From assembly GCA_963814585.1 (NCBI GenBank), contig CAWFDF010000003.1, forward strand, positions 64,001-128,000: a stretch of DNA of 64,000 nucleotides, in the 5' to 3' direction. The DNA is from an uncultured delta proteobacterium. GTDB taxonomy: Bacteria; Myxococcota; Myxococcia; Myxococcales; Anaeromyxobacteraceae. Positions 1 to 64,000 of the stretch are shown one piece after another. The notes beneath the pieces are model-generated. The model did not search any database. It was not told the origin of the DNA and saw nothing but the letters and a program-made list of their open reading frames with translations. The translations under genes were made by a program, and so were the position numbers. Numbering within the stretch: position 1 is the stretch's first letter; each line of letters begins with the position of its first letter.

Positions 1-276
1 GGCGGGCGGGCCTGGCTCTCCATCATCGCGGAGGGTCGGGCCGGCCGGCCCGACCTCTACCAGGGGCGCTTCGGGGAGATCCGCGCGCCGACGCTCCTGC
101 TGCACGGCACGCGGGACCCCCGCACCGAGCCCGGGGAGCTCGAGGCGGCGCGGCGGGCCCTCCCGTCCGCCCAGGTGGCGCTCCTCGACGCGGGCCACTG
201 CCCCCACGCCGGCGAGCGGACCGCCGCCGAGGCGACCCGGCTGGCCGTCGAGTTCCTGGAGGCTCACGCCGCGTGA
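1..276 (+). CDS. alpha/beta hydrolase, C-terminal part (5' truncated by window edge)
   Basis: Frame 1 reads ...EIRAPTLLLHGTRDPRT...LLDAGHCPH...EFLEAHAA*, the typical acid (HGxxD) and His (GH) motifs; TGA at 274-276. Confidence 0.8.
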   Translation, partial: GGRAWLSIIAEGRAGRPDLYQGRFGEIRAPTLLLHGTRDPRTEPGELEAARRALPSAQVALLDAGHCPHAGERTAAEATRLAVEFLEAHAA

Positions 277-290
277 TCCTCTTCCGGCCT

Positions 291-530
291 TCAGGTCTCC
301 TGGCCCGCGATCATGCCCAGCACCGCCCTCGCCGTGGTCGAGAGCCCCTCGGGATCGAGCGCCGCCTCCAGCCGGCGCTGCAGCATGGCGGCCTGGCAGG
401 CCTCCACCCGCCCCGCCTCGTCGAGGTCGGCCCAGGCCGGGTGCAGGCCGATGCCGCCGTCGGCGCGCCGCGGGCGCCAGGCGCCGACCGCCTGCTCGAT
501 GAGCAGCTCACGCTCCCGGTCGCCGGTCAT
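291..530 (-). CDS. small hypothetical protein (79 aa), coupled to the ECF sigma gene
   Basis: ATG at 530 overlaps the sigma-factor stop (ATGA); GGAGGAG RBS upstream; MTGDRERELLIEQAVGAWRPR... Confidence 0.7.
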   Translation of the reverse strand: MTGDRERELLIEQAVGAWRPRRADGGIGLHPAWADLDEAGRVEACQAAMLQRRLEAALDPEGLSTTARAVLGMIAGQET

Positions 531-1105
531 GGCAGCTCCTCCTCCAGGGACACGCCGCGTCGCCCCAGGCACTCGGCCAGGGCACGGCGCGCCCGGGTCA
601 CGTTCTGCAGCAGCGTGTTGAGCTTGATCCCGAGCCGGGCCGCGATGGCCTGGTCGGGCTCGCCACCCGCGGCCGCCAGCCGCGCCAGGAGCGCCTCTCG
701 CGGCTTCGGCGGGAGGAGGCGGGCGCAGGCCTCGATGGCCCTTCGCAGCAGCGGGTCCGAGGGTGCCGGCCCCGCGTCGGCGAGGCCGTCGAGGAGCCGC
801 TCGAGCGCCCTGTCGTCGCGTCCAGGTGGAAACCGCCCGCGCCTCCGCGCCTCGCTCAGGGCGAGGTTGCGAGCCACCCGGGCGGCGAAGCGGAGCAGCG
901 CGTTGGCCTTCCCGTCCGGATGGACCCTGCCCGCCAGCTGCCAGGTCCGCAGCAGCGTCTCCTGGAGCACCGCCTCGACGTCCACGGCGGCCGCGAAGGA
1001 GCGGAGGCTGGCGCGCAGCGTGTGCTCGGCCCCGGCGACCCAGGAGGCGAAGGCCTCCGGGTCGCCCTCCGCGATGCTCGCCAGGTGGACGTCGAGGTCG
1101 AGCAC
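527..1105 (-). CDS. ECF-type RNA polymerase sigma factor
   Basis: Region 2-like DVEAVLQETLLRTW...ARNLALSEARRR; region 4-like LPPKPREALL...IAARLGIKLNTLLQNVTRARRALAECL. Confidence 0.85.
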   Translation of the reverse strand: MLDLDVHLASIAEGDPEAFASWVAGAEHTLRASLRSFAAAVDVEAVLQETLLRTWQLAGRVHPDGKANALLRFAARVARNLALSEARRRGRFPPGRDDRALERLLDGLADAGPAPSDPLLRRAIEACARLLPPKPREALLARLAAAGGEPDQAIAARLGIKLNTLLQNVTRARRALAECLGRRGVSLEEELP

Positions 1106-1113
1106 GGTGCCGC

Positions 1114-3432
1114 TCAGGGACTCGCCGGCCGCAGGACCAGCTCGAGGGAGACGTCGGGCAGCTCGATCCGGGCCGGGCCGAGCCCCTCGGGGAGCGGTGA
1201 CCTCAGCCGGAGCACCAGCCGGATGGTCTGCCCCGCCTCGATGACGCCCTCGCCGGTGCCGCGGCCGGCGTCGACCTCCAGCTCGAGCGTGGTCCCATCG
1301 GAGAGGTGCGCCAGGGCCCGGGCGCCGGGGTGCCAGTCCAGCCCGTCGGCGGGGGCCTCGAGCTCGACCACCAGGCGGTCCGGCCGGCGCAGGACGAGGC
1401 GGGCGGGGAGGGACGCGGCGCTGCCGGTGGAGTCGGCGCTGGAGGCCTCGCTCTCCAGGTCGGTCCGGTCGCTGCGAAGCACCGTGTACTCATCTTGGGC
1501 ATCGAACCAGAGAGCTGCCTTTGCCGACGGTATTTGGATGGCGTTCACGGGCGACGACCGTTGCAGGCAGGCCACCGCGTGGTGGACCATCGCCGCCTGC
1601 CGCAGCCCCAGCCCCGCCACCGACGTCCCGTAGGGCAGCTGCTGGGGCATCCGCTCGCGGCGCGTCGGCCGGCGCGGGTCCACGGTCGCCTCCTCCGACA
1701 CCGCCACCCAGGAGGTGAGCCGCGTCGAGATCTGGAACGCGAGCCCCAGCTCCTCGATGGCCTGGTCGAGCCTCCTCGAGCGCGGGCTGGTCGCCACCAG
1801 CAGCTCCAGGTCCTCCACCGCCTCGCGGGCGAAGAGGGCCGGGATGGCCGCGTGGCCCTCCGCCGGGTCGTTGGCCGCCACCATGAGCGTCCGCTCGAAC
1901 GGGCCGGAGGCGGTCGAGCCGGTCACGTGGAGCTCGCCGCCGGCGGGCGCCAGCTCGAGGGCGACCAGGGCCGGCGCCCCCGCGAAGAGGTCGGGGAGGC
2001 GTTCGGGGGCCCACTTCACCAGCGCGCTCCCCGAGACCGCGAGCTCGGTCACGGCCGGCGCCACGGTGCGGGCCAGCAGCCTGGCCGCCGCGGCGTCCGG
2101 GCGCTCGTCCAGATCCACCAGCACCTCGACGCCACGGCCGGCCCGGGCCGCCGGCCCGGTGAGCGACTGGTTGGCGGCGGACCCGACGCCGACGACGTGG
2201 AGCCGGGAGCGGGCGGGGAGCTGCTCCAGGACGGTCTTCAGGATCTCCGCCTCGAAGCTGACCGCCCCGTCGCTCACCAGCACCACCTGCCGCTGCGCCT
2301 CGGGCCGGATCCCCCTCAGCGCCTCGTGGAGCGCGCCGGTCATCTCGGTGGCGCCGCCGGCCTCCAGGCCGGCCAGCCAGGCCTGCGCCTCCTTCCGGGC
2401 CCTGGCCGAGCCCTTCACCGGCCTCGGCTTCCAGCGGTGGGGGGCGTCCGAGAACTCGATCAGCTCGAGCGTGTCGGCGTCGGTGAGCGAGCCGACCAGC
2501 GCGCCGACCACCTGCTTCGCCTGATCGAGCGGCTGGCCCGACATCGAGCCGCTGGTGTCGAGCAGGACGACGAGGTCGCGGGGGAGCGCCCGCACCGACT
2601 CCGGCGTCGGCGGGACGATGGTGAGGAGGCCGAAGCGACGACCGGCCACCCGGCTCGGGGCCACGGGGCGGGTCACGTCGAGACCGACGCCCACCTCGGC
2701 CGTGGCGACCGGCCAGCGGATGGCCACGTCGCGGTCGAGCGGGACGCCCCCCTCGGCCTGCAGGCTGGCGCCGGCCGTGCCGCCCCCCGTGCGGAGCTGG
2801 AGCGCGTGTGTCGGCGACTCGAGCCGGCCGCCGCCGGCGAGCCGGTCGCCCACGGTGAGCGAGAGGGTCAGCCTGGCCGACACCTCGCCGTCGGCCACCT
2901 CCACCTCCGTCCGCCTCGCGTCCGGCACCCGCCCCTCGCCCCCCTGGTAGCGCGGCGTGAGCGCCGTGGGGAAGCGCCACTCCCAGGCCCCCTCCGGCAG
3001 CCAGGCCAGCTGCTGGTCGATGGTCAGCTCGGCGACCACCTCGGCCCCGGGCGGGACGTTGCCCAGCTCCTGGCTGAAGACGCTGCCGCGCACCTGCTCG
3101 AGCAGCGCCGCCGTCTTCCCCTCCACCAGCGCCTCCTCGTACCGCTCGCGGGCGTCGGCCATCCGGTCCACCTCGCCCACGATGCGCCGCTCGCCCAGCC
3201 GGAAGGCGAAGCCGCTCACCGCCCCGGCGTGCGGGAGCGGGAAGAGGTAGCCGACGTGCAGCGGCTCGGCGTGGACGTTCCTGAAGCGCTGCTCGAGCAT
3301 GACACGGCAGAGGCCCCCCGAGGCGGCGGCGGTCAGGCGGGTGGCGAGGAGCGGCAGGATCCGGCCGTCGACGGCGACGAGCCGCCCTCCGGCGCTGGGG
3401 TCGGTCAGCTGCGTGGCAGTCGAGGTCTTCAT
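1114..3432 (-). CDS. VIT and vWA domain protein (inter-alpha-trypsin inhibitor/LOH11CR2A-like)
   Basis: VIT motifs QRFRN...YLFPLP...AVSGF...FSQELGNVPPG; vWA MIDAS LLDTSGSMSG, GGATE, LVSDG. Confidence 0.9.
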   Translation of the reverse strand: MKTSTATQLTDPSAGGRLVAVDGRILPLLATRLTAAASGGLCRVMLEQRFRNVHAEPLHVGYLFPLPHAGAVSGFAFRLGERRIVGEVDRMADARERYEEALVEGKTAALLEQVRGSVFSQELGNVPPGAEVVAELTIDQQLAWLPEGAWEWRFPTALTPRYQGGEGRVPDARRTEVEVADGEVSARLTLSLTVGDRLAGGGRLESPTHALQLRTGGGTAGASLQAEGGVPLDRDVAIRWPVATAEVGVGLDVTRPVAPSRVAGRRFGLLTIVPPTPESVRALPRDLVVLLDTSGSMSGQPLDQAKQVVGALVGSLTDADTLELIEFSDAPHRWKPRPVKGSARARKEAQAWLAGLEAGGATEMTGALHEALRGIRPEAQRQVVLVSDGAVSFEAEILKTVLEQLPARSRLHVVGVGSAANQSLTGPAARAGRGVEVLVDLDERPDAAAARLLARTVAPAVTELAVSGSALVKWAPERLPDLFAGAPALVALELAPAGGELHVTGSTASGPFERTLMVAANDPAEGHAAIPALFAREAVEDLELLVATSPRSRRLDQAIEELGLAFQISTRLTSWVAVSEEATVDPRRPTRRERMPQQLPYGTSVAGLGLRQAAMVHHAVACLQRSSPVNAIQIPSAKAALWFDAQDEYTVLRSDRTDLESEASSADSTGSAASLPARLVLRRPDRLVVELEAPADGLDWHPGARALAHLSDGTTLELEVDAGRGTGEGVIEAGQTIRLVLRLRSPLPEGLGPARIELPDVSLELVLRPASP

Positions 3433-3468
3433 GTCGTCACTCCCCGTTGGCGATGCGTTCTACGGTCC

Positions 3469-3495
3469 AACGAACGGGAGGCCGTCCTTGTGACA
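3469..3495 (-). promoter_or_regulatory. candidate ECF sigma promoter TGTCACA-N16-CGTT
   Basis: Minus strand tgtcaca-aggacggcctcccgtt-cgtt, ending about 36 nt upstream of the VIT-vWA start; resembles the ECF41-type consensus TGTCACA-N16-CGTC. Confidence 0.5.
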
Positions 3496-3552
3496 GTGCC
3501 GCCTGCGCCGCGGCACTCCAAGGGATTTCCGGCGCCTCGCCCGCCCCGCCGC

Positions 3553-4044
3553 CTAGCCCCCGCCCGACAGCCCTCTCCGCTCGATCTTCAGCGGCGGCAA
3601 GGTCATCGGTCCGCCCCGGGCCTGGAAGGCGTCGTACTCGAGGTCGGACGGCGATCCCGCCCCCAGGACCTCCGCGAGCGTCCTCACCATGAGCCCGGCC
3701 GCCTGCTCCGTGGCCCTCGGCCCCCTCAGGTCGACCGAGTAGTTCGGAGCGCCGCGCCTCGATGGCGCCTTCCAGCCCAGCTCCAGCAGCCTGGCCGACT
3801 CCCGCGCGGAGAGCGCGCTCTCCGGGGCCAGGAAGGTGTTGCTCGACGCCTCGACGTGCAGGCTCCCCGGACCGTTCACGAAAGCCTGCACGTACCGGTT
3901 GGTCCCGCGGCGCTGGAGGATCAGGATCTGGTCCTCATCGAAGACGCCCAGCACCAGCTCCAGCTCCCGCCTCAGCCCTGCCCACGCCGTCCCGGTCTCG
4001 CTGCCCATCGGACTCCCTCCAGGCGCACTCGCGCTCGTGGCCAC
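3553..4044 (-). CDS. TY-Chap (T3SS/YbjN-like peptide-binding chaperone) domain protein
   Basis: Pattern W..L...L...L, RYVQ, VEASSNTFL, LLELGWKAP, PNY, L.EVLG..SP.DL.Y; start may be the second Met. Confidence 0.65.
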   Translation of the reverse strand: MATSASAPGGSPMGSETGTAWAGLRRELELVLGVFDEDQILILQRRGTNRYVQAFVNGPGSLHVEASSNTFLAPESALSARESARLLELGWKAPSRRGAPNYSVDLRGPRATEQAAGLMVRTLAEVLGAGSPSDLEYDAFQARGGPMTLPPLKIERRGLSGGG

Positions 4045-4302
4045 CGCTTCTCGCTCCCTGGGTCCGGGCCTGGCCGATCGCTCACCCGACCCACGTTCAC
4101 GCTACGTGGCCGACGGACATGGCTCCGGGAGCCCCGGCCGGCGTCGGGGACCTGCCGCGCAGGTCCCTCCCCGGGCGATACTGGGAGCCATGACGAGGAG
4201 TCCCACGGACGGATCGCGCGGGCGGTGGAGCTGGTCGGGGAGCTGGACTGAAGCCCGGGCCCCGGGCCTTCCCGCTCGACGGCACGGAGCGACGGTGGCC
4301 GG

Positions 4303-4725
4303 TCAGCGGATGGCCTCGAGGCGCTCCCTGGCTCTCCGGTACTTCGCCAGCCGCGCCTCCTCCTCGGGGCCGATCACCCTGAGGCGGCTCCTGTCCGAGT
4401 TGTCCGCCAGGTCGGCGAGCTTCACCCTCCTGGCCAGCCCGTTCCTGCCGGCGCGCTCGATGAAGGCCTCGTAGGTCTCGCCCTCGCCCCTCGTCAGCGC
4501 CGCCACCGCCAGGACCTCCTCCTCGGGCAGTCCCTTCCGGCGCAGCGTGTCGAGCGTGACGCCGCTGTCCTCGACGACGTCGTGCAGCACCGCCACGCGA
4601 CGCTCCTCGATCGTCTCCAGCCTGAGCATCACGCGGAGCGGATGGAGGATGTAGGCCTCGCCGGCCTTGTCCAGCTGCCCCTCGTGGACCTGCGCCGCGA
4701 GGGAGATTGCCTGTTCCAGGGTCAT
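4303..4725 (-). CDS. stand-alone HD-domain hydrolase (RelA/SpoT hydrolase-like small alarmone hydrolase)
   Basis: AAQVHEGQLDKAGEAYILHPLRV, VLHDVVED, VKLADLADN; AGGAGG RBS before ATG 4725. Confidence 0.85.
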   Translation of the reverse strand: MTLEQAISLAAQVHEGQLDKAGEAYILHPLRVMLRLETIEERRVAVLHDVVEDSGVTLDTLRRKGLPEEEVLAVAALTRGEGETYEAFIERAGRNGLARRVKLADLADNSDRSRLRVIGPEEEARLAKYRRARERLEAIR

Positions 4726-4908
4726 GTCGGTAGGTCCTCCTGCCTTCGAGCCGGGGTGTCCCGGCGCGAGCCTACGGCAAGCACGGCGGGCCGGGGAGCC
4801 GGCGAGCCGGCCTTCCCTGTGCCCCTTGCCTCGACCTGGCACCTCCTCGCCTTGACGCCCGTCACGCTCCGCCCCGATCCCGACCGTCGTGTCCGGCGGA
4901 CCGCGCCG

Positions 4909-4930
4909 TGTCCGTCCCTTGACCTATGCT
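4909..4930 (+). promoter_or_regulatory. candidate PafBC/WYL-type DNA-damage promoter TGTCCG-N10-TA-N3-T
   Basis: tgtccg-tcccttgacc-ta-tgc-t about 30 nt upstream of the AddB-like start; one mismatch to the mycobacterial TGTCGG-N10-TA-N3-T motif. Confidence 0.35.
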
Positions 4931-4959
4931 GTCGCCTGTCCGTCCGGGGACCCTCCGCC

Positions 4960-7755
4960 ATGCTCCACCTCCTCCTCTCCGCCCACGACGGCGGCACGGC
5001 CTGGCGCCACCTGCTCGCGCCGGGGGAGGCGCGCGCCGGCTTCGAGCCGGTCGGACCGCTCGGCCTGGCGCGGCGGCTCGGCCGCATCCTCGGCATCCCC
5101 GCGGAGCCGGCCAGCGCGCCGGCGCGGCTGGCGGCCTGGACGCAGCGGCTCGACCAGCACGACGACGGCACCCGCTCCTACTCGGCCTCGCGCCGGCAGG
5201 ACCCCTTCGGCGTGGCGCGCTACCTCCTCGCGCTCCGCGACGGCCTCCGGCTCTCCGGCTGGGACGGGCGCCCGCTCGGCGGCAGCGCCCGGCTCGCCGA
5301 CCTCGCGGCGCTGGAGCAGCTCGGCTCCCGGCTCCCCCCGGGCGTCCCCGACCTGGTCCGGGAGCTCGTCGACGGCCTCGCCGCCGCGGGCCGGCTGCCC
5401 TTCCCGGTGAGCGTCGAGCTCGCGTCGCCCCGGCGCGCCTTCCAGCCGCTGGTGCGGCAGCTCCTCGAGGCGCTCGCCACCGCCGGCGCCGTGGTCCACG
5501 ACCCGCCCGCGCCATCGGCGCTGGCGCCCGGCTCCACCGACCTCGGCCGCGTGCAGCGCGCCCTGCTCGATCCGACCTCCGCGCGCCCCGCGCTCGCGGG
5601 CGACGGCACGCTCCTGCTCCTCGAGGCCGACACGCCCATCGAGGCGGCCGAGCTGGCGGCCTCCTTCGCCCGCACCCGCCCCCTCGCCGACGCCACCTTC
5701 GTGGTGGCCACCGAGCCCTCCACGCTCGACACGGCGCTGGCGCGCCAGGGGCTCCCCACCCTCGGCCTCCCCTCCTCGTCCCACCTCCGGCCGCACCTGC
5801 AGCTGCTCCCCCTGCGCCTCACCCTCGCCTTCAGGCCGCAGGATCCATTCCGCGCCGCCGAGCTGCTGCTGCTCCCGGGGGCGCCGCTGGCCGGCCACGC
5901 CCGGCGCAGGCTGCTCGCCGCGCTCACCCGGATGCCCGGCATCGGCAGCCCGGAGTGGATGCACGCCATCGATGGCGCCGTCGCCGACGAGATCCGGTTC
6001 GCCGCCGGGCGCGGCGAGAAACCCGCGGAGGCCGAGGAGGCCGGCGCCTCGCTCCGCGCCCGCATCGAGACGTGGCTTGGCGGCGACCTGCACGATCCCG
6101 TCGAGGGGATCCCGGCCGCCCGGGCGGCGGCGCTCTGCTCGGAGCTGGCCACCTGGGCCGGCGGCCGGGTGAAGGGCGCGCTCGAGGAGGAGGCGGCAGG
6201 GCCGGGGGGCGGCGCGGCCGGCGACGCCTCGTCCTGGGCCCACGCCGCCGCCGTGGCGCGGACGCTGGAGCAGCTGCTCATCGCCCGTCCTCCCGGCGAG
6301 CGGCTCACCCAGCAGGCCCTCCTGCAGCTCCACGGCCTGGCGGTCGGCGACGGCTCCGACCTGGCCGCCTTCGCCGGGGAGGCCGGTCGCCCGGCGCTCG
6401 CCTCGGCGCCGGGCGGCGTGACCTCGCCCTGCGCCGAGGTGGTCTGGTGGGGCTTCGTCGTCGACGCCGACCCGGGCCCGGCCCCCGAGCCGTGGACCGG
6501 CACCGAGCGGGCGGCGCTGATCGCCGCCGGCGTCACCCTCCCCGCGCCCGGCGAGCGACGCTCCGTCGAGGCCGACGGCTGGCGCCAGCCGCTCCTCTCG
6601 GCGCGCGAGCGGCTGGTCCTGGTCCGGTGGCGCCTCTCGGGCGCCGAGCCCATCCCGCCCCACGCCTTCCTCGACGAGCTCACCACCCGCGTCGCCGACG
6701 GCGCGCTGGCCTCCTGCACGGTGACCTCCGAGCAGCTGCTCCGCGCCAGGGCCGCCGGCGGGCCGTGGAAGCCGGCCACCACCAGCGTCGCCCCCCAGGA
6801 CCTGCTGGCGCAGCGGCCGGCCTGGACCGTGCCGCCCGGGACGGTCGCGCCCATGGCGACGCTCTCCGCCTCGGCGCTCGAGTCCTACCTCGGCTGTCCC
6901 TTCAGCTGGGCGCTCCACTACGCTGCGCAGCTCCGGCCGGGCGGCGGCGTGAGCCTGCCGGAGGGGAGCCAGCTGCTCGGCACCTTCGCCCACGGGATCC
7001 TGCAGGACATGCTCTGCGGGCCGGACCGGCTTCCCTTCCCGGAGGCGACGGCGGCCGACGCCCGGGCCTGGGCCGAGCGGGCGTTCGACGCCCGGGTCGG
7101 CGTCGAGGCCGCGCCGCTGGTCCGGCGCGGCGGCGAGGTGGAGCTCGAGCGGGCCCGCACGCTGGTGGCCAGCGCGGCCGGCTCGCTGCTCGAGACGCTG
7201 CAGCGCTCCGGCTGGAGGCCGGTGGACGCCGAGCGCGAGGTGGCCGGCCGCTTCGCCGGCCTCCCGGCCTCGGGCTACGTGGACCTGGTGGTCGAGAAGA
7301 AGGGCGTCGAGGCGGTCGTCGACCTGAAGCTCTCCGGGCTCAGGTACCGCCAGTCGGAGCTCGAGGAGGGGCGCGCGCTCCAGATCGCGCTCTACGCCTC
7401 GATGCTCGGGAGGCAGGGCGCACCCCTGCCGCCGTCCGGGTTCTTCATCCTGGAGGACGGGCGGCTCCTCACCACCGAGCCGCAGGCCTTCCCCGGCGCC
7501 ACGGTGGTCGAGGGGCCGGGATCGCAGGCCACGCTGGAGGGATCCGAGGAGGGCTTCGGCTACTGGAGGAAGGTCCTGGCCAAGGGCGTGCTGCCGGTGC
7601 TCCACGAGGAGCTGGACTGGGAGCCTGCCGTGACCGCCGCCGCCGGCCCGCCGCCCGCGGCCGACTCGCCGGCGCGCCGGCCGCCGCCGTGCCGGTACTG
7701 CGACTACCGGGCCATCTGCGTCCCGCCGGCCCTCGTGGACGAGGAGGCGCCGTGA
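4960..7755 (+). CDS. AddB-like helicase/nuclease subunit B (inactive helicase fold + PD-(D/E)XK nuclease, Fe-S Cys)
   Basis: LSASALESYLGCPF, GYVDLVV...VVDLK, LQIALYA, C-terminal CRYCDYRAIC; overlaps the next gene (GTGA). Confidence 0.85.
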   Translation: MLHLLLSAHDGGTAWRHLLAPGEARAGFEPVGPLGLARRLGRILGIPAEPASAPARLAAWTQRLDQHDDGTRSYSASRRQDPFGVARYLLALRDGLRLSGWDGRPLGGSARLADLAALEQLGSRLPPGVPDLVRELVDGLAAAGRLPFPVSVELASPRRAFQPLVRQLLEALATAGAVVHDPPAPSALAPGSTDLGRVQRALLDPTSARPALAGDGTLLLLEADTPIEAAELAASFARTRPLADATFVVATEPSTLDTALARQGLPTLGLPSSSHLRPHLQLLPLRLTLAFRPQDPFRAAELLLLPGAPLAGHARRRLLAALTRMPGIGSPEWMHAIDGAVADEIRFAAGRGEKPAEAEEAGASLRARIETWLGGDLHDPVEGIPAARAAALCSELATWAGGRVKGALEEEAAGPGGGAAGDASSWAHAAAVARTLEQLLIARPPGERLTQQALLQLHGLAVGDGSDLAAFAGEAGRPALASAPGGVTSPCAEVVWWGFVVDADPGPAPEPWTGTERAALIAAGVTLPAPGERRSVEADGWRQPLLSARERLVLVRWRLSGAEPIPPHAFLDELTTRVADGALASCTVTSEQLLRARAAGGPWKPATTSVAPQDLLAQRPAWTVPPGTVAPMATLSASALESYLGCPFSWALHYAAQLRPGGGVSLPEGSQLLGTFAHGILQDMLCGPDRLPFPEATAADARAWAERAFDARVGVEAAPLVRRGGEVELERARTLVASAAGSLLETLQRSGWRPVDAEREVAGRFAGLPASGYVDLVVEKKGVEAVVDLKLSGLRYRQSELEEGRALQIALYASMLGRQGAPLPPSGFFILEDGRLLTTEPQAFPGATVVEGPGSQATLEGSEEGFGYWRKVLAKGVLPVLHEELDWEPAVTAAAGPPPAADSPARRPPPCRYCDYRAICVPPALVDEEAP

Positions 7756-10700
7756 AGATCGACGTGGTCAGCGCCAGCGCCGGCACCGGCAAGACCTACC
7801 GCCTCACCGGCGAGCTCGCCGCGGCCCTCCTCGACGGCAGCGCCCGCCCCGAGGGCGTGGTGGCCATCACCTACACGGTGAAGGCGGCCGGCGAGCTGGA
7901 GAGCCGCATCCGCGCCAGGCTGCTCGAGTCGGGGCGCGCCGACCTGGCCGGGCGCGTCCGCGACGGCTACATCGGCACCATCCACTCGGTGTGCCAGCGG
8001 CTCCTGCGGGAGTTCTCGCTGGAGGCCGGGATCTCCCCGTACCTCGAGCCCATCCCCGAGTCGGAGCGGAGGCGCCTCTTCGACGTCGCCCTCTCCTCGG
8101 TGCTGGCGGGGCGGGGCGCCCGGGTCAACGAGCTGGCGCGGCGGCTCGAGCTGGAGGACTGGAAGGCGAAGCTCCTCGCCATCGTCGACGCCGCCCGGAA
8201 CAACGGCATGGACCGGGCCGCGGTGCTGCGCTCGGCCGAGGCCAGCCGCACCAGCCTGGCGAGGCTGCTCGGCACGCCGACCATCGACGGGCCGACGTAC
8301 CTCGGGAAGCTCAGGGCCGCCCACGCCAGGCTCCAGCCCACGCTGGACGAGCAGGCGGCCGCCACCGGCCAGGACGCCTCCAGGGAGCGGGCCGACCTGG
8401 GCCGGAGGCTGGGGGCGGTCCTCGACCGCGGCCTCATGCCCTCCTGGAAGAGCCAGTCCCAGCTCGCCTCGAAGGTGGACATGAAGAAGCTGTCTGCCTG
8501 GTCGAGCGACTACGTCGAGCTGGCCTCCCAGCACGCCGCCTGCGCCGCCTTCCACGAGGACGTGCTGGGAATGCAGGAGGCCCTCTTCGACCTCGCCGGC
8601 CAGGCCCTCGGCGCCTTCGTCGCCGAGAAGGGGGCGGCCAGCGTCATCGACTTCGGCGACATGCTGGCGCAGGCGCGCGAGGTGCTGGCCTGGCCGGCGG
8701 TGCAGGAGGCGCTGCGGACCCGGCTCGACCTCGTGCTGGTGGACGAGTTCCAGGACACCTCCCCGCTCCAGCTGGCGGTGGTCGGCGCCCTGAGCGACCT
8801 GGCGCGGCGCTCGGTCTGGGTCGGCGACCGGAAGCAGGCGATCTTCGCCTTCCAGGGCACCGACCCCGAGCTGATGTCCGCCGCCACCGAGGCCGCGCTC
8901 GGCGGCCGCGCGCCGGACATCCTCGGGAAGTCCTGGCGCTCCCGCAAGGACCTGGTCGAGCTGGTGTCGGACCTCTTCAGCGAGGCGCTCGCCCCGCACG
9001 GCTTCCCCCCGGAGCAGGTGCGGCTCGAGCCGGCCAAGACCGATCCGGAGGCGCTGGCGCGGCAGCCGGCCTTCGAGTGCTGGCGCTGGGCCGGCGCCTC
9101 CGAGCCGCGCCACGGCGTGAAGGTGAACGCCTCCGAGGCCCACGCCCTGGCCGCCGGGGTGGCCGAGCTGCTCCAGGATCCGCCGCTGGTGCGCGAGCGC
9201 GGCACCGGTGACGTCGAGCCGCTGCGGCTCGCCACCCGCCGCGACGTCGCCATCCTGGCCCGGTCCAACTCGCGCTGCCAGGAGATCGCCGCGGCGCTCC
9301 GGGTCCGCGGCATCCCGGCCAAGGTCTCGCTCGCCGGCGTCACCCTCACGCCGGAGGGCGTGCTGGCGCGGGCCGCGCTGGCGCTGCTCGCCGACCCGCA
9401 GGACGGGGTGGCCGCGCTCGAGGTGGGCTGGCTGGGCGGCGCCGCCGCCGGCGACCCGGACGCCTGGCTCTCGCGGAGGCTGCTGGAGGTGTCGGCCTGG
9501 CGGGCCGCCGTCGAGGCGGCCGGGAAGGAGAAGGAGCGGAGGCCGCCGCTGCCGCTGGCCTTCCAGGACGACCCGCGCATCGCCGGGCTGCGGAGCGCCG
9601 GCCCGGCCGCCGAGCGGCTCTCGCCGGCGCAGGCCCTCGACCTGGCCATCCGCACCGCCGGCCTCCCCGACCTGGTCCGGGCCTGGCCCGAGCCCGGGCA
9701 GCGGCTCGCCAACCTGGAGGCGCTCCGCGCCGAGGCGCTGGCCTACGAGCAGCTCTGCGACGCCGGGAGCAGCGCCGCCACCATGCTCGGGCTGGTCGCC
9801 CACCTCGCCAGTCTCGGCGACGACACCGAGGCCGGCCGGCAGGCGGCGCCCAGCTCCGAGGACGCCGTCTCGGTGGTCACCTGGCACAAGGCCAAGGGGC
9901 TGGAGTGGCCGGTGGTGATCCTCTCCCACCTCGACCACGCGCGGGAGCGGAGCGCCTTCGACGTGGCGGTGGAGGGCGCGGCGGCCTTCGACTTCGGCCG
10001 CCCGCTCGCGGGGCGCTGGATCCGCTGGTGGCCCTGGCCCTACGGGAGGATGAGCAAGGGGCTGGCCCTGATCGGCGCGGCGGCGGCGACGCCCGAGGCC
10101 CGGCGGGCGGCGCTGTCCGACCACCGCGAGCGGCTGCGGGTGCTCTACGTGGGCTTCACCCGGGCCCGCGACCTGCTGGTGCTGGCGGCGAAGGTCTCCG
10201 GGAAGAGCGGCCCGGCCACGGCGGCGCTCGACCTGCTGCGAGGCGCCGGCGACCAGGCGCTCCTCGAGGCGCCGTTCGAGGCGGCCCCGGGCCCGTCGTC
10301 GATCGGCGTCGGCGAGGCGGCCTGGCCGTGCCGGGTGCGCGAGGTCTCCGGCCTGCCGCCGCTGGCGGCGGCGCCGGCGAGGGCCGCGACGCGCTGGTAC
10401 GCCGCGGCCGCGCGGACCGGGCGGCCGCCCGAGCTGGTCAACCCGTCGACGGAGCCGCTCGCGGGTGAGGTGAGGATCGTGTCGGTCGAGCGGCTGGGTG
10501 GCCGCAGGCCGCTCGAGGCCAGGCCGGAGCAGGCGGGGCTGGTCGGCGACGCCATCCACGGCTTCCTGGCGGCCGACCGGCCCGGCGAGGCCGCGGCCCG
10601 CTCCGACATGGCCACCCGCATCCTGAAGGCCTTCGGCGTGGTCGGGGCGGTGGCGCCGGAGACGCTCCTGTCGGCCTCCGACGCCCTCCGCGCCTGGCTC

Positions 10701-11027
10701 GAGGCGCGCTACCCCGGCGCCACCTGGTACCGGGAGTGGCCGGTGCGGGCGCGGCTCGCCACGGACCCGCCGCGCCTGCTCAGAGGGGAGGTCGACCTGT
10801 TCCTCGACCTTCCCGACGGCTTCGTGCTGGTGGACCACAAGTCCTTCCCGGGCAGCGTGAAGGAGCGCGACCGACGCCTGGTCGAGGAGTACGCGCCGCA
10901 GCTCGGCTGGTATGCTCGGGTGCTGGCCCAGGCGCTGGGGAAGCCGCTGCGGGCGGCCTTCATCCACCTGCCCATCCGCGGGGAGGTGGCTGAGGTGGCG
11001 CTCGGTGAGTCCCCCGACCCAGGCTAA
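7752..11027 (+). CDS. AddA-like UvrD (SF1) helicase with C-terminal PD-(D/E)XK nuclease
   Basis: ASAGTGKT, ITYTVKAAGEL, TIHS, VDEFQDTS, VGDRKQAIFAFQG, TWHKAKGLEWPVV, LYVGFTRARD, GEVDL...VDHKS...QLGWY. Confidence 0.92.
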   Translation: MKIDVVSASAGTGKTYRLTGELAAALLDGSARPEGVVAITYTVKAAGELESRIRARLLESGRADLAGRVRDGYIGTIHSVCQRLLREFSLEAGISPYLEPIPESERRRLFDVALSSVLAGRGARVNELARRLELEDWKAKLLAIVDAARNNGMDRAAVLRSAEASRTSLARLLGTPTIDGPTYLGKLRAAHARLQPTLDEQAAATGQDASRERADLGRRLGAVLDRGLMPSWKSQSQLASKVDMKKLSAWSSDYVELASQHAACAAFHEDVLGMQEALFDLAGQALGAFVAEKGAASVIDFGDMLAQAREVLAWPAVQEALRTRLDLVLVDEFQDTSPLQLAVVGALSDLARRSVWVGDRKQAIFAFQGTDPELMSAATEAALGGRAPDILGKSWRSRKDLVELVSDLFSEALAPHGFPPEQVRLEPAKTDPEALARQPAFECWRWAGASEPRHGVKVNASEAHALAAGVAELLQDPPLVRERGTGDVEPLRLATRRDVAILARSNSRCQEIAAALRVRGIPAKVSLAGVTLTPEGVLARAALALLADPQDGVAALEVGWLGGAAAGDPDAWLSRRLLEVSAWRAAVEAAGKEKERRPPLPLAFQDDPRIAGLRSAGPAAERLSPAQALDLAIRTAGLPDLVRAWPEPGQRLANLEALRAEALAYEQLCDAGSSAATMLGLVAHLASLGDDTEAGRQAAPSSEDAVSVVTWHKAKGLEWPVVILSHLDHARERSAFDVAVEGAAAFDFGRPLAGRWIRWWPWPYGRMSKGLALIGAAAATPEARRAALSDHRERLRVLYVGFTRARDLLVLAAKVSGKSGPATAALDLLRGAGDQALLEAPFEAAPGPSSIGVGEAAWPCRVREVSGLPPLAAAPARAATRWYAAAARTGRPPELVNPSTEPLAGEVRIVSVERLGGRRPLEARPEQAGLVGDAIHGFLAADRPGEAAARSDMATRILKAFGVVGAVAPETLLSASDALRAWLEARYPGATWYREWPVRARLATDPPRLLRGEVDLFLDLPDGFVLVDHKSFPGSVKERDRRLVEEYAPQLGWYARVLAQALGKPLRAAFIHLPIRGEVAEVALGESPDPG

Positions 11028-11101
11028 TACCCCGACCCAGGCCAATGCCCCGGCCCAGGCTGATGCCCAGGCCCATGCTGATGCCCCGGCCCAGGCTGCT
11101 T
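11012..11101. repeat. tandem repeat, 5 imperfect 18-bp units (consensus ccccggcccaggctgatg)
   Basis: ccccgacccaggctaata / ccccgacccaggccaatg / ccccggcccaggctgatg / cccaggcccatgctgatg / ccccggcccaggctgctt. Confidence 0.85.
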
Positions 11102-11193
11102 GTGCTTCCTCCTCTCCCGCCCGTAAGTTCGCGCTTCACTTGGCGCCGGCATCGAGCCCGGCGCCCTCGGCGCACGCCTTCAGGGAGCAGGCC

Positions 11194-12819
11194 ATGACAC
11201 GGTACCGAGCGCAGGCACGTGGGCTGGCGATCGCCGTCCTCCTCACCGGGGCCCTGGCCGCCTGCGGTGGCTCGAGCTCCCCCCTGGTGCCAACCTACAC
11301 CCTGGGTGGGACCGCCTCGGGCCTGGGCGCGGGCCGGCAGGTGGTGCTGCGCAGCGCCGCCGGCGACGTCACCGTCTCCGCCAACGGGCCCTTCACGTTC
11401 CCCACGCCGCTGGCCGACGGCACCGGCTACGCCGTCACCGTGCTCACCCAGCCCACCGGGCAGTCCTGCTCGGTGGCGGGCGGGACCGGCACCGTGCTCG
11501 GCGCCGCGGTGACCAGCGTGGCCGTCAGCTGCGGCGACACCGGCACCCTCGACACCACCTTCGGCCCGGGAGGCGTGGGCCTCGTCCACCACGGCGGCGC
11601 CGCGGGCGGGGACGGCGGCGATCTCGGCGAGGCGATGGCGCTCGACGCCAGCGGCCGAATCCTCGTGGCCGGCTTCAGCGCCGACGCCGCCGGCGTTCTG
11701 CACATGGCGGCCTGGCGGTTCCTCCCCGACGGCGCGCTCGACGCCTCCTTCCACGGGACGGGGTTCGTCACCCACCCCGGGGAGAGCGCCTGCGCCACCT
11801 GCCAGACCATCGCCAGCGGCGTGGCGGTGGACGGGAGCGGGCGGGTGGTGGTGACCGGCTACAGCATCGGCAGCGACGGTCTCTGGGGCGTGGCCCTCTG
11901 GCGCTACACCGCCGGCGGCCAGCCCGACACCAGCTTCGGCGGGACCGGCTTCGTGCGTGCCACCTCGCCGCAGGGCGGCGGGGTCCGCTGCGCCCTCGAC
12001 GCCAGCGGGCGGATCCTGGTAGCCGGCTTCACCTGGAGCGGAACCGACTGGGACATCGCCACCTGGCGCTACCTGGCGGACGGCACGCCCGACCCGACCT
12101 TCGGCGGCACGGGCCTGGTGACCTCCCATGGCGCGGCGGGCGGCAGCGCCGAGGACACCGCGGTGGGGATCGCCGTCGACGGCGGCCACCGCATCCTCGT
12201 CACCGGCTACAGCACCAGCGCCGCCGGCGACCAGGACATGACGCTGCTCCGCTACCTGCCGAGCGGAGCGCTCGACGCCACCTTCAACGGCACCGGCATC
12301 GTCACCCACGACGGCGCGGGCGGCGCCCACGGCGACGACGCCGGGCGCGACGTCGCCGTCGACGCCCTGGGGCGCGTCGTGGTGGCCGGCTGGAGCCCGA
12401 GCCTGGCCGGCGGCGACGACGTGGCGGTGTGGCGCTTCCTCGCCGACGGGACGCTCGACACCTCGTTCGGCGGCACCGGGTACTTCGTGCAGGACGGCGC
12501 GGCGGGCGGCAGCGGGCCCGACGAGGGGCGCGCCGTCGCCGTGGACGGCCTGGGGCGCATCGTGGTCACCGGCTCCAGCACCAGCGCCGCCGGCGACACC
12601 GACATGGTGCTCTGGCGCCTCGGCGCCGACGGCGCCCCGGACGCCAGCCTGGGCGGGGGCTCCGGCAGGCTGGTCTTCACGGACGGCGCCGGAGGCACCG
12701 CCGGCCGGGACGGCGGCCGTGACCTCCTCATCGACGGGAGCGGGAGGCTGGTGGTGGCCGGCCTGAGCGGGACCGCCCCGGCGGGCTACGAGGTCTCGGT
12801 CTGGCGCATCCGGCAGTAG
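11194..12819 (+). CDS. lipoprotein with Ig-like domain and delta-60 (DUF5122-like) beta-propeller repeats
   Basis: Lipobox LAAC; YAVTVLTQPTGQSC Ig-like segment; about 7 repeats of VAVDxxGRI(V/L)V(A/T)G...WR(Y/F)xxDGxLDxSFGGTG. Confidence 0.8.
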   Translation: MTRYRAQARGLAIAVLLTGALAACGGSSSPLVPTYTLGGTASGLGAGRQVVLRSAAGDVTVSANGPFTFPTPLADGTGYAVTVLTQPTGQSCSVAGGTGTVLGAAVTSVAVSCGDTGTLDTTFGPGGVGLVHHGGAAGGDGGDLGEAMALDASGRILVAGFSADAAGVLHMAAWRFLPDGALDASFHGTGFVTHPGESACATCQTIASGVAVDGSGRVVVTGYSIGSDGLWGVALWRYTAGGQPDTSFGGTGFVRATSPQGGGVRCALDASGRILVAGFTWSGTDWDIATWRYLADGTPDPTFGGTGLVTSHGAAGGSAEDTAVGIAVDGGHRILVTGYSTSAAGDQDMTLLRYLPSGALDATFNGTGIVTHDGAGGAHGDDAGRDVAVDALGRVVVAGWSPSLAGGDDVAVWRFLADGTLDTSFGGTGYFVQDGAAGGSGPDEGRAVAVDGLGRIVVTGSSTSAAGDTDMVLWRLGADGAPDASLGGGSGRLVFTDGAGGTAGRDGGRDLLIDGSGRLVVAGLSGTAPAGYEVSVWRIRQ

Positions 12820-12895
12820 GAGCTGCGACCATGGGCCCTTCCAGCCCGTCGCCCTCGAGGCGGAGCGGGCCGAAGCGGTCTTCGCGGTGTCGAGC

Positions 12896-14431
12896 TCAGG
12901 GCGCGGTGGTGAACGGCCAGTCGGCGCCCTGGGCGATCCGGTAGGCGGGAGCGGGCGCGAAGAAGCCGCCCGGGCCGGCGGCCTCGTCCACGGTCCTGAA
13001 GGCGGAGCTCCCGCGCACCTTCCAGGTGCACGAGGCTCCAGGAGGGAGGGCGAAGCTCGCCGGGATCGTCAGCGACTGCGCCGTCGTGAAGACGTCGTAG
13101 CCGGACGTGCCGCCCGGTCCGCGGAACGAGACCACGTAGACGGGCTGGTCGGGCATCGAGTTCCAGCTGAACGTGGTCCCCGGGCCCACCGTCGCATCGG
13201 GTGCCGGCGAGCCCTGGACGGGACCGCCCCCGAATGCGAGCTCCACGCCCGCCGCGTCCGAGGCGAGCCCGTGCCGGTGCACCTCCTGGTAGGCCATCCC
13301 CGCGTAGTCCTGCCGGGCCACGAGATCGATGGTCCCGCCGGGGATGGCAGGCGTGGGGATGGCGAACGTCTCGGTGAACCCGACCTGGGGGAACGACGAC
13401 GGATCGCTCGGCGGCGGGAGGATGCGGATCCGGGCCCCGTTGCCGAGGACGGCGAACATGCTGATCCCCGCCGTGTTGCTGGGCGGCTTCACGATCGTCC
13501 CCCCGATCGACCTGGATGCGACCACCCCGAGCGCGAGGTCCTGTCCGCTGGCCACCGAGAGGTCGGCCAGCGCCACCCCGGTGCGGGTTCCGTGGCCGTC
13601 GTAGCCCACCGGCCGGCCGTCGGCGTCGACGCGCCACTGCAGGGCGTGGAGCTCGCCGGTCACCGAGGAGGGACCGGACCACCGCGGCCCCAGCAGGAAG
13701 GTGGCCAGGCCGGCCTGGACGGGACCGGTGCCGCTCGCCTCGGCGGACCTGAAGGTGACGCCCGCCTCGTGCCCGGTGGGCTGGGGGAAGCCGGCTCCGC
13801 CGGAGAGCGCGCCAGTCACCACCCCGCCTCGCGGGAGGCCCGGGTCCGAGTCCAGGAAGAGGACCAGCGTCGGGTCCATGCGCCGCAGCCCAGGGTAGAT
13901 GCTGGTGAGCAGCCCACCGGGCGCGGTGGCGGTGATGTCGTAGGGCACCGCCACGTCGGCGAGCGAGAACGCTCCCTGCGCGTCGGTGGTGGCGCTGCCC
14001 GATCCCACCCGCACCACGGCCCCCGCGACCGGGGCGCCGCTGGGGGAGATCACCGTGCCGGCCAGCCGCTGGGCGGCCGGATCGATGGTGATGGTCGCCG
14101 AGGCCGTCAGGCCTCCCACCGTGGCGGTCAGGGTCGCCGTGGCCAGCGAGACGACGCTGACCGGCGGCGTGTAGAGCACCGGCACGCCCTGGCTCCGGTC
14201 GAGGCTGCCCGGGCCGGCCAGGATCCAGTTCACCATCTCGCTGCAGCCGGACGCGCCAGCGCCGAAGCTCACGCCCGCCCCGCCCGCCGTGACCCTCGCC
14301 GAGGTCGGATGGATGCTGGCCACCGAACCGGCCGGGCACGCCCCCCCGCCGTCGTCACCGCCTCCGGATCCCGAGCAGGCGGCGAGGCAGGCCGCGATCA
14401 GCAGGGCTCCCTTCCCCTCGATCCGGGTCAT
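12896..14431 (-). CDS. secreted lipoprotein with carboxypeptidase-regulatory-like/Ig-like domains
   Basis: Lipobox LAAC-SG; GTVISPSGAPVAGAVVRVG..ATTDAQGAFSL motif. Confidence 0.7.
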   Translation of the reverse strand: MTRIEGKGALLIAACLAACSGSGGGDDGGGACPAGSVASIHPTSARVTAGGAGVSFGAGASGCSEMVNWILAGPGSLDRSQGVPVLYTPPVSVVSLATATLTATVGGLTASATITIDPAAQRLAGTVISPSGAPVAGAVVRVGSGSATTDAQGAFSLADVAVPYDITATAPGGLLTSIYPGLRRMDPTLVLFLDSDPGLPRGGVVTGALSGGAGFPQPTGHEAGVTFRSAEASGTGPVQAGLATFLLGPRWSGPSSVTGELHALQWRVDADGRPVGYDGHGTRTGVALADLSVASGQDLALGVVASRSIGGTIVKPPSNTAGISMFAVLGNGARIRILPPPSDPSSFPQVGFTETFAIPTPAIPGGTIDLVARQDYAGMAYQEVHRHGLASDAAGVELAFGGGPVQGSPAPDATVGPGTTFSWNSMPDQPVYVVSFRGPGGTSGYDVFTTAQSLTIPASFALPPGASCTWKVRGSSAFRTVDEAAGPGGFFAPAPAYRIAQGADWPFTTAP

Positions 14432-14737
14432 GGGCTTCCTCCTCGGCGCGCTGACCAGCTGGCCCGGCGCCCGACCGGCAGCACCAGCTTGGCAGCCGCG
14501 GCCCGCGGCGGCGGGAGGAAGTCAGGGTGCCACCCTGGCGTGCGACGATTGCGGTGTGAGACCGGCCGCTGGCGAGCGGCGCGCCCGAGCGGCGAGGCGC
14601 CGAGGCCCCCCCACCAGGGCATGCGATCCGGGCCCCCGGATGAACCCATCCGAGACTCGCCGAACAGGTGCGCGCGGCCCCTCCACCCGACAGAACACCC
14701 ATGCCACTCGGCGGTGCCACGACGCGCGAGGTGAGGA

Positions 14738-15736
14738 ATGGACTCCGCTCCGCGGACAGGTCCGCGACGCCCCGGGACGCGCACGGCGCCGGTACATGGC
14801 GCCGCCTTCCTCGACGAGGTCCTGGCCGGGATGGGTCGCCGCCCGCGCTCGCTCCCGTCACGGTACTTCTACGACGCCCGCGGGAGCCGGCTCTTCCAGT
14901 GGATCACCAGGCTCCCCGACTACTACCTGACGCGCGTCGAGCGGGAGATCCTCGAGCAGCACGGCGAGGCCATCCTCGCGCCGCTCCGCGGCAGGCCCTG
15001 CACCGTGGTCGATCTCGGCGCCGGGGACGGCCACAAGACGCTCCGGCTGCTCCGGCTGCTGGCGCGGGCTGGACCGGGCGTGGCCTACTCCCCGGTCGAT
15101 CTCTCCCGGGCCGCCCTGGACGAGGCGGCCGCCCGGGTCCGCTCGGAGCTGCCCGGCCTGCCGGTGAGGCCGGTGCAGACCACCTACTCGAGCGCGCTGC
15201 GGCTGCTCGCAGGCCTCCCCGGGTCCGGGACCAGGCTGGTCCTCTTCCTCGGCTCCAGCATCGGCAACTTCGAGCACGCCGCGGCGCGCGCCCTCCTCCG
15301 CGAGCTGCGCCGCGCGCTCCGGCCCGGCGACCTGCTGCTGGTGGGCTTCGATCTCGTCAAGCCGTTGCCGCTGCTGCAGCTCGCCTACGACGACCCGCAG
15401 GGCGTGACCCGCGCCTTCAACCTCAACCTGCTGGCCCGCATGAACCGCGAGCTCGGCGCCGACTTCGAGCTTTCGGCGTTCCGGCACGTCGCGACCTGGG
15501 ACCCGGAGCGACCGGCCATGGAGAGCTGGCTGGAGTCCACCTGCGCCCAGACCGTGCGCCTGGGGAGCCGCGTCCTCCGGTTCGCGGCGGGCGAGCGGAT
15601 CCACACCGAGATCTCCTGCAAGTACTCGGACGCGCAGGTCACGGCCTTCGGGGCCGACGCCGGCCTCGGCGAGGTGGCCCGCTACTCGAACCCGGGCCGG
15701 TGGTTCGTCGACGTGCTCTGGAGGGTGGACCGGTGA
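14738..15736 (+). CDS. egtD: L-histidine N-alpha-methyltransferase
   Basis: LPSRYFYDARGSRLFQWITRLPDYYLTRVE, FLGSSIGNF, AYDDPQGVTRAFNLNLL, IHTEISCKY. Confidence 0.93.
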   Translation: MDSAPRTGPRRPGTRTAPVHGAAFLDEVLAGMGRRPRSLPSRYFYDARGSRLFQWITRLPDYYLTRVEREILEQHGEAILAPLRGRPCTVVDLGAGDGHKTLRLLRLLARAGPGVAYSPVDLSRAALDEAAARVRSELPGLPVRPVQTTYSSALRLLAGLPGSGTRLVLFLGSSIGNFEHAAARALLRELRRALRPGDLLLVGFDLVKPLPLLQLAYDDPQGVTRAFNLNLLARMNRELGADFELSAFRHVATWDPERPAMESWLESTCAQTVRLGSRVLRFAAGERIHTEISCKYSDAQVTAFGADAGLGEVARYSNPGRWFVDVLWRVDR

Positions 15737-15762
15737 GCGTCGCCTCCACGCGGCCGGGCGGG

Positions 15763-16140
15763 TCAGGCGTCCTGGTGGATGCAGAGGATGTTGCCCTCCG
15801 GATCCCGGAACCAGGCCGCGCGCTCGCCGCCCAGGACGCAGACGCCGTCGTGGGTCTTGAGGCCGGGGAGGTCGTACTCCTCGAAGCGGACGCCCTTGGA
15901 GCGAAGCGCCTTCATCTCGGAGGCGATGTCCGCGACCTCGAACGACAGGGCCGTGTGGTCGGCGCGGGTCGGCGTGGCCCGCCGGTAGAGCGCGAACCCA
16001 TGGCCGTCGGCCTCGTAGCGGGCCTCGCCGTTGGGCGGGACCCTGGCCGCCGAGAGGCCGAGGGTCTTCTCGTAGAAGGTGCGGGCCCGGTCCATGTCGA
16101 CGACCGGCAGCATGGCGACGGCCTTGGAGCTCTTCAGCAT
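15763..16140 (-). CDS. VOC/glyoxalase family protein
   Basis: LPVVDMDRARTFYEKTLGL, AAWFRDPEGNIL; GGAGG RBS before ATG 16140. Confidence 0.88.
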   Translation of the reverse strand: MLKSSKAVAMLPVVDMDRARTFYEKTLGLSAARVPPNGEARYEADGHGFALYRRATPTRADHTALSFEVADIASEMKALRSKGVRFEEYDLPGLKTHDGVCVLGGERAAWFRDPEGNILCIHQDA

Positions 16141-16288
16141 GGAGACACCTCCGGGGACTCGGTCTGGCACTCACCTACCGACCTCGACGGCGTGGCTCAA
16201 CGCACGGATGGGGCCGGCCGGGCGGGGCGTCAGCGAGGCGTGACGGCCCGGGCGGGATCCCGCGCCGGCGCCAAGGAAGGGGCCCGTC

Positions 16289-17545
16289 GTGGATGAGCGG
16301 GCGCCGGGACCGGCCGAGGCCTGGCCGCGCGGCATGGCCGAGCGGCTGGCCCGGGTTCGAGCCGAGACGTCGCGGCTTTGCGCTCCCCTGGCCATCGAGG
16401 ACCACGTGGTCCAGTCGATGCCGGAGGCCAGCCCGGCCAGGTGGCACCTCGCCCACACCAGCTGGTTCTTCGAGACCTTCGTGCTCGGGCCGCACCTGCC
16501 AGGGTTCGCGCCCTACCGGGCGGCGTGGGGACCGCTCTTCAACTCCTACTACGTCGCCGCCGGTGCCAGGCACCCCCGGGAGGCGCGGGGGCTCCTGACC
16601 CGCCCCACCGTCGCCGAGGTCCACGCCTACCGGGCCTGGGTCGACGAGCGGCTGCAGGCGTTCCTCTCGACGCCCGAGGCCGAGCGGCCGGGAGTGGCCG
16701 CGGTGGTCGAGCTGGGGATCCAGCACGAGCAGCAGCACCAGGAGCTGATCCTCACGGACATCCTGCACGCCTTCTCGCTGAACCCGCTGAAGCCGGCCTA
16801 CCTGGAGAGGGCGCCGCCCCCCTCGATCGCCGCGCCGCTCCGCTGGCTGGAGCGGCCGGGTGGCCTGGTCAAGCTCGGCTGGGACGCCCCGGGGTTCGCC
16901 TTCGACAACGAGCGCCCGGCCCACCTGGTCCACCTCGAGCCCTTCCAGCTCGCCTCGCGCCCGGTCAGCAGCGGCGAGTTCGCGGAGTTCATCGCCGCCG
17001 GCGGCTACCAGCGGCCCGAGCTGTGGCTCTCCGACGGCTTCGCCGCCGCGCTGGCGGGCGGCTGGCAGGCGCCGCTCTACTGGGAGCGGCGTGACGGAGC
17101 GTGGCGCCGCTTCACGCTCCACGGCGAGGTGCCGCTGGACCCCGCCGCGCCGGTCAGCCACGTGAGCTACTACGAGGCGGATGCCTACGCCCGCTGGGCC
17201 GGGGCGCGGCTCCCGACCGAGGCGGAGTGGGAGTGCGTGGCCCGGGAGCGGCCGGTGGCCGGGCAGTTCGTCGAGGGTGGCGTCCTGGCGGCGATCGCCG
17301 CGGGGGGCGAGGCCCCCCTCTTCGGCGGCGCCTGGGCCTGGACTGGCAGTCCCTACGTCGCCTACCCGGGCTTCCGGCCGGCGTCCGGGGCCCTGGGCGA
17401 GTACAACGGCAAGTTCATGGTGAACCAGCTGGTCTTGCGCGGTGGCTCCTGCCTCTCGCCTCGCGAGCACCTGCGCGCCACCTATCGCAACTTCTTCCCA
17501 CCCCAGGCCCGCTGGCAGGTCACCGGGATCCGGCTGGCCGGCTGA
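16289..17545 (+). CDS. egtB: ergothioneine biosynthesis sulfoxide synthase
   Basis: QSMPEASPARWHLAHTSWFFETF, HEQQHQEL iron ligands, FGE-sulfatase domain, EYNGKFM, RATYRNFF; start could be ATG 16333. Confidence 0.93.
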   Translation: MDERAPGPAEAWPRGMAERLARVRAETSRLCAPLAIEDHVVQSMPEASPARWHLAHTSWFFETFVLGPHLPGFAPYRAAWGPLFNSYYVAAGARHPREARGLLTRPTVAEVHAYRAWVDERLQAFLSTPEAERPGVAAVVELGIQHEQQHQELILTDILHAFSLNPLKPAYLERAPPPSIAAPLRWLERPGGLVKLGWDAPGFAFDNERPAHLVHLEPFQLASRPVSSGEFAEFIAAGGYQRPELWLSDGFAAALAGGWQAPLYWERRDGAWRRFTLHGEVPLDPAAPVSHVSYYEADAYARWAGARLPTEAEWECVARERPVAGQFVEGGVLAAIAAGGEAPLFGGAWAWTGSPYVAYPGFRPASGALGEYNGKFMVNQLVLRGGSCLSPREHLRATYRNFFPPQARWQVTGIRLAG

Positions 17546-17575
17546 GGCGCGCGCCATGCCTTCCCCGGCCCCACG

Positions 17576-17821
17576 TCACGGCGAGCACGGCAGGGGCGAC
17601 GTCGCCTGGGCCATGGCATCCGACCGGGTCGGCCTCGAGGCCTCCCGGGCCTCGGCGGCCCGCGCCGTCCGGGCCACGTCGAGCAGGAAGGCGCCGGAGA
17701 TCATGATCCAGGCGAGCAGCAGCGCCACGCCGCCCCGCGGGCCGCTCCGGAAAGCCCGCCTGGGCCGCTCGGCGCGCCGGGCCAGGTGCATCATGGGGTG
17801 CAAGAGGGTCGTTGCGTTCAT
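17576..17821 (-). CDS. small single-TM hypothetical protein (81 aa), divergent from LysR
   Basis: GGAGG RBS then MNATTLLHPMMH...GGVALLLAWIMISGAFLLDV. Confidence 0.5.
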   Translation of the reverse strand: MNATTLLHPMMHLARRAERPRRAFRSGPRGGVALLLAWIMISGAFLLDVARTARAAEAREASRPTRSDAMAQATSPLPCSP

Positions 17822-17899
17822 GGCAGCCTCCAGGCCGGCCGCCTCGGACTCCCCGGACCCGTGCCGGTCGAGGCGGCTTCGGACAGGACAGGTGTAGCC

Positions 17900-18841
17900 A
17901 TGGCGACCGTCCAGCAGAAGGCGCAGCCTCGCACCGACCCCGTGCAGGAACGCGGCAGCCACCTCGACTGGGGGCACCTGCGGTTCTTCCTCGAGCTGGT
18001 GAGGACCGGGAGCCACGCGCGCGCCGCCCGCCGGCTGGGCGTGGATCGCAGCACGGTGGCGCGCCACGTGGCGGCCCTGGAGGCGGAGCTGGGGCTGGCG
18101 CTCTTCGAGCGCGGGCCGCAGGGCTGGAGCCGGACGCCGGCAGGCCAGGAGCTGGCCGGGCTGGCGCGCCGCGTGGAGGAGGACGTGCTGGCGCTGGCCC
18201 GCCACGTGGACGCCCGCGACCCGGCGCTGCGCGGCACGGTGCGGCTCACCACCGTGCCGCACCTGGCCACCCACCTGCTGGCGTCCTCGCTCCCGGCGCT
18301 GCGCCAGCGCCACCCCGACCTGCTGCTGGAGGTGGTCGCCGACGCCCGGGCCTTCGACCTGTCCCGGCGAGAGGCCGACCTGGCGCTGCGGATGGGACGG
18401 CCCCGCTCTCCAGGGCTGGTGGCGCGCCGGGTCTCCGAGCTGGCCTTCGCCTTCTACGCGGCGCCCTCCACGGAGGCCGGGGGCCGCGGCGCCGTGGACC
18501 TCCGCGCCGATCCCTTCCTGGGCGATGAGGCCGACCTGCTGCAGGAGCGCTGGCTGGCGAAGCTGGCGCCCGGGCTCCGCGTGGTCCACCGCTGCAACAG
18601 CACCACCGCGCTGCTGGCGGCGGCGCGGGCCGGCCTCGGCGTGGTCCTGCTCCCCTGCTACATCGGGGACGCCGAGCCGGCGCTGCGGCGGCTGGACGGC
18701 CCGAAGCCGGCTCCGCACGAGATCTGGCTGCTGGTGCACGGCGACCTGCGGCGCACGCCGCGAGTCCGGGCGGTCATCGAGTGGGTGGACGGGCTCGTGG
18801 AGCGCGCCCGCCCAGCGCTGCTGGGGCGGGCCACGAGCTAG
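17900..18841 (+). CDS. LysR family transcriptional regulator
   Basis: LDWGHLRFFLELVRTGSHARAARRLGVDRSTVARHVAALEAELGLALFER; DLSRREADLALR. Confidence 0.93.
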   Translation: MATVQQKAQPRTDPVQERGSHLDWGHLRFFLELVRTGSHARAARRLGVDRSTVARHVAALEAELGLALFERGPQGWSRTPAGQELAGLARRVEEDVLALARHVDARDPALRGTVRLTTVPHLATHLLASSLPALRQRHPDLLLEVVADARAFDLSRREADLALRMGRPRSPGLVARRVSELAFAFYAAPSTEAGGRGAVDLRADPFLGDEADLLQERWLAKLAPGLRVVHRCNSTTALLAAARAGLGVVLLPCYIGDAEPALRRLDGPKPAPHEIWLLVHGDLRRTPRVRAVIEWVDGLVERARPALLGRATS

Positions 18842-19920
18842 GCCGGGACCGGGACCGCCGGGACCGGGGCGCGGGCCGGGACGTGATCCGGAGCCTGGAC
18901 CGGGGCCGGTGCTGCTGCTGCGGGCGTCTCGAGCTCGAAGAGCATCTGCAGGGCGCGCCGGAGCTCCTGCTCGTTCTCCTTGAGGTACGCCGCCAGCCGG
19001 CCGTCCGAGAGTCCTTGCACCACCTCGGCGAACTGCAGCGCGAACCGGCGCGCGCCGGGCAGGGGCGCCGTGAGCAGGGAGAAGAGCGTGCCGGCCTGGC
19101 CGAACAGGCTGGCCAGCCGCCGGGTCTTCTCCAGGAGGCCGTGGCGTCCATCCATCGAGGCGTAGAGCTCGGTCAAGCTGGCGTGGCTGGCCAGCGTGCC
19201 CAGGAACTGGCGCAGCCGCGGGTGGCGATCGGCGCTGTTCAGCCAGGCCTGCTCCGGCGCGCTGGCCATGGCATCAAGCCGCTCGAAGAGCCGCCCCAGC
19301 TCGTCCCGGACGGCGCGCCAGTCGAGGCGCCCCTCCTCCCACGGCTCGTACACGTGGGTGACGATGGACTCGGCGGCCACCACGCCGCCCGCCAGGTCGA
19401 TGAGGTAGTGCTGCTTGGTGGTGAGCGTGGAGGCCGTGATCAGGCTGGCCCAGAGCATGAGCGCGTCGCTGCGCTGGCGCGGCAGGTGGTGCGACAGCGC
19501 CAGGGCCAGCAGGTAGGCGTGGCCGACGTGGACGCTGGGGAAGGTGTTGGACGGGGGATCGGCCTCGTGGAGGGTGTGCCAGGCCGCGTCGAGCCCCGGG
19601 TCCTCGTCGTGGATGGCCGCGCGCGGGTAGGCGGAGGGGAACTTCAGGAATGAGCGATAGGAGACCAGCGACTCGAGGGCCACGCAGCTCAGCAGGCGTC
19701 CCGTGCGCCGGACGCTCCCGCCGTGGAACGCGGCCAGGAAGCAGTACGGGAAGAAGGAGAGGTAGAGCCAGAGCGAGCGGGGGAGCGCCGGCAGGACCTT
19801 GTCGGCCGGCGTGAAGAGCGACACGTTGCGCAGCCTCGAGGCGACGCCGCTCACGGCGAGGTAGGCGAGCGTCTCGGCCTCGAAGAAGGCGACCAGCAGG
19901 AGCAGCAGCGGATAGGTCAT
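18838..19920 (-). CDS. PAP2-superfamily membrane phosphatase/phosphotransferase with C-terminal soluble extension
   Basis: TM helices; NTFPSVHVG and STLTTKQHYLIDLAGG motifs. Confidence 0.75.
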   Translation of the reverse strand: MTYPLLLLLVAFFEAETLAYLAVSGVASRLRNVSLFTPADKVLPALPRSLWLYLSFFPYCFLAAFHGGSVRRTGRLLSCVALESLVSYRSFLKFPSAYPRAAIHDEDPGLDAAWHTLHEADPPSNTFPSVHVGHAYLLALALSHHLPRQRSDALMLWASLITASTLTTKQHYLIDLAGGVVAAESIVTHVYEPWEEGRLDWRAVRDELGRLFERLDAMASAPEQAWLNSADRHPRLRQFLGTLASHASLTELYASMDGRHGLLEKTRRLASLFGQAGTLFSLLTAPLPGARRFALQFAEVVQGLSDGRLAAYLKENEQELRRALQMLFELETPAAAAPAPVQAPDHVPARAPVPAVPVPA

Positions 19921-20196
19921 GCGCGGCCCCCCCGGTCCGCGACACCGCAAGCCTACACGCGAACCCCATCCACCACCGCCGCGACAAGGTGTCCGGAGCC
20001 CAACTGGCCAGGGTCTCCCGGCTGGCGCGCCGGGTGGCGCGCCTCGGCGCCGTGACCGTGATCCGCTGCCCGCCATGGGCCGGCCGGGTGCGGTCGGACG
20101 CCGCCCCCCGCCATGGGCGGCGCCGCTCGCCGCACCACCCGCTCCTGCGCTCCCACCCCGCCCTGGATCGGCGCCTGGAGGTGAGCGGCGGACCTC

Positions 20197-21604
20197 CTAC
20201 AGCCGGAGGCGGTCCCCGGGACCGGGCACGTGGACGGCCGGGAAGCCGCGCTGCGTGAGCAGGTCGGCCAGCGCGCGCTGGGCGGGCGGCTCGCCGTGCA
20301 CCAGGACCACCTGCCGGAGCTGCCCCCGCCTCCGCACGGCCTCGGCGAACTCGACCAGGCCGGCCTGGTCGGCGTGGGCGGAGAAGCCGTCCAGCACCAC
20401 CACCTCGGCCCTCAGCGGGTGCATCAGGCCGAAGATGCGCACCTCGCTGCGCCGCTCCACCAGCCGGCGCCCGAGCGTGTGCTGGGCCTGGAAGCCGACG
20501 ATGAGGACGGTGTTCTTCTCGCTCTCGACGGCGGTGCGCAGGTGGTGGAGGATGCGCCCGGCCTCGCACATCCCGCTGGCGGAGATGACGATGCAGGGCT
20601 CCTGGCGGGCGTCGATGCCCTTCGACTGCGCCACGTCGGAGACGTACTCGAGCCCCTCGAAGTCGAAGGGCGAGTGGCCGCCCTGGAGCAGCTCGAAGGT
20701 CTCGCGGTCGTAGCAGTCGGGGTGGAGCTTGAAGACGTCGGTCAGCTTCACCGTCAGCGGCGAGTCCACGTAGACCGGCAGGGCCGGGATGCGGTTCGCC
20801 AGCCGCAGCCGCTTCAGCTCGTAGATGACCTCCTGGGCGCGCTCCAGCGCGAACGACGGGATGATCACCTTGCCGCCGCGGGCGTGGGTGCGCGTCACCG
20901 CCTCGGCGAGCGCGTCCGAGGTCTCGGCGAAGGGCCCGCGGACCCGGTCGCCGTAGGTGCTCTCGCTGATCAGGAAGTGCACGCCGTCCGGGACCTGCGG
21001 GTCCCGCAGGATGGGGAGGTGCGGCCGCCCCAGGTCGCCGGTGAAGACCAGCCGGGTGCGCGCTCCCCTGGTCCTCGATGTCGAGCACCACCACGGCGCT
21101 GCCCAGCACGTGCCCGGCGTCGAGGAAGGTCAGGATGACGCCCGGCGCCACCTCGTGGCGGCGCTGGTAGGGCACCGAGACGACCTGCCCGAGCAGCACC
21201 GCCACGTCGTCCTGCGTGTAGAGCGGCTCGACCGGCTCGAGATCGACCCGGTCGCGCTCGATGAGCCGCTGGATGTGCCGGGCGTCGGACTGCTGGATCC
21301 CGGCGGCGTCCTCCAGCATGGGGATGCACAGGTCGCGCGTCGCCGGCGTGGCGAAGACCGGGCCGCGGTAGCCCCGCCGGGAGAGGATCGGGAGGGCGCC
21401 GGAGTGGTCGATGTGGGCGTGGGACAGGACCACCGCGTCGAGGGCGTCGACGTCGACGGGCAGCGTCCTGTTCCGCTGCGTGGCCTCGCGGCGGTGCCCC
21501 TGGAAGAGCCCGCAGTCGAGCAGGACGGTGGCGCGGTCCGTCCGCAGCAGGTGCTTGGAGCCGGTGACGGTCTGGGCGGCGCCGATGAACTCGAGCTCGA
21601 TCAC
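20197..21604 (-). CDS. MBL-fold beta-CASP ribonuclease, one frameshift near 21060
   Basis: GAAQTVTGSKH, LSHAHIDHSG and DAGHVLGSA in one frame; FTGDLG, ESTYGDR, ISASGMCEAGRILHHL and FSAHAD in another. Confidence 0.85.
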
Positions 21605-21744
21605 GGCGGCGCTCCCCTCGGGCCGGGGCGGTGGGCCGCCTCCTCCAGGTGCTCGGCCCGGATGCGCAGCGGGCGGGCCTCGTCGCCGTCGAGGCAGGCC
21701 TGGTCGTGGCAGGCGAGCCTTGGCTGGTCATCGCGGTCGGGCAT
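21601..21744 (-). pseudogene. probable N-terminal remnant of a LOG-family (TIGR00730-like) gene
   Basis: AGGAG RBS; MPDRDDQPRLACHDQACLDGDEARPLRIRAEHLE resembles the AYxDxxFLxxDEARPLRILAEYLE N-terminus of LOG proteins that often neighbour this nuclease. Confidence 0.45.
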
Positions 21745-21882
21745 GGCACAGGCTCCTCGCGCCAGGGTAGGTGCGGTCCCACCCGCGGACAAGCCGCGGC
21801 CGGGCCACGTGACCATTGGTCGCAGGCCCTGGAAGGACCCGTCACCTGGACCGGCGCCGCGACGGCATCGAGCCAACCCATC

Positions 21883-22650
21883 TCAGTCCCGCACCCCGGC
21901 GAGGAACGCCGCCACCGCCGCCAGGTACTCGCCGGCGTTCTCCGCCAGGATCGAGTTGTGGTCGCCCTCCTCGAAGACCAGCAGCCGGGCCGGGCCACCC
22001 GCCCAGCTGGCCAGCCGCTCGGCGTGGCTCACGTCGACGAGGCCGTCGTGGCGAGCGTGGAGGATGAGCACCGGCCCGCGGTAGCCACCGAGCTTGGCCC
22101 GGTGGTCGAGCCTCGCAGCCACCGCCCCCTCGAAGGCCGCCCGGTTCACGCCCAGCTCGCGCGGATCGACGCGCAGCGAGAGACGCTCCAGCGGGTCGGC
22201 GATGGCGCTCTCCAGGATCAGCCCGGCCACGCCCGGGTGGCGAGCCACCGCCTCGAGCGCGAAGAGCGAGCCGACCGACCGGCCGAAGACCACCAGGCGC
22301 CCGGGCGGCCCGGCGGCCCGCATCACCGCCGCCACGTCGTCGAGCATCCGCCCGAGCCGCGGCTCGCCGGTGGAGCCGCCGTAGCCGCGGTACTCGGCCA
22401 GGAGCAGGTCCCAGCCCATCCGGCCCACCGCCTCCTCGAACCCCTCCTGCCAGTCGGCCACCACCTCGCCGTTGCCGTGGAAGTGGACCACGGCGTGGCC
22501 GTCCGGATCGACGCGGTGGAGGGCGCAGGCCAGCACGGCGTCGCCCGCGTCGACGTCGAGCCGGGACCGCGGCGCGCCGGGGCGCGGGAAGAAGTAGCGC
22601 TCCGAGATGAGCGGGTGGTCGAGGAGGTCGACGCGGGGGACCGGGGGCAT
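21883..22650 (-). CDS. alpha/beta hydrolase (ABHD/BEM46-like)
   Basis: VHFHGNGE, EYRGYGGSTG, FGRSVGS nucleophile elbow, ILHARHD, GDHN. Confidence 0.88.
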   Translation of the reverse strand: MPPVPRVDLLDHPLISERYFFPRPGAPRSRLDVDAGDAVLACALHRVDPDGHAVVHFHGNGEVVADWQEGFEEAVGRMGWDLLLAEYRGYGGSTGEPRLGRMLDDVAAVMRAAGPPGRLVVFGRSVGSLFALEAVARHPGVAGLILESAIADPLERLSLRVDPRELGVNRAAFEGAVAARLDHRAKLGGYRGPVLILHARHDGLVDVSHAERLASWAGGPARLLVFEEGDHNSILAENAGEYLAAVAAFLAGVRD

Positions 22651-22660
22651 CCGCTGGATA

Positions 22661-23908
22661 CTAGAACCTCCACCCCAGGCCGAGGTCGATGGCGTACTGC
22701 GACATGGAGGTCTCGTAGGCGGCCAGCCCCTGCCCGGCCGGGTTGGCGCCCGTGACGGTGACCTGGGGCGAGTACATGCCGCCGACGTTGACGGCCAGCG
22801 TCTCGGTGGCGTCCCAGCCCAGCCCCAGCGTGACGTGGCTCTCGGCCACGGCCGGGAAGGCGATGTTCTCGAAGGCGCGGCCGGGGTCGAGCGGGTTCTT
22901 GCCGTAGTCGAAGCCGGCGCGGACCTTGAGGGCCGGCGTGACCGCGAGCTCGGCGCCGATCTTGTAGACCACCTGATCGTCCCAGCTCATGTCGAAGGGC
23001 ATGGCGCCGGTGGCCGAGGTGTCGTTGGTGTAACCGGGCTCACCCTTCCCCATCACGTCGGACCAGTTGATCCACTGCACGTCGAAGGCCAGCAGCAGGG
23101 CCGGGATGGCGCGCCAGGCGACGCCCGCCGACGCGACGGCGGGCTGGTCGAAGGCGAGCGTGTCGGTCCCGCCGGGGAAGGGGAACGGGCCTCCCGGGGT
23201 CATGCCGGTGTGCGCCGGGATGGCGAACTCGAAGTCCTGGAAGTCGCTCCTGGTCTCGTAGGCGACGCCGAAGGTGAGGTCCTTGGTGGGGGTCACCTTG
23301 ACGCCGAGGGTGGCGCCGTAGCCGAAGGAGCTGGCCGCGTCGTGGGGGACCTGGCCGAAGCCGCTGGCGACGTCGTACTCCATCTGCGCCCAGCTGACGT
23401 TGAGCGTGGCGCCGACGGAGAGGAGATCGCTCGCCCGGTAGGCGATGGCCGGGGCGATCCGGAGGTTCTGGTAGGAGGTGAGGGTGACGCCGCTGTAGAG
23501 GCCCGCCGCGTAGTCGACGCCCATGCCGCCGACGCCGAAGGCGCCGACGCCGGCGGAGAAGCCGCTGCCGAGCGGGATGACCACGCCGAGGTTGGGGATG
23601 GGCGAGCCGCCACGATCCGAGGTGAAGGTGACGCCGTCGCTGGCGTAGCCCGGCGCGACGCCGGTGGCGGTGTACTCGACCGAGGGCTGGAACCAGGTGA
23701 TCGAGAGGTCGAGCCGGCGGCCCAGCTCCGGGATGCCGGCCGGGTTGGTCACGACCGAGCCGGCGTCGAGGGTGGCGCCGACGCCGACGCCGCCCATGCT
23801 GTTCTGCGTCGGGCTGAAGCCGATCATCCGCATGCCGTTGGTGGCGAGGGCGGGCGTCGCGGCGGCCGCGAGCAGGAGCGCCGCGAGGAAGCGAGGAAGC
23901 TGGTTCAT
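22661..23908 (-). CDS. FadL/OmpP1/TodX family outer-membrane transport protein
   Basis: Signal peptide then TNGMRMIGF...SMGGVGVG...NPAG; beta-barrel pattern; terminal WRF. Confidence 0.88.
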   Translation of the reverse strand: MNQLPRFLAALLLAAAATPALATNGMRMIGFSPTQNSMGGVGVGATLDAGSVVTNPAGIPELGRRLDLSITWFQPSVEYTATGVAPGYASDGVTFTSDRGGSPIPNLGVVIPLGSGFSAGVGAFGVGGMGVDYAAGLYSGVTLTSYQNLRIAPAIAYRASDLLSVGATLNVSWAQMEYDVASGFGQVPHDAASSFGYGATLGVKVTPTKDLTFGVAYETRSDFQDFEFAIPAHTGMTPGGPFPFPGGTDTLAFDQPAVASAGVAWRAIPALLLAFDVQWINWSDVMGKGEPGYTNDTSATGAMPFDMSWDDQVVYKIGAELAVTPALKVRAGFDYGKNPLDPGRAFENIAFPAVAESHVTLGLGWDATETLAVNVGGMYSPQVTVTGANPAGQGLAAYETSMSQYAIDLGLGWRF

Positions 23909-23955
23909 GGTGGTCCCCTTCCGGGATGTGCGCGTGATACGGAGTCCAATCACCA

Positions 23956-23971
23956 AGCGCCATTCGTGCCG
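23956..23971 (-). promoter_or_regulatory. sigma54 (-24/-12) promoter for the FadL-like gene
   Basis: Minus strand CGGCAC-GAATG-GCGCT (GG-N10-GC). Confidence 0.6.
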
Positions 23972-24011
23972 AACCCCGCAGGCTGGAAGATCGGGGGCTT
24001 GCGCGGTGCGC

Positions 24012-24052
24012 GTGGCACCGTGAGACGAGACGTCGCGTGCCAACGTCTCACG
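24012..24052. promoter_or_regulatory. candidate enhancer-binding-protein site (GAGAC-N5-GTGCCA inside the inverted repeat cgtgagacg...cgtctcacg)
   Basis: GAGACgtcgcGTGCCA at 24027-24042; the same motif occurs twice at 28308-28347. Confidence 0.55.
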
Positions 24053-24127
24053 AGCGTGCGACGTCGGGGCCGGGCCGAACCCTCCGGCCGCCACCCGGGC
24101 TCTCTCCGGGTAACGGAGGAAGCACCC

Positions 24128-24322
24128 ATGACCAACGAAGGCACCATCGACCGCGCCGTCCGTATCGTCCTTGGCCTGGGGCTGCTGTCCCTGGTGTTCG
24201 TGGGGCCGCAGTCCACGCTCGGCTACATCGGCCTCGTCCCGCTGGCGACCGGCCTGATCGGCTTCTGCCCGCTCTACAAGGTGCTCGGCCTCAGCACGGC
24301 CGCCCCGCCGGCGAAGCGGTAG
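24128..24322 (+). CDS. DUF2892 (YgaP-like) small membrane protein
   Basis: GGAGGA RBS; MTNEGTIDRAVRIVLGL...GLVPLATGLIGFCPLYKVLGLST. Confidence 0.9.
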   Translation: MTNEGTIDRAVRIVLGLGLLSLVFVGPQSTLGYIGLVPLATGLIGFCPLYKVLGLSTAAPPAKR

Positions 24323-24455
24323 CCGGGCGATCGGCCGCCTCGTCTCGCCGCGCCGGGCTCAGGCCCGGGCTGCCGCACCGGGCGCAGGCCACCGCCACCG
24401 CCCGGTAGGCCAGGTCCGCCCCGCACACCAGGCAGCCGCCGGAGTGATCGGTCAC
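24291..24455 (-). pseudogene. truncated DUF5714-like Cys-rich protein (N-terminal Zn-ribbon only)
   Basis: GTG overlaps the rSAM stop; MTDHSGGCLVCGADLAY...CARCG then degenerates and runs into the convergent DUF2892 gene. Confidence 0.55.
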
Positions 24456-26473
24456 GGCGCGTCGCCCAGCCCGTAGAAGCGGGCGCCGAGCCCGTACAGC
24501 TCCCGCACCGGACGGCAGTCGGTCTCCAGGGCCGACCCGGTCCGGTGCCAGGCCACCGCGCCGCAGCCGCCGCCGCACACCGGGGCCAGCTCGCACCCCT
24601 GGCAGCCCGCCATGGCCAGCGTGGTCCGGCCGCTCCAGCGGGCGATGGCCGGCTCGTCGCGGGACGCCTCCGGGAAGAAGGTGCCGAGCCGGTGGGCCGG
24701 GTGGCCCACGGTGGCGGTGCAGCCGAAGACGCCACCCTCGGGCGAGAAGGCCCACTCGGTCTTGGTGGCCGGGCAGGCGTCGAAGTTGGGCGGCGGCAGC
24801 TCGCCGGCCGTCGCCAGGTGGCCGAGGCCGTGGAAGCGGGGCGCGTGGAAGCGGCGCAGCTCGGGGTGGGCCTCGCAGAGCTCGAGGTAGCGGGCCCAGA
24901 GCTCCACCCGGTCGAAGAGGGCGTCGCGGTCCTGCCGGCTGGCGCACCCGAAGAGCTCGTAGTTCCGCCCGATCTGCGTCTTGAAGCGGGAGGCGGGCTG
25001 GTCGAGCCAGCCGCGCGCCGCCGCGAACGACGCCAGCTCCGGCAGCCGCGGCAGGTTCTCCTTGTCGGCCACCACCCGCAGGTTGACCGGGACGCCCGCC
25101 GCGATGAGCGCGTCCACCCCGGCCACGATCCGGTCGAAGCTGCCCGAGCCGTCCTTGTGGGGGCGGCGGGCGTCGTGGAGCCGGCGCGGCCCGTCCAGCG
25201 TCACCTGGACCTCCTTGACCGGGCCGGCGGCCAGCGTGGGGACGAAGGCGGCCAGGTCGTGGCCGTTGGTGACCACCGCCACCTTCATGCCTCGCGCCCG
25301 CGCGCCGTCGAGGAAGCGGCCGATCCGATCGTGGTGGGCCGGCGTGTCGCGCAGCGGCTCGCCGCCGAAGAGGGTCAGGTAGGGCGTGAGCGGGCCACCG
25401 AGGTGGTGCCGATCGACCCAGGCGAAGAGGGCGTCGATGGCCTCGGGCGCCATCAGGCCGGCGCCGGCCGGGTCGAAGAGCTCCTGGTAGCAGTAGGTGC
25501 AGGCCAGGTTGCAGCCGAAGGTCGGCACCACGACGAGCTGCGTCTGGGTCAGCGCCGCCTCGGCACGCCAGGCGGCGACCGCGCCGTCGAGGAGGGCCTG
25601 GTCGGCGGCGGGCGTGTCCACCACGAAGCCGGCCTGGCGCAGGGTGGCCTCCGGCAGCGCGGCGGGGAGCGGCCCGGGGAGCGCGCGCAGGGCCTGGGCG
25701 TCCGCCCGCGAGAGCAGCGCGGCCTGGCCCGAGAGCGGCTGCACCAGCAGGACCTGGTCGCGCCCCGGGACGTCGGCGAGGATGGCGTGTCGGGAGAGGC
25801 GCATCTGGGCTTCCTCGGCGCGGCGCGGGGCGCGCGCCTCCAGGGTGAGGCTGAGAACGCGGACGCCGCCCTTCTCGTAGGGGGCGCTCCGCCCGAGGAC
25901 GCGCACGTCGGTGAGGCCGGCGCCGGACACCGCCGCCAGGTACTCGGCCTCGGTGACGGCGCCGCCGTAGCAGGCGGCCCAGGCGGCCGGATCGGACCGC
26001 ACCGCCTCGGGCAGGACCGCCTCGGAGACGACGTCCGAGACCACCACCCGCCCTCCGGCCGCGAGCAGGCGGGCCACCTCGCGGTAGACGGCCGCCTTGT
26101 CGGGCGCGTGGTTGATGGCGCAGTTGGAGACCACCACGTCGGCGCAGCCCGCCGGCAGCGGCACGGCGGCGAGGTCGCCCTGCACCACCGTGGCGCTCGC
26201 CAGTCCGGCGGTCCGCTGGCGCGCCGCCTCCACCATCCGCGGCGTGGCGTCGACGCCGGTGACGCGCCCGGCCGGCCCGACCAGCGCCGCGGCGCGGACC
26301 AGGTCCCCGCCCCGCCCGCAGCCGAGGTCGACCAGCCGCTCGCCCGGGCGCGGCGCCGCCAGCTCGAGCGCCCCGCCGCAGGAGAGCGAGCCGGCCTCGC
26401 CCGCCAGCGCACCGTACCGGGCGGCCACGGCCTGGCCGATCGGAGTCGTGCTGGCGTCGTCTCGGGTCGGCAT
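24452..26473 (-). CDS. ArsM-like SAM methyltransferase fused in frame to a radical SAM/SPASM peptide-maturase-like enzyme (internal ATG at 25804)
   Basis: MTase: SLSCGG, VDLGCGRG, VVSNCAINHAPDK, WAACYGGA; rSAM: RRE-like N-terminus, CNLACTYC, FGGEP, VQVTLDG; SPASM: CPA..C...CQGC-x5-CGGGC...C. Confidence 0.85.
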   Translation of the reverse strand: MPTRDDASTTPIGQAVAARYGALAGEAGSLSCGGALELAAPRPGERLVDLGCGRGGDLVRAAALVGPAGRVTGVDATPRMVEAARQRTAGLASATVVQGDLAAVPLPAGCADVVVSNCAINHAPDKAAVYREVARLLAAGGRVVVSDVVSEAVLPEAVRSDPAAWAACYGGAVTEAEYLAAVSGAGLTDVRVLGRSAPYEKGGVRVLSLTLEARAPRRAEEAQMRLSRHAILADVPGRDQVLLVQPLSGQAALLSRADAQALRALPGPLPAALPEATLRQAGFVVDTPAADQALLDGAVAAWRAEAALTQTQLVVVPTFGCNLACTYCYQELFDPAGAGLMAPEAIDALFAWVDRHHLGGPLTPYLTLFGGEPLRDTPAHHDRIGRFLDGARARGMKVAVVTNGHDLAAFVPTLAAGPVKEVQVTLDGPRRLHDARRPHKDGSGSFDRIVAGVDALIAAGVPVNLRVVADKENLPRLPELASFAAARGWLDQPASRFKTQIGRNYELFGCASRQDRDALFDRVELWARYLELCEAHPELRRFHAPRFHGLGHLATAGELPPPNFDACPATKTEWAFSPEGGVFGCTATVGHPAHRLGTFFPEASRDEPAIARWSGRTTLAMAGCQGCELAPVCGGGCGAVAWHRTGSALETDCRPVRELYGLGARFYGLGDAP

Positions 26474-26592
26474 GGGGGCCCCTGTTGGAGCCACGGCACG
26501 GGCCCCAGGATTCCGAAGATCGACCCGCCGGGGCCCCACGGCAAGCCGAACCGCGCCGCCGCGGCCGGGCTCACAGGAGCAGGAGGTCCCCC

Positions 26593-26802
26593 GTGAACCG
26601 GCTCATGCTCGAACACTGCAGCTGCGAGGAGATCGGGGACCGGCTCTCGGAGTACCTCGACGAGGAGCTGGGGGCCGTGGACCGGGCCCGGGTGACGCTG
26701 CACCTGACCGCCTGCCGGCGCTGCGCCGCGGCGGCGGCCAGCCTGGCCGCGACCATCCGGGCGGTCCACCGCCGGGCGGGCTGGATCGGCCGCCGCCACT
26801 GA
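26593..26802 (+). CDS. stand-alone zf-HC2 (anti-sigma-type zinc finger) protein
   Basis: AGGAGG RBS + GTG; CEEIGDRLSEYLDEEL...HLTACRRC. Confidence 0.8.
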   Translation: MNRLMLEHCSCEEIGDRLSEYLDEELGAVDRARVTLHLTACRRCAAAAASLAATIRAVHRRAGWIGRRH

Positions 26803-26827
26803 CGGCGCCGGGGGCGTGGAGGTCTCC

Positions 26828-28294
26828 CTACTCCAGCCCCATGGCGCGCATCCGGCGCCAGAGCGTGCTGCGGCTCAGGCCGAGCGCCCGGGCCGTCTCC
26901 ACCCGGTTCCAGCGGCAAGCCTCCAGGGCGCTCAGGACCGCCGCGCTTTCCTCGGGCGGCACCATCCCGCCCTGGCCGCGCCTCCTCCCCGCCGGCGCGG
27001 CGGCCGGGCCCGGGATCGCGGCGCGCCTCTCGTCCGGCGCGGCCTCGTCGCCGGACCCGGCGCCCTCCAGCACCTCGGGCGGGAGGTCCTCCGGCTGGAT
27101 GGTCTGCCCCTGGCAGACGGTGGCGGCGAACTCGAGCGCGTTCTCCAGCTCGCGGACGTTGCCCGGCCACGGGTGGGAGAGCAGGACCCTCACCGCCTCG
27201 GGCGAGAAGCGCAGGGCCCGGCCGGTGCGCGCGCCGGCCTTGCCGAGCAGCAGCCGGGCGATGGGCTCGATGTCCTCCCGCCGGTCGCGCAGGCGCGGCA
27301 CCTCGATGGGGAAGACGCGCAGCCGGTAGTAGAGGTCCTCGCGGAACTGGCCGTCGGCCACCGCCTTGCGCAGGTTCCGGTTGGTGGCGGCGATGATCCG
27401 GGCGTTGGTCCGGCGGGACTGGCTGTCGCCCACCCGCTCGAAGGTGTGCTCCTGCAGGACGCGCAGCAGCTTGACCTGGAGGTGGAGGGGCACGTCGCCG
27501 ACCTCGTCGAGGAAGAGCGTGCCGTCGTTGGCGGTCTCGAAGCGCCCGGCCCGATCCTTCACCGCGCCGGTGAAGGCGCCGCGGACGTGGCCGAAGAGCT
27601 CGCTCTCCAGCAGCTCGCCCGGCAGGGCGGCGGCGTTGACCGCCACGAACGGGCCGCTCCGGCGCGGAGAGTGGGCGTGGATGATGCGGGCCATGACCTC
27701 CTTGCCCGTGCCGCTGTCGCCGGTGATCAGGACCGTCGACTCGCTCTGCTGCAAGGTGTCGATGAGCCGGAAGACCCGCCCCATCGCCTTGGAGCGGCCG
27801 ATCAGGCCGAAGCCGCCGATGGGACCGCTGGCCTCCTCGGTGGCCTCGTCGGCGGGGCGCAGCACCACCAGGTAGCGGGCCTCCGGGTCGCACACCCCGA
27901 GGCGATCCCGCAGCAGCGGCGCGGCAGACACCGACATGAGCCGGGCCGGACCCTCCGGGCCCTGGAGCACGGCCCGCCAGCCCTCCCGCTTCTCGCCGGC
28001 CAGCAGCGCCAGCCGCAGCGGGCCCTCGGCGCCGAAGAGCTCCGGACCGAGCAGGGCCTCCACCGGGTGGTCTCGCGCGGCGGCCGCGGCGACCGGTCCG
28101 AGGAGCGTGTCGAGCAGCTCCGAGGCGTAGCGGACGCGGAACTGGCCGTCGAGCGCCATGCAGACCCGCCCCAGCGAGCCGAAGGCGGCGTTGACGGCCG
28201 CGAAGGCCCGCTCGTGGTCGGTGGCGTCGGCGGCGCATGCCGGGGTGGATGCTGACCGGGAGGCGGAGTCCGCGGCGGCGAGGTCGGTGGTCAC
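26828..28294 (-). CDS. sigma54-dependent enhancer-binding protein (PAS-like + AAA+ + Fis HTH)
   Basis: GDSGTGKE, ESELFGHVRGAFTGA, LFLDEVGD, FREDLYYRL, WPGNVRELEN, ARALGLSRSTLWRRM. Confidence 0.95.
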   Translation of the reverse strand: MTTDLAAADSASRSASTPACAADATDHERAFAAVNAAFGSLGRVCMALDGQFRVRYASELLDTLLGPVAAAAARDHPVEALLGPELFGAEGPLRLALLAGEKREGWRAVLQGPEGPARLMSVSAAPLLRDRLGVCDPEARYLVVLRPADEATEEASGPIGGFGLIGRSKAMGRVFRLIDTLQQSESTVLITGDSGTGKEVMARIIHAHSPRRSGPFVAVNAAALPGELLESELFGHVRGAFTGAVKDRAGRFETANDGTLFLDEVGDVPLHLQVKLLRVLQEHTFERVGDSQSRRTNARIIAATNRNLRKAVADGQFREDLYYRLRVFPIEVPRLRDRREDIEPIARLLLGKAGARTGRALRFSPEAVRVLLSHPWPGNVRELENALEFAATVCQGQTIQPEDLPPEVLEGAGSGDEAAPDERRAAIPGPAAAPAGRRRGQGGMVPPEESAAVLSALEACRWNRVETARALGLSRSTLWRRMRAMGLE

Positions 28295-28307
28295 GTTTCA
28301 CGCTCCC

Positions 28308-28347
28308 TGGCACGTCATGTCTCGTCCATTTGAGACGAAATGTGCCA
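28308..28347. promoter_or_regulatory. inverted pair of GAGAC-N5-GTGCCA boxes (candidate upstream activator sequence)
   Basis: TGGCAC-gtcat-GTCTC (28308-28323) ... GAGAC-gaaat-GTGCCA (28332-28347), between the regulator and otr. Confidence 0.6.
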
Positions 28348-28398
28348 GACGGGGTTCGGAATTCGCTCAACTGTTTGAATTCACTGGGTTCAATTGCC

Positions 28399-28414
28399 GG
28401 GCACGCGCCGAGCA
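28399..28414 (+). promoter_or_regulatory. sigma54 (-24/-12) promoter for the otr operon
   Basis: GGGCAC-GCGCC-GAGCA (GG-N10-GC), preceded by an AT-rich stretch. Confidence 0.55.
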
Positions 28415-28476
28415 ATGCTCCTGTAGCGAGAAACGAGCCGGACCGCGGGCACTGGAATGGAACACGAGGACGAGAC

Positions 28477-29919
28477 ATGGCCGAAGGGACGACCCCCCCG
28501 AAGAAGAAGAGCGCCTGGCTGGTGGGCGCGGTGCTGCTCCTCGTCGTGCTCGGCGGCGTCTCCCTGGCGCGGGCGCTGCGGGGCGCCCCGGTCGTCGAGA
28601 CCCGCGCCGCCGGCTTCTCACGCAAGGTGCGGCCCCACTTCGATCACGCCCCGGTGATCAGCGGCCCGTTCGCGACCCCCCAGGCCGTGACGCACCGCTG
28701 CCTGGAGTGCCACCCGAAGGCGGCCGAGGTGATGAGGTCCTCGCACTTCCAGTGGCTGGGCGAGGAGGTCGAGGTGCTGGGCCACGCCGGGAAGACCCGC
28801 ATCGGCAAGAAGAACGTCATCAACAACTTCTGCATCGCCACCGCCGGCAACGAGCGGTCCTGCATGAAGTGCCACGCCGGGTACGGCTGGCTCGACGCCA
28901 GCTTCGACTTCAAGAACCCCGACAACGTCGACTGCCTGGTCTGCCACGAGGGGACCAACGGCTACGTGAAGGGCGTGGGCGGCATCCCCACCAAGGAGAC
29001 CGACCTGGTGGCCGCGGCCCGCTCGGTCGGCACGCCGCGCCGGGAGAACTGCCTCGGCTGCCACGCCTACGGCGGCGGCGGCCAGGCGGTGAAGCACGGC
29101 GACCTCGACTCCTCGCTGGCGCACCCCTTCGAGGAGGAGGACGTCCACATCGGCCGGCACCAGTTCCTCTGCGTCGACTGCCACCAGGCGCCGGACCACC
29201 AGATCCAGGGGCGGGCCTTCTCGGTCAGCGTGGAGGACTCGCACGGCGTGGCCTGCACCGACTGCCACCGCGTGCCGGAGCACCGGGACGAGCGGCTCAA
29301 CAGGCACCTGGCCGCCGTGGCCTGCCAGACCTGCCACATCCCCGACTACGCCGGGAAGATCCCCACCAAGGCCACCTGGGACTGGAGCAAGGCCGGCGAC
29401 AGGAACCGGCCCGAGGATCCGCACCGCTACCTCAAGATCAAGGGCGAGTTCTCCTACGAGCAGGACGCGCAGCCGCAGTATCGCTGGTTCAACGGCACGG
29501 TGGGGCGCTACCTGCTGGGCGACAAGATCGACCCGAAGCAGGTGACCGTCCTCAACCCGCCGCAGGGCACCATCGCCGACAAGAAGGCCCGCATCTGGCC
29601 GTTCAAGATCCACCACGCCAGGCAGCCCTATGACGCCGGCCACGACTACCTCTTCCCACCGGTCACCGGCGGGCCCGGCGGCTACTGGACCACCTTCGAC
29701 TGGGACAGCGCCTTCCGGCTGGGCGCCGCGGCGTCGAACATCGCCTACAGCGGCAAGTTCGGCTTCGCGCCGACCGACATGTACTGGCCGCTCTCCCACA
29801 TGGTGGCGCCCAAGGAGAAGGCCCTGGCCTGCACCGACTGCCACGGCGATCGCCCGCGCCTCGACTGGAAGGCGCTGGGCTACGCCGGAGACCCCATCAA
29901 GACCGGAGGCCGCCCGTGA
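28477..29919 (+). CDS. otr: octaheme tetrathionate reductase family cytochrome c
   Basis: 8 CxxCH; VINNFC...CMKCHAGYGW; ATWDWSKAG; IWPFKIH..RQPYD; YWPLSHMVAPKEKALAC. Confidence 0.9.
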   Translation: MAEGTTPPKKKSAWLVGAVLLLVVLGGVSLARALRGAPVVETRAAGFSRKVRPHFDHAPVISGPFATPQAVTHRCLECHPKAAEVMRSSHFQWLGEEVEVLGHAGKTRIGKKNVINNFCIATAGNERSCMKCHAGYGWLDASFDFKNPDNVDCLVCHEGTNGYVKGVGGIPTKETDLVAAARSVGTPRRENCLGCHAYGGGGQAVKHGDLDSSLAHPFEEEDVHIGRHQFLCVDCHQAPDHQIQGRAFSVSVEDSHGVACTDCHRVPEHRDERLNRHLAAVACQTCHIPDYAGKIPTKATWDWSKAGDRNRPEDPHRYLKIKGEFSYEQDAQPQYRWFNGTVGRYLLGDKIDPKQVTVLNPPQGTIADKKARIWPFKIHHARQPYDAGHDYLFPPVTGGPGGYWTTFDWDSAFRLGAAASNIAYSGKFGFAPTDMYWPLSHMVAPKEKALACTDCHGDRPRLDWKALGYAGDPIKTGGRP

Positions 29920-32171
29920 AGCGCCCGTCCCTCCTCCTCCTGCTGGCGCTGGCCGCCGCGCCCGGGGCCCGGGCCCAGCAGGCCGTCAACCCCATCCACC
30001 CGGTCTTCGCCCCGCTCGACGCCGCCGGCCACAAGGTCCGGGAGGCCGCCAGGGTCTCGCCCGACGCCACCTGCGGCGCCTGTCACGACGCGCCGTGGAT
30101 CGGCGCCCACACCGGCCATCCGGCCGACAAGGTGAAGGCCACCTGCGTCCAGTGCCACCTCGACGGCGGCAGGCTGGACGTACGGCCCGGCACGCTCGAC
30201 GCCGAGGGGCGGCTCACCCGCCAGGCCATCCGCATCGGCACGCCGCGCGCCGCCAACTGCGCCGGCTGCCACGGGGTGGTCTCCGACGGCTCCACCCCCG
30301 TGGTGCTGCCCGAGTCCTTCGAGGCGGCCGAGAAGGCCCCGGGGCAGTCCTTCACCATCACCCAGGGCGAAGGGGCGGTGGTGGCCCCGCAGCGGATGGC
30401 CGACTCCTTCCTGAACCTGGAGGGGAAGGCCGACCTGGCCTCACCCTGGGACGTCCACGCCGCCAAGCTGGTCGACTGCGTCGGCTGCCACCACGCCGCC
30501 AACGACCCCGGCCGGGTCGACGGCAAGCACGCCAGCCTGGTCTACCTGACCGCCGACCCGCGCCGCCCCAGCACCTCCGAGTTCCTGGTGCGCCCCGACC
30601 ATCGGCTGGCCGAGCCGTCCTGCCGCGGCTGCCACGACCCCTTCAAGGCGCACCGGTTCCTGCCCTACCGGGAGCGGCACATGGCGGTGGTGGCCTGCCA
30701 GGCCTGCCACCTCGCCTCGCCCACCGGGCCGGCCGTGGAGATGTTCGACGCCACCGTGGTCACGGCGGCCGGCACGCCGGCCATCCGGTACCGGAACGTG
30801 GAGCGCCGGCCCGGCGAGCCGCTCAACGCCGCCACCATCCGGCCCTTCCGTCCGCTCCTCGTCGAGCGGCGCGAGCGCGACGGCGTCACGCGGCTGGCCC
30901 CCGTCAACCCGGTGAGCCGCTTCCGCTGGGTCTCCGGGCCGGATCGCGTCGAGGTCCCGTGGAAGGTGGTGTCCATGGTCTTCCTGCAGGGCCAGGCCTA
31001 CGCCCCCGCCATCCTCGAGGCCTTCGACGCCGACCGCGACGGCCGGCTGGACGAGCGCGAGCTGCGCCTCGACTCCAGGTCCAAGACCGAGCTGGTGGCG
31101 AGCCGCCTCTGGGCGGCCGGCGTGGTCGAGCCGACCATCGAGGGGATGCTCGATCCCATCCCCCTGGCCCACGGCGTCCCGACGCGCGACCGGGCCCTGC
31201 GCGACTGCCAGGGCTGCCACTCCGGCGACTCCCGCCTCTCCGAGCCCTTCGTCATCGCCGGCTACCTCCCCGGCGGCACGCCCCCCCGGCCCCGGGAGGG
31301 GGCGCGCGTCGAGCTGGCCGGCCTGCTGGACCACGGCAGCGACGGGGCGCTGATCCTGTGGCGCGATCGCCAGGTGGCGCCCGGCGGCCTCCACGTGCTG
31401 GGCCACTCCAGGCAGGCCTTGACCAACACCGTCGGCTTCTTCCTCTTCGTGGCCACCTTCCTGGGCGTCGTGGCCCACGGCCTGACGCGCTGGGCGCTGC
31501 GGCGGCGCCGGGCGCCCCAGGAGGCGCACCCCTCCGGCGCCCCGTCCTACCTCTTCGGCCGCTACGAGCGGATCTGGCACTGGACCATGGCGCTGGCCGG
31601 CGTGCTGCTCATCGTCAGCGGCCTGGAGATCCACAACGCCGGCGCGCACTGGCTGCTGGACCTGCCGAAGGCGGTCTCGCTCCACAACGCCTTCGCGGTG
31701 GTGCTCATGCTGAACGCCGGCCTGGCGCTCTTCTACCACCTGACCAACCGGGCCATCCGCAACTTCATCCCGGCGCCGCACGGGCTGGCCGCCCGCGTGC
31801 TGGAGCACCTGGACTACCAGTCGCGCGGGATCTTCTTCGGCGGGCCGCACCCGGCCAACGCGCCGGGACACAAGCTCAACCCGCTGCAGCAGCTCACCTA
31901 CCTGGCGCTGCTCAACCTGCTCTTCCCGCTCCAGATCGTCACCGGCCTGCTCATCTGGGCCACCGGAACCTGGCCGGCGGTGGGCGCCGCCCTGGGCGGG
32001 CTCTCGGTGATCGCGCCGCTGCACAACGCCGGCTCGTGGCTCTTCCTCTCCTTCTTCGTGCTGCACGTCTACCTGGTCACCACCGGGCGGACCCCGACCC
32101 ACCACCTCGCCCCGATGATCACCGGCTACGGCACCCTCGAGTCCGAGGAGCCCGCGGCCGAGCGGAGCTGA
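29916..32171 (+). CDS. heptaheme OTR-like cytochrome c fused to a cytochrome b (FdnI/HydC-like) membrane domain
   Basis: Signal peptide, 7 CxxCH, EF-hand-like DADRDGRLDERE, then YERIWHW...SLHN...KLNPLQQLTY...LHN...LHVYL. Confidence 0.85.
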   Translation: MKRPSLLLLLALAAAPGARAQQAVNPIHPVFAPLDAAGHKVREAARVSPDATCGACHDAPWIGAHTGHPADKVKATCVQCHLDGGRLDVRPGTLDAEGRLTRQAIRIGTPRAANCAGCHGVVSDGSTPVVLPESFEAAEKAPGQSFTITQGEGAVVAPQRMADSFLNLEGKADLASPWDVHAAKLVDCVGCHHAANDPGRVDGKHASLVYLTADPRRPSTSEFLVRPDHRLAEPSCRGCHDPFKAHRFLPYRERHMAVVACQACHLASPTGPAVEMFDATVVTAAGTPAIRYRNVERRPGEPLNAATIRPFRPLLVERRERDGVTRLAPVNPVSRFRWVSGPDRVEVPWKVVSMVFLQGQAYAPAILEAFDADRDGRLDERELRLDSRSKTELVASRLWAAGVVEPTIEGMLDPIPLAHGVPTRDRALRDCQGCHSGDSRLSEPFVIAGYLPGGTPPRPREGARVELAGLLDHGSDGALILWRDRQVAPGGLHVLGHSRQALTNTVGFFLFVATFLGVVAHGLTRWALRRRRAPQEAHPSGAPSYLFGRYERIWHWTMALAGVLLIVSGLEIHNAGAHWLLDLPKAVSLHNAFAVVLMLNAGLALFYHLTNRAIRNFIPAPHGLAARVLEHLDYQSRGIFFGGPHPANAPGHKLNPLQQLTYLALLNLLFPLQIVTGLLIWATGTWPAVGAALGGLSVIAPLHNAGSWLFLSFFVLHVYLVTTGRTPTHHLAPMITGYGTLESEEPAAERS

Positions 32172-32173
32172 CC

Positions 32174-32698
32174 ATGGCCACCAGCAAGGAACCCCGTCCC
32201 TACCTGAACCCGTACCTGGCCGGAACGCTGCTCGGCGTGGTGCTCTTCCTCAGCTTCTACACCACCGGGGGCGGGCTGGGCGCCTCGGCGGCCCTCTCGC
32301 ACATCCAGGCCGGCGTCCTCGACTGGATCGCCCCGGCCCACGTGGACCGGACCGCCTACTTCGCCGAGATGGCCGGCGGCAGCCGCAACACCTGGGACTA
32401 CTCGGGCGTCTACATGCTGGTGGGCGCGCTGGTCGGCGGCCTGGTCTCGGGGCTCGTCAACCGGCGCGTCAAGCTGGAGCTCCGCAAGGGGCCGAGCATC
32501 TCGACGCCGACGCGGGTGGTCTTCGCCCTGCTGGGCGGGGCCATCATGGGCTACGGCGCGCGGCTGGCCCGCGGCTGCACCTCCGGCCAGGCCCTCTCCG
32601 GCGGCGCGGTGCTGTCGGTGGGCAGCTGGGCCTTCGCCCTCTCCATCTTCGCGGCCGGCTACGCCATGGCGTGGTTCGTCCGCCGCCTCTGGAACTGA
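32174..32698 (+). CDS. YeeE/YedE sulfur-compound transporter, half 1
   Basis: PYLNPYLAG, GLGAS, GGAIMGYGARLARGCTSGQALSG. Confidence 0.9.
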   Translation: MATSKEPRPYLNPYLAGTLLGVVLFLSFYTTGGGLGASAALSHIQAGVLDWIAPAHVDRTAYFAEMAGGSRNTWDYSGVYMLVGALVGGLVSGLVNRRVKLELRKGPSISTPTRVVFALLGGAIMGYGARLARGCTSGQALSGGAVLSVGSWAFALSIFAAGYAMAWFVRRLWN

Positions 32699-32710
32699 TC
32701 GGGAGACCAC

Positions 32711-34033
32711 ATGGCCCCTTACGACCTCTCCAGCCTCGCCGGCACCGTGGCCAGCGCGCTGGTCTTCGGCTCCCTCGGCTTCGGCTTCGGCCTCGCGCTC
32801 GAGCTGGGCGGCTTCGGCGACACCCGGAAGCTGGCAGCGCAGTTCTACCTGAAGGACATGACGGTGCTGAAGGTGATGTTCACGGGCATCGTGGTGGCGG
32901 CCGTGCTGGTGGCCGGCGCCACCGGCTTCGGCCTCCTCGACATGAGCCGGGTCTGGGTCAACCCGACCTATCTGTGGCCCGGCATCGTCGGCGGCCTGAT
33001 CATGGGCGTGGGCTTCGTGCTGGGCGGCTTCTGCCCCGGCACCACGCTGGTGGCCACCGCCACCCTCAAGATCGACGGCATGCTGTTCCTGCTGGGCGCG
33101 CTCGTCGGGGTCTGGCTCTTCGGCGAGACGGTGGGCAGCTACGAGACCTTCTTCATCTCCTCCAACCTGGGGCGCTTCACGCTACCCGAGTGGCTGGGCC
33201 TGCCGCTGGGCGTGACCGTGCTGCTGGTGGTGGTCATGGCGCTGCTGCTCTTCTGGGGCGGCGAGCTGGCCGAGCAGGTCTTCGGCCGCGGCCGGCGCTG
33301 GGCCGAGGTCTCGCTGCGGCCCAGCCGGCCGCTGACGCTGGTGGGGGCCGGCCTGCTGCTGGCGAGCGTGGTGGTGATGGCCAAGGGCCAGCCCACCCCG
33401 GCGCAGAAGTTCGACCTGCTCGGCCCCGAGGCGCGGCGCCCCGTGGAGGAGCGCGGCGTCTTCGTCCACCCGGCCGAGGTGGTGGCGCTCAAGGACGACG
33501 TCAGCGTGCGGGTCGACATCCTCGACCTCCGCGACGAGCACGACTTCAACCTGTTCCACCTGGGCGGGTCCCGCCGCGTCGACGCGGCGGCGCTGCTGAA
33601 GGCAGGCCAGCTCCAGGAGCTGCTGGCGCAGCCCGGCAGCGCGGTGACCTTCCTGGTCGGCACCGGGGAGGCCCAGGCCCTGGCCACCTGGAAGGAGCTC
33701 AAGGCCCAGGGCGTCGGCAACCTCTACGTCATCGAGGGCGGCATCGACCACTGGCTCGAGCTCTACCCGGCCCCCTCCTGCGTGGCCGAGCGGGTCGCGT
33801 CCAACGACGCCGGCCCGGCCGGCTGGCGCTTCGCCTACGCCACCGGCGACAACCTGCCGTCCGCCTGGCCGGAGCTGCAGAGCTCCCGCGGCTTCCGCTC
33901 GCCCTGCCAGCTGGCCGTCTCCACCGCGGAGGGGCACGAGGGCGGCCACGGGGGGGTGGCCTGGCCCACCTACCAGTTCACCCGCAAGGTGAAGCTGCAG
34001 AGCAAGGCGGCCGTGAAGGGCGGGTGCGGGTAG
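32711..34033 (+). CDS. YeeE/YedE transporter half 2 fused to a rhodanese-like domain with C-terminal GGCG
   Basis: GFGFGLALE, DMTVLKVMFTGI, GGFCPGT; ILDLRDEHDFNLFHL...LYVIEGGIDHW; ends KVKLQSKAAVKGGCG*. Confidence 0.88.
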   Translation: MAPYDLSSLAGTVASALVFGSLGFGFGLALELGGFGDTRKLAAQFYLKDMTVLKVMFTGIVVAAVLVAGATGFGLLDMSRVWVNPTYLWPGIVGGLIMGVGFVLGGFCPGTTLVATATLKIDGMLFLLGALVGVWLFGETVGSYETFFISSNLGRFTLPEWLGLPLGVTVLLVVVMALLLFWGGELAEQVFGRGRRWAEVSLRPSRPLTLVGAGLLLASVVVMAKGQPTPAQKFDLLGPEARRPVEERGVFVHPAEVVALKDDVSVRVDILDLRDEHDFNLFHLGGSRRVDAAALLKAGQLQELLAQPGSAVTFLVGTGEAQALATWKELKAQGVGNLYVIEGGIDHWLELYPAPSCVAERVASNDAGPAGWRFAYATGDNLPSAWPELQSSRGFRSPCQLAVSTAEGHEGGHGGVAWPTYQFTRKVKLQSKAAVKGGCG

Positions 34034-34120
34034 GCGCTCCGTGCCCCGGGCCCTTCGTGGCGCCACTCACCTGGCCCGGGCCCTGCTGCGGCGCACGCGG
34101 CCTGGCTGCGAGGGGCGCCG

Positions 34121-34456
34121 TCACGCCAGCAGCGCCTCGACCGCCTTGACGATGGCGCCGGATCCGATCTGGCCGCCGGTGTGGCGCGGCGCCGCCTCGG
34201 CGCCGCCGCGGAAGAAGAGGAGCGTGGGGCTGCCGAGGACGCCGAGCTCGGTGGCCAGCTCCCGGTTCCCCTGCCGGAAGACCTTCACGAAGCGGGCTCG
34301 GCCGGCCAGCGCGGCCGCCGCCGCCTCGAGGCGCGGGGCCAGCGCCTCGCAGGGTGGGCACTCGGAGGAGTAGAAGTCGACGACGACCGGCTCCCCGGCG
34401 TCGAGGACCTCGCGCTGCCAGTCAGCGGCCTGGATCTCCTTCACGTTGGCGGCCAT
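34121..34456 (-). CDS. thioredoxin family protein (atypical FYSSECPPC)
   Basis: VVVDFYSSECPPCEALAP...GVLGSPTLLFFRGG. Confidence 0.85.
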   Translation of the reverse strand: MAANVKEIQAADWQREVLDAGEPVVVDFYSSECPPCEALAPRLEAAAAALAGRARFVKVFRQGNRELATELGVLGSPTLLFFRGGAEAAPRHTGGQIGSGAIVKAVEALLA

Positions 34457-34521
34457 GGCGGCTCCGGGTACGGGGCACCGTCGCAGCCCAGGAGGCGCGG
34501 CGGGGCGGTGCGGGACAGGGT

Positions 34522-34545
34522 GCGGAGGCCCCGGAGGGCCTCCGC
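34522..34545 (-). terminator. 10-bp GC hairpin with C(UCCG)G tetraloop immediately after the Cys-rich peptide gene
   Basis: Minus strand gcggaggccc-tccg-gggcctccgc; no U-tract, so more likely a stabiliser/attenuator than an intrinsic terminator. Confidence 0.6.
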
Positions 34546-34551
34546 GGTGCT

Positions 34552-34653
34552 TCAGTCGTGGCAGCCCGAGACCAGCCGGGAGGCCTTGGCACAGCACTGC
34601 GCCACCTGCTCCGGGGCGCAGCAACCGGCCTTCACCTTCGTCAACAGCTTCAT
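34552..34653 (-). CDS. 33-aa Cys-rich peptide, candidate RiPP precursor MKLLTKVKAGCCAPEQVAQCCAKASRLVSGCHD
   Basis: AAGGAG RBS 5 nt before ATG, GC3-biased codons, TGA followed by a strong hairpin; not in the ORF track. Confidence 0.8.
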   Translation of the reverse strand: MKLLTKVKAGCCAPEQVAQCCAKASRLVSGCHD

Positions 34654-34666
34654 GGCAACTCCTTCG

Positions 34667-34849
34667 TCAAGCGGCGATCTGCTTCTCCAGCTTCGTCTTC
34701 AGCTTCCGCGCCGCATCGCAGTCCTCGCACGGCGCATCGGGCTTCCTGGCGTGCACCTGGCACGTCGCCAGGCAGTTGCCCAGCGACTGGACCATGATGC
34801 GGAGCTCCTTCGCCGAGAAGTCGATGCCGATCGCAGTGTTGGCACTCAT
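34667..34849 (-). CDS. 60-aa four-cysteine protein (CxxxC...CxxC), putative metal-binding
   Basis: GGAGG RBS; MSANTAIGIDFSAKELRIMVQSLGNCLATCQVHARKPDAPCEDCDAARKLKTKLEKQIAA. Confidence 0.72.
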   Translation of the reverse strand: MSANTAIGIDFSAKELRIMVQSLGNCLATCQVHARKPDAPCEDCDAARKLKTKLEKQIAA

Positions 34850-35017
34850 CGCGTCCCTCCGAGGCCGGCATCGTAGCGCCCGCCTGGCCACCCCCAGGGT
34901 GTTCCTTGGGGGTTGCGCCAGTTGGCCGCTCCCTCCTTCTGGGAGCCAGGAGAGGCCGCCAGGGTTCGGCCGCCGAACCGCCTGGCCCGGCCCTGGCTCC
35001 CAGGGGGCAGAGGACAC

Positions 35018-35401
35018 ATGGGATTTCTCGACAAGCTCTTCGGCCCCAGGACCCCGAGGGTCCAGCCCGTCCACGTCACCGACGAGAACTTCATCGACGA
35101 GGTGGCGCGCTCGACGCTGCCGGTGGTGCTCGACGTCTGGAGCCCGGGGTGCGGTCCCTGCGCCATGCTGGAGCCGATCGTCATGGACCTGGCCACCGAC
35201 TACCAGGGGCGGGTCCGGGTCGCCGAGATGAACGCCGCCGAGGCCGTGGAGTACGCCGCCCGGCTCGGGGTGATGGGCACTCCCACCGTCCTCTTCCTCA
35301 GAGGCGGGCGCGAGGTGCACCGGGTGGCCGGCTTCGTCGGCTCGCGCTACCTGCGCGAGGTGGTGGAGGCGGAGCTGCTGGGCGAGAGCCCGGCGGCCTG
35401 A
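35018..35401 (+). CDS. thioredoxin
   Basis: VTDENFIDEV...LDVWSPGCGPC...GVMGTPT. Confidence 0.9.
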   Translation: MGFLDKLFGPRTPRVQPVHVTDENFIDEVARSTLPVVLDVWSPGCGPCAMLEPIVMDLATDYQGRVRVAEMNAAEAVEYAARLGVMGTPTVLFLRGGREVHRVAGFVGSRYLREVVEAELLGESPAA

Positions 35402-35564
35402 GCCGCTCCGCGCTGGCGGGGAGTTGGAACCTGCCCGGTCTCCAGATGGTGGCGCCCTGCCGCGCGCCCCCAATGTCCACGAGCCGACCCGCCCGGTCCA
35501 GGCCGGTCACCAGGCCGGCGGGCTAGACTCGGGCGGCTGGCGGTCGAGCCTGGGGAGGAACCAC

Positions 35565-36965
35565 ATGGACACGTCCGAGAGTGACCTCCTCCGCCACCCG
35601 CTCAGCCTGGCTGGCGCCGCCCTCGCCACCGTCTGCGGGTCCCTGGTGGCCGTGTTCTTCGTCGCTTCGATGGCCGGCTACGAAGGGAACCCCTACCAGG
35701 GAATGGTGGTCTTCGTCGTCGGCCCCTCGCTGATGGTGGTCGGGCTGCTGCTCGTCCCTCTGGGCGCCTGGCGCGAGCGTCGCCGCCTGGTCCGCCTGGC
35801 GGCCAGCGGCGGCGTCGAGTCGCCGCTCCCGGTCGTCGACCTCAACTCCCCGCGCACCCGGAAGCTCGGCCTGGCCTTCCTCGCGCTCACCACCGTCAAC
35901 CTGCTGCTGCTCGCGGCCGCCTCGTACAAGGGGCTGGAGGTCATGGACTCCTCTGCCTTCTGCGGCTCATGCCACTCCGTCATGGACCCCGAGGCCTCGG
36001 CCCACGCCCGCTCGCCCCACGCCCGCGTCCGCTGCGTGGAGTGCCACATCGGCCCCGGGGCCGGCTGGTTCGTGAAGTCCAAGCTCTCCGGCTCCTGGCA
36101 GCTGGTCTCGGTGATGTTCCACCTCTACCCGCGCCCCATCCCCACCCCGGTCCACGCCCTGCGCCCGGCGCGCGACACCTGCGAGCAGTGCCACTGGCCG
36201 ACCAAGTTCGTGGGCGACCGGCTCCAGGTCATCACCCACCACGCCGACGACGCGCCCTCCACGCCGCTCAAGACGGTCCTGCTGGTCCACGTCGGCGGCG
36301 CGCAGGGCGTCTCCTCCCGCGGGATCCACTGGCACGTCGACCAGGGCGTGAGGCTCCGCTACCAGGCCGATGAGCGCCGGGAGAACATCTCCGCGGTCGA
36401 GCTGACCACCTCCGACGGCCCACCGCAGCGCTGGGAGGTGGCCGGGGCTGCCGCCGCGGGCGGGACCTGGCGCGAGATGGACTGCATCGACTGCCACAAC
36501 CGTCCCACCCACGTGTACCGGACCCCCGAGGACGAGGTGGATGCGGCCCTCCTGCACGGCCGGCTCGACCCGCGGCTCCCCTTCCTCCGGCGCGAGGCCG
36601 TCAAGGCGCTCCGCGTCGAGTACCCGGGCCAGGCGGCCGCCCTGGCCGGGCTGCGCGATTCGCTCCGCTCCTTCTACGCCGGCCAGCCGCTCCCGGCCGG
36701 CGTCGCCTCCGCCGCGCTCCTCGACGCGGCCGCCACCGAGCTGGCCGCCATCTGGGGCCGCAACGTCTGGCCGCAGATGAAGATCGCCTGGGGCACCTAC
36801 CCGACCTTCCTCGGCCACGAGCAGGCGCCAGGCTGCCTCCGCTGCCACGATGGCGACCACGCCACGCGCGAGGGCAAGGCCATCTCCGGCGACTGCGACC
36901 TGTGCCACACGATCCTGGCGCAGGAGGAGAAGGACCCGGCCATCCTCAAGCAGCTGGCGCCCTGA
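35565..36965 (+). CDS. membrane-anchored NapC/NirT-like multiheme cytochrome c (6 CxxCH)
   Basis: 3 TM helices; FCGSCH, CVECHIGPG, CEQCH, CIDCH, CLRCH, CDLCH. Confidence 0.85.
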   Translation: MDTSESDLLRHPLSLAGAALATVCGSLVAVFFVASMAGYEGNPYQGMVVFVVGPSLMVVGLLLVPLGAWRERRRLVRLAASGGVESPLPVVDLNSPRTRKLGLAFLALTTVNLLLLAAASYKGLEVMDSSAFCGSCHSVMDPEASAHARSPHARVRCVECHIGPGAGWFVKSKLSGSWQLVSVMFHLYPRPIPTPVHALRPARDTCEQCHWPTKFVGDRLQVITHHADDAPSTPLKTVLLVHVGGAQGVSSRGIHWHVDQGVRLRYQADERRENISAVELTTSDGPPQRWEVAGAAAAGGTWREMDCIDCHNRPTHVYRTPEDEVDAALLHGRLDPRLPFLRREAVKALRVEYPGQAAALAGLRDSLRSFYAGQPLPAGVASAALLDAAATELAAIWGRNVWPQMKIAWGTYPTFLGHEQAPGCLRCHDGDHATREGKAISGDCDLCHTILAQEEKDPAILKQLAP

Positions 36966-37066
36966 GGCCCCACCCGACCTGGGCCGAGCGGTGGTGGCGT
37001 GCCCCGGCGCTGCTGCCCGTCCCGCGCGCCCGGGGCTGATGGTTCCGGGCTATCCTCCCCGACCCC

Positions 37067-38206
37067 GTGATCACGCCCCGCCGCCTCCACATCGCCTACG
37101 CCGTCGACCTGTTCGAGGGCGTCAAGACCGGCGGCGTCATCTCCGCGCAGCGCTTCGTCCGGGCGCTGCGGGAGCGCCACGACGTCACCGTCCTCGCCGG
37201 CGGGCCGAGCCGCGAGGGGCTGGTGGGGCTGCCGCAGTTCACCATCCCGCCCTTCGGCCGGGTGATGCGCCAGATGGGCTTCGTCTTCGCCTGGCCCACC
37301 CGGGCCGCCATCGAGCCGGTGCTGCGTCGCGCCGACGTGCTCCACGTCCAGTTCCCCTTCTGGCTCGGCATCCGCGCCGCCGCGCTGGCGCGCCGGCTGG
37401 GGACGCCGGTGGTGGCGGCCTCGCACCTGCAGCCGGAGAACATGTTCCACAACGTCGGCCTCCGCTCCGCCTGGCTCAACGACCGGACCTGGCGCTTCTT
37501 CATCTCCGCCCTCTACGGCAAGGCCGACCACCTGGTGGTCCCCACCGCCTTCGGCCTGGACGAGCTGCGCCGCCACGGCCTCACCGTCCCGGCCGACGTC
37601 GTCTCCAACGGCATCCCGCCGCAGTTCCACCCCGGCCCCGGCCAGCGGAGCCCGGCCCACGGCGACCGCTTCGTGGTGCTGGCGGTCTCCCGGCTGGCGC
37701 GGGAGAAGCGCATCGACGTCCTCATCGAGGCGGTGGGCCTGGCCCGGAACGCCGCCCGCATCCAGCTGGTCGTCTGCGGCGCCGGGCCGGAGGAGGCCCG
37801 GCTCCGGCAGGCGGCCTCGGCGCTGCCCGTCCCGGTCGAGTTCCGGGTGGTGGAGGTGGACGACGTGCCCGGCGTGCTGCGCGCCGCCGACCTCCTGGTG
37901 CACGCCTCCGAGATCGAGCTGGAGGGGATGGCGGTGCTGGAGGCGCTCGGCACCGGCCTGCCCACGCTGGTGGCCGACGCCCCTTTCAGCGCCGCCGCCC
38001 GGCTGGCCATCGGCGACGAGTTCCGCTTCCCCCCCGGCGACGCCGCGGCGCTGGCGGCCCGCATCGACCACCTCGTCGAGCACCCGGAGCGGCTGGCCGC
38101 CGCCAGCCAGGCGGCCCTCCGCGCCGCCGAGGGGCTGCGGCTGGAGGCCTCGATCGCGAAGCTGGAGGCCATCTACCAGCGCGTGGCGCGGCCGCCGCGC
38201 GGGTGA
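37067..38206 (+). CDS. GT4 family glycosyltransferase (diacylglycerol glycosyltransferase-like)
   Basis: HLQPEN, VSNGI, SRLAREKRIDVLI, ASEIELEGMAVLEA. Confidence 0.88.
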   Translation: MITPRRLHIAYAVDLFEGVKTGGVISAQRFVRALRERHDVTVLAGGPSREGLVGLPQFTIPPFGRVMRQMGFVFAWPTRAAIEPVLRRADVLHVQFPFWLGIRAAALARRLGTPVVAASHLQPENMFHNVGLRSAWLNDRTWRFFISALYGKADHLVVPTAFGLDELRRHGLTVPADVVSNGIPPQFHPGPGQRSPAHGDRFVVLAVSRLAREKRIDVLIEAVGLARNAARIQLVVCGAGPEEARLRQAASALPVPVEFRVVEVDDVPGVLRAADLLVHASEIELEGMAVLEALGTGLPTLVADAPFSAAARLAIGDEFRFPPGDAAALAARIDHLVEHPERLAAASQAALRAAEGLRLEASIAKLEAIYQRVARPPRG

Positions 38207-38276
38207 GGGCGTCGCCTCGCCACGCGGACGGGGGTTCCGCCTGTCCGCGCGGGTGAGGGCGCCGCCTCGCCGCGCG
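38195..38276. repeat. 32-bp imperfect direct repeat (2 copies, 50-bp period) between convergent genes
   Basis: ccgcgcgggtgagggcg(t/c)cgcctcgcc(a/g)cgcg at 38195 and 38245. Confidence 0.8.
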
Positions 38277-38281
38277 AGGGG

Positions 38282-40567
38282 CTACGCCTGGCCGCGCGGC
38301 CGCTCCCGCCGCACGATCCAGAGCGAGCCGGGCAGGGCGGTGAAGTCGGCCAGCATCGCCAGCAGGAAGGCGCCCGAGGTGATGACCCCGAACTGGCGCA
38401 GCGGCGGGAAGCTGGAGAGGGCCAGCCCGAGGAAGCCGGCGGCGTTGATGAGCGTGGCGAAGACGATGGCCCGCCCCGACACCCGCAGCGAGTGGCGCAT
38501 GGCGCCGTCGAGCCCGCCCGCCCCCTCCCCCTCCTGCAGGTGGTGGAAGAAGTGGATCTGGTCGTTCTCGGTGGTGCCGAGCACGGTGGTGGCGATGAGG
38601 ATGGTGGCCACGTTGAGGGCGCCCCCCATCAGCCGCATCCCCAGGAAGGTGACCAGGATGGCGAAGACCGACGGGATCATCGCCATGAGCCGCGCCGAGG
38701 GGCTGCGGAAGACGAGGAGGAAGGCGGCGAAGATGAGGGCCGCGGTGAGGGTGAAGCTCTCGCTCAGCGTCGGCACCAGCGCGGCGCCGACCTTGGCCTG
38801 GAGCAGCGACTCGCCCACCACCCGCAGCTCGGCGCCCTGGAAGGCCGGGTCGCCGGCCACGGTCCGGTCCCAGGCCTGGCGCACCCCGGCCACCAGCCGC
38901 AGGTTGTCGGCCTCGTCGTGGCCGTCGAAGACCACGGTGAGCTGGGCGTTCCCCAGCGTGGCCACGTCGATGAAGCCGCGCAGCTCGGGCTGGGTGAGCA
39001 GGAGCTGCTCGACGTCGCCGGCCAGCCGCTCGAACTCGGCCGGGTCCTGCGGCAGCCGCTCCCCCTGGCCGGCCAGGTAGCGCCGCATGCGCAGGAAGGT
39101 GGTCGGCCCCACCACCGCCGAGACCCCGGGGAGCGCCTCCACCGCGCTGGCGAACCGGTCCAGGCCGCGCAGGACCTCGGGCTCGACCACCGCGCCCGGC
39201 GCGGTCCGGACCCAGGCCCGCGCCACGCCCAGCCCCGAGACGTGCTGGCGGAAGAAGCGCATGTCCCGGGCGATGGCCAGCGACGGATCCGACGTAGTCG
39301 AGCGAGTCGACGCCCACCTTCATGGGCTCGAGGCGCCCGGGGAGGCCGAAGAGCGCCACCAGCCCGCGCCGCCGAGAGCAGGAGCGAGCCGGCCACCAGC
39401 GGCCAGCGGAGCCGGTACGTGAAGGCGGGGATGGCCTCGGCGACGCGGTCGTAGAGCGCGGTGCGGATGGCCACCGTTCGCCCGGTGGGGGTTCGCAGCG
39501 CCTTCTGCAGGGCCGGGAAGAGCGTGAAGGCCACCACCCAGGAGATGGCCAGTCCCGCCGCCGTCCACAGCCCCATCTCCCGCACCGGGCGGATCCTCGA
39601 CACCGCCAGCGCCGCGAAGCCCAGCACCGCGGCCACGCTGGAGGCGGTCACCGGCAGGAACTTGCTGGCCAGCGCCTGGAGCTGGTGCTGGTCCACCGTC
39701 ACGCCCTCGGGCTGGTCGACGAAGCGGGAGTGCAGGTAGACCAGCGAGGCCAGCGCCGTCACCATCACCGTGAGCGGGACCAGCGCCGAGACCACCGTGA
39801 AGGAGAACCCGAGCAGCTGCCCCACCCCCACCGCCAGCGCCACCGCCGAGCCCAGCGCCAGCAGCACCGCCAGCAGCGAGCGGACCGAGCGGTAGAGGAA
39901 GAGCGCCAGCCCGACCACCAGCAGGCCGAAGACCGGGAACCAGCGGACCGAGGCCTGGCCCGACTCGCGCTCGATCCAGGACTCGACGTAGGGCGCCCCC
40001 ACCTTGCGGACCAGGCGCACCGCCGGATCGCGGCGTGGCGTCGATGGCGGCGTCGATGGCGGCCAGCGTGGCGTCACGCGCGGCGGCCCCTTCGCTGGGG
40101 AAGGCCACCGCCTGGCCGAGGAAGGTCGGGCCCACCAGCCCCTGCTGACGGAACAGGCTGGCGCCGGTGGCGAAGGTGCGGAAGGCGGCGGCCCCCTCCG
40201 CCGTGAAGGCGAACCCGGGGCGAGCCGTGCGGAAGGCGTCGAGGGCCTGGATGACCGAGACGCCCTTCACGCCGCGGACGGCGCGGGCCAGCGCGTCGGA
40301 CTCGGCCAGCACCTCCGGCCGCCACGGGTCGTCGGCCTCGAGGAGCAGCATCACCAGGTGCCCCTCCGGGAAGACCTCCTGGAAGGCGCGGGTGGCGACG
40401 TAGTCGGGGTCCGACGGCATCACCAGGCCGGAGATGGCCCCCTCCGACGGGATCCGCGTCGCCAGCCACGCCGAGGCCGGGACCAGCAGCGCGTAGAGGA
40501 CGAGGACGGGGACGCGCAGCGCCACGATGCGCGCGAAGATCCGCTCCAGCCGGGGGCGCGGGGCCAT
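38282..40567 (-). CDS. MMPL/RND family transporter (BstA-like), split by about 3 frameshifts
   Basis: Consecutive MMPL segments in ORFs 39320-40585, 38764-40077 and 38282-39262; GFAALAVSRIRPVREMG; GFLGLALSSFPPLRQFG. Confidence 0.8.
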
Positions 40568-40601
40568 CGCTGCCGAACCTACCACGCGCTAGACTCCCGG
40601 C

Positions 40602-41462
40602 ATGCGCCGCGCGCTCGCCCGCCCGTTGCTCGCCGTCCTGCTGCCGCTGTCCGTCGCCTGGCCCCTGGCGGCCCGCGCCGCCGAGCCGCCGGCCACCACG
40701 CTGGTGGCCTGCGCCCCGGGCTACCCCGGCACCACCGCCGAGGCCCAGCCGTCCATGGAGGCCTTCGCCGCCGCGCTGGCCCGCCAGGCCGGCTGGCCGC
40801 CGGCCCGCCTCGGCGCCACCTACCTGTCCACCGAGAAGGAGGGGCTGGCCCGCCTGGCCGCCCCCGGCGCCACCGTGGCGCTCGTCCCCCTCCCCTTCCT
40901 GCTGCAGCACCGCGCCGCGCTCGGGCTCACGCCCCGCCTCACCGTCGAGCAGAAGGGGCTGGGGCCGGCCGAGACCTGGGTGCTGGTCGCGAGGAAGGGG
41001 CGCGTGCACGGCCCCGCCGACCTGGCCGGCTTCACCGTGGTCTCGATCGCCGGCTACGCGCCCGGCTTCGTGCGCGGCGTGCTGGGCCCGGCCTGGCGCC
41101 TGCCGGGGTCGGTCAAGGTGGTCGAGTCGGGGCAGGTGCTGTCGGCGCTGCGCCGGGCGGTGAAGGGCGAGGACGTGGCGCTGCTGCTGGACGGCGCGCA
41201 GGGGGCGGCCCTCCCCGGCCTGCCGTTCTTCGCCGACCTCGACCTGCTGGCCCGCTCGGCGCCGCTGCCGGCCGCGCTGGTGGCCACGGTGGGGACGCGG
41301 CTCCCGGCGGCCCGCTGGGCCGAGCTGGAGAAGGCGTTGCTGGCGCTGCCGGGCGAGCCGGCCGGCGCCGCCGCGCTCGACGCCATCCGCATGGTGAGGT
41401 TCACGCCCGCGGACGTGAAGACCATCGACGCGGTGGGCCGGCTGGCGGGGAGCGGGCGTTGA
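40602..41462 (+). CDS. PhnD/phosphonate-binding-like periplasmic protein (BstB-like)
   Basis: Signal peptide; PBP type 2-like pattern (WVLVARKG...DLAG; SAPLPAALV). Confidence 0.65.
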   Translation: MRRALARPLLAVLLPLSVAWPLAARAAEPPATTLVACAPGYPGTTAEAQPSMEAFAAALARQAGWPPARLGATYLSTEKEGLARLAAPGATVALVPLPFLLQHRAALGLTPRLTVEQKGLGPAETWVLVARKGRVHGPADLAGFTVVSIAGYAPGFVRGVLGPAWRLPGSVKVVESGQVLSALRRAVKGEDVALLLDGAQGAALPGLPFFADLDLLARSAPLPAALVATVGTRLPAARWAELEKALLALPGEPAGAAALDAIRMVRFTPADVKTIDAVGRLAGSGR

Positions 41463-42139
41463 GGAGGCGCCCCGCCGTCACGCGCGGCGTGGCGCTGGCG
41501 CTCCTGTCCGCCGCCTGCGCCACGGCGCAGCGGCCGGGGCCACCCGCGACCGGGCCGGAGATCGCGACCGGGGCCGCCGACCAGCCCGCCGCGCTGGCCG
41601 CCCGGGCCCGCGCCGCGGTGAGCCGGAGCGACGAGGAGCCGGACGCCGCCGCGCGCTCGGCCCTGGTTCGGGAGGCCATGGAGGCCGGCCAGCGCTGCGA
41701 GGAGCTGGCGCCGTCCACGCCGACATGCGACTACGCGCTGGCGCTCGCCCTGGGCGTCCAGGCCCGCGAGCAGCGGGCCACCGCCCTGTCGACGCTGCCG
41801 GCCATGGTGAAGCTGCTGCGGGCGGCGGCGGCGGGGGAGCCCGGGCTCGACTCCGCCGGGCCGAACCGGGTGCTGGCGATCCTGCTGGTGCGCGCGCCGG
41901 GCTGGCCGCTCGGGCCGGGCGACGCCGAGGCCGGCGTGGAGTCGGCCCGGCGGGCGGTGGCGCTCTTCCCCGACCACGCCCCCAACCTCACGGCGCTGGC
42001 CGAGGCGCTTCGCGCCAGCGGGGACGAGACGGGCGCGGCGGCGGCGGCGCAGCGCGCCCTGGCGCTGGCCAGGCAGGCCGTGGAGGCCGGACAGCCGGAG
42101 GGGCCTCGCTGGCTGCGGGAGGCGGAGCGGCTCCGGTGA
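41459..42139 (+). CDS. TPR / TRAP TatT-like lipoprotein (BstC-like)
   Basis: Lipobox LSAAC; CDYALALALG, AGPNRVLAILLVRAPGWPLGPGD, RAVALFPDHAPN; start uncertain (TTG overlapping the upstream stop). Confidence 0.65.
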   Translation: MRRRPAVTRGVALALLSAACATAQRPGPPATGPEIATGAADQPAALAARARAAVSRSDEEPDAAARSALVREAMEAGQRCEELAPSTPTCDYALALALGVQAREQRATALSTLPAMVKLLRAAAAGEPGLDSAGPNRVLAILLVRAPGWPLGPGDAEAGVESARRAVALFPDHAPNLTALAEALRASGDETGAAAAAQRALALARQAVEAGQPEGPRWLREAERLR

Positions 42140-42336
42140 CGCCGTCGCGAGCTCGGCGTGGCGCCCGGGTGGCCAGGGAGGCGGCCCTGCGCCATGCCAG
42201 GCCTGACGGCCGCACCCTCTTCGGGGAGCCCGGTCGTCCTCCTTGCCGCGACGCGGTGGCCGCCGGATGATTCTCCGGCGGGAATCGAGCAGGCGGCCGG
42301 GTCGGACGCGCCTCCCGGTCCCGCCCAGGGGGATCG

Positions 42337-43164
42337 ATGGCGGCACCGCACCCGAGGACTCCCCTCCGCGTCGTCGACCTGGCTCCCGACCAGGAGCGGC
42401 TCTACTTCGCCTGCCTGGAGGACTGGCCCGGCGCCGACCTGGCCGGCGCCGGCGATCACAAGGCCCGCTGGTACCAGCGGGCACGCCAGCAGGGGCTGCG
42501 CGTGAAGCTGGCCCTCGACGTCGACGGCGAGGTGGGCGGCATGATCCAGTACCTGCCCATCGAGCAGGCGCCCGCGGTGGGCCGCGACCTCCACTTCATC
42601 CTCTGCGTCTGGGTCCACGGCCATCGCCAGGGGCGCGGCGACCGGCGGGGGCACGGGCTGGGCACCGCCCTGCTCGAGGCCGCCGAGGCCGACGCGCGGG
42701 CGCTGGGGTCGAAGGGGATGGCGGCGTGGGGGCTGGCCCTGCCGTTCTGGATGCGGGCCTCGTGGTTCCGCCGCCACGGCTACCGGAAGGCGGAGCGGCG
42801 AGGGCTCTCGGCGCTGGTCTGGAAGCCCTTCCGCCCCGACGCCGTGGCCCCGCGCTGGCTCGCCGAGACCGGCCGACGTCCCGACCCGGCGCCGGGGAAG
42901 GTGGCGGTCACCGCCTGCCTGAGCGGCTGGTGCCCGGCGCAGAACCTCGCCTTCGAGCGGGCCCGCCGGGCGGCGCTGCCGCACGGGGAGAAGGTCGAGG
43001 TCCGCCTGATCGACACCTCCGATCGCGCCACCATGGAGTCCTGGGGACAGTCCGACGCCCTCTTCGTCGACGGCCAGCAGGTCCGGACCGGGCCGCCGCC
43101 GTCGCAGCAGCAGCTGGTCCGCCTCATCGGCAGGCGGGTGGCGCGGCTCGAGGCGGCGCCATAG
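42337..43164 (+). CDS. GNAT acetyltransferase with C-terminal YoaP/thioredoxin-like domain
   Basis: GMIQYLPIE, ILCVWV, RRGHGLGTALLEAAE; C-terminal SGWCP. Confidence 0.8.
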   Translation: MAAPHPRTPLRVVDLAPDQERLYFACLEDWPGADLAGAGDHKARWYQRARQQGLRVKLALDVDGEVGGMIQYLPIEQAPAVGRDLHFILCVWVHGHRQGRGDRRGHGLGTALLEAAEADARALGSKGMAAWGLALPFWMRASWFRRHGYRKAERRGLSALVWKPFRPDAVAPRWLAETGRRPDPAPGKVAVTACLSGWCPAQNLAFERARRAALPHGEKVEVRLIDTSDRATMESWGQSDALFVDGQQVRTGPPPSQQQLVRLIGRRVARLEAAP

Positions 43165-43259
43165 GAAAGGTCCGGACCGGGCCGTCGCAGCGGCTACTGG
43201 TCCGCCTGGTCGGCAGGCGGGTGGCGCGGCTCGAGGGGGCGCCGTAGGAAGGGTCCGGA
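43079..43259. repeat. tandem duplication of the last ~85 bp of the GNAT gene (2 copies + partial third)
   Basis: aggtccggaccgggccg...cggcaggcgggtggcgcggctcgagg.ggcgcc.taggaa at 43079-43167 and 43168-43250; gggtccgga again at 43251. Confidence 0.88.
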
Positions 43260-44519
43260 AGGCGTGTCGCTCGCCCGTTCCTCAGCTCGTGCCGCCGACC
43301 TGGCGTACCGTCCGACGGTCCGCGCGCCGAAGGCCTGCCTCGCAGCCAAGGCGTTGTGCCGTGCGCAGACGACGCGAAGATTCGCGACCGTGCTCTCCCC
43401 TCCCCTCGCCCACGGCTCCAGGTGGTCGAGCTCCAGCCGGTGCGTCGAGCCGCAGCGGCCTCCCGAGTCGAGCGGCCAGGCGCAGCGCCCCTGGTCGCGT
43501 GCCCAGACGGCGCGGCGGACGGCGGCGGGGATGGCCTCACGAGGGCCGGTGCGGCGGTGGAGGGGCTCGGTGGCGGTGCCGAAGCAGGAGCCGTCGGATG
43601 CGGGCGGCCGCGGCGCGACCTCGTCCGGCTCGGCAGGCGCCTGGGGCGTGGGCGCGACCGTTCGCGGCCGCTTCACCTGGCCGCGGGCCCTGGCCTGCTT
43701 CTCCAGCAGGAGCTGGAGCGCCGCGTGGAGCACCTGCTCGGTGGTTGCGCCAGGGATGGCGTGCGAGAGGCCGTCCCTGGCCATCTCCAGCTCCCGCAGG
43801 AACTCCCGACTGACGGTGACGTGAAGCCGGCGCAGGTCGGCGGTGAGCGGCTCGACGTCGTCGCGGGTGGGAGGAACCGATCTGCGGGCGAGCTGGGCTG
43901 GCGGGAGTCCAGACGTTTGGACTGCCTCCCCGGTCGGGGTCGGCGCCACCGTGGAGGTTGCCATGGGCAAGCGCCCAGCCGCCGGCCCACCTGGCTCCAC
44001 CGGCTGAAGCCTCCGGTCCCGCTCCACCCTGGTCACGAGGTCGCGCGCCGGCAGCTCCGGCCTGGGCGCCAGCGCTGCGGTGACCTCCTGGGCCTCTCGC
44101 GCCGAGAGGCCGAAGTACCGGGGCAGCACCTCGTCCCGGTTCTCCCCGGTGAGGACCTTGGCGAGCTCGGCGGTGGTCGACATGCAGAGCCGGCCATCGC
44201 GCAACGGCTCGATGACCTCGGGGTATCGCTGGACCAGCCGCACCGCGCTGAGCCGCCAGTAGGCCCCGCTCCGCGAGAGACCGAGCTCGACTCGCGCGAA
44301 GGAGAAGAGGTTGGCATGTCCCAGCGCCACCCAGCCGCGGCGGGCGTCGAACGCGGAGAGGGCGACCAGGAAATCGGCCATGGCCGACTGCTCCTTCCGA
44401 AGGAGGGCCTTCAGGGCATCACGCTGCTGCCGTGCTTCCAGGAGCTCGAGAGCGGGGGTGGCCGGAGCGTGAACGAGAGCCGCGGCCGAGGACGGGGTCG
44501 GATGGGCGGTGGCGCGCAT
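43194..44519 (-). CDS. DUF222-like HNH endonuclease (myxobacterial multicopy type, possibly mobile)
   Basis: N-terminal FLVALSAFDARRGW..LGHANLFSF...LGLS; C-terminal AIPAAVRRAVWARDQGRC...C...LELDHLEPWARGGESTVANLRVVCARHN. Confidence 0.85.
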   Translation of the reverse strand: MRATAHPTPSSAAALVHAPATPALELLEARQQRDALKALLRKEQSAMADFLVALSAFDARRGWVALGHANLFSFARVELGLSRSGAYWRLSAVRLVQRYPEVIEPLRDGRLCMSTTAELAKVLTGENRDEVLPRYFGLSAREAQEVTAALAPRPELPARDLVTRVERDRRLQPVEPGGPAAGRLPMATSTVAPTPTGEAVQTSGLPPAQLARRSVPPTRDDVEPLTADLRRLHVTVSREFLRELEMARDGLSHAIPGATTEQVLHAALQLLLEKQARARGQVKRPRTVAPTPQAPAEPDEVAPRPPASDGSCFGTATEPLHRRTGPREAIPAAVRRAVWARDQGRCAWPLDSGGRCGSTHRLELDHLEPWARGGESTVANLRVVCARHNALAARQAFGARTVGRYARSAARAEERASDTPSGPFLRRPLEPRHPPADQADQ

Positions 44520-44629
44520 TCACGGATGGTCTCACGCGGGTCTGACATTCTCGGGGCGGCGGAAGGGCATGAAACCCAATAGGGACGCCCATTCCCCGGC
44601 GCAGCCAAGGCGAGTCAGCGAGCCCTGAC

Positions 44630-45920
44630 TCACCCGGTCTCGAGGACTCTGAAGCCGCAGCGACGGAGGTGATCGAAGGTCTCGTCCAGCTCCTGAAGCG
44701 CTGGGACGTAGACGACGGTGCCATCCCGTCCGCGAGTGAGGAGCACCCGGTACGCGTTGACCCGCAACTGGAACGGGTCCCTCACCTTCGCGCCGCGCTT
44801 GTACCCCCTGGCAAGCATGCTGGACCACCGGCCATCCTTGCGGAGCAGGTCGGTCCCCCAGGCAAGCAGGACGGCATCGAGCTCCAGCCCCTGGGCCTGG
44901 AATTCGGTCACCACATCCTTGAGGTGCCGGCATGACAGCGGGTTGGACTCACCTTCGCCAAACCAAGGGCCGACCTTCAGTCGCTTCGTATCCTGGAAGC
45001 CGTTGAGGATCCCGAAGTCCTCCAGCGCCTTGTCCTTCGATGACGCAGCGAGTCCAAACCTCGCATCGCGCGCCTCACCGTAGCGCTCGCGAAGGTAGTC
45101 CTTGGCGACCTCGAGGTCGCGGGTCAGATGCAGCCGGTAGCCGCCCTGGAACAGGCCTTCTGCGATCCTGGAGGCGTCGATCGCACCATGACCATGCTCG
45201 AGCACCTTGGCGACGAAGCCATGGAGGTCAGTAGCCAAGTGGAAGCGGATCTCGGTATCGAGGTTCAGCTTTGCTCGCTCGAGGCGGAGCCTACGGCGGA
45301 ACCGGCTTTTCGCCTACCGGAATCGTGCGACGCCGAAGACTTCGGGTGCCGCCCTGGGAGCACCGTGGACCGTCCAACTCCCGGGCTGGGCGCACCCCTC
45401 GAGCGAGCTGAAGCCAATCTCGCACTGGACCAGGCCGCCTTCCTCGCCGATGTGGATCTCCTGGCCGGTCCCGATCAGCCCGATGACGACACACCACTCC
45501 GGGATGCGCTCGGCGAACTCGATGAAGTGCTCCGGCTCGCTCTTGGGTTTCTCGTGCTCGTGGCTCTCCGCGACCCTGTCCTTGTCCCAGGCCCGCTGCG
45601 CCTCGTCGAAGATGCAAGATGTGCTCCGGCGGGATGAGGTGCCTCTTCCTCGAGTACTTCTTGACGTAGTCCTTGACGCCTCGAACGAACGTCTTGCCCT
45701 CACCGCCGGCGCTCCGGAGTTCGTACTGGAGCACCTGCACCAGCGGGCCATTACCCGAGAGGAAGACGGCCGGGGCGGTCGGCCTCCGCGTTCCGCTCGC
45801 GTCAGCGCCAGGTCGTCCAGGTAGTCCGCGTGGACGACCCGGAGCCCGACCAGGGTCTTTCCGGCCCCGGCACCCCGGTGACGAGGATGAGCCTTCGGCT
45901 CCTCGTTCGTGCAGCCTCAT
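44630..45920 (-). pseudogene. DUF2075 (Schlafen-group SF1 helicase) fragment, N-terminally truncated and frameshifted
   Basis: Broken Walker A GVPG..KTLVGL, FLSGNGPLV, IFDEAQRAW, GQEIHIGEEGG, TEFQAQGLELD, NAYRVLLTRGRDG spread over several frames. Confidence 0.8.
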
Positions 45921-45989
45921 GGACGATTCTTCCTATCTCGGCGACTGCTGGATCGGTCACTGCGGCGGCCCGCCAGACGTCGCGGACCG

Positions 45990-46600
45990 TTCTCGAGTCG
46001 AACAGTTCACGGGCTGCCTATCACCAGGGTCGGAAGCGGCCGGTAGGCGTTCTCGGCGAGGAACTCGGCCGTGGTCAGGGAGCCCGTGGCCCACTCGGGT
46101 TGCAGCCTCTGCACCAGCTCGTCGAGCGCATCTGGGCCGGCAACAGGCACTCATCCTCTCTGCCGCGGAGCCGGAGCGAGAACTCTGGGAAGACCATCTC
46201 GTGGAGGAGCTTGCTGCAGGCGCCATCCTGGACACCGAGCGAGACGCGTTGGTCAAGGCCAGGCGTGGACAGGGAGTCTTCCGGAGCAACATCGCTCGCA
46301 TCGAGCGGGAATCCGGATCACGGCGTCTCGAACCCCGCCTACCTCATCGCCAGTCACATCGAGCCCTGGCGGCATACCTCGATGACGAGCGCCTCAGCGA
46401 ACACAACGGTCTGATGCGGCACCCCAGGCTGACTTCCTCTTCGATCGCGGGTTCATCACCATCTCGGAGGGGCGCGTCCTCGTATCGCCCGCGCGGAAGC
46501 CGCGCTCGCCAAGCTGGGAGTCGATCCTGACCACCCACCGGCGATCGGCTCCTTCTCGAGGGAGCAGGAGCGCTTCCTGGCCTTCCACGGTCGGAGATCT
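45990..46600 (+). pseudogene. HNH restriction-endonuclease-like fragment, frameshifted
   Basis: TERDALVKARRGQGVFRSN / LIASHIEPW / ERLSEHNGL / DFLFDRGFIT in different frames. Confidence 0.7.
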
Positions 46601-46626
46601 ACAGGTCCCCTCGGCCGCGTAGCCCC

Positions 46627-47232
46627 CTACCCCTCCACCACCCTCCTCACCGTCCTCCAGTTCCGCCAGGTCCCCATCGTCCCCAGCGTCCGGTCCAGGT
46701 AGTCGGACGTGAGCCGGGTTCCGGAGACGCCCCGCGGCAGGTACAGGAACACCTCCCGCCCCCGGACCGCGAAGCGATCGCCGAGCGACCGGGCCGGGTC
46801 GAGCGCCCTCACCGCGGCCGTCGCCGGACGGTCGGCGAGGAAGACGACGTGGAGCAGCTCCTCGTCGAGTCCCTCCAGCTGGAGCGGGTTCCCGCGCAGC
46901 ACCCCCGCCAGCTCCGCCGCCGAGCGGACCACCATCGCCGGCCGGTGGCCGTACGCCTTCTCGATCCGCGCCGCCACCCTCGCCGGCACCGCCCTGGCCA
47001 CCGCCGTGGTCGCCCGGAACCGCACGTTGCCGCTCTGGATCACCGTGCGCACCGCCGAGCAGCCGGCCGCCTCGAAGAACCCGGCCAGCGCCTCCATGGG
47101 CAGCAGGTTCCTCCCCCCGACGTTCACGCCGCGCAGCAGCGCCACCCACTCGCCGGCGCGCCCGGTCCCGGGTCCAACCGCCTTGTCTCCCATCGGTCTC
47201 ATCCCCCGCCGGCCATGGCCCGGCGTCACCAT
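46627..47232 (-). CDS. DUF1697 family protein
   Basis: WVALLRGVNVGGRN..PM..L, IQSGNV, TWRNWRTV; true start probably 47193. Confidence 0.88.
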   Translation of the reverse strand: MVTPGHGRRGMRPMGDKAVGPGTGRAGEWVALLRGVNVGGRNLLPMEALAGFFEAAGCSAVRTVIQSGNVRFRATTAVARAVPARVAARIEKAYGHRPAMVVRSAAELAGVLRGNPLQLEGLDEELLHVVFLADRPATAAVRALDPARSLGDRFAVRGREVFLYLPRGVSGTRLTSDYLDRTLGTMGTWRNWRTVRRVVEG

Positions 47233-47285
47233 TCTGGCCCTCCACGGTTGACAAGACCACCACTCCCCACCTATCCGTCCCCGCC

Positions 47286-50130
47286 ATGGCTTCCAAGTCC
47301 CTGGTCATCGTCGAGTCGCCCGCCAAGGCCAAGACCATCGAGAAGTACCTCGGCGCCGACTTCAAGGTGATGGCCTCGGTCGGCCACGTGGTCGACCTGC
47401 CGTCCAGCCCGCTCTGCGTCGACGTGGAGAACGACTTCGCCCTCACCTACGAGGTGACCAAGCCGAAGGTGATCGCCGAGCTGAAGGCCGCGCTCAAGAC
47501 CGCCGACGCCCTCTACCTCGCCACCGACGAGGACCGCGAGGGTGAGGCGATCGCCTGGCACCTGCTCGGCCAGCTGAAGCCCAAGGTGCCGGTGCACCGC
47601 ATGGTCTTCCACGAGATCACCAGGAAGGCGATCCTCGAGGCGGTCGAGCGGTCGCGTGACATCGACACCGGCCTGGTGGACGCCCAGGAGGCCCGCCGCA
47701 CCCTCGACCGGCTCTATGGCTACGAGGTCTCGCCGGTCCTCTGGCGCAAGATCGGCCCCAAGCTCTCGGCCGGCCGCGTCCAGTCGCCGGCGCTCCGGCT
47801 CATCGTCGAGCGCGAGTGGGAGCGGATGAAGTTCCGCTCGGCCTCCTACTGGGACGTCTCGGCCCGCCACGCCACCTCGCCCGCCTTCTCGTCCACGCTC
47901 ACGGCCGTGGACGGCCGGCGGGTCGCCACCGGCAAGGACTTCGACGAGAAGGGCGTCCTCGCCTCCGACGCCCGCCCGCTCGACGAGGCCACCGCCCGCG
48001 GCCTGGCCACCGGGCTCGAGGGGCGCCGCTTCGCGGTCCGCTCGCTGGAGAAGAAGGGCTACCGCAGCTCGCCCAAGCCCCCCTTCCACACCTCCACCCT
48101 GCAGCAGGAAGGCGGCCGCAAGCTCCGGCTCGGCGCCCAGCAGGTGATGCGGCTGGCGCAAGGGCTGTACGAGCGCGGCTACATCACCTACATGCGCACC
48201 GACAGCACCACGCTCTCGGCCACCGCCCTCGCGGCGGCGCGCGCCCAGATCGGCGCGCTCTTCGGCGACCAGTTCCTGCCCACCCAGCCGCGCGGCTACG
48301 CCAAGAAGTCCAAGAACGCCCAGGAGGCCCACGAGGCCATCCGGCCCGCCGGCGACGCCTTCCGCACCCCCGAGTCGCTGGCCGGCGAGCTCAGCGGCGC
48401 CGAGTGGAAGCTCTACGACCTGATCTGGAAGCGCACCCTGGCCTCGCAGATGACCGACGCGGTGGGCGAGTCGGTGGCGGTGAGGCTCGAGGCGACCACG
48501 GCCCGGCGGCGAGCGCTGCGAGTTCAGCGCCGGCGGCCGCACCATCGCCTTCCCCGGCTACCTGCGCGCCTACGTCGAGGGGGCCGACGATCCCGAGGCC
48601 GCGCTCGACGACCAGGAGTCCCCGCTGCCAGAGCTGCGCCAGGGAGAGGCGGTGCCGGTCGAGGCGCTCGAGCCCATCGGCCACGTCACCTCGCCCCCGG
48701 CCCGCTACACCGAGGCCTCGCTGGTGAAGAAGCTGGAGGAGCTCGGCATCGGCCGCCCCTCCACCTACGCCTCGATCATGGGGGCGCTGGCGTCCCGGTA
48801 CGTCTGGAAGAAGGGGCAGGCGCTGGTCCCGGACTGGGTCAGCTTCGTGGTGGTGCGGCTCCTCTCCGAGCACTTCACGCAGCTCATCGACGACGCCTTC
48901 ACGGCCGAGATGGAGGACGACCTCGACCAGATCGCCGGGCGGGAGCGCGGTCGCGTCGACTTCCTCAAGCTCTTCTACTTCGGCGACGGGAAGCACATCG
49001 GGTTGCAGGCGCTGGTGAGCGACCTCGACCGGATCGACGCCGCCGCCATCAACTCGATCCACATCGGCAGGGACGCCCAGGGCGTGCTGATCGAGGCCCG
49101 ACCCGGCCGCTACGGCCCGTACCTGAAGCGCGGCGAGGACACCGCCTCGATCCCCGGCAACCTGGCCCCGGACGAGCTGACGGTGGAGCGGGCCCTCACC
49201 ATCCTCTCGGCGCCCACCGGCGGCCGGCTGCTCGGCCTCGACCCGGCCACCGGCCTCGAGGTGCGGGTCAAGTCGGGCCGCTTCGGCCCCTACGTCCAGC
49301 TGGCGCCAGCTCCGGCCAAGGAGGCGGTCGCGGGCCAGGAGGCCGCCTCCAGGGAGAAGTCGAAGGCAAAGGCGAAGGCCGGGCTGGAGAAGCCGGTCAA
49401 GACCCAGTCGCTGCTCAAGTCGATGGACCCGGCCACGGTGACGCTCGACGAGGCGCTCCAGCTGCTGGCCCTGCCCCGCCCGCTCGGCCTGAGCCCGGAG
49501 GGCGACGAGGTGCGGGCCTGCTACGGCAAGTTCGGCCCGTACCTGACCATGGGCGGCGACAGCCGTAACCTCGGCGGCGAGGACGACCGCGTCGCCCTCA
49601 CCATCACGCTCGACCAGGCGCTGGCCATCTTCGCCACGCCCAGGCAGTTCCGCGGCCGGGGCGCGCCCCGGCCTCCGCTCAAGACCTTCGGCGACGACCC
49701 GGTCTCGAAGAAGGCCATCGTCCTCAAGGAGGGCAAGTTCGGCCTCTACGTCACCGACGGCGAGACCAACGCTTCGCTGCGCCGCGGGGATGACCAGGCC
49801 GACCTGACGCCGGAGCGGGCCCAGGAGCTGCTGGCCGAGCGGCGCGAGTACCTGGCCTCGCCCGAGGGCCAGGAGAAGGCGGCGCTGCGGACCGCGCGGA
49901 GGGGCGGCCGGGGGGCGCGGGCGGCCAGGGCCGCGAAGGCCAACGTGCCCAAGCCGGCCAGGGCGGTGAAGGTGAAGGCCAGGGCGGCGAAGGCCGAGCC
50001 GGCGAGCGCCGTGGCGAAGCCCGCGGCCGAGCCGAAGAAGTTGAAGGCGAAGAAGGCGGTGGCCGCCATGGCCGCCGCCACGCCGGAGAAGGCCAAGCCG
50101 CCGAGGAAGAGGGCGGCCGCCAAGAGGTAG
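47286..50130 (+). CDS. topA: DNA topoisomerase I with Topo_C repeats and Lys/Ala-rich tail; one frameshift near 48510
   Basis: LVIVESPAKAKTI, LATDEDREGE, SAGRVQS, YITYMRTDS, GIGRPSTY; repeated GR(Y/F)GPY C-terminal units. Confidence 0.93.
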
Positions 50131-50143
50131 GGCAGTCAGGCCT

Positions 50144-50244
50144 GCGCGCCGTCGCCACGCGACGGCTTGCGGTGCTTGCGCTGCGCGCGCCGTCGCCACG
50201 CGACGGCTTGCGATAGAAGCCTGCGCGGCGCAGCAAGCTGCGCC
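50144..50244. repeat. REP-like palindromic repeats between convergent topA and ettA
   Basis: 28-bp gcgcgccgtcgccacgcgacggcttgcg at 50144 and 50185, each with hairpin gccgtcgc-cac-gcgacggc; third hairpin ggcgcagc-aa-gctgcgcc. Confidence 0.75.
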
Positions 50245-50247
50245 TTG

Positions 50248-51912
<1,665 letters not shown>

Positions 51913-52043
51913 GGCGGCGGGCTCTCGGGGGGCGGTGGGGGATTCTTCGGGGGCGGCAGTCTACTCGAAATTTGGGGCGGGCCGCCCGGGGCGGGCCCCC
52001 GGTACTGGCGGCCGGCCGCGCCGGCTCCTAGGCTCTCCGCCAC

Positions 52044-52517
52044 ATGAACACCGAGCCCCTCCTGACCGACATCACCCACACCATCCAGCTGGCGATCGCA
52101 CCGGTCTTCCTCCTCACCGCGGTCGGCACCACCCTCTCGGTCTTCGGCACCAGGCTGGCCCGCATCGTCGACCGGGCCCGGCGCGTCGAGGCCCGGCTGG
52201 CCGTGGCCACGCCGGCCACGCTGGAGCCCACGCTCCGGGAGCTCAAGATCCTCTCGGCCCGCGCCAGCCTCATCCACCTCGCCCTCACCTTCGGCACCAG
52301 TTGCGCCATCATGGTCTGCCTGGTCATCGCGGTGGCCTTCGTCGGCTACCTCCTCGGCGCCCACGTCGGCGCCGCGCTGGCGGTCCTGTTCATCCTCGCC
52401 CTGGGCGCCTACGTGGTGGCCCTGCTCTGCTTCCTGCGCGAGATCTTCATGGCCATCCAGAACCTCCGCTTCGGCCTGCCGGGCGAGGTCGGCGCCGCGC
52501 CGCCGCCGGGCGCCTGA
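52044..52517 (+). CDS. DUF2721 membrane protein
   Basis: IQLAIAPVFLLTAVG...RLARIVDRAR...FLREI. Confidence 0.85.
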   Translation: MNTEPLLTDITHTIQLAIAPVFLLTAVGTTLSVFGTRLARIVDRARRVEARLAVATPATLEPTLRELKILSARASLIHLALTFGTSCAIMVCLVIAVAFVGYLLGAHVGAALAVLFILALGAYVVALLCFLREIFMAIQNLRFGLPGEVGAAPPPGA

Positions 52518-52524
52518 ACCCCGC

Positions 52525-53328
52525 ATGCCTCGCAAGGCCGTCCGCGTCTCCATCCTCCTCGTCCTGCTGGCGGTCACCGCCATGTGGGCGTCGGGCCGGC
52601 ACGCGGCGCGCCGGACCCGCACCGCCTGGGATCGGCCGGTCTCGGTCGCGGTGCTGGTCCTCGGCGAGTCCTCCCCCGCCGCCATGGCCAGGCTGCGGGT
52701 CACGCTCGACGCCCTGGCCCGCCGCCTGGCCGACGTGCGCGCCGGCTACGCCCCGGGCGGTGCGGGCGAGACCTTCATCGTGGAGCTGGTCGGCCCGCTC
52801 CAGGTCGATCGGCCGCCGCCGTTCGCGCCGCCAGGCCCGGGACCGCTCGACCGGGTCCTCCACGCCTTCGATCTCTGGCGCGGCGCGCGGACGGCCCACG
52901 CCGCCGCGCCCGGGTTCGTCCCCGGCGCCTGGGACGTCCGGGTCTACGTGGTGGCCGTCCCGCCGGACCAGGACGCCCCGCGCTTCGCCGAGGGGATTGG
53001 GGAGCAGGGCGGCGAGGTGGGCGTGGTGCGGGCCCGCTTCGACGAGCGCGGCGCGACGCTGGCCGCCGCCGCCATCTTCCACGAGGCCTTCCACTGCCTG
53101 GGGGCCAGCGACAAGTACGACGTGAGTGGCCGCGCCGTGGTCCCCGCCGGGCTGGTCGAGCCCGGCCTCGAGCCGCGCTACCCCCAGCGGCTGGCCGAGC
53201 TGATGGTGGGGGAGGTGCCGCTCGGCCCGGGCGCCGGGCGCCTGCCGGTGGGCGTCGCCGAGATCGGGATCGGGCCGGTGACGGCGGCCGAGGTGGGCTG
53301 GCGGCCGCCGCCGGCCGCGCCACCCTGA
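52525..53328 (+). CDS. exported zincin-like metallopeptidase/hypothetical protein
   Basis: N-terminal TM/signal; HEAFHCLGASDKY (HExxHxxGxxD) and AELM Met-turn-like motif. Confidence 0.65.
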   Translation: MPRKAVRVSILLVLLAVTAMWASGRHAARRTRTAWDRPVSVAVLVLGESSPAAMARLRVTLDALARRLADVRAGYAPGGAGETFIVELVGPLQVDRPPPFAPPGPGPLDRVLHAFDLWRGARTAHAAAPGFVPGAWDVRVYVVAVPPDQDAPRFAEGIGEQGGEVGVVRARFDERGATLAAAAIFHEAFHCLGASDKYDVSGRAVVPAGLVEPGLEPRYPQRLAELMVGEVPLGPGAGRLPVGVAEIGIGPVTAAEVGWRPPPAAPP

Positions 53329-53438
53329 TGGCGCCGCTCCCGGGTGCCTCGCCCCAGGCCCGATCCCCGCCGCGGCGCAGGCTGCCTGGCGGCGACGGGC
53401 TCGGTCCAGGCGAGGGGTGCCGTGACTCCTCGTGAAGC

Positions 53439-54623
53439 TCAGCGGGGAGGCGCTGGTGGGTGCGCCGCGATGGCCCCGATGGCCTCGCGCGCCAGGTCGC
53501 CCGCGCCGCAGCGCCCGTCGCCCGCCACCGCCCGCTTGAGCCGCTCGACGGCCCCCACCGGCTCCGGCGCCGGCGGCTCGGCCCGGGCGATGGCGTCCAG
53601 CTGTCCGAGCGCGTCGCGCGACCGGCTCTCGCCCAGCGCTCGCGCCGCCAGCCGACGCCTGACGCACTCCGGCGAGCGCCCCTGGCTCGCCAGCGCCGAG
53701 AGCGCCGCCCGGTTGCCGGCCGCCACCGCGCGGCTCCAGTCCTGGAAGGCCGCCCGCGGTGCTCCGCCCAGGCCAGCGTCGGCGCGCGCCAGCTCCAGGA
53801 GCCCCCGCAGGTAGAGCACCTCGCCGTCACCGGCCCCGCGCCTCGCGGTGAGCAGGTCGAGCTCCTCCCGCGCCTGCTGGTAGCGCCCCAGCCGGGTCCA
53901 GCGCTCCACCGGCGCCAGCGAGAGCCACCAGCCCACCGCGCCGGCCAGCCCCAGCGCCACGAAGGCGACCGCCCCCCGGCCCCCGCTCCCCGGCACGGCC
54001 GGGCGGCGCCGCGGCCGCGCGCGCAGCAGCTTCTCGGGCACGGGCGGTGCCAGCCCCGAGACCAGCCCGAGGCCGATGCCGGCGTAGGGGGGATCGCCCG
54101 GCGCCGGCGAGGCGGCCCGCGCCACCCGGAAGAGCCGCACCTCGTCCTTCAATCCCGGCAGCGCGCGCCAGCCCATCTCCTCGACGGGGACGCGCGCGCG
54201 GTCGAGCATCCAGTAGATCGACTCGGAGAACCAGACCTCGCCCGACTCGGCCTCGCCCTCGATGCGAGAGGCCAGGTTGACCGCCTCCCCGAAGACGTCG
54301 CCGCCGGCCAGCCGCACCTCCCCGGCCGCCAGGGCGATGCGCACCTCGATCCGCTCGCTCTCCACCACGCGCCGGGCGTGGTCGGCGAGCCGATCCTGGA
54401 TGGCCACGGCGCAGAGCAGCGCCTCGGTGGGCGCGGCGAAGACCACCAGGTAGGCGTCGCCGATGGTCTTGACCCGCTGGCCGCCGAAGGCGGCGATCAC
54501 CGGCGAGAGGAGCGCCTCGTGCAGGCGGATCATGCGGGCGTTCTCCTCCCGGGTCTGCCGGCTGGTGGCGGCGGTGAACCCCTTCATGTCGGTGAGCATC
54601 ACCACCCGGCTCTCGGTCCGCAT
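53439..54623 (-). CDS. class III adenylate/guanylate cyclase with TM and TPR/HEAT-like C-terminus
   Basis: LTDMKGFT, VKTIGDAY, GDVFGEAVNLASRIE. Confidence 0.85.
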   Translation of the reverse strand: MRTESRVVMLTDMKGFTAATSRQTREENARMIRLHEALLSPVIAAFGGQRVKTIGDAYLVVFAAPTEALLCAVAIQDRLADHARRVVESERIEVRIALAAGEVRLAGGDVFGEAVNLASRIEGEAESGEVWFSESIYWMLDRARVPVEEMGWRALPGLKDEVRLFRVARAASPAPGDPPYAGIGLGLVSGLAPPVPEKLLRARPRRRPAVPGSGGRGAVAFVALGLAGAVGWWLSLAPVERWTRLGRYQQAREELDLLTARRGAGDGEVLYLRGLLELARADAGLGGAPRAAFQDWSRAVAAGNRAALSALASQGRSPECVRRRLAARALGESRSRDALGQLDAIARAEPPAPEPVGAVERLKRAVAGDGRCGAGDLAREAIGAIAAHPPAPPR

Positions 54624-54632
54624 GGTGGCCGT

Positions 54633-56606
54633 TCACCCCTCTCCCGCGGCCCGGGGGGCATCCGCCTCGGGTGCCACCTCCACGGTGACCTCGGTCCCAG
54701 GGACGGCGGGCGGCGCCGGACGCGGCCGGGCCCGCAGCGGCCGGGCCAGCGACGTCCTGGCCACCGTCCAGCGGCGCCGGATCCAGCCGCGCGCCCCGGC
54801 CACGCCGCCCCGCGCCCGCCTGGCCCACGGGGCCTCCCTCCCCAGCCCCCAGATCCGCCCCAGCGTGGCCAGCAGCACGGTCGCGCCGATCGTGACCAGC
54901 CACGCCACGGCCAGCAGGGCCAGGGAGAGGAGCGCCCAGGCCACCCGCGGCCCGGCGCGCCAGCGCCGCTCGCCCCCCGACTCCAGCGAGGCCAGGGCGT
55001 CGGTGATCGGCTCCAGCAGCCTCGACACGCCACCGTCGAGCGGCACCCGATCGGCCTCGCGACCGCCGAAGGGGAGCGTCCCGCCCGACGGCCGGACCCG
55101 GTAGAGGGCCAGCGGCTCGCCGTCCGGCAGGGCGATGGAGGCCGCCACCGGCTCGAGCGGCACCTCGGTCTGGTTCATGGTGAGCACGACGGCGCGGGTC
55201 AGCCAGATGGCCCCCGCCGGTGTCCGCTGCCGGATCGCCTCGGCCAGCGCCACCGGGGTCGCTCGCGGCGCCACCCGCCCGCCCGGCAGCTCGCCGGCGT
55301 GGAGCGAGAGCCGAAGCGCCAGCCGGTCGGCGCCGGCGGCGGCGGTGTTCCAGGCCGCCACCCGGTCCTGGATGGCCATGGCGCAGAGCACGGCGTTGGT
55401 CGGGGAGGCGAAGTCGGCGACCAGCGCCTCGCCGGACACCAGCGCGCGGCGGCCCTCGAAGGCGTGCAGCGCCGGGATCACCAGCCGGTCGTGCGCCAGC
55501 AGCAGCCGCGCCCGCTCCTCCACCGGCAGCGCCGCGGCCCGCCCCTCCCAGCCGTCGATCTCGGTCGCCAGCAGGGTCAGGGTCCGGGACCGCGCCAGCC
55601 CCGAGGTGACCGGCCCGAAGAGGCTGCTCACCGGCCGTGAACCGAACCGCCTCCGGGGCCCGGTGAAGGGCTCGACGTCGCGGGGCGTGGTCCGGCCCCC
55701 CTCCCGCCCGTCGAGGATGGAGAGGAGCTCGGCGGCCGACTGGGCGCGGCCGGCCCGATCCTTCACCGTGGCGCGCGCCACGAAGCGGAGCAGCGCCGGG
55801 TGGGCGGCCAGCTCCGGCACCTCGCGCTCCGGAGACGGCACCGGGTCGTAGGCCTGGGACCGGAGCAGCGCCCGGGTGTCGGCCGAGGGGAACGGGTGCC
55901 GGCCGGTGAGCAGCACCCAGGCGATGAGCCCGGCGCTGTAGAGATCGGCGCGGTGGTCGAGGTCGCCGCCCACCGCCTGCTCCGGCGAGAGGTACTCCGG
56001 GGTCCCCACCACCAGCCCGGCCTGCGTCGTGGCCGTGCCCGGCGCCCCGCCGGACTGCTTGGCGATGCCGAAGTCGAGGATGGCGAGCCGCTCCCGCCCC
56101 TCCTCCGGCACCAGCCAGAGGTTGTCCGGCTTGAGGTCGCGGTGGATGATCCCCGCGGCGTGCGCCGCCGAGAGGCCGCGCAGCAGCTGGCGCATCAGGT
56201 CGGCGACCAGCGCCGGCGGCAGGGCCCCCTCCCGCGCCAGCCGGTCGCGCAGCGACTCGCCCTGGAGGAGCTCCATCACCAGGAAGAGCTCGCCGCTGGC
56301 GGCCTGCCCGAAGTCGAGCATGTCCACCACGTGGGGCGACGAGACCTGCACCGCCGTCCGCGCCTCGCGCTGGAACCGCTCCACCTCCAGCGGGCTGGCG
56401 GCGAAGCGCGGGTGGAGCACCTTGACCGCCACCTTGCGGCCGATGCGGATCGCCTCGGCCTCGTAGACCGAGCCCATCCCGCCCTCGGCGATGAGCCGGG
56501 AGATGCGGTAGCGGCCGTCGAGCAGCTCCCCGGGCGCCAGCGGTGCGGCCGGCAGGAGCTCCTCCGGCACCAGATCGTCGTCGGTGAGCGAGAGGGTCTT
56601 GATCAT
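54633..56606 (-). CDS. Hanks-type Ser/Thr kinase fused to a degenerate cyclase-homology domain and TM helices
   Basis: IAEGGMGSVY, VAVKVL, HRDLKPDN, DFG, GTPEYLSPEQ; then TEIDGW...FASPTNAVLCAMAIQ...LRLSLHAGE. Confidence 0.88.
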   Translation of the reverse strand: MIKTLSLTDDDLVPEELLPAAPLAPGELLDGRYRISRLIAEGGMGSVYEAEAIRIGRKVAVKVLHPRFAASPLEVERFQREARTAVQVSSPHVVDMLDFGQAASGELFLVMELLQGESLRDRLAREGALPPALVADLMRQLLRGLSAAHAAGIIHRDLKPDNLWLVPEEGRERLAILDFGIAKQSGGAPGTATTQAGLVVGTPEYLSPEQAVGGDLDHRADLYSAGLIAWVLLTGRHPFPSADTRALLRSQAYDPVPSPEREVPELAAHPALLRFVARATVKDRAGRAQSAAELLSILDGREGGRTTPRDVEPFTGPRRRFGSRPVSSLFGPVTSGLARSRTLTLLATEIDGWEGRAAALPVEERARLLLAHDRLVIPALHAFEGRRALVSGEALVADFASPTNAVLCAMAIQDRVAAWNTAAAGADRLALRLSLHAGELPGGRVAPRATPVALAEAIRQRTPAGAIWLTRAVVLTMNQTEVPLEPVAASIALPDGEPLALYRVRPSGGTLPFGGREADRVPLDGGVSRLLEPITDALASLESGGERRWRAGPRVAWALLSLALLAVAWLVTIGATVLLATLGRIWGLGREAPWARRARGGVAGARGWIRRRWTVARTSLARPLRARPRPAPPAVPGTEVTVEVAPEADAPRAAGEG

Positions 56607-56617
56607 GCCACGGCCCG

Positions 56618-57232
56618 TCAGCCGATGAACTCGACCCGCCCCGACTCGAGGTCGTACTCGGCGCCGATCACCATCATCCCGTCGCGGGTCACCAGCCGCT
56701 CGATGGCCGGCGTGCCGTGGCGCAGGTGCTGGACCGCCATCTGCACGTTGATGCGGGTGGCCAGGCGGGCCACCGCCTCGCGATCGCCACCGGTGAGGCG
56801 GGCCGCCTCGACCGCCGGCCGGACCCGCTCCACGATCGACATGACGTTGTCCGAGGCCGGCGGCGATCCCATCTCCACCGCCTCCAGCGTGGCGTCGATG
56901 GCGCCGCACTGGGTGTGCCCCATCACCACCACCAGCCGGCAGCCGAACCGCTCGGCGGCGAACTCCACCGAGCCCACCTGCGAGGGCGAGACCACGTTGC
57001 CGGCCACCCGGATGACGAAGAGCTCGCCCAGCCCCTGCTCGAAGACCAGCTCGGCCGGCGCTCGCGAGTCGGAGCAGCCCAGCACGATGGCGAACGGCGC
57101 CTGGGTCCTCTTCAGCGCCGCCCGGTCCAGCTGCCTCGCCAGCGAGTCGATCGAGATGACGTTGGAGGCGAAGCGGGCGTTCCCGGCCCGGAGCCGGTCG
57201 AGCGCCTCCAGGGCCGACAGGTTGGTGGGCAT
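56618..57232 (-). CDS. beta-class carbonic anhydrase
   Basis: LGCSDSR, RVAGN, GHTQCGA. Confidence 0.93.
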   Translation of the reverse strand: MPTNLSALEALDRLRAGNARFASNVISIDSLARQLDRAALKRTQAPFAIVLGCSDSRAPAELVFEQGLGELFVIRVAGNVVSPSQVGSVEFAAERFGCRLVVVMGHTQCGAIDATLEAVEMGSPPASDNVMSIVERVRPAVEAARLTGGDREAVARLATRINVQMAVQHLRHGTPAIERLVTRDGMMVIGAEYDLESGRVEFIG

Positions 57233-57265
57233 GATGGCCAGTAGTGCCCGGGCCGGCGGGGCCGG

Positions 57266-59905
57266 TCAAGGCGCGGCGGAGGCCGCCAGGAAGGCGGAGA
57301 TGGCCCCCCGCTGGCGGGACCGCGCGGCGGCGCAGGCGTCGGCCTCCTCCAGCGCCGAGGCCAGCGCCTGCGGGGCCCCGTCGAACGGCACGGCGCGCGG
57401 CCCGAGGAACCTCGCCACCTCGGCTCGCCTCCCCGGCTCGCAGGCGACCGAGGCGGCCGTGGTGATGAGCCAGGTCCCCTCGTCGGACCTCAGCCTGGGC
57501 TGGAGCTCGGCCCAGCGCTCGACGAGGAAGCTCCAGGCCAGCCGGCGGGTGGCGCGTCCGGTGAGCGAGCGGTCGAGGATGGGCGCGGTGTCGCGCAGGT
57601 CGGCGCCGGGCGCGAGCACCTGCGCCAGGGCCGCCCTCGCCAGGGCCGGGTCCTCGAAGCCCCCCAGGGTGGCGAGCAGTCGCCCCCGCTCGGTCCGATT
57701 GGCGGTCCGGGCGGCCTCGGCCACGATGCGGTCGAAGAGCACCCGGTCGCCGCGGCGCGCCGCCACCTGGAGCGCCGGCCAGGCCACCTCGGCCGGCACC
57801 TGCCGGCGGTCGGCGAGCCAGCGCCCCGCCAGCGCCAGGGCCTCGCCGGCCAGCACCGACTCCTCGCCCGGCCCGGCCACCAGCGGGAGCAGCCGGCGCC
57901 GCAGGGCACGGCGCTCGTCGTCGTCGTCCGGTCGCGGCAGCCAGCCCAGCGTCCGGGCCCGCTCTCCCCAGGTGCGCCGGACGAAGGTGCGCCAGCGGGC
58001 CAGGTCGGCGTCGCCGAGCCAGGCCGGCTCCATCACCCCCGCCAGCTGGATCGAGCCCTCCACCAGCAGCCGGTCCGGCTCCAGCGCCAGCGGCGCCACC
58101 AGCCCGAGCGCATCGGCCACGGGCAGGTCGCCGCGCCGGGCCAGCAGCTCCGCGTCGGTGGTGAGCGCCAGCTTCTCGGCCGTGGTGAGGTGGGGCAGCA
58201 GCCGCGACGGCTCGGAGGGGGCCAGCGCCGAGAGGTGGTAGCCGGTGCCGCCGGCGTTGGGCCAGAGCCACTCCGGACAGAAGGGGAGCGCCAGCTCGCC
58301 GCGCGGATCGCCGGCCAGCCCGCAGATGGTGGCCTCCCGGTCGCCGGCCCCGGCCCGCAGGCAGACCGGCACCGTCCAGCGGCTGGCCCGGTCGCGCGAC
58401 CCGGTGGCGAGGAACCGCTCCTGCGTGAGGTCCACGGTGGCGCCCGAGCCGGTGCACCGGGCGCTGGCCCGCAGGAGCGGGACGCCGGGCTGGTCGAGGA
58501 AACCCACGAAGGAGGCCGCCACCGCCGGCCCGGCCGCCGCCGAGAGCGCCGCCAGGAAGTCCTCGCCGGTGGCCACCCCGTGGGCCCGGGCGTCGAGGTG
58601 GGAGCGGACCACGGCTCGCCAGCGCTCCCGGCCGAGGAACTCCTGGTACATGGTGAGCACCGCCGAGCCCTTGGCGTAGGTGATGCCGCCGTCGAAGGCG
58701 CCCTCGACGTCGTGGCGCGAGGCCACCGGCTGGCGCAGCCGCCTGGCCGAGGGGAGGACGTCGGCCTCCAGCCCCTGCGCCCGCCGCGACCAGCGCCCGC
58801 TCACCAGCGTCCGCCAGGCCGGCTCGAGCCGCTCGGTGACGTTGGCGTCCTCCCAGGTGGCGAACGCCTCGTTGAGCCAGAGGTCGTCCCACCAGGCCGG
58901 GGTGACGAGGTCCCCGTACCAGTGGTGGGCCAGCTCGTGGCCGGCGATGCTGGCGTAGGCCTCGCGCCGCTCGCGCGTCTCCTCGCCGGGCGGGATCAGG
59001 GCGAGCGGCTGGCCGAGGGCCACCAGCCCGGGGTGCTCCATGGTCCCCCAGGAGCGAGGCACCACCGCCACGTCGCACTTCTCGTAGGGGTAGGGGCGGC
59101 CGATCTCGGCCTCCAGGGCGTCGAGGAGGCGCGGCGTCGCCTCGACGGCGTGGCGGGTCTCGCCCCCGCGTCCCTTCGGCACCGCGAAGCGGATGGGCAC
59201 CCGGCCAGCCCCGCCCACGCCGCCGTCGACGAGGTCGAACGGCCCGACCACGAAGGCCACCAGGTAGGAGGGCAGCGGCCGGGTCTCCTCGAAGTCGATC
59301 CGCCGCAGCCCCCCCTCGTCGGTCTCGGCGCGGACGGCGCCGTTGGCCAGGGCCAGGTCGCCCGGCTTCACCCGGAGCGTGAGGCGCCAGGGGATCTTGG
59401 AGGAGGGCTCGTCGAAGCAGGGGAAGGCGCGGCGAGCGTCGGTGGGCTCGAAGAAGGTGTAGGCGTACCAGCGGTCCCCCTCCGAGACGGCGTAGAGGCC
59501 GCGCGAGAGGATCCGGTCGAAGGCGCCGGAGAAGGCCACCACCACCTCGGTCTCGCCGGCCGGCGCCGGCGCGCCGGGGGCCAGCCCGAGGAAGCCACCC
59601 GGCGCGGTGAGCCGCCTCGCCGGCCGCCCGCCCACGGTGGCGCTCGAGATCTCCAGCCCCTCGGCGTGGAGCCAGATGACGGCGCCGGGAGCGGTGAGCG
59701 TCACCTGGTAGCGCACCGTGCCGCGGTAGCGCTCCGCGGCCGGATCGACCGTCAGATCGAGGGCGCCGCGCGTGGGGCGAGCCGTGGTGGGCAGCCGCAG
59801 CGTGGGCGGGGCGGCGGCGGGTCGGCGCGCGGAAGGCGCCGCGGTGGGCGCGGCAGTGGGCGCGGCGGCGGCGACCAGCGCCGCCACGAGGAAGGCCAGG
59901 ATCAT
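57266..59905 (-). CDS. M1 family aminopeptidase with ERAP1-like C-terminus, secreted
   Basis: [47 protein letters not shown]. Confidence 0.92.
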
Positions 59906-59911
59906 CCGGCC

Positions 59912-60322
59912 CTATGGGCGAGCCGGGGACTTCATGGACTCGACGAAGTGCAGGTCCATCCCCTTGATGTGGGCGTGGAGCCAGTCCTCGAGCCAGGCGA
60001 CCGTCTCGCGCAGGTCGATGCCCGGATCGGCGTCGAAGCGGGCGCGCAGCGCGGCCAGCCGCTCGAGGAGCTTGCGGTGCTCCTCCACGTGCGCCCCGTA
60101 CTGCTCGTAGGCGTCGAGCCGCATCAGCAGCTCCTCGCTCAGGAAGTGGACCTTGGAGGTGTCCTCGATGCGCCGCAGGAGCTCGTCGACCACGGCCCGG
60201 CCGCGGCCGGTCTCGACCGCGTCCCGCAGCACCGCCAGCAGCCGGCCCTGGAGCTGATGCTCCGAGTCGATGGTCCCGACGCCGAGCTCCATCTCCTTCT
60301 CCCACGCGCTCTTGGGCTCCAT
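59912..60322 (-). CDS. bacteriohemerythrin
   Basis: W...LGVGTIDSEH, HFLSEELLM, HVEEH, WLHAHIKGMD. Confidence 0.9.
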   Translation of the reverse strand: MEPKSAWEKEMELGVGTIDSEHQLQGRLLAVLRDAVETGRGRAVVDELLRRIEDTSKVHFLSEELLMRLDAYEQYGAHVEEHRKLLERLAALRARFDADPGIDLRETVAWLEDWLHAHIKGMDLHFVESMKSPARP

Positions 60323-60515
60323 GCCGTCCTCCCGGATCGGCGCCCAGTGTACGACGGCCGCCGGACCGCAAGCCACCGGGGATCGCGGCGGGCCGGGCGC
60401 CGGCGGCTCCCGCCCGGCCCCGGCTCACGGGGTGCGGCGCGGGCCGTGCCATACTCCCGGCCCGCCCCGGCGATCGGTGGCGGGCCCCGGTCTCCGGCCG
60501 GGAGGAGGAGCGAGC

Positions 60516-61049
60516 GTGGCACGCGTCAGCGTCATCGGCATCGGCAACGTCCTCGAGGGCGACGACGCCATCGGCCCGACCGTGGTGCGGGTCTTCGAGG
60601 CGCGCTACGCGGTCGCCGAGGACGTCTCGATCATCGACGGCGGCACGCCCGGCCTCGACCTCACCGCCTACATGATGGGGCTGGAGGGGCTGGTGGTGGT
60701 CGACGCCATCAAGACCAGGACCGGCGGCGCCGGCGACGTGAAGGTCTACGACAAGCAGGGGATCCTCAACCGCGGTCCCATGGTGGCCCTGAGCCCCCAC
60801 GAGCCGGGGCTGAGGGAGTCGATCCTCCACGCCGAGTTCCAGGGGGTCTCGCCCCCGGCCATCAGCCTGGTCGGCGTGGTGGCCGGCTCGATCGAGTTCG
60901 GCTGCCGGCTCACCCCCGAGGTCCGCGGCGCCATCGACGGCGCCGTCGAGGCGGTCCGCGTCGCGCTGGCGGGCATGGGGGTGCCCGCGGTGAGGCGCGA
61001 CCCGCCGCTCCCGCCCGACCTCTGGTGGGAGAAGCCGCAGCACCCGTGA
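60516..61049 (+). CDS. hydrogenase maturation protease (HyaD/HybD family)
   Basis: GIGNVLEGDDAIG, IDGGT, VVDAI, SPHE. Confidence 0.9.
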   Translation: MARVSVIGIGNVLEGDDAIGPTVVRVFEARYAVAEDVSIIDGGTPGLDLTAYMMGLEGLVVVDAIKTRTGGAGDVKVYDKQGILNRGPMVALSPHEPGLRESILHAEFQGVSPPAISLVGVVAGSIEFGCRLTPEVRGAIDGAVEAVRVALAGMGVPAVRRDPPLPPDLWWEKPQHP

Positions 61050-63393
61050 GCCCCGCGGCCGCAGCCGGCGGGGCGCCGCCGCGTTCCGGCGCCGGCCCCG
61101 TCGCCGGGCGCCGCCTCGCCGTCTCCGGCACCGTGCAGGGCGTCGGCTTCCGCCCCTTCGTCTTCCGCGCCGCCGAGCCGCTCGGGCTCACCGGCCGGGT
61201 CTGGAACGACGGCGACGGCGTCACCGTCGAGGCCTTCGGCCCCCCGGCTCGGCTCGACGAGCTGGCGCGCCGGCTCCGCGAGGAGGCGCCGCCCTCGGCA
61301 CGCGGTCGAGCGGCTCGAGGTCGCCACCCTCCCCGGCCTGCCGCCCGCCACCTTCGAGATCGCCCCCAGCGTGGCCGGCGGCGCCGCCGCGGGTGGCCAT
61401 CGGCGCCGACCTGGCCACCTGCGCGGCCTGCCTGGCCGAGCTGGCCGACCCGGCCGACCGGCGCCACCGCTACCCGTTCACCAACTGCACCGACTGCGGG
61501 CCGCGCTTCACCATCGCGCTGGGCGATCCCCTACGACCGGCCCGCCACCACCATGGCCGGCTTCACCATGTGCGCGGCCTGCGCGGCCGAGTACCACGAC
61601 CCGCGCGACCGGCGCTACCACGCCCAGCCCAACGCCTGCCCGGCCTGCGGGCCGCGCCTGGCGCTGCTGGACGCGCCGGGGCGCCCGCTGGCCGGCGACC
61701 CGCTCGCGCTGGCGGCGGCGGCGCTGCGCGCAGGGCCGGCTGCTGGCCGTCAAGGGGCTGGGCGGCTTCCACCTCTGCTGCGACGCCACCTCGCCCGGAG
61801 GCGGTGGCGCGAGCTGCGGCGGCGCAAGCGCCGCGACGAGAAGCCGCTGGCCGTGATGGTGGCCGACCTCGACGCGGCGGCGGCGCTGGCGGAGCTCGGG
61901 CCCGCCGAGGCGGACCCTGCTCGGCTCGGTGGAGCGCCCCATCGTCCTCTGCCGCCGGCGCCCGGGCGCGGCGCTGGCCGCCGGGCTGGCGCCCGGCAAC
62001 CCGCGGCTCGGCCTGCATGCTCCCCTACACGCCGCTCCACCACCTGCTGCTCGCCGAGGCCGGGCGCGCCGCTGGTGATGACCAGCGGCAACCTCTCCGA
62101 GGAGCCCATCGCCTTCGACGGACGCAGGAGGCCCTGGCCCGGCTCGGCGCGGTGGCCGACCTCTTCCTCATCCACGACCGGCCCATCGCCTCGCGCTGCG
62201 ACGACTCGGTGGCGCGGGTGGTGGCGGGGCGGCCGCTGGTGCTGCGCCGCTCGCGCGGCTGGGTGCCGCGGCCGGTGCGGGTGCGGCGCCGCTTCGCCCG
62301 CCCCACGCTGGGCGTCGGGGCGCAGCTCAAGAACGCCTGCTGCCTCGGGCGCGGCGACGAGGCGACGCTCGGGCCGCACGTCGGCGACCTCGACAACCTC
62401 GAGACCTACGCCGCCTTCGAGGCGGCGGTGGAGCGGCTGGAGACGCTTCCTCGAGCTCCGGCCCGAGGTGATCGGCTGCGACCTCCACCCGCTCTACCTC
62501 TCGACCCGCTACGCCCGGGAGCGGGCCGCCGCGCTGGGAGCCCGGCTGGTGGAGGTGCAGCACCACCACGCCCACGCCGCCTCGGCCATGGCCGAGCACG
62601 GGCTCGAGGGGCCGGTGCTGGCGCTCTGCTGGGACGGCACCGGGCTCGGCAGCGACGGCACCGCCTGGGGCGGCGAGCTGCTCCGCTGCTGGCCGGAGCG
62701 GTTCGAGCGGCTGGCCACCTTCCGCCCGCTGCCGCTCCCGGGCGGCGACCAGGCGGTCCGCGAGCCGTGGCGGGTGGCGCTGGCGGCGCTGCTCGACGCC
62801 TTCGACGGCGACGCCCCGCTCGACCTGCCGCTCTTCGCCGCCGTCGCCCGCCGCCGAGCTCGAGGTGGTGCGGCGCATGCTGGCCGGACGGTTCCACTCC
62901 CCGCCGGCCCACGGCGCGGGCCGGGCCTTCGACGCCGCCGCGGCGCTGGCGCTGGGCGCGCCCGGTGGCCCGCCACGAGGGGCAGCTGGCGCTGGCGCTC
63001 GACGGCGCGGCCGACGAGGCCGAGCCGGGGCGCTACCCGTTCGCGCTGGACCGATCGGGGCCGGTCACCCAGCTCGACCTGCGGCCGCTCTGGCGGGCGC
63101 TGGTGGCCGACCTGCGCTCCGGCGCCGGCGCCGGGGCTGGTCTCGGCCCGGTTCCACGCGGCGCTGGCGGCGGCGGGAGCCGAGCTGGTCGCGCCAGGCG
63201 GCCGCGCGGGACGGGCGGCTGCCGGTGGTCCTGACCGGCGGCTGCTTCCAGAACGACCGTTTGGCCGGAGCTGATCCGGGGAGAGCTTTCCGGCTCGTTC
63301 AGGGTATACCTCCACGGCCACGTCCCCCCCGGCGACGGTGGCCTGGCCCTCGGGCAGGCCCTGGTCGCCGACGCGGTGGCGCGCGGCGGGTGA
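61046..63393 (+). CDS. hypF: carbamoyltransferase HypF, many frameshifts (likely assembly errors)
   Basis: GTVQGVGFRPFV, CAAC...YPFTNCTDCGPRF, HAQPNACPACGP, KGLGGFHL, MTSGN, QHHHAH, DGTG, PPGDGGLALGQ in shifting frames. Confidence 0.9.
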
Positions 63394-63408
63394 AGAAGGG
63401 AGCAGGTC

Positions 63409-63705
63409 ATGTGTCTCGGCGTCCCCGGCAAGGTGCTGGCCATCGACGGCCTGGTGGCGACCGTCGACTTCTTCGGCGTCAGGAAGGAGCTGCGCCTCGA
63501 CATCGTCGACGAGCCGGTCACGGTCGGCGACTACGTGCTCAACCACGTCGGGTACGCCATCCGCCGCATCCCGCCCGACGAGGTGCAGGAGACGCTGGCC
63601 CTCTTCGAGCAGATCCTCGACGTCTCCGGCGCCCGCGAGGACCTGATGGCCGCCGACGTGCGCGGGGAGATCGCCGCCGGCGCCAGGGCCAAGGACCCGT
63701 CCTAG
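63409..63705 (+). CDS. hypC: hydrogenase maturation chaperone HypC
   Basis: MCLGVPGKV...VGDYVLNHVGYAI. Confidence 0.95.
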   Translation: MCLGVPGKVLAIDGLVATVDFFGVRKELRLDIVDEPVTVGDYVLNHVGYAIRRIPPDEVQETLALFEQILDVSGAREDLMAADVRGEIAAGARAKDPS

Positions 63706-63708
63706 GAC

Positions 63709-64000
63709 ATGGCGAAGGACCTGACGCTGGAGCTGAAGTTCCGCGATCCGGCCAAGGCCCGCGCCCTGGTCGAGGCCATGCAGCGCAACCTCGACGCCAT
63801 CGGGCGCGAGGTCTCGGTGATGCACGTCTGCGGCAGCCACGAGCAGGCCATCGCCCGCTTCGGGCTGCGCGCGGTGCTGCCGAGGCAGCTGCAGCTGATC
63901 ATGGGTCCGGGCTGCCCGGTCTGCGTCACCGACGGCCCGGAGGTGGACGAGGCGGTGGCGCTGGCCGGCCAGGGGGTCCGGGTCTGCACCTACGGGGACA
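63709..64000 (+). CDS. hypD: hydrogenase maturation protein HypD (3' truncated by window edge)
   Basis: MHVCGSHE, GPGCPVCVT, TYGD. Confidence 0.93.
   Translation, partial: MAKDLTLELKFRDPAKARALVEAMQRNLDAIGREVSVMHVCGSHEQAIARFGLRAVLPRQLQLIMGPGCPVCVTDGPEVDEAVALAGQGVRVCTYGD

Follow-up and report, generated by a model that had tools for sequence, protein, structure and literature searches.

Sud of Wolinella is a polysulfide-sulfur transferase that serves polysulfide reductase and carries sulfur on its rhodanese active-site cysteine. SoxY is a periplasmic carrier that bears its cysteine on a Gly-rich C-terminal 'swinging arm', and a divergent variant of it adjoins otr in lucinid symbionts (PMC11237559). 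Octahaem cytochromes of the OTR type reduce tetrathionate, nitrite and hydroxylamine in vitro, and their role is described as uncertain (PMC11237559, PMC7887784). On the transport side, the solved structure of YeeE places the N terminus outside and the C22 and C91 loops at the cytoplasmic side (PMC7449682), and YeeD contributes, where the channel opens to the cytoplasm, what has been termed a 'fourth cysteine' (PMC11073785). The split channels PmpAB/YedE1E2 are built from subunits of ~130-140 aa, which have four helices and lack additional domains (PMC11582611, PMC10812762); YedE1E2 is described as importing zero-valent sulfur via two essential cysteines (PMC10812762), and persulfidated SoxYZ has been proposed to deliver its sulfur to SoxT1A, a YeeE-like protein (PMC11582611).

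The window, a stretch of 64,000 nucleotides from an uncultured member of the Anaeromyxobacteraceae, harbors a four-gene cassette encoding an OTR-family octahaem cytochrome, a haem c/b membrane protein, a small YeeE half and a large subunit, referred to here as the arm protein, in which a Cys-less rhodanese domain and a tail ending in GGCG follow the N-terminal half of YeeE. The rhodanese domain and tail are predicted to be periplasmic, and we consider it likely that the tail is a tethered sulfur-carrier arm. The features of the locus are as follows.

26828..28294, minus strand: sigma-54 activator (PF00158, 237.8 bits), divergently transcribed
28477..29919, plus strand: OTR-family octahaem c-type cytochrome (eight CXXCH; TIGR04315)
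29916..32171, plus strand: membrane electron-transfer protein with a signal peptide, seven CXXCH haem c sites and a cytochrome b561-type C-terminal domain
32174..32698, plus strand: small subunit, YeeE C-terminal half (PmpA/YedE1-like; PF04143, 72.8 bits, profile positions 177-308 of 310)
32711..33385, plus strand: large subunit residues 1-225, YeeE N-terminal half with helices equivalent to H1-H7 and channel Cys108
33470..33760, plus strand: large subunit residues 254-350, Cys-less rhodanese-fold domain (PF00581, 3foj_A), predicted periplasmic
33761..34030, plus strand: large subunit residues 351-440, C-terminal tail, mostly without regular secondary structure

The arm protein is encoded by the open reading frame 32711..34033 on the plus strand (440 aa) and ends in ..KVKLQSKAAVKGGCG* (KGGCG). 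The Sulf_transp family (PF04143) matches residues 35-224 with 54.7 bits (Pfam cut-off 27), and since this match is restricted to profile positions 4-193 of 310, the arm protein represents the N-terminal half of YeeE. The rhodanese family (PF00581) matches residues 254-350 with 32.8 bits (Pfam cut-off 22.2), and the domain of the AF2 model superimposes on 3foj_A with Z 11.2 and an rmsd of 2.2 A over 100 aligned residues. In the loop after strand 311-316, which reads ..TFLVGTGE.., there is no cysteine, the catalytic position being Gly/Thr, and just 2 of 86 aligned relatives have a cysteine there; the initial annotation had remarked on the missing residue. In 58 of the 86 the terminal cysteine is the only one after helix 6, that is, in the exported part. 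The initial annotation had described the protein as YeeE fused to a Cys-less rhodanese with a GGCG end; the Cys-less rhodanese and the GGCG end are confirmed by the reading frame, the Pfam matches and the terminal cysteine counts given below, but only one half of YeeE is fused.

In total, the large subunit has six membrane helices, the rhodanese domain and the tail, two helices more than the YeeE half, and the additional membrane helix at residues 206-225 is predicted to return the chain to the periplasm. Channel Cys108 (33032-33034) lies in the motif GGFCPGT and is invariant in alignments A1, A2 and A4. The terminal GGCG occupies 34019-34030, with Cys439 at 34025-34027, and is preceded by a conserved basic stretch, [FY]xxKVKLxxK.., while C357 and C399 of the tail are confined to the close clade. 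No Pfam family extends over the tail beyond the rhodanese edge in any of 11 tails. In a Foldseek search of the whole model against the PDB only rhodanese matches appeared, none at E <= 0.001, and the structural match to YeeE surfaced only with VIA-align; a search of the ESM Atlas with the periplasmic part returned only unnamed or 'rhodanese' clusters of 180-212 aa. Homologues are currently annotated as 'rhodanese-related sulfurtransferase' or 'YeeE/YedE family'.

Compared with SoxY, the arm protein likewise carries its cysteine in a Gly-rich C-terminal end and has a predicted periplasmic location; true SoxY genes of genomes from the same family end in ..KEIKVTLGGCGG (GGCGG), as against ..KVKLQSKAAVKGGCG of the arm protein. 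However, the tail is largely coil and extends from a rhodanese fold, whereas SoxY is a beta-sandwich, and the arm protein differs further in being membrane-tethered and fused to a channel half and in having a basic spacer of 6-8 residues before GGCG. PF13501 (SoxY), which recognizes genuine SoxY proteins in 5 genomes of the 151-genome phylum sample, does not match the arm protein at E <= 1 or any of 11 tails at E <= 10, and homology of the tail to SoxY is rejected on this ground. In the host genome (91.7% complete) no SoxY gene was found by a search that, of the Sox system, covered SoxY itself, the protein that works with SoxZ and the SoxXA and SoxB enzymes. Thus, the 'SoxY-like' label initially given to the tail applies to its last residues and not to fold or family: the arm would work, by analogy, like that of SoxY and is not a SoxY homologue, and its loading with sulfur is putative.

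With YeeE/TsuA the split pair shares the Sulf_transp fold and the channel cysteine, C108 here corresponding to C91 of the solved protein. In contrast to single-chain YeeE/TsuA, with nine helices and three relay cysteines, the channel here is divided over two genes and the C22-equivalent cysteine is absent, the first loop of the large subunit reading ELGGFGD; moreover, the arm genes sit within a respiratory cytochrome operon. PmpAB/YedE1E2 are similarly organized as two adjacent genes, one per half, with one conserved cysteine each, but here the large subunit reaches 440 aa, with six helices and, in addition, a rhodanese domain and a tail. As with YeeD, an accessory cysteine would lengthen the relay. 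Unlike YeeD, whose cysteine is on the inner side and whose scaffold is a TusA fold, the accessory cysteine here is predicted to lie on the outer side and is borne by a rhodanese scaffold. Sud (PDB 1qxn) has in common with the arm protein a periplasmic rhodanese fold tied to a respiratory sulfur reductase, and the arm-family profile matches 1qxn_A with E 1.8e-7; the differences are that the active-site cysteine is missing here, that the sole conserved cysteine is C-terminal, and that the domain is tethered to, or fused with, a channel half.

Conservation of the terminal cysteine is far above chance. Among 120 homologues listed, all with at least 63% identity, 119 end in KGGCG, and the sole exception (P0104) has a different, Arg/Pro-rich tail and looks frameshifted. 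A cysteine is present within the last three residues in 81 of 88 near-full-length representatives of 50% clusters, namely those that measure 370-460 aa and rank in the top 150 of 1495 matches. Likewise, 78 of 80 genome loci from many phyla encode a terminal cysteine; of the remaining two, L008 ends at a contig edge and L013 looks frameshifted. These three counts are the unbiased ones, the invariance of C439 in alignment A1 being by construction, as its rows were picked for having the cysteine. In the distant clade, too, most open reading frames with rhodanese and arm have a terminal cysteine, with ends such as KKKKEGC, RRRGC or RRRAC. The initial annotation had proposed to align homologues for the terminal GGCG, and the cysteine proves to be kept down to ~30% identity and across phyla.

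The location of the arm was predicted from homology, AF2 secondary structure and the positive-inside rule. Residues 15-184 of the AF2 model superimpose on residues 1-181 (H1-H7) of YeeE (6lep_A) with Z 9.0 and an rmsd of 2.9 A over 162 aligned residues, and profile positions 18-108 correspond to residues 4-91 of 6leo. Given that the N terminus of YeeE is outside, six membrane helices bring the C-terminal domain outside as well. In 85 of 86 sequences the K+R counts of loops 1, 3 and 5 exceed those of the N terminus and loops 2 and 4, with a mean of 4.26 K+R in loop 5. In addition, the part comprising rhodanese and arm occurs as a separate adjacent stretch in 11 genomes of the 151-genome phylum sample, and the three stand-alone forms inspected (L090, L092 and L093) have a short basic and then hydrophobic, signal-anchor-like N terminus and end in GGCG or GSCG. 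Short database matches such as P0180 were left out of the topology assignment, as their N termini are mixed with fragments. The rhodanese domain and arm are thus predicted to be periplasmic, in the same compartment as the cytochromes, which is the side that the initial reading needed and on which the 6lep_A superposition, the charge counts and the signal-anchored stand-alone forms agree. From the YeeE structure, the cysteine loop of the small subunit (..ARGCTSGQ.., its cysteine kept in at least 95% of 78 sequences) is also predicted to face the periplasm, and the rhodanese domain and arm would lie over this outward-facing loop.

Roughly 1,200 related loci were found in all, and the 80 genome loci show which partners are constant. 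In 79 of 80 loci the arm gene directly follows the small YeeE half, whose start in the window is the ATG at 32174. Of the same 80 loci, 64 also have OTR next to the arm gene and 61 have the haem c/b protein; all 16 loci without OTR have less than 3.9 kb of upstream sequence, among them L034, which has neither cytochrome within 3.2 kb. The OTR gene of the window scores 523.5 bits with TIGR04315 (cut-off 375) and E 5.3e-135 to Shewanella OTR (1sp3_A); its start is likely the Met at 28477, followed by a hydrophobic signal or anchor, the longer reading frame from 28237 being probably over-extended. The b-type part of the haem c/b protein (PF01292, 72.7 bits, residues 547-737) has as its best NCBIfam match the PhsC-type NF011582, with 97 bits and under the cut-off of 204, and the protein is encoded by two separate genes in L090 and L093. 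Viewed from the enzyme, 19 of the 23 best-scoring OTR genes of the phylum sample have an arm gene at most ~6 kb away on the same contig. Conversely, the two OTR copies with the top TIGR04315 scores, both in G047, are accompanied only by a cytochrome b, with neither YeeE nor arm, indicating that OTR enzymes can work without the arm; the subclade described here differs from these in its fixed association with a split YeeE and a Cys arm. The sigma-54 activator accompanies the cassette in 5 of the 80 loci, which are all from close relatives, and is possibly a regulator of the cassette in close relatives only; other clades have ArsR-type (26 loci) or MarR-type genes near the cassette instead. Two thioredoxin genes just downstream were rejected as parts of the system, as they have no signal peptide at their likely start and are not conserved neighbours, matches elsewhere (7 of 80 loci) being weak and distant.

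Outside the OTR-linked clade, the same module adjoins PhsA-like molybdoenzymes or rhodanese/aminotransferase genes. In one sister clade, 23 loci offer 4.5 kb or more of upstream sequence, and 16 of them encode a PhsA-like Mo enzyme together with an FeS subunit and NrfD directly upstream, the PhsA-like enzyme scoring 494 bits to thiosulfate reductase PhsA, below the cut-off of 694. In 80 metagenome loci of other clades OTR is near the arm in none, while the small YeeE half is adjacent in 77; since the arm is kept where no OTR is nearby, OTR is not its only or defining partner. The link to the octahaem enzymes drawn by the initial annotation is accordingly a conserved one (64 of 80 loci) but not specific to OTR, sister clades having other neighbours. 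A paralogous cassette (L091) consists of a YeeE N-terminal half without rhodanese, a 101-aa secreted OB-fold protein and a divergent octahaem cytochrome. The OB-fold protein, encoded between the channel half and the cytochrome, has a classical signal peptide and ends in FFKKAGGC, and all 120 homologues listed have a cysteine in their last three residues.

Starting from the domain order, the terminal cysteine, the partner channel half and the cassette, we infer the direction of sulfur and electrons, and the sulfur species, as follows. The haem b/c protein would take electrons from the quinol pool and deliver them to OTR, which would use them to reduce tetrathionate, thiosulfate or polysulfide as the oxidised sulfur compound. 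The arm thiolate beside the basic stretch could hold sulfur as a persulfide or S-thiosulfonate, and the arm would show this sulfur to OTR and/or pass it to the outer channel cysteine. From there, a relay between cysteines of the kind put forward for YeeE-YeeD and YedE1E2 would take it to Cys108 and on into the cytoplasm. In this scheme the arm would be an outer 'zeroth cysteine', with the rhodanese fold serving as a docking scaffold only. When OTR (residues 40-480) and the periplasmic part of the arm protein (226-440) were modelled together from paired alignments of 55 rows, without controls, the scores were 0.30 and 0.01 against a mark of 0.32, which speaks neither way on binding. Taken together, the results support the earlier reading of a tethered sulfur-carrier arm, with sulfur loading and contact to OTR putative.

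The arm might instead serve the channel only, capturing free anionic sulfur (thiosulfate, polysulfide) and feeding it to the outer channel cysteine, in which case OTR or Phs/Psr would just release sulfur species into solution with no contact between arm and enzyme. This is consistent with the retention of the arm and the Cys-less rhodanese with split YeeE in clades without OTR (0 of 80) and in three gene contexts, with the small YeeE half as the one constant neighbour (79 of 80; 77 of 80), and with the basic stretch before the cysteine, which fits anion capture. We nevertheless consider it unlikely, as both large clades have a tight operon link to a periplasmic reductase (64 of 80; 16 of 23), the GGC protein of the paralogous cassette, being free and secreted, is easier to reconcile with a shuttle than with a fixed gate, and SoxY genes are described beside otr elsewhere (PMC11237559). 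That same secreted OB-fold protein, together with the constant pairing with sulfur-compound reductases, would be left unexplained if the terminal cysteine were a redox gate that regulated the transporter through a disulfide with the outward channel cysteine and carried no substrate. The conservation of both the arm cysteine and the outer-loop cysteine of the small subunit, predicted to be on the same side, and the C22-C91 disulfide described in YeeE crystals (PMC7449682) are compatible with such a gate, which we regard as improbable.

Slightly more improbable still is a selenium cassette, in which the octahaem cytochrome would reduce selenite, the arm cysteine would form a selenotrisulfide-type adduct and import would be YedE-like. 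The small half does score 42.9 bits with selenium YedE/FdhT and 41.6 with TsuA, both below cut-off, and the 101-aa GGC protein weakly matches ExtJ of a Geobacter selenite/tellurite operon (E 1.3e-4, 22.3 bits, cut-off 52.5), an operon also described as having a rhodanese-like protein and multihaem cytochromes (PMC5877670). The host genome has selD, but selD is common in the phylum anyway (79 of 151), the sister-clade module is paired with PhsA-like enzymes, and a link through co-occurrence is not supported, as 6 of 20 cassette-bearing genomes of the phylum, three of them of family f12, have no selD over cut-off. Placing the rhodanese domain and arm in the cytoplasm, where they would replace YeeD/TusA at the inner channel exit, is in our view very improbable: although natural YeeE-YeeD fusions exist and the YeeD cysteine is described as accepting thiosulfate at the cytoplasmic face (PMC11073785), the mapping onto the YeeE structure with six helices and the charge counts (85 of 86 sequences) both give a C-out orientation, the stand-alone forms have a signal anchor and the paralogous GGC protein a classical signal peptide, and the two signal-less thioredoxin genes just downstream in the window, which would suit a cytoplasmic arm, are not conserved neighbours (weak matches in 7 of 80 loci). 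A periplasmic, tethered sulfur-carrier arm is the reading that we prefer.

Full-text searches of openly accessible articles, covering the main text, found no description of an OTR-YeeE cassette or of a C-terminal Cys arm on a YeeE-linked rhodanese; in these articles 'octaheme tetrathionate reductase' and 'YeeE' co-occur only in PMC11237559, where the passages concern unrelated loci. Current annotation overlooks that the rhodanese site is dead and that the real reactive cysteine is the terminal one. More tentatively, we suggest that the arm proteins may belong to an undescribed, widespread class of periplasmic sulfur carriers, in which a C-terminal basic-Gly-Gly-Cys arm, borne by folds as different as a Cys-less rhodanese and an OB fold, would be linked to split YeeE channels. 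OTR, and the enzymes of the clade with Phs/Psr-like enzymes, might then act physiologically on sulfur bound to the arm and not on a free ion, and enzyme, arm and channel would form a relay on three cysteines from reductase to importer. OTR has several in vitro substrates; that this subclade keeps it in an operon with a sulfur channel and a Cys-arm protein speaks for a sulfur-related function, for which the arm is a candidate substrate carrier. The entry of carrier-bound periplasmic sulfur into YeeE-type channels is described as an open question in sulfur oxidisers (PMC11582611), and the presence of carrier and channel in one polypeptide constitutes a natural fusion in which the hand-off is directly testable. 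If true, the occurrence of the same arm on three scaffolds, SoxY, the Cys-less rhodanese and the OB fold, would make it a convergent swinging-arm carrier.

The open reading frame that encodes the arm protein has a GC3 of 0.99, as in a real gene, in a window whose G+C content is 75%. Its product matches both Sulf_transp (PF04143, residues 35-224) and Rhodanese (PF00581, residues 254-350) above the Pfam gathering score, in keeping with the YeeE-rhodanese fusion described in the initial annotation, but Sulf_transp is matched over profile positions 4-193 of 310 only, and the other half of YeeE is a separate upstream gene.

32711-34033, + strand: arm gene, 440 residues, ending ..KVKLQSKAAVKGGCG
32174-32698, just upstream of the arm gene: small YeeE half, matching profile positions 177-308, with the loop ..ARGCTSGQ..

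Because the Sulf_transp halves lie in two neighbouring genes, the channel belongs with the split PmpAB/YedE1E2 channels reported in PMC11582611 and PMC10812762. The arm gene is a PmpB-like half with additions; its product is a YeeE family member that supplies only half of the channel.

The terminus KGGCG was found in 119 of the 120 best homologues listed (63-91% identity), the sole exception having an unrelated Arg/Pro-rich, frameshift-like tail. A wider search, with one representative per 50%-identity cluster, gave 1495 hits at E ≤ 1e-3; among the best 150 of these, which were inspected, 88 are of 370-460 residues, and 81 of the 88 have a cysteine in the last three residues (GGCG 38, GGC 19, EGC 10, GGCS 4, others 10), while at least three of the other seven have frameshift-like tails. 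The terminal cysteine is likewise present in 78 of 80 genome loci from Myxococcota, Chloroflexota, Bacteroidota/Ignavibacteria, Acidobacteriota, Gemmatimonadota, Eisenbacteria, Spirochaetes and Xanthomonadales/Lysobacterales, one of the two remaining open reading frames being cut by a contig end and one frameshift-like; in all of these counts, relatives are non-independent observations. A basic stretch always precedes the terminal cysteine. The rhodanese catalytic position is a cysteine in only 2 of 86 aligned relatives, and 58 of the 86 have no cysteine beyond the last membrane helix other than the terminal one. The absence of a catalytic cysteine from the rhodanese and the GGCG terminus, as initially reported, are both confirmed, the terminal cysteine being near-universal among the relatives examined.

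The comparison with SoxY proved apt for the C-terminal ending, and by analogy the arm would work alike (the true SoxY of related genomes ends ..KEIKVTLGGCGG), but the protein itself is not a SoxY, as PF13501 matches neither the whole protein nor any of 11 tails, and the SoxY beta-sandwich is absent. The arm protein has the rhodanese fold without the rhodanese active site. Sud is a periplasmic rhodanese-type carrier, and the arm protein resembles it (profile E 1.8e-7 to 1qxn), with the reactive cysteine moved to the C terminus.

An AF2 model of the arm protein, built with 86 sequences (mean pLDDT 91.0), has six long helices (6-32, 51-72, 88-105, 121-148, 166-192 and 206-225) followed by the rhodanese domain and a mostly irregular tail, in which segment 421-430 is confident (96) and the last ten residues are lower (63). 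By VIA-align, model residues 15-184 superpose on residues 1-181 of the solved YeeE 6lep_A (Z 9.0, rmsd 2.9 Å, 162 aligned), and the model also matches the YeeE-YeeD complex 8j4c. Family profile positions 18-108 align with 6leo residues 4-91, so that C108 of the arm protein pairs with C91. The N terminus of YeeE lies outside, the loops that hold C22 and C91 face the cytoplasm, and H7 reverses the topology (PMC7449682). Helix 5 of the arm protein corresponds to H7 and ends inside, and the chain is therefore brought out by helix 6, which places the rhodanese domain and arm in the periplasm by prediction. In 85 of the 86 sequences, lysine and arginine are more numerous in loops 1, 3 and 5 (average of 4.26 in loop 5) than in loops 2 and 4 and the N-terminal segment. 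Furthermore, in 11 genomes of the 151-genome phylum sample the rhodanese-arm part is picked up as a separate stretch adjoining the YeeE half, and the three stand-alone forms inspected begin with a short basic and then hydrophobic, signal-anchor-like segment and end in GGCG or GSCG. These lines agree, and the possibility that the arm lies on the opposite side of the membrane from the cytochromes, which would count against the initially proposed carrier, is not what they predict. At three loci of other Myxococcota (L090, L092 and L093), both fusions of the window operon are undone, with separate genes for the haem c protein and cytochrome b, and for the YeeE N-half and rhodanese-arm protein.

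Upstream of the YeeE pair, on the same strand and with a 4-base overlap or 2-base spacing, are two cytochrome genes. The octahaem cytochrome (eight CXXCH) scores 523.5 bits against TIGR04315 (cut-off 375) and matches Shewanella OTR 1sp3 at E 5.3e-135, and by its sequence is clearly a member of the tetrathionate reductase family. The haem c/b protein combines seven CXXCH sites with a cytochrome b561-type membrane domain at its C terminus; of the NCBIfam models, that of the thiosulfate-reductase cytochrome b subunit matches it best, below threshold. In OTR (28477-29919, + strand) the motif GKKNxINNFC is conserved in an alignment of 55 cassette-linked homologues, with G110, K111, N116, N117 and the non-haem Cys119 invariant; Cys119 is a candidate for a second reactive thiol on the enzyme side.

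The small YeeE half is directly upstream of the arm gene in 79 of the 80 genome loci, an OTR homologue is upstream in 64 and a haem c/b protein in 61. The 16 loci where no OTR was matched all have less than 3.9 kb of upstream DNA; one of them, L034, has 3.2 kb and neither cytochrome. In twelve Bacteroidota-type loci the intervening gene is missing, and a 630-residue multihaem protein with a cytochrome b-like domain is encoded downstream instead. In the phylum sample, by-eye reading of two tables found an arm gene on the same contig within ~6 kb for 19 of 23 OTR matches of at least 509 bits, and nearby for none of seven at 392-440 bits. One genome (G047) has two top-scoring OTR copies, 38% identical to that of the window, followed by cytochrome b only. 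No further broadly conserved neighbour was found among the 80 loci, where ArsR-type (26) and MarR-type (6) regulators occur near the cassette and a FadL/TodX-type outer-membrane channel gene lies beside it in six, directly upstream of OTR in Ignavibacteria-type loci.

Other neighbours in the window are as follows.

22661-24094, - strand: outer-membrane channel of the FadL/TodX type (Toluene_X, 95.5 bits), at a distance of ~4 kb from the cassette
24452-26539, - strand: 695-residue protein joining a class I SAM methyltransferase domain to a radical SAM domain; its gene lies between the channel gene and a sigma-54 activator gene transcribed divergently from the cassette
34121-34456, - strand, and 35018-35401, + strand: two thioredoxins (CPPC, CGPC) just downstream of the arm gene
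35424-36965, + strand: NapC/NirT-like membrane-anchored hexahaem cytochrome (six CXXCH) with a long extra domain

A hydrophobic sulfur species such as S8 might enter through the outer-membrane channel. Both thioredoxins lack a signal peptide, and neither their genes nor the hexahaem gene are conserved neighbours of the cassette elsewhere.

Another genome of this family carries a paralogous cassette made up of four parts (L091; G134:C1:3003500-3010000).

Part 1: small YeeE half
Part 2: YeeE N-half of 245 residues, with helix 6 and no rhodanese or arm
Part 3, 2278-2583, - strand: 101-residue protein with a classical signal peptide, ending ..FFKKAGGC, between the N-half and the octahaem cytochrome
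Part 4: divergent octahaem cytochrome (167 bits to TIGR04315)

Every one of the 120 homologues listed for the 101-residue protein has a cysteine in the last three residues (AGGC 60, AAGC 33, PGGC 18, GGCS 6, others 3). Its AF2 model is an OB fold (pLDDT 81.7), it matches ExtJ of the Geobacter selenite/tellurite operon weakly (E 1.3e-4), and the window's own genome yielded no copy of it.

We propose that electrons from quinol would pass through the haem b/c protein to OTR, which would reduce tetrathionate, thiosulfate or polysulfide, and that sulfur would be held as a persulfide or S-thiosulfonate on the arm thiolate, with neighbouring Lys/Arg preserving its reactivity and favouring anions. Swinging of the arm would link the enzyme with the outward-facing cysteine loop of the small subunit, from which sulfur would reach Cys108 and then the cell interior. 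Contact between arm and OTR, the species carried and the direction of flow are our inferences, as is the analogy by which the arm would do on the outer side what the YeeD cysteine, termed a 'fourth cysteine', does on the inner (PMC11073785). The proposal fits the import of zero-valent sulfur via two cysteines of YedE1E2 (PMC10812762), matches the proposed, unproven hand-off from SoxYZ to SoxT1A (PMC11582611) and agrees with the divergent soxY reported beside otr in lucinid symbionts (PMC11237559).

Alternatively, the arm may serve the channel alone, leaving the reductase untouched, or the terminal cysteine may act as a redox gate. A cytoplasmic rhodanese domain and arm with a YeeD-like role would conflict with every topology line, that is, superposition, helices, charges and stand-alone forms. 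The weak ExtJ and YedE-type matches could point to a selenium system, a reading weakened by the absence of selD, as read by eye from tables, from 6 of the 20 cassette genomes in the phylum sample. The window genome's own selD (G000:C12:177802-178728, - strand) has a single in-frame TGA, a feature shared with many relatives and suggestive of a SelD that contains selenocysteine.

The distant 'EGC' subfamily, used as query against metagenomes, gave 80 loci (L094-L173), with the small half upstream of the module in 77 and OTR upstream in none. In this clade the rhodanese-arm part is usually a separate open reading frame ending in KKKKEGC, RRRGC or RRRAC. Where at least 4.5 kb of upstream DNA was available, 16 of 23 loci have a molybdopterin oxidoreductase, a 4Fe-4S subunit and an NrfD-type anchor directly upstream (for example L132, 3009-8642), the best match of the oxidoreductase being thiosulfate reductase PhsA (494 bits, below the cut-off of 694). 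Six of the 23 have a two-domain rhodanese upstream, five of these six with a class-V aminotransferase downstream. The arm is thus modular: the parts shared across clades define a constant unit of a split YeeE, a Cys-less rhodanese predicted to be periplasmic and a terminal cysteine, and its partner, a periplasmic sulfur-compound reductase, varies between two unrelated kinds.
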